NCBI RefSeq assembly: GCF_004010195.1
Contig: NC_057718.1
Location: 10,887,903 to 10,907,902 of the forward strand
Length of the DNA stretch: 20,000 nt
Direction: 5' to 3'
DNA from: Chiloscyllium plagiosum
Taxonomy: Eukaryota
Part shown: one piece after another, positions 1 to 20,000 of the stretch
Layout: each line of letters begins with the position of its first letter
Position numbering within the stretch: position 1 is the first letter of the stretch
Notes under the pieces: model-generated
Database searches by the model: none
What the model saw: the letters and a program-made list of their open reading frames with translations, nothing else
What the model was told of the DNA's origin: nothing
Program-made: the position numbers and the translations under genes

Positions 1-884
1 TAACATTAGGCTGATATGTGCATATACCCTGAATTCTGTCAGTGGTGCTTTCAAAATGTTCACTTGAGATACAGGTGAGCAACTTGGGATGAAGTTGCTT
101 TTAGATAAGAAAATAAGATTGTAAAATATCTTCCTTTCAAATCAAGTTTACCTACCGCATGCCAAATCTGTCATCTGTTTGCCTCCAGATATAATCTGCT
201 TTGGTACTTCACATTTAACTGTCAGTTTTTGAATTGCCACTTTATCTTCTATCAGCTTATAAAGGCTGTAACTACATGCAAGTCAACCATTTGACCCAAC
301 TCTCTGTACTTTGGTTTTAAATTGGAAACAAACTTTAGTTCTGAAACAGCTAGTTGTAAGCTAGACTTTAGTGATAGTCTGAGGTCTAACAAATGGCATT
401 GAATTTTATTTGGAAGATTGTTTCAATATATTAAAAATAACATGAACTGATACTGAAAGAATAGGAAGAAAATCCTGCACTCCAAATCCTCCTGCCTCCT
501 TGAATATTCAACTGCTCATGTTCAAAGATCTATTGGTCAAGAATTGGCCTATCCCATCACATGGCAACCCATGGCAGAAACTCAACTCTGAGATGACATC
601 CTCTTCCAACTGAGGACAGCTGATGACGATAAGTGTTGAATGGAGTGAATGTTCAGACAGAGTTTCTCATGCGATGTTAATATGCTGATGAACTTGCATA
701 TTTTAGGCATTTTCAGTTTTATTTCAACTTTAAACATTTCCTGTTTTCCTTCGTTTTAGTTATTCATGAATTGCCTCAGTGATTCTGAATTTATTGAAGA
801 TACCTGAGCATATTCTGACACTTTGTTTGTATGGATTCCATGCATTTGCAGGCTGTTGGTTGAATGATGATCTTTCTTTTGCAG

Positions 885-1034
885 ATGATGAGATCCTATT
901 TCAAGCGAGCTGACCCGTTCTTTGACGAACAAGAAAATCATAGTCTTATTGGGGTTGCAAATGTATTTTTGGAATTGCTCTTTTACGATGTTAAATTGCA
1001 GTATGCAGTACCCATCATTAACCAGAAGGGAGAG
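885..1034 (+). CDS. KIF13B: KIF13B internal coding exon 1 of 11 in window (150 nt, phase 0/0)
   Basis: Acceptor tctttcttttgcAG|ATG, donor GAG|gtatgt. Encodes MMRSYFKRADPFFDEQENHSLIGVANVFLELLFYDVKLQYAVPIINQKGE, which I recognise as vertebrate KIF13B. Confidence 0.95.
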
Positions 1035-1579
1035 GTATGTGATAGTCCACTGTACTTCGCTGGTAATGTTGAAAGGCTGCAGTTAGAAAATGTTGAATGT
1101 TATCCTTCCACCTCTGAGATATTGATGTTAACTCCAACCTCTGAAAACCTTAAATTCTCAAATAATATGCAAGGGAATTACCCACTTGATAAGATGATAA
1201 TTGTGTATTGTAAAGCTCTTGGGTTGCTGTTTCCTGCATCATAATTGCTATGGAGATACAAATTCACATCCAAGCAAACATCAACATTAGCTACTAAATT
1301 CACTCTGATGCAGCTCTATTGATAGTCAGAACGTTTTTGAAAGGGAGTGCCTCAGGATGACCTTATACCTTCAGTATCTGCTCTGATTTCTGACGTTTTC
1401 ACTTCACAACAATCTTTCCTCATACCAAGTTGATGTTTTGCAGAATGGAGCAATTTTAAAATCCACAGAATTAAGTTTAAAAAGTGTCGACAGTGCACAC
1501 AATGTGTACTGGGATTTGAACACTTCAGCTTGCATTTCACACAGAGGTGCTTTGCCAGATTGTGGGTTGCTATCCAAAA

Positions 1580-1785
1580 GCCTGTGGAATTCACTGACAA
1601 AGTGGTTGAGGCCAAACTATTGAATAAGTTCAACAAGGGGTCGGATATTGTTTTTAGGGCTGAGGGGGTCTCGGAGATGGGGAGAAAGTGGGAACAGAGT
1701 ACTGAGTGGGATGATCAGCTATGATCACATTGAATGTTAGAGCAAACTTGAAGGGCTGATTGGACTATTCCTATTTTCCATGGTA
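1580..1785 (+). mobile_element. Decayed CR1-type LINE 3' end (boundaries approximate)
   Basis: Segment gatcagctatgatcacattgaatg...gaagggctgattggactattcctattttccatg resembles the shark CR1 3' UTR and tail; preceded by a remnant translating KVVEAKLLNKFNKG. Confidence 0.6.
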
Positions 1786-2009
1786 ACTGTATTTCCCATT
1801 CAGATTGTGTGATCTCCCATTTGCAATTTTAATTAAAGTTTTACTTTTTCAGCATTTTAGGTTTTTATTTTGTATCTATAGGCCTGCCCAGAATTATGTG
1901 GGAATTAAATGCAATCCTGCTTTGAACTTTAAATGTGTTTTTAAAGTAACTATTTAGTTGATCCATGTTTAGCTGAATTAAGTATTAGGAAGATTGAGTT
2001 GCTATTTTT

Positions 2010-2627
2010 GGCTTCCACTCCAAAATCCATCCATCCGAAAAACGTTTGCAACTTCTGTCATGTTTGAGCCTAAGATGAGGTTCTAAACCACATATTTGTA
2101 CCATCACTAAGACTTCTCATGTCTGCTGTTCCACATTTTTCCAACTTCAAATTTGAAGAACATACTGCTGCTCATGTCATAACTCAAATCAAGTTCCAAT
2201 CTCCCATTAACCCCAATGACCTGTTTTGGCTCTTGATCAAACAACACTTCAGTTTTAAAATTCTTACCGTTGTTTTTGCATCCCTCCTTGCTTTACTCTT
2301 TCTCTGTGTTTTCCTCCAGCACCACAACCCTCAAATATCTGTGCTCATCTAATTCTGGTTTCTTGAGCATCTCTGATTTTAATCACTCGCACCATTGATA
2401 GTTGTAGCTTTAGTTACCTATGACTTAAATTCCTAGAAGCCTTCTCTGCATCTCTCCAGCTTCATTTTCATCCTTTAGGCCACTCATTGAAACCTAACTC
2501 TCATGATCAAATATTTGGTCAATAGCCTAATCATTGTATCGCTCAGTGTCATTTTGTTTTATAATGTTTTGTGAAAATGCCTTGAAAATGTATTGCGATA
2601 AAGATCTTAAATAAATTCAAGTTGTAA
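2010..2627 (+). mobile_element. Decayed L2-clade LINE 3' fragment (boundaries approximate)
   Basis: ORF 2119-2352 has SPINPNDLFWLLIKQHFSFKILTVVFASL, resembling the L2 ORF2 C-terminal motif HITP..LHWL.V..RI.FKIL.L.FK.L. It ends in an L2-like tail (gtgaaaatgccttg...ataaattcaagttgt). Confidence 0.65.
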
Positions 2628-3276
2628 CTGTGAAGGATTTAGCCTAAAGTCAAATGACTTCATTCCTAGATGATTTCTAGCTTTGTGAACTGAATTACAT
2701 AAACTATCTTGAGAGTCTTTTCTGTCAGACAGCTAACTAGTATCTGCATAAGTGAATCAGATATAATAATGCTGGTATCATGAGGGAAAAATAATTATGA
2801 ATGTAGATGGCCCTAAAATCAGTGTTGCAATGTGTCTACATGTTTGACCTAGCTTCATTGTTCTACAAACAAGCTCTGCTGTTCAGAGCTATGGGGCATA
2901 GTTGACTGTGTACTGAATACACCAACCTTTGCTTAAATCTGTGATGGGATGAAAGGAACACTGCCAAACAATGCCACGAAATGTAATTAGGTGATAACTC
3001 ATTTAACTATTCTCTGTGGCAAGAATGGCAGTGTTTTCATAACAATGGAATCTAAATAAGTTATTACCATTGTTGCCTTTTGATGAAGCTGTGTGGTTCA
3101 CCAGGCCGTACGAGTCATAATTCCACCCTCTTCTTTTAGGCATACAAGGAAGATTTCCCTAAAGTTTGGATTTGTGATTGAACCCTCAATTCAAATGTAA
3201 TATACATATTAGGTAATTTTGAGCATCAAAATTTGTCATCAGCTGGTATGAGTTGCATTATTTGTCCAATTTTTAG

Positions 3277-3417
3277 GTGGCGGGCCGCCTGCATGTGGAA
3301 GTGATGCGAACAAGCGGGGATCTTAGTGATCGAATTGCTGGTGGGGACGATACTTTGGACAGTCCAAATGAAAGTGACATGCAGGAGAGAGAAACAGTGC
3401 GCAAAATAGTCTGTAGA
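3277..3417 (+). CDS. KIF13B: KIF13B exon 2 in window (141 nt, phase 0/0)
   Basis: tttttAG|GTG ... AGA|gtaagt. Encodes VAGRLHVEVMRTSGDLSDRIAGGDDTLDSPNESDMQERETVRKIVCR, in frame with the previous exon. Confidence 0.95.
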
Positions 3418-3554
3418 GTAAGTGTGACTCCAGTTCGCTGCAACACTGTGCATAAGAGGGAATTTGTTGTCTGGAAATTGGCTGAAAACAGTACTACATA
3501 TGCAGTAGTCCAGAATTGGTTATTGCTTTGTCATAGAAATGAAGAGTAAGTATG

Positions 3555-3770
3555 GTAAAATTGTCTTAGTCCCAGAGGACCATTTGGATTGCGTGCTCAT
3601 TAGAGAGAAAGAGAACTGGTGATGAGATTAATCTGAGGTCACCATGTCTCTGGCAAGGCATGAGGTTGAGAAGGTGAGACCTTCATGGTGACCTTTGCCA
3701 GTATGGGGATTGAACCCACGCAGTTGACATCACACTGCATCGCCATTCAGCCAATTGGGCTATCTGACTC
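3555..3770 (-). mobile_element. tRNA-derived SINE
   Basis: The minus strand starts with an A-box-like tagcccaattgg and a B-box ggttcaatccc, followed by a ~150-nt body. Confidence 0.65.
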
Positions 3771-4319
3771 CAGTTGAAAAAAGCTATGTAATCCATTTAG
3801 CAGTTTGTATCATCTGTAAATTATGCGGTAAAGTAATTTCACTGTTTTCTTGGGAAAAAGCAGAACTTGTGCAAGTGACATTCACAACTATAAGGATTGA
3901 ATATGCAGTAAGTAACTGCCTGTGAAAACAGTTTACTTAATTAGTTTATTTTAATATTCTGTTATTGAATTTCACAAAGATGTGATATGGTAACTGAAAT
4001 CTAGGATTGGAATTCGGCTAAATATGATTTTTCCTGAGAGATTCCTTTCCCTCCTGCATTCTGTCTTCCAACAATTTCAGCAGTGGTTTCTACAACTGTT
4101 ACAAATTGTTTTGTCCTTTCTGCATAAGTCCTGCATCCCACATTTTGATCACTGAGTTGAATAATTCCTTGATATAAGGGTCTTTAAAAGCCATGCTACT
4201 GGTCACCTGTTTAAATCTCTCCCACTGATTTTTTAAAAATCATTGGTGATTTTGTAAGATCTCTGTATTGTACCGCGTACGCTAAATGAGTATCCCGGTG
4301 AAATTTAACATGTATAAAA

Positions 4320-4400
4320 CTCTCCCTCCCTCCCTCCCTCACCTCCCTCCTCCCTCCCTCACCCCCTTCCTCCCTCCCTCCCTCCCTCACCCCCTTCCCT
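4320..4400. repeat. (CCCT/CCTC)n pyrimidine-rich microsatellite
   Basis: About 80 nt of almost pure C/T with CCCT units and occasional CAC, directly visible just upstream of the exon 3 acceptor. Confidence 0.95.
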
Positions 4401-4421
4401 GTCATTCCCCACCACACTTAG

Positions 4422-4595
4422 ATAAAAATTCTTCAAGCGACAGGGCTGCCTCGACACCTGTCAAACTTTGTTTTCTGCCAATATACCTTCTGGGATCAGA
4501 CTGAACCGATCATTGTTGCACCAGAGGTGGATCCTTCCTCCTTAACCCCACCTGGCAAGGATCCAGAATGCATGGTTGTTTTTGATCACTGTAAG
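4422..4595 (+). CDS. KIF13B: KIF13B exon 3 in window (174 nt, phase 0/0)
   Basis: cacttAG|ATA ... AAG|gtaagg. Encodes IKILQATGLPRHLSNFVFCQYTFWDQTEPIIVAPEVDPSSLTPPGKDPECMVVFDHCK. Not in the ORF track; translated by hand. Confidence 0.95.
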
Positions 4596-5580
4596 GTAAG
4601 GGAATAAATCTTGAAACTTCTGCTGACTTTCTGTTGCACCTTCTAATTTGCTCAGGTATTTGGCTTGATTTTGTTGAAGAGATTTCATATTGAATCAAAT
4701 GTCATATTGCTTGGGAGTCTGAAAATCCGCAAATGTTTAGGCATTTTTTCTAGAAGCCTGCAGAGTTGGAATGGGGAGACTAAAGTACTCAGTAATTTTT
4801 AATGATGGTATGTACTGTTGTGCCAGAGCTTGGTTAATTGAGGGCATATAGTGTCAGAAGCAATTGGTCTTCATTTTGATGTCAGTTTAGAATGCTAGAA
4901 TTGCATAGCAGGTCAGTGAATAGCTGGTGAAAATGCCGTTGCTCGTTAGGGAGACATGTTGCAGAACATTGTCATCAGGGGAAATGCAAACAGGCTACCT
5001 CTCAAAATTAGGCTCTGCTTAACTCCAGCATTGCACAGAGTGAAACAACAAGGAATAGTAGGGTCAGTCTATAAGACCAAAGGCCTGAATATTCTTTTTG
5101 TTTGCACAGAATGTGTTCCTACATATGAATGCATCTCACTTCCAAAAAGCATAAATGAACCATATTAAAATATTGACTAATTATTTTAAATTTCTTGTTA
5201 GTGTAGCTATTAACACACTCTCGATTGTGGAGCAGCTGCTGCCCAGTTGCAGAATCAAATCTCATGGTTCTGGGTTTTGCAAATGTGGGCTTATTCAGTA
5301 CAATTGCATTCTGTCTATTATAAACCATTAAAGGTACATGCTCAAGCCGTATATAAGGAATATGTTTAATTTGGCATTCTTACGTTTGTGCAAGTGGGTG
5401 CAAAATGACAAGCTTAGGTAACATGTCTCCTTCTCCAACAATAAATAAATTGATTTTTTGGTGTAAATCTTCACGAAACAATTGCATATCAATGTATGAA
5501 TTTCTGTGTTTTTTAAATTTCTGTTTCCGGCATTTCTGGTTTTATTTTTGTCTCATTATTTCAGCATTCAAAACATACTC

Positions 5581-5769
5581 CTAGATGTAAACCATAAATA
5601 TTTATGAACCAATATATTCCAGTGTCCAACACAGAATTACTCAGGGATACATTTTCTGGAGTATAAATATTTGTGTTAAATATTTATACTCTGGAAATGT
5701 ATTCTTGAGTAATTTCTGCATGTTGGATGTTGGCATATTGATTTGAAGTTAATGTATAACCACATCTAG
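5581..5769. repeat. Long imperfect inverted repeat (~90-nt arms), possibly a MITE-like remnant or structured intronic RNA
   Basis: Perfect 14-bp core GAGTATAAATATTT (5659-5672) / AAATATTTATACTC (5678-5691) around a 5-nt loop. Pairing continues to 5619/5733, then CAATAT/ATATTG, with termini CTAGATGT (5581-5588) / ACATCTAG (5762-5769). Confidence 0.9.
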
Positions 5770-5784
5770 TTGATTTTTTTTCAG

Positions 5785-5942
5785 GAATTCTCACTCATCC
5801 TTTCTGAAGATCTGTTGGAATATCTCTCAGAAGGAGCACTGGCATTTCAAGTTTATGGTCATAAATCACGTGACTCTCGGAAAAATCCCTCCATATGGGA
5901 CCTGGGAATAATACAAGCCAAAACCCGATCGCTACGGGATAG
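5785..5942 (+). CDS. KIF13B: KIF13B exon 4 in window (158 nt, phase 0/2)
   Basis: ttttttttcAG|GAA ... GAT AG|gtgatt. Encodes EFSLILSEDLLEYLSEGALAFQVYGHKSRDSRKNPSIWDLGIIQAKTRSLRD(R). WDLGIIQAKTRSLRDRW favours KIF13B over KIF13A. Confidence 0.95.
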
Positions 5943-6114
5943 GTGATTATTCTGATACTGAGTGTTGATTTCTGTTAGATCGTTACCCTTCTAGCTTATG
6001 TAGTAGTGAAAGCTGTGTTATTGAGACTGAATTAAATTTTAAAGTAACATCTCACTGCTCTGATAGTTACCTCCAACCTTTCTATTGATGTCTCTCTGAC
6101 TTTGCTCTGACCTT

Positions 6115-6572
6115 TTATTTATCCATTTGTGGGACATGGTTGGCCAGCATTGATAGCCTGTCCCTATTTGCCCTCGAGAAGGTGGTGGTGAACTGCCTTC
6201 TTGAATCGCTGCAGTCCACTTGCTTTGGGTTTGTTTCTTTGTGACTTTCTAGCAATTGATACAACTGAATGGCTTACTAGGCCATTTCAGAGGACAGTTG
6301 AGAGTCAACCACTCTGCTGTGGCTCTGGAGTCACATGTAGGCCAGACCAGGTAAGGATGGCAGATTCCCTTCCCTCTGAGACATTAGTGAACCAGATGGG
6401 TTTTTCCCACAATTGACAATGGTCATCGGTCGACTCTTAATTCCAGATTTTTTTAAATTGCATTCAAATTCCATCATCTGCCGTGACGGGATTCGAGCCC
6501 AGGTCCCTAGAACATTATTCTGGGTTTCTGAATTAATAGTCAAGCGATAATACCACTTGGCCATCGCCTACC
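6115..6572 (-). mobile_element. tRNA-headed SINE with LINE-derived tail
   Basis: Minus-strand head ggcgatggccaagtggt (A box) ... gggctcgaatccc (B box). The tail at ~6140-6215 matches the 3' end of the LINE at ~6820-6890. Confidence 0.75.
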
Positions 6573-6814
6573 CCTTTCTCTGTCATGATTAGGCGCTATC
6601 CTCATCGTTTCTTATTTTAGTTGGGTTAGTCTCGTTATTCAACTATTGTTATTCAAACCAATAGCAATTTCAATTTTCTATGTGCCATATTCCACCAAAT
6701 AATTATGGAATTATATTTTTCAAAAATTTCATTTCAATTTTACAGTAATCAACAAGGCCTTCCCCCATCCAACTATACATATTTTGAACAGAACAAACCT
6801 TTTAAAAGCATTAG

Positions 6815-9190
6815 TGGTAAAGCCAGCATTCATTGCCCGTTCTTCTGGAGAAGATCTTGGTGAGCTGCTTTCTTGAGGCTCTGTAGTGCTCAGCATGTGG
6901 CGACTTCCAGATTGCTGCTGGGCAGGGAGTTCCATAATTTTGATGTAGCAACCCAAGATCTTATGTGACTTGGAGGTGTTGATGACCCAAGGCATCTGCT
7001 GCTCTTGTCCTTTTAGAGATCATGGATGTGGAACCTGTGGTCAGAGAGGCCTTGAAGAATTAGTGCTATGCATAGAGTAGATGGCACACATTGACAGCAA
7101 TTTGTATTAGTGTGAAGGGAGTGAATGTCGAAAGTTTTGGATCGAGGTCTGCGTCAAGGACAGACTATTTTGAGCTTGAGTGTTAGTGGAGCTGGACTCA
7201 TCCAGGCAAGTGGAGAGCATTCTATGACATTCCTAACTTCTGTCTTGTAGATGGTGGACATGCACTGCAGCAGAATTCCTAACCTTTGACCTGCTCTTGT
7301 AGCTACAATATCTATGTGACTTGTCTGATGGATGGTAACACTCAGGATTTTGAAAATGTGAATTTCAGTGATGGTAATGCTGTTGAGTTTCAAGAGGATA
7401 GTTATATTCTTCTTTATTGGAAATGATCAGTGCCTGATACTTGTGTGGTGCATGTACTTGCCACGTAACAGCTCAGTGGATAATGTCCAGGTTGTCCAGG
7501 TGTATGGGATGTTGTGCAATGAGAGAACACTCCATTCTGATCTTCTGATGGAGGGAAGATCACTGTTGAAGCAGCTGAAGATTATTGGACCGAGGAAACT
7601 ACCTTGAGGAACACCTGCAGAGGTACCTTTGGGCTGAGATGATTGGCCTCCAGTAACCAGAACCATTTTAATTTTGCTCGGTATGACTCCAAATAGCAGA
7701 GAGTTTTCCCTCTGATTTCATTTGAATTGAGTTTTGCTCAGGTATCCTTTCTGCAACCTCAATGTCAAAGGCTTATTACTTTCACCTCTTCACTAGGTCA
7801 GTTCTTATGTCCCTGTTTGGACCAAGGCTGTAATGAGGTCAGGAACTGAGTGGCCCTGGGGCATCCCAAGCTACTATGTTCAGTTCATTCCTTTGTAAAT
7901 GCCATATGGTAACACTGACAAATGAACCTTTCTATCACTTTATTGATGATCAAGAGTAGAATGCTAGAACCATTGCACAGGACAATGTGGACAGGACTTA
8001 ACTATGTAATTTTCCACATTGCTGGATAGATGTCAGTATTGTAACTGTACTGGAACAACTTATCCAGGATACAGTTAATTCTGGAGCACACCTTCAGTGC
8101 TGTTGCTGGAATGTTGTCAGGCCCAGACTTTTGCAGGATTTGGTGTCTTCAGCGGTTTCTTGATATCATGTGGAGCGAACAGAATAAGTTGAAGACTGAC
8201 ATCTGTGATGCTGGGGATCTGTGGGGAATACAGAGATTGCCACCTTTGGCTGAAGATAGATACAAATGCTTGAGCCTTGGCTTTTGCACTAACGTGCTTT
8301 GTTCCTCCATCTTTGGGGATGAAGTATTTGTGGGACGCTGCCTCTAGTTATTTGCTGAACTGTCCACCACAATTCCTGATTGGACTTAGCAGGACCACAT
8401 TGTTTAGCTCTGATCCGTTGCTCGTGGGATTGCTAGCCCTGCCTGTTGCATGCTGCTTCCGCTACTTAACATGCAAGTAGTCATGTGATGCCCACTGCTT
8501 AACATGCAAGTAGTCATGTCATGCAGCTTCACCGGGTGCCTTATTTTTGTGGATGCTTGGTGCTGCTCCAGGCACATCCCCCTGCACTTTTCATCAAGCT
8601 AGAGTTGGTCTCCTGGCTTGATGATACTAATTAATTCTAGATATCCAGATTTTGGTTGTTAGATATGTTTGAAGTTGGTCCCATTTAGCATATGTTTGAC
8701 CTGCTACTGAGAGAGTTTGGGAGGGTCTGGAATAAATGTTGAGTATACCAGGATAACTCCTCCCTGATTGAATACCACTGTGCTAACATATCTGGGTGGA
8801 TCTTGTCCTGCAAGTGGAACAGGACATAGTCAGAAATGGTGATGGTGGTGTTTGGGATAATAGCTGTGTAGTATGATTCTGTAAATATAACAGTTGGGCT
8901 GTTGTTTGACAAGTCCAAGGGACAGCTGTCCCAATTTTGACACAACTCTCTGCGTATTGGTAATGATGATTTTGCGGGATTGATGGGCTGTGTCTAACAT
9001 TGTAGTTTCCAATCCCAGGTGGTTTGTGCAGTTTCATTCCTTTGTTCAGATTTTGTAGTTATTCATTGCAATCGCATGGCTCGCTAAGTCATTTCAGAGA
9101 TAAGTCAACCACATTGTTATGGACCCGGAGTCTCAAATGATCAGACTCTGTAAGGATATCAGATTGACTTCCCTGAAGAATAATAGATTT
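6815..9190 (-). mobile_element. Degraded, internally deleted LINE (CR1/L2-group-like) with endonuclease and RT remnants
   Basis: RT motif GVPQGSFLGPIIFSCFNSDLPS (ORF 7427-7666 -). APE-endonuclease-like remnants KLGQLSLGLVKQQP and VIFTESY...TTITISDYVLFHLQD (8685-9012 -, split across frames). C-terminal remnant TIYKTEVRNVIECSPLAWMS (7154-7393 -). Many frameshifts. Confidence 0.8.
8459..8524. repeat. 33-bp tandem duplication within the LINE remnant
   Basis: CTTAACATGCAAGTAGTCATGT at 8465-8486 and 8498-8519 (period 33). Confidence 0.85.
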
Positions 9191-9589
9191 TCCAAACTCA
9201 AACAAGTTTATTGTTGCCAAATTCAGTTGATAGTCCTGATGAGTCACTTTCAATTCTTTCACTCAAATTGTCACCTTCTATTTTTTAACTGTCTGCTGTA
9301 GTATCTACTGCACCCTTCCTGGGCTGATACCTGGGCAAAATTTACATTAGAAGTACATACCATTGCCAGGAGATACCATAGTCTTAATAACTTGAGAAAC
9401 AAATGTATAAGTATTCATTTTCTGGGGATTGCTTTCGAAAGAGAAGAACAGTAGTTTCCAGGCACATGCTGTTCATGGCTGGATTTCAGTGCACTTAATT
9501 GGTACATTATATGTGCAATATTTGGACTGCATGCTTTTTCTTTCCCCTACATCAATGCTAATGTGCTCAGTAGGTTTTCTTGACCTATT

Positions 9590-9712
9590 TTTCTCATGAG
9601 TCTGCTCAGAGATGCTCACATCAGTCTGCTCACATGCCTGGAGAGGGTAGGACTTTAACCTGGGCCTCCCACTCCAAGGGTAGGGACACTACTACTGTGC
9701 CATAAGAGGGCT
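9590..9712 (-). mobile_element. Short tRNA-derived SINE fragment
   Basis: Minus strand gccctcttatggcacagtagtag (A-box-like) ... caggttaaagtcc (B-box-like). Confidence 0.5.
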
Positions 9713-10035
9713 GAATGATTAGGTTTCATAAGTATGTTCAGTTTGCACCTTTAAACCAGAAACTGATTTGTTTTGATGTTCTGATCAAAGTGCATCGTGG
9801 TGGAACATATGATATTTAAGGTAAGATGAAGTAATAAATTATTTATATTTCATTCAACCCACCATCAGAAAGAACTAAATCTTAAAATAAACCTCTTGCT
9901 GTGACTGAAAATAACATTGTCTAAATATCGCCACTAATAACTTGTTATACAGGAGGAACTTAGATGACTATTCAGCTTAACCATTGTTTCACAGCATAAT
10001 AATTTGTGTACCTGGGCGATTATTTATATCAACAG

Positions 10036-10168
10036 GTGGAGCGAAGTGATGCGAAAGTTAGAACTCTGGATCCAAATATTGGAACTGAATGAAAATGGAG
10101 AGTATGTTCCTGTGGAGGTGACCTTCTCGAAAGATGTTTTCACCGGTGGCATCTTTCAGCTACGGCAG
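10036..10168 (+). CDS. KIF13B: KIF13B exon 5 in window (133 nt, phase 2/0)
   Basis: caacAG|G TGG ... CAG|gtaact. Encodes (R)WSEVMRKLELWIQILELNENGEYVPVEVTFSKDVFTGGIFQLRQ. Confidence 0.95.
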
Positions 10169-10979
10169 GTAACTGGAGGGCAGGAGAGTTCCAAGCTGTG
10201 CGTCAGTGAGGATAGAGGTCTGGAAGTCCTTTTGGAGTCTAATGTTGAGGTGGAATGGAAAGAATATGATTTTGGCAGAAGGAAGACAGTGCAATTGTTC
10301 ATATAAGGTCCTAGTATGATGTATTAATGTGTTTTCTGTGTGCAACCCACACTAAATAGTCCTTATTGTCCGAGTTAAAATACACAGTCAAAATACATCA
10401 AGCATCAACCATATAGTGCAAGAATCTAGTTAGTCATGTGGAAGCCAGAATTGTAGGAGAGGAGTTGTGAGCCATTTCCTCTCGGAGAAGTTAGTGATGC
10501 AGTTGGGTTGTCAGAGTAATACGACAGCAGTTCCTTGTACTTGTTCACAGATGATCAGGTTTTATTCAGTATCATAGCATTGAGGTCTGGTCTGCCAACC
10601 AGTATCCAAAGTATCTTGTCATATGATGGGTTGGGTTCTAAGTTCCTGTTTCTTGTGGAATATTTTAGCAAATTTTATCTGTATAGGTGATACCATTGTG
10701 CCAGCAATCAGTTGATGATGCAGCAAGAAACTAGGATTTTTTTCTTTAGTCAAGTAAGCCTTCAAAAAGTGGCTTGGTGAATCTGGAGGACCTCCTCATC
10801 CCTATTATTATTGGATTTCAACTGCTTATTACTATGTTATTATAGCTGGCTCTCAAAAAACATGTGATGCACATTCTCATAGAGAAAGACTTGTACTTCT
10901 GAATGTAGATAATGCTAACATCATTTCCCTGGACCAAACGTTTGTAAGTATAGTTCAAAACATTGTCAGATAGTTACAG

Positions 10980-12120
10980 ATTATGGAGGGTTATTCAGCA
11001 TATTTTCAGTTCATCCATTCAAAAAAGAACCTCTCTCACCACTGTGATAATATTCAATAAGTTCTGAAATGTTTTCAGAATTTTGCCTGCACTAATAAAC
11101 TGTGCACTCCATTCAGTGTACTGGTTGATGAGTGTAGAGAACATCATGGTATTAATCCTAAACTTGTCTCCTATTCATACACCTATCTTCCATTTTAATT
11201 CTCATTTAATTTCTCATTCACATATTAATTCTCTCCATTTTCCAAACACTTGCCCTGCTTTATGCGCATCTCTTGAGATCATGCCTCAGGCAGGAATGTG
11301 TTTTCAAGGCTAAAAGCTTTGATTTTACTTGTAGCTCAGCCCTTTGTAACTTCCAGATCATGCATGTTCCCCTTGTATAGCAATGATCAGACTGTCCACA
11401 GTATATAAAGTGTAGTCAGCTGAATATATTAGGTAGTTTGATCATGGCTTTGTCTGTCTGATATAGTAATATTTTGGCTATGCAGTTCACTATTTTCTTG
11501 CCTTGTTGATTGGTGTTCTGCATTTAATTGGGCATGAAAATGTGTTGCTGGAAAAGCGCAGCAGGTCAGGCAGCATCCAGGGAACAGGAGAATCGACGTT
11601 TCTGGCATAAGCCCTTCTTAATTGGGCATGTCTAGCATCAAGCTAACTAAGTTTTCTAGATGTAAAACTCCATCTGTAGTTATTTTTGCGCCATTTATGC
11701 AAATGTGGATCATCCATTTTTCTTTTCTCTATGTAGCATTAAATTGAATCGAGCATTGATTTCTAGCTATTGTATTTAACTCATTTGATTGAGTGTCTCC
11801 TTTAATTTCACCAACCCTTTCTAGTTTGATACCGCCCGAAAATATGACCAATGTGTAAAGGGGTTATGAGTGCAGGTTACAGATCTAGATGAGAAATTTA
11901 GTGACCCCAAATGCCAGTTCTTGGGGTCTACACATTTCCATATCATTTCACAAGTTTGTGCTCATTCCAATGATACAGCCAGTTTTTTTCAAAATTTTGT
12001 TCCCAAGATTTACAGTAAATTTATTGATGGCTTTTTAAAGGAAATTTTGACAAATGGGTTTTGAACGACTGGGTACGATACATCACTGTTCATTTCAATG
12101 TGAAGGTTGTTGGTCAGAGA
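10980..12120 (-). mobile_element. Old, heavily decayed CR1-type LINE (boundaries approximate), interrupted by a Penelope-like insert
   Basis: Minus-strand remnants resembling GVPQGSVLGP (~11900-11930), FADDTKL (~11820-11850) and the HLEYC-type C-terminal region (~11330-11520) occur in the expected order. Confidence 0.45.
11537..11617 (-). mobile_element. 81-bp Penelope-like terminal-repeat fragment with 13-bp flanking duplication
   Basis: Near-identical to 19103-19193 and to the corresponding part of 19735-19870. Flanked by TTAATTGGGCATG at 11524-11536 and 11618-11630. Confidence 0.8.
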
Positions 12121-12306
12121 GGAACTTTCTTTGAATTTATGTTGGTTGCTATTCACTTGATTTCATTTCTTATGATTCGTACATTAGTTTGAAAGTTGCC
12201 TTATGAGCCTGTTGTTGTCTCTGATGTATTCTGTCTTTTTTTAATGTGAACAACATATTAGTCTTTTGATAAAAATGTGCTTCATCTTTGTTCCATCATT
12301 TTTCAG

Positions 12307-12453
12307 GGTCAATCTCGACGTATTCAAGTTGAAGTGAGGTCAGTCCAAGATTCTGGGACGTTGCCTTTAATTGCTGAAGCAGTTCTATCTATTGCTGTGG
12401 GATGTGTCAAAACCAGACCTGCTAGAAACCAGAAATATCCAGATGCTCACATG
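12307..12453 (+). CDS. KIF13B: KIF13B exon 6 in window (147 nt, phase 0/0)
   Basis: tttttcAG|GGT ... ATG|gtaaga. Encodes GQSRRIQVEVRSVQDSGTLPLIAEAVLSIAVGCVKTRPARNQKYPDAHM. Confidence 0.95.
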
Positions 12454-12965
12454 GTAAGAGGTTTCAGGTCTGTTACTGTTGATAATGGCAGAACAATTTA
12501 AAATGATTAATTAGAAATGGCACAGAGGAGCACACAATGGGGGATTTAACTATTGGAATCAAAACTATGTTTTTATCTTGTATTAGGAATTTGGCATATG
12601 TTGCATTTTGAATTGGCAAAGGCGGTTTGAATGGAAAGAAAGCAAAATGCGAACTAAACATTTGAGATAACTGAGTTGTAGACTATAACTATAGTTGCAA
12701 TCTCTGCTGCTATGACTGTTCCTGGTTCTCTGTTGCTTGATTCCAAGTGAGTTCTGGTGCTGACTCGATCTGGCATAGTCAACCTTGTCTACTTCAAGTC
12801 ATGCTCTGTAGGAAAAGAACTTAATGCATGTTGTGTAACTGTGAAGTAAACATGTTGTGCTTTATAAAGTGATGCTGCTTAGGTGAAATGTTCACCCAAT
12901 TAATAAATCTGTATACCTCACCTATATTAGCAATGCTTTGACATTTGCTATTACCTTTTACACAG

Positions 12966-12995
12966 GAAGAGGAAGATGACATGGACAGTTACCAG
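12966..12995 (+). CDS. KIF13B: KIF13B 30-nt mini-exon 7 in window (phase 0/0)
   Basis: ttttacacAG|GAA GAG GAA GAT GAC ATG GAC AGT TAC CAG|gtatga = EEEDDMDSYQ. Supplies the conserved DMDSYQ motif that links the flanking exons. Confidence 0.92.
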
Positions 12996-13257
12996 GTATG
13001 ATTTGATAACTTTACTATTCTGCTGTCTATTCTGGCCTTCATTTTATGCAAATTGCTCTCTCTTGGCTGTCACTGGTACAATTGCCACACAAATGTTGTT
13101 GTAAATCAGCTTTCAACAAGTATAAAAGCTTAAGCAATTCAGCTCTGGTACGTCTGGTAGAGTTGCATGAGACTGAGAACCAAGAAAGCACTATTGGCTT
13201 TCCTTTGATTAGATTATTGTTGAATGAAACTCACTCCTTGTTCCTACAAAATTATTC

Positions 13258-13548
13258 GTGCCATTCAGCCCATTGAGTCTCTTCTGCATTTCTATCATGG
13301 CTAATATGTATCTCAACTTCATTTTTCTGCTTTGTCCCTGTAGCCGCTGTTCTTCTTACTACTCAAGAACCTGTCTTAAAGGCACTCAATGACTTGACCT
13401 CTCAGCCTTCTGTGGCTGAGTTCCACAGATTACCATCCTCTGCTGAAGAAATTTCCCCTCATCTCCACTCTAAAGGGTCGTCCCTTCACTCTGCCTTTAG
13501 GTCCTAGTCTCTCCTACTAGTGGAAACATCATTACCACATCTTCTGTA
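13258..13548 (-). mobile_element. CR1-type LINE 3' fragment
   Basis: ccattcagcccattgagtct...tcatggct...ttccacagatt...gaagaaatttcccctcatctc...gtcctag resembles the reverse complement of shark CR1 3' ends. Confidence 0.65.
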
Positions 13549-13924
13549 TAAAAGTACATACCTTTTTAAACTGTCATACTGTCAGCTTTTGATGGAGACA
13601 GTATATGGCATGTTTTATATGAAGGGGTTATTGTGAATTGAGCGTCTTTTCATTTCACCATTCCATTGAGCACTGTCAGGTTAAGTGTAAGATGTGAGCA
13701 AAACTCCCCATAGTCCAACATCTTGTTTATGGTCATGCAAGAGAGTTCCTGACTGTAATGGTGCAATATTTTTTTCATTTAAAACAACAAGCATCCTAGA
13801 AACATAAGGAAAAATGCTCAAGAGGACAATATTATGTTTATAGTTTACATTTATCAAAAATCCGATCTAGATTGCCTAGTTAATTTTAGTTGTACTAATA
13901 TCCTAAAATTAACTGAAATGTACT

Positions 13925-14400
13925 TTATTATACGGAGACATCCATCTGTTTTGGGAAACGAGGGGCTGGATTGACATGGCAAGACCAATTTGTGAGCATA
14001 AGTCACTTCTACAGCTGGTATAAGTGAATAACTTTGGACTGAAGTTGACTGATGGTTTTGTCCGCTGGTGCGCTGTCTTGCAATATCTGGTCACTTCTTT
14101 GTTCCTCTGCTTTTATCATGCCCTTCCTGACATATTGTCTCCAGGCAGTCCAGTCAGCAGAGAGGACTTGCCATGCTTCAGCTCTGATCCTGGCCAACTT
14201 GAGGACTTGCTTAAAGACATTCTTGAAATGTAGATGTGAACAATTTGTTTGTCTTGTGTCGATAGCATGCGTGTGATAGAACGTGATTTTGAGATCTGCC
14301 TGTAATCTATTTGAAATGTGTGACTCCTCCAACAGTGTTGCTGATGACTTGAGTCCCAATGTGTTGGAGATCCCTTTGATTGGTGTACTTCCATATCTGG
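13925..14400 (-). mobile_element. RTE-clade LINE 3' fragment
   Basis: ORF 14009-14473 - contains HFKNVFKQVLKLARIRAEAWQVLSADWTAWRQYVRKG (RTE-like KR.KD.LK...WE.LA.DR..WR motif), followed by a decayed zinc-knuckle-like SCRSDLCSQIGL. Confidence 0.7.
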
Positions 14401-14496
14401 CACTCTGTCTTGCCAGGAGATGATAAATGTATTGTAAAGGGACAGAAATGGATGATACGTTGAGCAAGAACATTAACTCTTTCTAATATATTACAG

Positions 14497-14596
14497 GAGA
14501 GGGATTTAGAGAAGCTACGTCGGAAATGGTTAAGTGCGTTGACCAAGAGGCAAGAATACCTTGACAAGCAGCTACAGAAACTTGCTAGCAAACCTA
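14497..14596 (+). CDS. KIF13B: KIF13B exon 8 in window (100 nt, phase 0/1)
   Basis: attacAG|GAG ... CCT A|gtaagt. Encodes ERDLEKLRRKWLSALTKRQEYLDKQLQKLASKP (coiled-coil-like). Confidence 0.95.
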
Positions 14597-15237
14597 GTAA
14601 GTGAAGCAAGCTCAGAGGCAACAATTTTGAATAATCAGTCTGTTACTGTAGCATTTCTTGATTACAGCCCATCCGCTAAATTCTGTCTTTGCTGCCCTAG
14701 TCTTTCCAATTCTTACCCTTTGTCCCTTTCAGGCCGTAAGCCACAAGAGATGTCAATCTGTGAGCATCATTCACCCATCAGAACTCACTCAGCTATAATT
14801 GTATGAGCCTGAATAGTAAGTATCAGCAGGCTCCTCTATGTGTGTGCTATCTGTTCTTGTCCTCAGCAATCTGATTTTCAGACTCCACACACTAGTAGAG
14901 GTCATCACAGCCCCATGGTGTCATTAAAAGTAATGCAGAGAAAGCTGCATTATGAATTCAAATGTTCTTAATATACTGTTATGAATCTGAGGTTGAAATA
15001 AGTATTTTGCTGATCAAGTTCATTTCTGTTTTGAGCACGCCAATATACCGCCTAAATTAGATGTGAAATGTCCTGTCCATGGTTGGTGACGTATGAGTTC
15101 TGACATAATGCATGTGCTGGCAGTCTCCCATCATTCTCCGTGGTTTGAACAGGATTTTTGCTATCTTACTTCAGGCACCAGTTTCTCCTCTCGTTATGTT
15201 GGAGTCAGATGTGAATTTGATGCCATGTATCTTTCAG

Positions 15238-15364
15238 ATAAATCTGAAGATGATGCAGACCGAGAGGCGCAGTTGCTAGAACGAAGATTAACTCTAACTG
15301 AGGAGAGGAATGCTGTCATGGTCCCGTCAGCAGGAAGTGGAATCCCAGGATCCCCAGCGAAATG
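15238..15364 (+). CDS. KIF13B: KIF13B exon 9 in window (127 nt, phase 1/2)
   Basis: ctttcAG|AT AAA ... AAA TG|gtttgt. Encodes (N)KSEDDADREAQLLERRLTLTEERNAVMVPSAGSGIPGSPAK(W). Confidence 0.93.
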
Positions 15365-15804
15365 GTTTGTCCTAAAATTGATTAACCAAAATAAAATTCT
15401 TCAGCTGAATGTTGTGAATTGCCATGGTGAGAGCCACTGATAGACTCAGAGATGTACAGCATGGAAGGAGCCATTGATTGAGTTATAGACATATACAGCA
15501 CAGAAACAGACTCTTCAGTCCAACTTGTTCATGCTGACCAGATATCCCAACCCAATCTAGTCCCACCTGCCAGCACCTGGCCCATATCCCTTCAAACCCT
15601 TCCTATTCATATATCCATGAAGATGCCTTTTAAGTGTTGCAATTGTACTAGACTTCACCACTTCCTCAGGCTGCTCATTCCATACATGTACCACCCTGTG
15701 CATGAAAAAGTTGCCCCTTAGGTCTTTTATATCTTTCCCCTCTCACCCTTAACCTATGCCCTCTAGTTTTGGACACCCTCAACCCAGGGAAGAGACTTTG
15801 TCTA

Positions 15805-16031
15805 CTTAGGTAAAAACAATGACTGCAGATGCTGGAAACCAGATTCTGGATTAGTGGTGCTGGAAGAGCACAGCAGTTCAGGCAGCATCCGAGGAGCAGT
15901 AAAATCGACGTTTCGGGCAAAAGCCCTTCATCATTTATTCCTGATGAAGGGCTTTTGCCCGAAACGTCGATTTTACTGCTCCTCGGATGTTCCCTGAACT
16001 GCTGTGCTCTTCCAGCACCACTAATCCAGAA
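15805..16031. mobile_element. Penelope-like inverted terminal-repeat pair (palindrome) nested in CR1
   Basis: Arms 15844-15933 and 15942-16031 are reverse complements at 88/90 positions with an 8-nt spacer. Host sequence ACTTTGTCTA is duplicated at 15795-15804 and 16031-16040. Confidence 0.85.
15937..15972 (+). ncRNA. Minimal type I hammerhead ribozyme motif (Penelope-associated), intact core, sense to KIF13B
   Basis: CTGATGA-A-GGGC-TTTT-GCCC-GAAA-CG-TC (15941-15968): conserved CUGANGA and GAAA boxes, 4-bp stem II, palindromic ACGU stem III, GUC cleavage triplet. Stem I is weak. Confidence 0.7.
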
Positions 16032-17167
16032 CTTTGTCTAAATACTCTATCCATGCCCCGAATGATTTTATAAACCTCTATAAGGTCACCCCTCAGCCTG
16101 TGATGCTCTTGGGAATACAGCCCCAGCCTATTCAAATTGTCCCTATAGCTCAAATCTGAGGAGCCACGTAGGATCAACTTCCCAATATGGTCCCGCAGTC
16201 AGGGCAGTCGATAGAAACTGCCGTAAAGACTACTTTTTGCCTTCCTGTTGTAAGTCCCAGGTTTCCTGCCTGTCTCAGCAGTGGTCTCTGACTTTGAAGA
16301 TAGCAGCCTTCCTTCATAGGAAAGCAGCCCCTGTATCTGACTGCTGAAAAATACAACCCTGTTTCCAGCTGTCTGTTGAAGCCAAAGTACCCAGCCCTGT
16401 TGTCACCTTCCTGTTGTGTCTGGGCAACTCTGGAACCTGGTGACTGAAAACCCAATTTCAAAATTGCAAGCATCTCTTCTTTGTTCCATTTTCAAATGTG
16501 GTGTTACTCCTGTTTCTGTTACTCCTCCACATGCAAATACACAAGCTGTATTTAAATATGCTATTTTTTTCCCTCCTGAATGGGCCTGTGCACTTCAATG
16601 CAGATAGGCAGCATCAGCGTGACAAAGTGAACAGTTGTGTAATGCTTGCAGATTCATCAGCAGTTAGAGGCCAGCATGTAATTAGATATTTAATGTTAAC
16701 TGAGATGAATAGTCAACTTTCTGCACCTTGCATTTTGAATTGCCAAATTCTGATGATCTAAAACATTAAAAGTAGAGAGGTTTTGTCTTCTGCTTCTTTA
16801 TAACTATCCAGTAATCCAAATTACATGATTTTGAATTGATGTCGTCAGTCACAGCATTGAGCAGTAATGGTTCCAAAATTCACCCTTAATAGTTGATCTA
16901 AAATGACTGTATCCCCAGGTTCATTTATTTTATTGTGACTTTAATAAATCAAATTCTGTTACACATTACACACAATCCAAGATGTTTTAGTTAACCAACA
17001 TCTTGCAAATCGCACTCCGCAATTGCGTGATTAGAGCTAGACTATTTGTTCGTAGTAGTTGAGTCAGGTTAAATTTTTATTGCAAGTTAGGCATTCAGTT
17101 TTTTCCATTTGAGATGGTAAATTGCTTATCCCTACAATATTTATTTGATTTTCGGAATTTCTTGTAG

Positions 17168-17223
17168 GAGCCCAGTGGCTGGAATGGAAACACATGTTCC
17201 TGTTGTTTTCCTTGATCTAAACG
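17168..17223 (+). CDS. KIF13B: KIF13B exon 10 in window (56 nt, phase 2/1)
   Basis: tttcttgtAG|G AGC ... AAC G|gtaatt. Encodes (W)SPVAGMETHVPVVFLDLN. Confidence 0.93.
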
Positions 17224-17699
17224 GTAATTTTTTGTTCTGTTTTCTTTTATAATGCATTAGTTGAAAGGGGAAAAAAAATGCTTTTCTTCTAAAATTTGGA
17301 GGATGGGTAATCAGTGTGATCTGAGCAGTATCATTCATGTCCTGACAAATTGGTGAAAGCAATCTTTTATATCATATTTTAACAAGTACTTCTATTTTAA
17401 CAAGCAATGACAATAATGCTGGCTTAACCTGTCCAGGTTAATGAGAGAGGACTGTTATTTGTCCACTTTCTGATCTAATTAAATTCGAGATTGCATGCCC
17501 CATCCAAGTAAAGTAACTGGAAGCAGCAAGCATTGGGAGGTTTAGATTGGTTTTAGAGTTTGTGAAATCTTGAAAGATTCATCTTCGTTCCTCAATTTGT
17601 TTAGCCCACATGAGCCAAAAGGTTAAGTATACTATGGTAAATCGCAGATGAACCTAATTCAACTGATTGACTGTTAGCATGTTTGAATCCAGATTCAAA

Positions 17700-17965
17700 T
17701 TAGTCCCCCACTCCCTGACTCTTTCCCAACGTGCTTACATGTTTTCTCCCAAACCTTTTTCAATGCCACCTTGAAAATTGCGACCAAATCTGTTTTCCCC
17801 CATCAAAATCCTAACCACTTGTTATGTAAAATGTTTTTCTCGTGTTAACTCCAGTTCTTCAACCCTCTCTGTAAACCTATGCATTCTGGCAATTGATCCT
17901 CCAACTGTTGGAAATAGTTTCTCTTTTATTACCTAAACCCTTTTCTGATTTTGAAATATTCTCTT
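17700..17965 (-). mobile_element. Decayed CR1-like fragment
   Basis: atcctaaccacttgttatgtaaaatgtttttctc...aaacctatgcattctgg...ggaaatagtttctc...ctgattttgaaat parallels the CR1 3' region seen at 15680-16080. Confidence 0.45.
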
Positions 17966-18357
17966 AAAAGCAGCTTTGGGGCAGAGCCACTTCGATCAGG
18001 ATAAAAATGCTTTTTACAGAGCACAAGTGTGTCAGTAGTTTGCCCAGGCTGACAAGTACTGCTGCTGAGTTTATCCTTAACTTACTTTGCTCACCCAGCA
18101 CCTGACTTGTCAGGGTGGATTTGTCTCAGTCTAATTTCTTCCTTGACCCATGGGATTATGCTTGATTGCCATTCTCTTTGATTCCTGATTTCAAATGCCA
18201 GTGCCACCAAGTTAGGTTTGTCACTCCCCTCTGAGTAGTTTGGAGGACAAGAGTGAAGGTAGCTAGCAATGCAATGAATGTCTTTCCACAATTCTTCATT
18301 TCACTTTCTTGAGACAACAGGTATCTCTGAAATACAATTAAAGCTCTCTCATTATGT

Positions 18358-18663
18358 GGGCGGCACGGTGGCACAGTGGTTAGCACTGCTGCCTCACAGC
18401 GCCAGAGATCCGGGTTCAATTCCCACCTCAGGTGACTCTCTGTATGGAGTTTGCACATTCTCCCCGTGTCTGCGTGGGTTTCCTCCCACAGTCCAAAAAT
18501 GTGCAGGTTAGGTGAATTGGCCATGCTAAATTGCCCGTAGTGTTAGGTGAAGGGGTAAATGTAGGGGAATGGTTCTGGGTGGGTTGTGCTTCGGTGGGTT
18601 GGTGTGGGCTTGTTGGGCCGAAGGGACTGTTTCCACACTGTAAGTAATCTAATCTAATCTAAT
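18358..18663 (+). mobile_element. HE1-type (V-SINE superfamily) elasmobranch SINE, near full length
   Basis: tRNA head gggcggcacggtggcacagtggttagc...gggttcaattccc, V-domain-like tggagtttgcacattctccccgtgtctgcgtgggtttcctcc, CR1-like tail gggccgaagggactgtttccacactgta and (TAATC)n terminus. Confidence 0.88.
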
Positions 18664-18811
18664 TATCCATATGTATGTACAGACCACAGCAGAGGAATGC
18701 CATTAGCTAGGAAAAAGTTTTTAAAACATTTTTTAACAGTGCCAATAGATGTTATGCTTGTATTTAGTGCTGTTGCTATTTTCTTCTCTTTCCTTGCTCA
18801 CTCACCATTAG

Positions 18812-18936
18812 CTGATGACTTCAGCTCCCGTGAAGATCTGGATGGGCCAGAACCTGGTGCACTGGATGCCAGCCTTACTGATGAAGATGATGATGACATT
18901 TTTGAACTTCAGATTGCAAAGCATCACGAGCCAGAG
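18812..18936 (+). CDS. KIF13B: KIF13B exon 11 in window (125 nt, phase 1/0); gene continues beyond the window
   Basis: ccattAG|CT GAT ... GAG|gtgatt. Encodes (A)DDFSSREDLDGPEPGALDASLTDEDDDDIFELQIAKHHEPE. Confidence 0.92.
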
Positions 18937-19102
18937 GTGATTGAACGCTCCATAGTTATATATCTTCAGATTAAATGAACTTCTAATAATGAAAAGCAAG
19001 GTAGAACATTGGACAGCGAGGACTGAATAAAAGTGCATTTGAGGAAGGAAAGGGGTTTTATAAGCTTTCCTTGAAACCAGGATTGTAGGGAGAATAAAAA
19101 TG

Positions 19103-19197
19103 GGCTGGAAATGTGTTGCTGGAAAGGCGCAGCAGGTCAGGCAGCATCCAGGGAACAGGAGAATCGACGTTTCGGGCATAAGCCCTTCTTCAGGAAT
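19103..19197 (-). mobile_element. Short Penelope-like terminal-repeat insertion with 11-bp flanking duplication
   Basis: Same unit as 11537-11617. GAATAAAAATG at 19092-19102 and 19194-19204; the second copy overlaps the element's own GGAAT end. Confidence 0.8.
19162..19197 (-). ncRNA. Minimal hammerhead ribozyme motif, intact core, antisense to KIF13B
   Basis: Minus strand reads attc-CTGAAGA-A-GGGC-TTAT-GCCC-GAAA-CG-TC-gatt (core 19166-19193). Confidence 0.68.
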
Positions 19198-19489
19198 AAA
19201 AATGTCAAGTTAGAAAGGGGCAGCAATCCCAACTTTTAATAATGGGTAGAATTTTGTTTTCATTTTTCAAGGTAAGATTACAGCAAAGAAGTGAGGATCA
19301 TTTATCATTCATGCACTGAGGTTTACAGCAGGTGCAGAATATTTATCTGTTCGAATACGATAAATCCTAAACTGAATCGGGCCAAGCATGAAACAGTTTT
19401 GAAATTCAAATATTTAAGAAGTTAAAGTTCTTGTATCCCACTGCTAGAGCAAAACTGTGAATGGAGTTGGAAGTGAATTTGTAATGACA

Positions 19490-19733
19490 GAGTAGTGGTA
19501 ATGTCACTGGACAAGTAATTCTGCCAGTGGAGCTGTTGGATTTTAAATTCAATTAATTAATAAAAATCTGGATATGAATCACAGTCTTGATAGTGGTATC
19601 ATAAAGATATTGTTGTTTGTCATATAAGCCTTTATGGTTGGCTGGTGTCCTTTGGAGAGTAAATTTATCGTCCTTGCCTGATTTAACCTACATGTGACTC
19701 TAGATCCAGAGCATTGTGATGGATTCTGAACTG
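19490..19733 (+). mobile_element. Decayed copy of the 6115-6572 SINE family, truncated by the Penelope-like insertion
   Basis: gtagtggtaatgtcactggac...aaattcaat...aaaaatctgga...cctacatgtgactctagatccagagca matches the reverse complement of 6310-6560. Confidence 0.65.
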
Positions 19734-19734
19734 A

Positions 19735-20000
19735 AAAGGAGAAAGTAAGGTCTGCAGATGCTGGAGATCAGAGCTGAAAATGTGTTGCTGAAAAAGCGCA
19801 GTAGGTCAGGCAGCATCCAGGGAACAGGAGAATCGGCGTTTCGGGCATAAGCCCTTCTTCAGGAATGAGTAAAGTTTGTCCAGCAGGCTAATATAAAAGG
19901 TAGGGAGGAGGGACTTGGGGGAGGGGCGTAGGAAATGTGATAGGTGGAAAGAGGTCAAGGTGAGGGTGATAGGTCAGACTGGGGTGGGGGCGGAGAGGTC
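19735..20000 (-). mobile_element. Penelope-like element 3' end/terminal repeat, running off the window
   Basis: Longest copy of the repeat (ggagaaagtaaggtctgcagatgctggagatcagagctgaaaatgtg...cttcttcaggaatgag), followed by purine-rich internal sequence. Hammerhead-like core at 19835-19862 with GUC changed to GCC. No RT or GIY-YIG ORF is visible in the window, so the class is inferred from the repeat. Confidence 0.7.

Follow-up and report, generated by a model that had tools for sequence, protein, structure and literature searches.

In twin priming of human L1 the second target strand primes too, leaving an inverted segment within one target duplication; the inverted segment derives from a neighbouring, different stretch of the one RNA, and so no palindrome is made. 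Canonical endonuclease-bearing insertions of Penelope-like elements (PLEs), which Evgen'ev and Arkhipova reportedly described in 2005, have an inverted adjacent copy and a one-sided tail. They are also marked by frequent 5' truncation, target-site duplications and pseudo-LTRs that consist of partial tandem copies. According to passages of Craig et al. (2021; PMC8557442), the PLE is adjoined by an inverted copy with a 5' truncation, and a tail of 30-40 bp is often present at one end only. For Poseidon of Anolis carolinensis (PAc), Frangieh et al. (2024) have shown that the PLE protein, once purified, cuts both strands of the target and extends them, that in vitro it starts at two internal sites, the intervening sequence being the 'tail', and that the hammerhead of the element cuts only after the element's protein has been added (PMC11167929). 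In sections of their study of minimal hammerheads in metazoan PLEs, Cervera & de la Pena (2014; PMC4209133) report that self-cleavage of a single minimal hammerhead was undetectable, and they note paired hammerhead motifs on opposite strands 100-700 bp apart. Finally, parts of Evgen'ev (2013; PMC3681739) describe transformed Drosophila in which rearranged Penelope copies with long inverted repeats yield siRNAs.

We have analysed 20,000 nucleotides of the genome of the shark Chiloscyllium plagiosum (NC_057718.1, positions 10,887,903 to 10,907,902), referred to here as the window. The top protein matches are shark KIF13B proteins (91-93% identity) and the exon matches are colinear, running from residue 315 to residue 1386 over 60 kb, which confirms the assignment to KIF13B, on the + strand, made in an earlier note on this DNA. 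The closest upstream exon match is at 15234..15407 (+; residues 1121-1178 of whale-shark KIF13B), with good similarity only to about 15365. There is an older LINE fragment on the minus strand at 15557..16198, with remnants of its reading frame (ORF pieces at 15557-15742 and 15935-16198) on either side of a 226-nt insert, 15805-16030. The insert is bounded by a 10-bp target-site duplication, the direct repeat ACTTTGTCTA, at 15795..15804 and again at 16031..16040. Forty LINE paralogs were scored from 4,533 first-look candidates (89-93% identity), and in 19 of 19 paralogous copies the LINE is continuous at this site with a single ACTTTGTCTA.

The inverted repeat consists of two 90-nt arms, 15844-15933 and 15942-16031, which are complementary at 88 of 90 positions (98%) and lie 8 nt apart. 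The arms, the spacer and the host duplication are thus as the earlier note had described them, both by repeat search and by comparison with the empty site. Two independent nested insertions can be rejected because one duplication encloses the whole unit, and a later palindromic duplication of a solo copy is rejected for the same reason. Taken together, the data indicate that the palindrome very probably results from a single PLE insertion event, of dual-strand origin, for which the target was an old LINE fragment within a KIF13B intron.

The insert is identified by homology as the 3' end of a PLE, present as two 5'-truncated copies head to head, and it is a dead, non-coding fragment. The sense strand of the left copy is the minus strand, antisense to KIF13B. 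Its arm is at 15844..15933 and its outermost 3' part is a 39-nt PLE 'tail' at 15805..15843 (minus strand), which also matches the tail of an older PLE copy at 19737-19772. The right copy (15942..16030, + strand) is gene-sense, has no tail and finishes at a proximal end point, ...AATCCAGA(A). The 'spacer' TTTATTCC at 15934..15941 (+) extends the right copy in the 5' direction and contains hammerhead C3, at 15941; the longer family copies L060, L063 and L066 read ...GCCTTTATTCCTGATGAAGGGC... and match TTTATTCC upstream of the hammerhead. Alignment with the family places the 5' truncation of the left copy at U4 of its hammerhead core. The earlier note had read this arm as having lost C3, but the copy simply stops at U4 and the base at the C3 position belongs to the 5' extension of the right copy. 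There is no microhomology at the junction, 15933/15934.

Longer family copies (L060 and L049) extend from the hammerhead region into an ORF end, which shares 68% identity with shark proteins that contain RVT_1 and GIY-YIG domains (pairwise E = 3e-28, database E = 1.5e-19); a further copy, L058, is too truncated to reach the ORF. No Pfam family was matched by the 78-aa and 66-aa ORF ends of the longer copies. Several long copies enter stretches of N and no full-length unit is readable. A non-exhaustive search of the literature found no named description of this shark PLE family.

The unit has much in common with canonical PLE insertions as these are set out in portions of Craig et al. (PMC8557442). 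Its two copies oppose each other, the 3' ends facing outward; each has undergone severe 5' truncation, and the tail, at 39 nt, is at one end. The hammerhead lies in the terminal module, the flanking duplications are variable in length, and the longer shark copies have an RT and GIY-YIG ORF upstream. The difference is that the two shark copies, of about 95 and 129 nt, contain the terminal module only, and because both are so short the unit resembles a free-standing hairpin. The shark family resembles PAc in having two separate end points, spaced about 39 nt from each other and close to small stem-loops; the stretch between these points is the tail, and the hammerhead is approximately 80-120 nt upstream of them (PMC11167929). 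The host and family are different, however, and the shark insert is known from sequence alone. In addition, the hammerhead overlaps the start of the ORF in PAc (PMC11167929), whereas in the shark family it can be placed only relative to an ORF end, about 150 nt downstream of it. Unlike in L1 twin priming, both shark cDNAs would span the identical part of the element.

We infer a route by priming from both target strands followed by a joining step, on the basis of the in-vitro work on another PLE, that of Anolis. The opposed copies would arise because both target strands can be used, as in PAc (PMC11167929). The element endonuclease would cut both strands of the target with an offset of about 10 bp, and each freed 3' end would prime reverse transcription, which would copy the 3'-terminal portion of the element RNA. 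Synthesis on the + strand would begin at the distal start site, giving the copy with the 39-nt tail, and on the - strand at the proximal start site, giving the copy that ends ...AATCCAGA. Both cDNAs would halt just beyond the hammerhead, an extreme 5' truncation that leaves approximately 95 and 129 nt. The cDNAs would then be joined head to head, with no evident microhomology, each serving as the template for the second strand of the other, and fill-in of the staggered cuts would produce the 10-bp duplication. The striking hairpin shape would thus be due to the mode of integration of the element.

The same architecture recurs throughout the genome. The exact 28-nt hammerhead motif occurs 18,175 times, and two hammerhead stems oppose one another at a distance of 60 nt or less at 1,448 loci, compared with none for a reversed control pattern. 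In a sample of 28 insertions for which only the tail and outer arm served as criteria, so that inner structure played no part, 10 prove to be head to head, and their arms measure approximately 55 to 370 nt (the assignment to solo or hairpin was made partly by eye), and the truncation points are scattered. All 40 full-length matches that were scored, from 1,073 first-look candidates, share the head-to-head architecture. These 40 were picked by similarity to the whole palindrome and had to have at least one tail, so the set is biased towards this arm length and towards the presence of a tail; the 28-locus sample and the pattern counts alone are free of it. Of the 40 aligned copies, 38 have the tail at one end and two have it at both, and the centre of the unit varies between copies. 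Flanking duplications in the 40 copies have a median length of 15 bp (range 6 to 20; 33 of 40 are at least 13 bp), and the longest flank match among 389 mismatched-flank controls was 12.

The existence of 40 near-full-length copies with 89-97% identity, fixed outer ends and target duplications could suggest that it is the 226-nt hairpin as such that moves, as a non-autonomous element (a foldback or MITE-like one, or a hairpin-shaped SINE) copied whole from hairpin masters. We consider this highly unlikely. The uniformity of the 40 copies is due to the way in which they were selected; where the sampling leaves length free, the arms range from about 55 to 370 nt, and there are copy-to-copy differences at the centre. 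The flanking duplications of 6 to 20 bp differ from those of DNA transposons and the ends are asymmetric, with a one-sided tail. A MITE or foldback DNA transposon is rejected because its duplications would not vary in length, its ends would not be asymmetric and its arms would not be the 3' end of a retroelement. Additionally, blocks of variants that are complementary on both arms of the hairpins are also present in the long copies that reach the ORF.

These paired variants bear on how the second arm is made. There are 109 complementary two-arm variants in the aligned copies, whereas 1,000 shuffles averaged 31.2 (sd 7.0) and never exceeded 58, and the arms diverge by 4.1% within a copy as against 8.6% between copies. 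Identical variant blocks recur in long copies extending into the element body or ORF. In one copy, L016, the two arms belong to two different subfamilies. Since subfamily variants are found on both arms, and since each arm can have element sequence of its own, the second arm appears to be made anew at each insertion, most likely by reverse transcription primed from both nicked target strands. Paired variants could also be produced by hairpin 'master' copies whose arms are homogenized by gene conversion between them.

If a single target strand had primed and the cDNA had folded back at the 5' end of the RNA to copy itself, the arms would have been identical at birth and joined by a short loop. 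The locus comes close to this prediction: the arms differ at two of 90 positions (15990 and 15992), both of them private to the right arm (Ronly = 2), and the left arm has the family majority letter at all paired positions (Lonly = 0). The left copy, however, has 39 tail bases that are absent from the right and the right copy has 8 upstream bases that are absent from the left. Both the tail and TTTATTCC are authentic element sequence, and because each arm contains element sequence that the other does not, neither can have been purely copied from the other. L016, with its arms from two subfamilies, needs two templates. We therefore give self-copying of this kind scarcely any credence and favour priming from both strands.

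The right copy contains a minimal hammerhead, CUGAUGA-A-GGGC-UUUU-GCCC-GAAA-CG-UC, at 15941..15968 on the + strand, the sense strand of KIF13B, with cleavage predicted after C 15968. As a sequence motif, the intact core on the transcribed strand that the earlier note had described is therefore present, and the note's account, in which a PLE fragment in inverted arrangement contains a minimal hammerhead, is upheld. The catalytic boxes CUGANGA and GAAA, with H17, are in place (CUGAUGA ... GAAA ... UC), as in the metazoan PLE minimal hammerheads of Cervera & de la Pena. In the terms used in parts of that study (PMC4209133), the motif also has the extra base between 9 and 10.1 (the A after CUGAUGA), the stem GGGC/GCCC with a G10.1-C11.1 pair, and a palindromic ACGU at 15.1-16.1 with no loop 3, which implies dependence on a dimer. 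There are differences from the published PLE hammerheads. Helix II of the shark motif is 4 bp, compared with 6-8 bp in those described in the same portions of PMC4209133, where helix I has 4-5 bp. The shark helix I is weak, with three Watson-Crick pairs around a U-U mismatch (by inspection G-C, A-U, U-U and U-A, with mismatches beyond), and the family copies show no covariation. The motif is also unmatched by the Rfam hammerhead models, with no match at E <= 1 in the whole window or at E <= 10 in 281 nt. When the right arm is folded alone, the best predicted fold pairs UGAUG with CGUCG, an inactive shape. In the 40 aligned hairpin copies the motif survives intact in 18 of the 40 arms that lack a tail and in 8 of the 40 that have one. 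Judged by these comparisons, the hammerhead of the insert is of the minimal, dimer-dependent and protein-assisted type and would have no role at the locus.

The RNA from 15795 to 16040 is predicted to fold as a single long hairpin, for which the minimum free energy is -185.3 kcal/mol. Shuffled versions have a mean of -64.9 kcal/mol (z = -27) and none of 200 was as stable as the real sequence. The predicted fold agrees with the earlier note that the ribozyme would be buried in about 90 bp of dsRNA, with the motif at the apex beside its complement. From this the earlier note had suggested that the antisense arm may be the reason why a sense copy is tolerated; on such a reading the arm would be kept since it hides a potentially harmful sense ribozyme, and intronic sense copies would survive mainly as hairpins. 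The head-to-head form is instead a mechanical product of insertion, found at 1,448 loci and in 10 of 28 sampled insertions, so hairpins form whatever the context; a form that recurs more than 1,000 times is no special device for hiding a ribozyme.

The other PLE copies in KIF13B were also considered. The earlier note had stated that every other copy in the window is antisense to the gene. This is true of the three within the window. At 11533..11626 (-) there is a solo 5'-truncated copy of an older subfamily, about 80% identical, with no CUGA box and with the target duplication ATGCCCAATTAA. At 19104..19200 (-) there is a solo copy of the same older subfamily with an intact CUGAAGA-type motif and the target duplication CATTTTTATTC. 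The third, at 19737..20000 (-), is the tail-bearing left arm of a larger head-to-head unit that leaves the window and is flanked as a whole by CTGAACTGAAAAGG. It has a gene-sense partner with an intact CUGAAGA-type motif approximately 2.5 kb beyond the end of the window, and this partner ends about 2.6 kb further on; the arms are 95% alike across 162 readable nt and the interior is N. As this partner is outside the window, the all-antisense pattern is partly an edge effect, and three antisense copies in one window represent no significant bias. In the 60 kb of KIF13B, to which the orientation count applies, there are four head-to-head units, two sense-only and four antisense-only copies. Five motifs in total are intact, and none of them is in a solo sense copy: both intact gene-sense motifs are in head-to-head units and both sense-only copies are mutated in the core.

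That distribution is what concealment would predict, although with as few as five intact motifs it counts for little, and part of a preprint (10.64898/2026.07.22.740005) reports that Xenopus introns are depleted of hammerhead-bearing retrozymes. However, of the two sense motifs that are intact in KIF13B, one is about 2.5 kb from its partner and so is not tightly enclosed. A lone minimal hammerhead showed no detectable cleavage in vitro in the tests covered by portions of PMC4209133, so concealment would be unnecessary, and the Anolis PLE hammerhead requires protein (PMC11167929). The isolated right arm would itself be inactive in its best predicted fold, and within hairpins the motif decays freely. 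We therefore regard concealment as very improbable and the hairpin as a product of insertion.

The hairpin was also compared with microRNA families in Rfam. The best match, mir-3158, scored 51.6 bits against a gathering threshold of 97, and the remaining Rfam matches scored at most 37 bits against thresholds of at least 37 (at least 60 for microRNA families). A microRNA gene is rejected, as all scores are sub-threshold; sub-threshold microRNA matches are seen because any long hairpin attracts them.

The region of the KIF13B pre-mRNA is predicted to fold into a hairpin of about 90 bp and, if the region is transcribed, dsRNA from the insert is physically certain. No RNA run contains as much as half of the sequence words of the stretch. 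Four RNA runs gave thousands of repeat-derived contigs with 90-99% likeness, none of which spans the locus, and are uninformative on expression, editing and small RNAs. As with Penelope in Drosophila, this is an inverted PLE repeat that is able to form dsRNA once transcribed, and sections of PMC3681739 provide a precedent in flies for such dsRNA feeding the siRNA pathway. In contrast with the flies, in which parts of that paper report measured small RNAs, the shark hairpin has been read from the genome only. The more than 1,000 near-perfect PLE hairpins, many of them possibly intronic and that in KIF13B included, might when transcribed contribute heavily to the pool of long endogenous dsRNA, which would be edited by ADAR or diced into small RNAs acting back on the element, as has been reported for inverted Penelope repeats in flies; we consider this possible but rather unlikely.

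The locus itself is of little importance, being a dead intronic transposon fragment. For annotators, head-to-head PLE units are of interest because they mimic microRNA precursors and MITEs. The anatomy of the insert, its target duplication and empty site, its identity as a PLE, its recurring architecture and the co-inheritance of variants on two arms are shown by the present analysis, and the family offers some in-vivo evidence of how PLEs integrate. The one-sided tail, the variants paired on two arms, the arm-specific sequence and the one copy made of two subfamilies are as would be expected if both target strands prime from two start sites, by analogy with the lizard element in vitro.

Reading of the region 15700-16150 together with a repeat finder bears out the arm coordinates of the earlier note: two inverted repeat arms of 90 nt each (15844-15933 and 15942-16031) are 98% complementary and lie 8 nt apart. 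The direct repeat ACTTTGTCTA is present on both sides of the insert (15795-15804 and 16031-16040), and the sequence on either side comes from an old minus-strand LINE. Searching the genome with the left flank gave 4,533 first-look candidates, of which 40 were scored and 19 LINE paralogs read. All 19 are uninterrupted, with a single ACTTTGTCTA followed by TTTATCCTATCC..., so the 226 nt at 15805-16030 were inserted and the flanking 10-bp repeat is a true target duplication. The same Penelope-like element (PLE) family also has a solo truncated copy (L059, G000:C9:74934303-74937388) inside a different, ~85%-similar copy of the host LINE, at a point identical to the window site at 15795-15805 (after ...TTGTCTA). 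This coincidence suggests a preferred target site, AT-rich just downstream.

The two arms of the insert are unequal. The left copy reads in the sense direction on the minus strand and extends 39 nt further outward (15805-15843); this tail matches the end of an older copy at 19737-19772. The right copy ends at ...AATCCAGA. Longer family copies read ...GCCTTTATTCCTGATGAAGGGC, covering the 8-nt 'spacer' TTTATTCC, so the spacer belongs to the right copy, extending it on the 5' side, and is the source of its C3. The left arm had been said to have lost C3; this did not happen by mutation, as the left copy is simply truncated at U4. Both mismatches between the arms are private changes of the right arm.

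A search of the 3.56 Gb assembly with the 226-nt insert gave 1,073 first-look candidates. The 40 places scored, a sample biased by being picked for likeness to the whole palindrome, each align over almost all of the query at 89-97% identity; the window palindrome is a family member and no one-off. The outer ends are common to all 40 copies, the centres vary and the flanks are unrelated; the tail is one-sided in 38 and two-sided in 2. Flank duplications have a median length of 15 bp and reach at least 13 bp in 33 of the 40, against a longest match of 12 in mismatched-flank controls (n=389); the three shortest include the two double-tailed copies whose right boundary was misplaced by the matcher. 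A second search ignored the inner structure and used only tail and outer arm (86 nt; 301 candidates, 40 scored, 30 loci fetched). Without the window's own locus and one unplaced locus, this left 28 loci: 10 head-to-head units with arms of ~55 to ~370 nt, 11 solo 5'-truncated copies, 4 that enter N stretches and 3 long or complex copies without a partner within 1.6 kb, a partner being a 47-nt reverse-complement match with <=6 substitutions and the solo calls being made partly by eye. Across the genome, 1,448 loci have opposed hammerhead stems <=60 nt apart (reversed control pattern, 0), and exact matches to the 28-nt motif number 9,017 on one strand and 9,158 on the other (control, 0).

Canonical PLEs are defined by a reverse transcriptase with a C-terminal GIY-YIG endonuclease. 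Long copies of the family run from the hammerhead region into the end of an ORF. A 78-aa ORF piece from one of them (L060) itself matches no Pfam model; it retrieved six proteins, the best three being shark proteins at 65-68% identity (pairwise E = 3e-28 to a shark protein). The GIY-YIG catalytic domain was found in all four of the six that were scanned, above the Pfam threshold in only one, and RVT_1 in three of the four. Craig et al. (2021; PMC8557442) describe PLE insertions as frequently 5' truncated, with an inverted 5'-truncated copy immediately adjacent and a tail of 30-40 bp, often at one end only. The window insert agrees exactly with the signature as set out there. We found no description of this shark family in the publications searched.

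Three lines of evidence concern how the hairpin forms. Left-arm subfamily blocks such as GCAGTAAAAT, GACAGGCAAAAT and GCTTCGAAAT are each matched by the exact complement on the opposing arm of that copy. Across 3,499 pair positions in the 40 copies there are 109 complementary changes in both arms, 138 single-arm changes and 5 non-complementary double changes; reshuffling right arms among copies gives a mean of 31.2 paired changes (sd 7.0, maximum 58, 1,000 shuffles). Arm divergence is 4.1% within copies versus 8.6% between them. The paired variant blocks are also present in long copies reaching the element body, so the subfamilies are those of parent elements and not of hairpin masters. Each arm of the window copy carries authentic element sequence absent from the other, so neither is a fold-back copy and two cDNAs are needed. 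Additionally, the head-to-head unit L016 (G000:C35538:707-1231) has arms of different subfamilies (GCAGCGAAAT versus the complement of GACAGGCAAAAT), as expected if two RNA molecules were templates.

Purified Anolis PLE protein cleaves and extends both target strands, and reverse transcription starts at two internal sites near a stem-loop, the tail being the sequence between them (Frangieh et al. 2024; PMC11167929). The shark paired variants, the evidence for two cDNAs and the chimeric L016 fit this in-vitro behaviour. The + strand would be primed at the distal start site and the - strand at the proximal one, both cDNAs would be truncated just beyond the hammerhead, and we infer that they are then joined head to head. 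No microhomology was seen at the head-to-head junction of the window insert.

The right arm carries the motif CUGAUGA-A-GGGC-UUUU-GCCC-GAAA-CG-UC (15941-15968, +), with both catalytic boxes, an extra base after position 9, G10.1-C11.1, a palindromic ACGU and no loop 3. Judged by sequence, it is a typical minimal PLE hammerhead by the criteria set out by Cervera and de la Pena (2014; PMC4209133), in whose assays cleavage by a single minimal motif is undetectable and dimers have low activity. None of the Rfam hammerhead models matches it, and helix I is weak on inspection. Taken alone, the right arm is no more stable than shuffled sequence (z = -1.3), and UGAUG pairs with CGUCG in its most favourable fold. 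The Anolis PLE hammerhead cleaves only with the element's protein, and its mutation has no effect on insertion (PMC11167929). Across the 40 hairpins, 18 tail-less and 8 tailed arms retain the strict motif intact (both arms in 4 copies), which is what neutral decay and truncation would give.

The insert lies in KIF13B, which is encoded on the + strand: one frame of exon size is 91-93% identical to shark KIF13B proteins, and whale-shark residues 315 to 1386 are colinear over 60 kb around the window. Upstream of the insert, the closest exon match lies at 15234-15407. On the downstream side, ~225 nt from the hairpin, 16255-16365 (+) aligns with residues 1165-1201 of the whale-shark protein model (62% identity, with an in-frame stop in C. 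plagiosum) and may reflect a repeat-derived or mispredicted exon in that annotation. An open frame at 18658-18978 (+) with many acidic residues (…LTDEDDDDIFELQIAKHHEPEV) resembles an exon; the whale-shark model gave no match to it at E <= 1e-3. Elsewhere in the window are a decayed LINE reverse-transcriptase fragment (7150-8350, -; weak RVT_1 match at 7430-7717, E = 0.0036) with typical LINE ORF2 remnants in its vicinity, an AT-rich near-perfect hairpin of ~75 nt (5636-5713, +) with sub-threshold microRNA-family matches (mir-2012, 30.7 bits versus a threshold of 90), a 33-nt tandem duplication (8459-8524, 91% identical) and a CT-rich (CTCC/CCCT) low-complexity tract (4322-4410).

The earlier note proposed that the upstream antisense arm sequesters the ribozyme and so lets a sense copy be tolerated. 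The physical part holds: the + strand of 15795-16040 is modelled as a single RNA hairpin of -185.3 kcal/mol (shuffle mean -64.9, z = -27, 0/200 shuffles as good), in which the ribozyme at the apex adjoins its complement and will be paired once made. In the pre-mRNA, such a hairpin of ~90 bp could plausibly serve as a substrate for ADAR or Dicer; in transformed flies, siRNAs have been reported from Penelope inverted repeats (PMC3681739). The evolutionary part, tolerance conferred by the antisense arm, is an unnecessary and largely contradicted idea. Ten insertion units of the insert's and the older subfamilies lie in the 60 kb of KIF13B: four head to head, two sense-only and four antisense-only. 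The claim that all other copies are antisense is partly an edge effect, because a ~2.85 kb unit has its tailed arm at 19737-20000 and its tail-less gene-sense arm, with an intact CUGAAGA-type motif, beyond the window; CTGAACTGAAAAGG flanks the whole unit on both sides and its interior is N in the sequence data. Five motifs in the 60 kb are intact, two sense and three antisense. Both intact sense motifs lie within head-to-head units and the cores of the two sense-only copies are mutated, which speaks against a by-product reading, but five motifs decide nothing. Retrozymes are likewise reported in a preprint (10.64898/2026.07.22.740005) to be depleted from Xenopus introns. The window insert is a real, neatly preserved and ordinary product of PLE integration.
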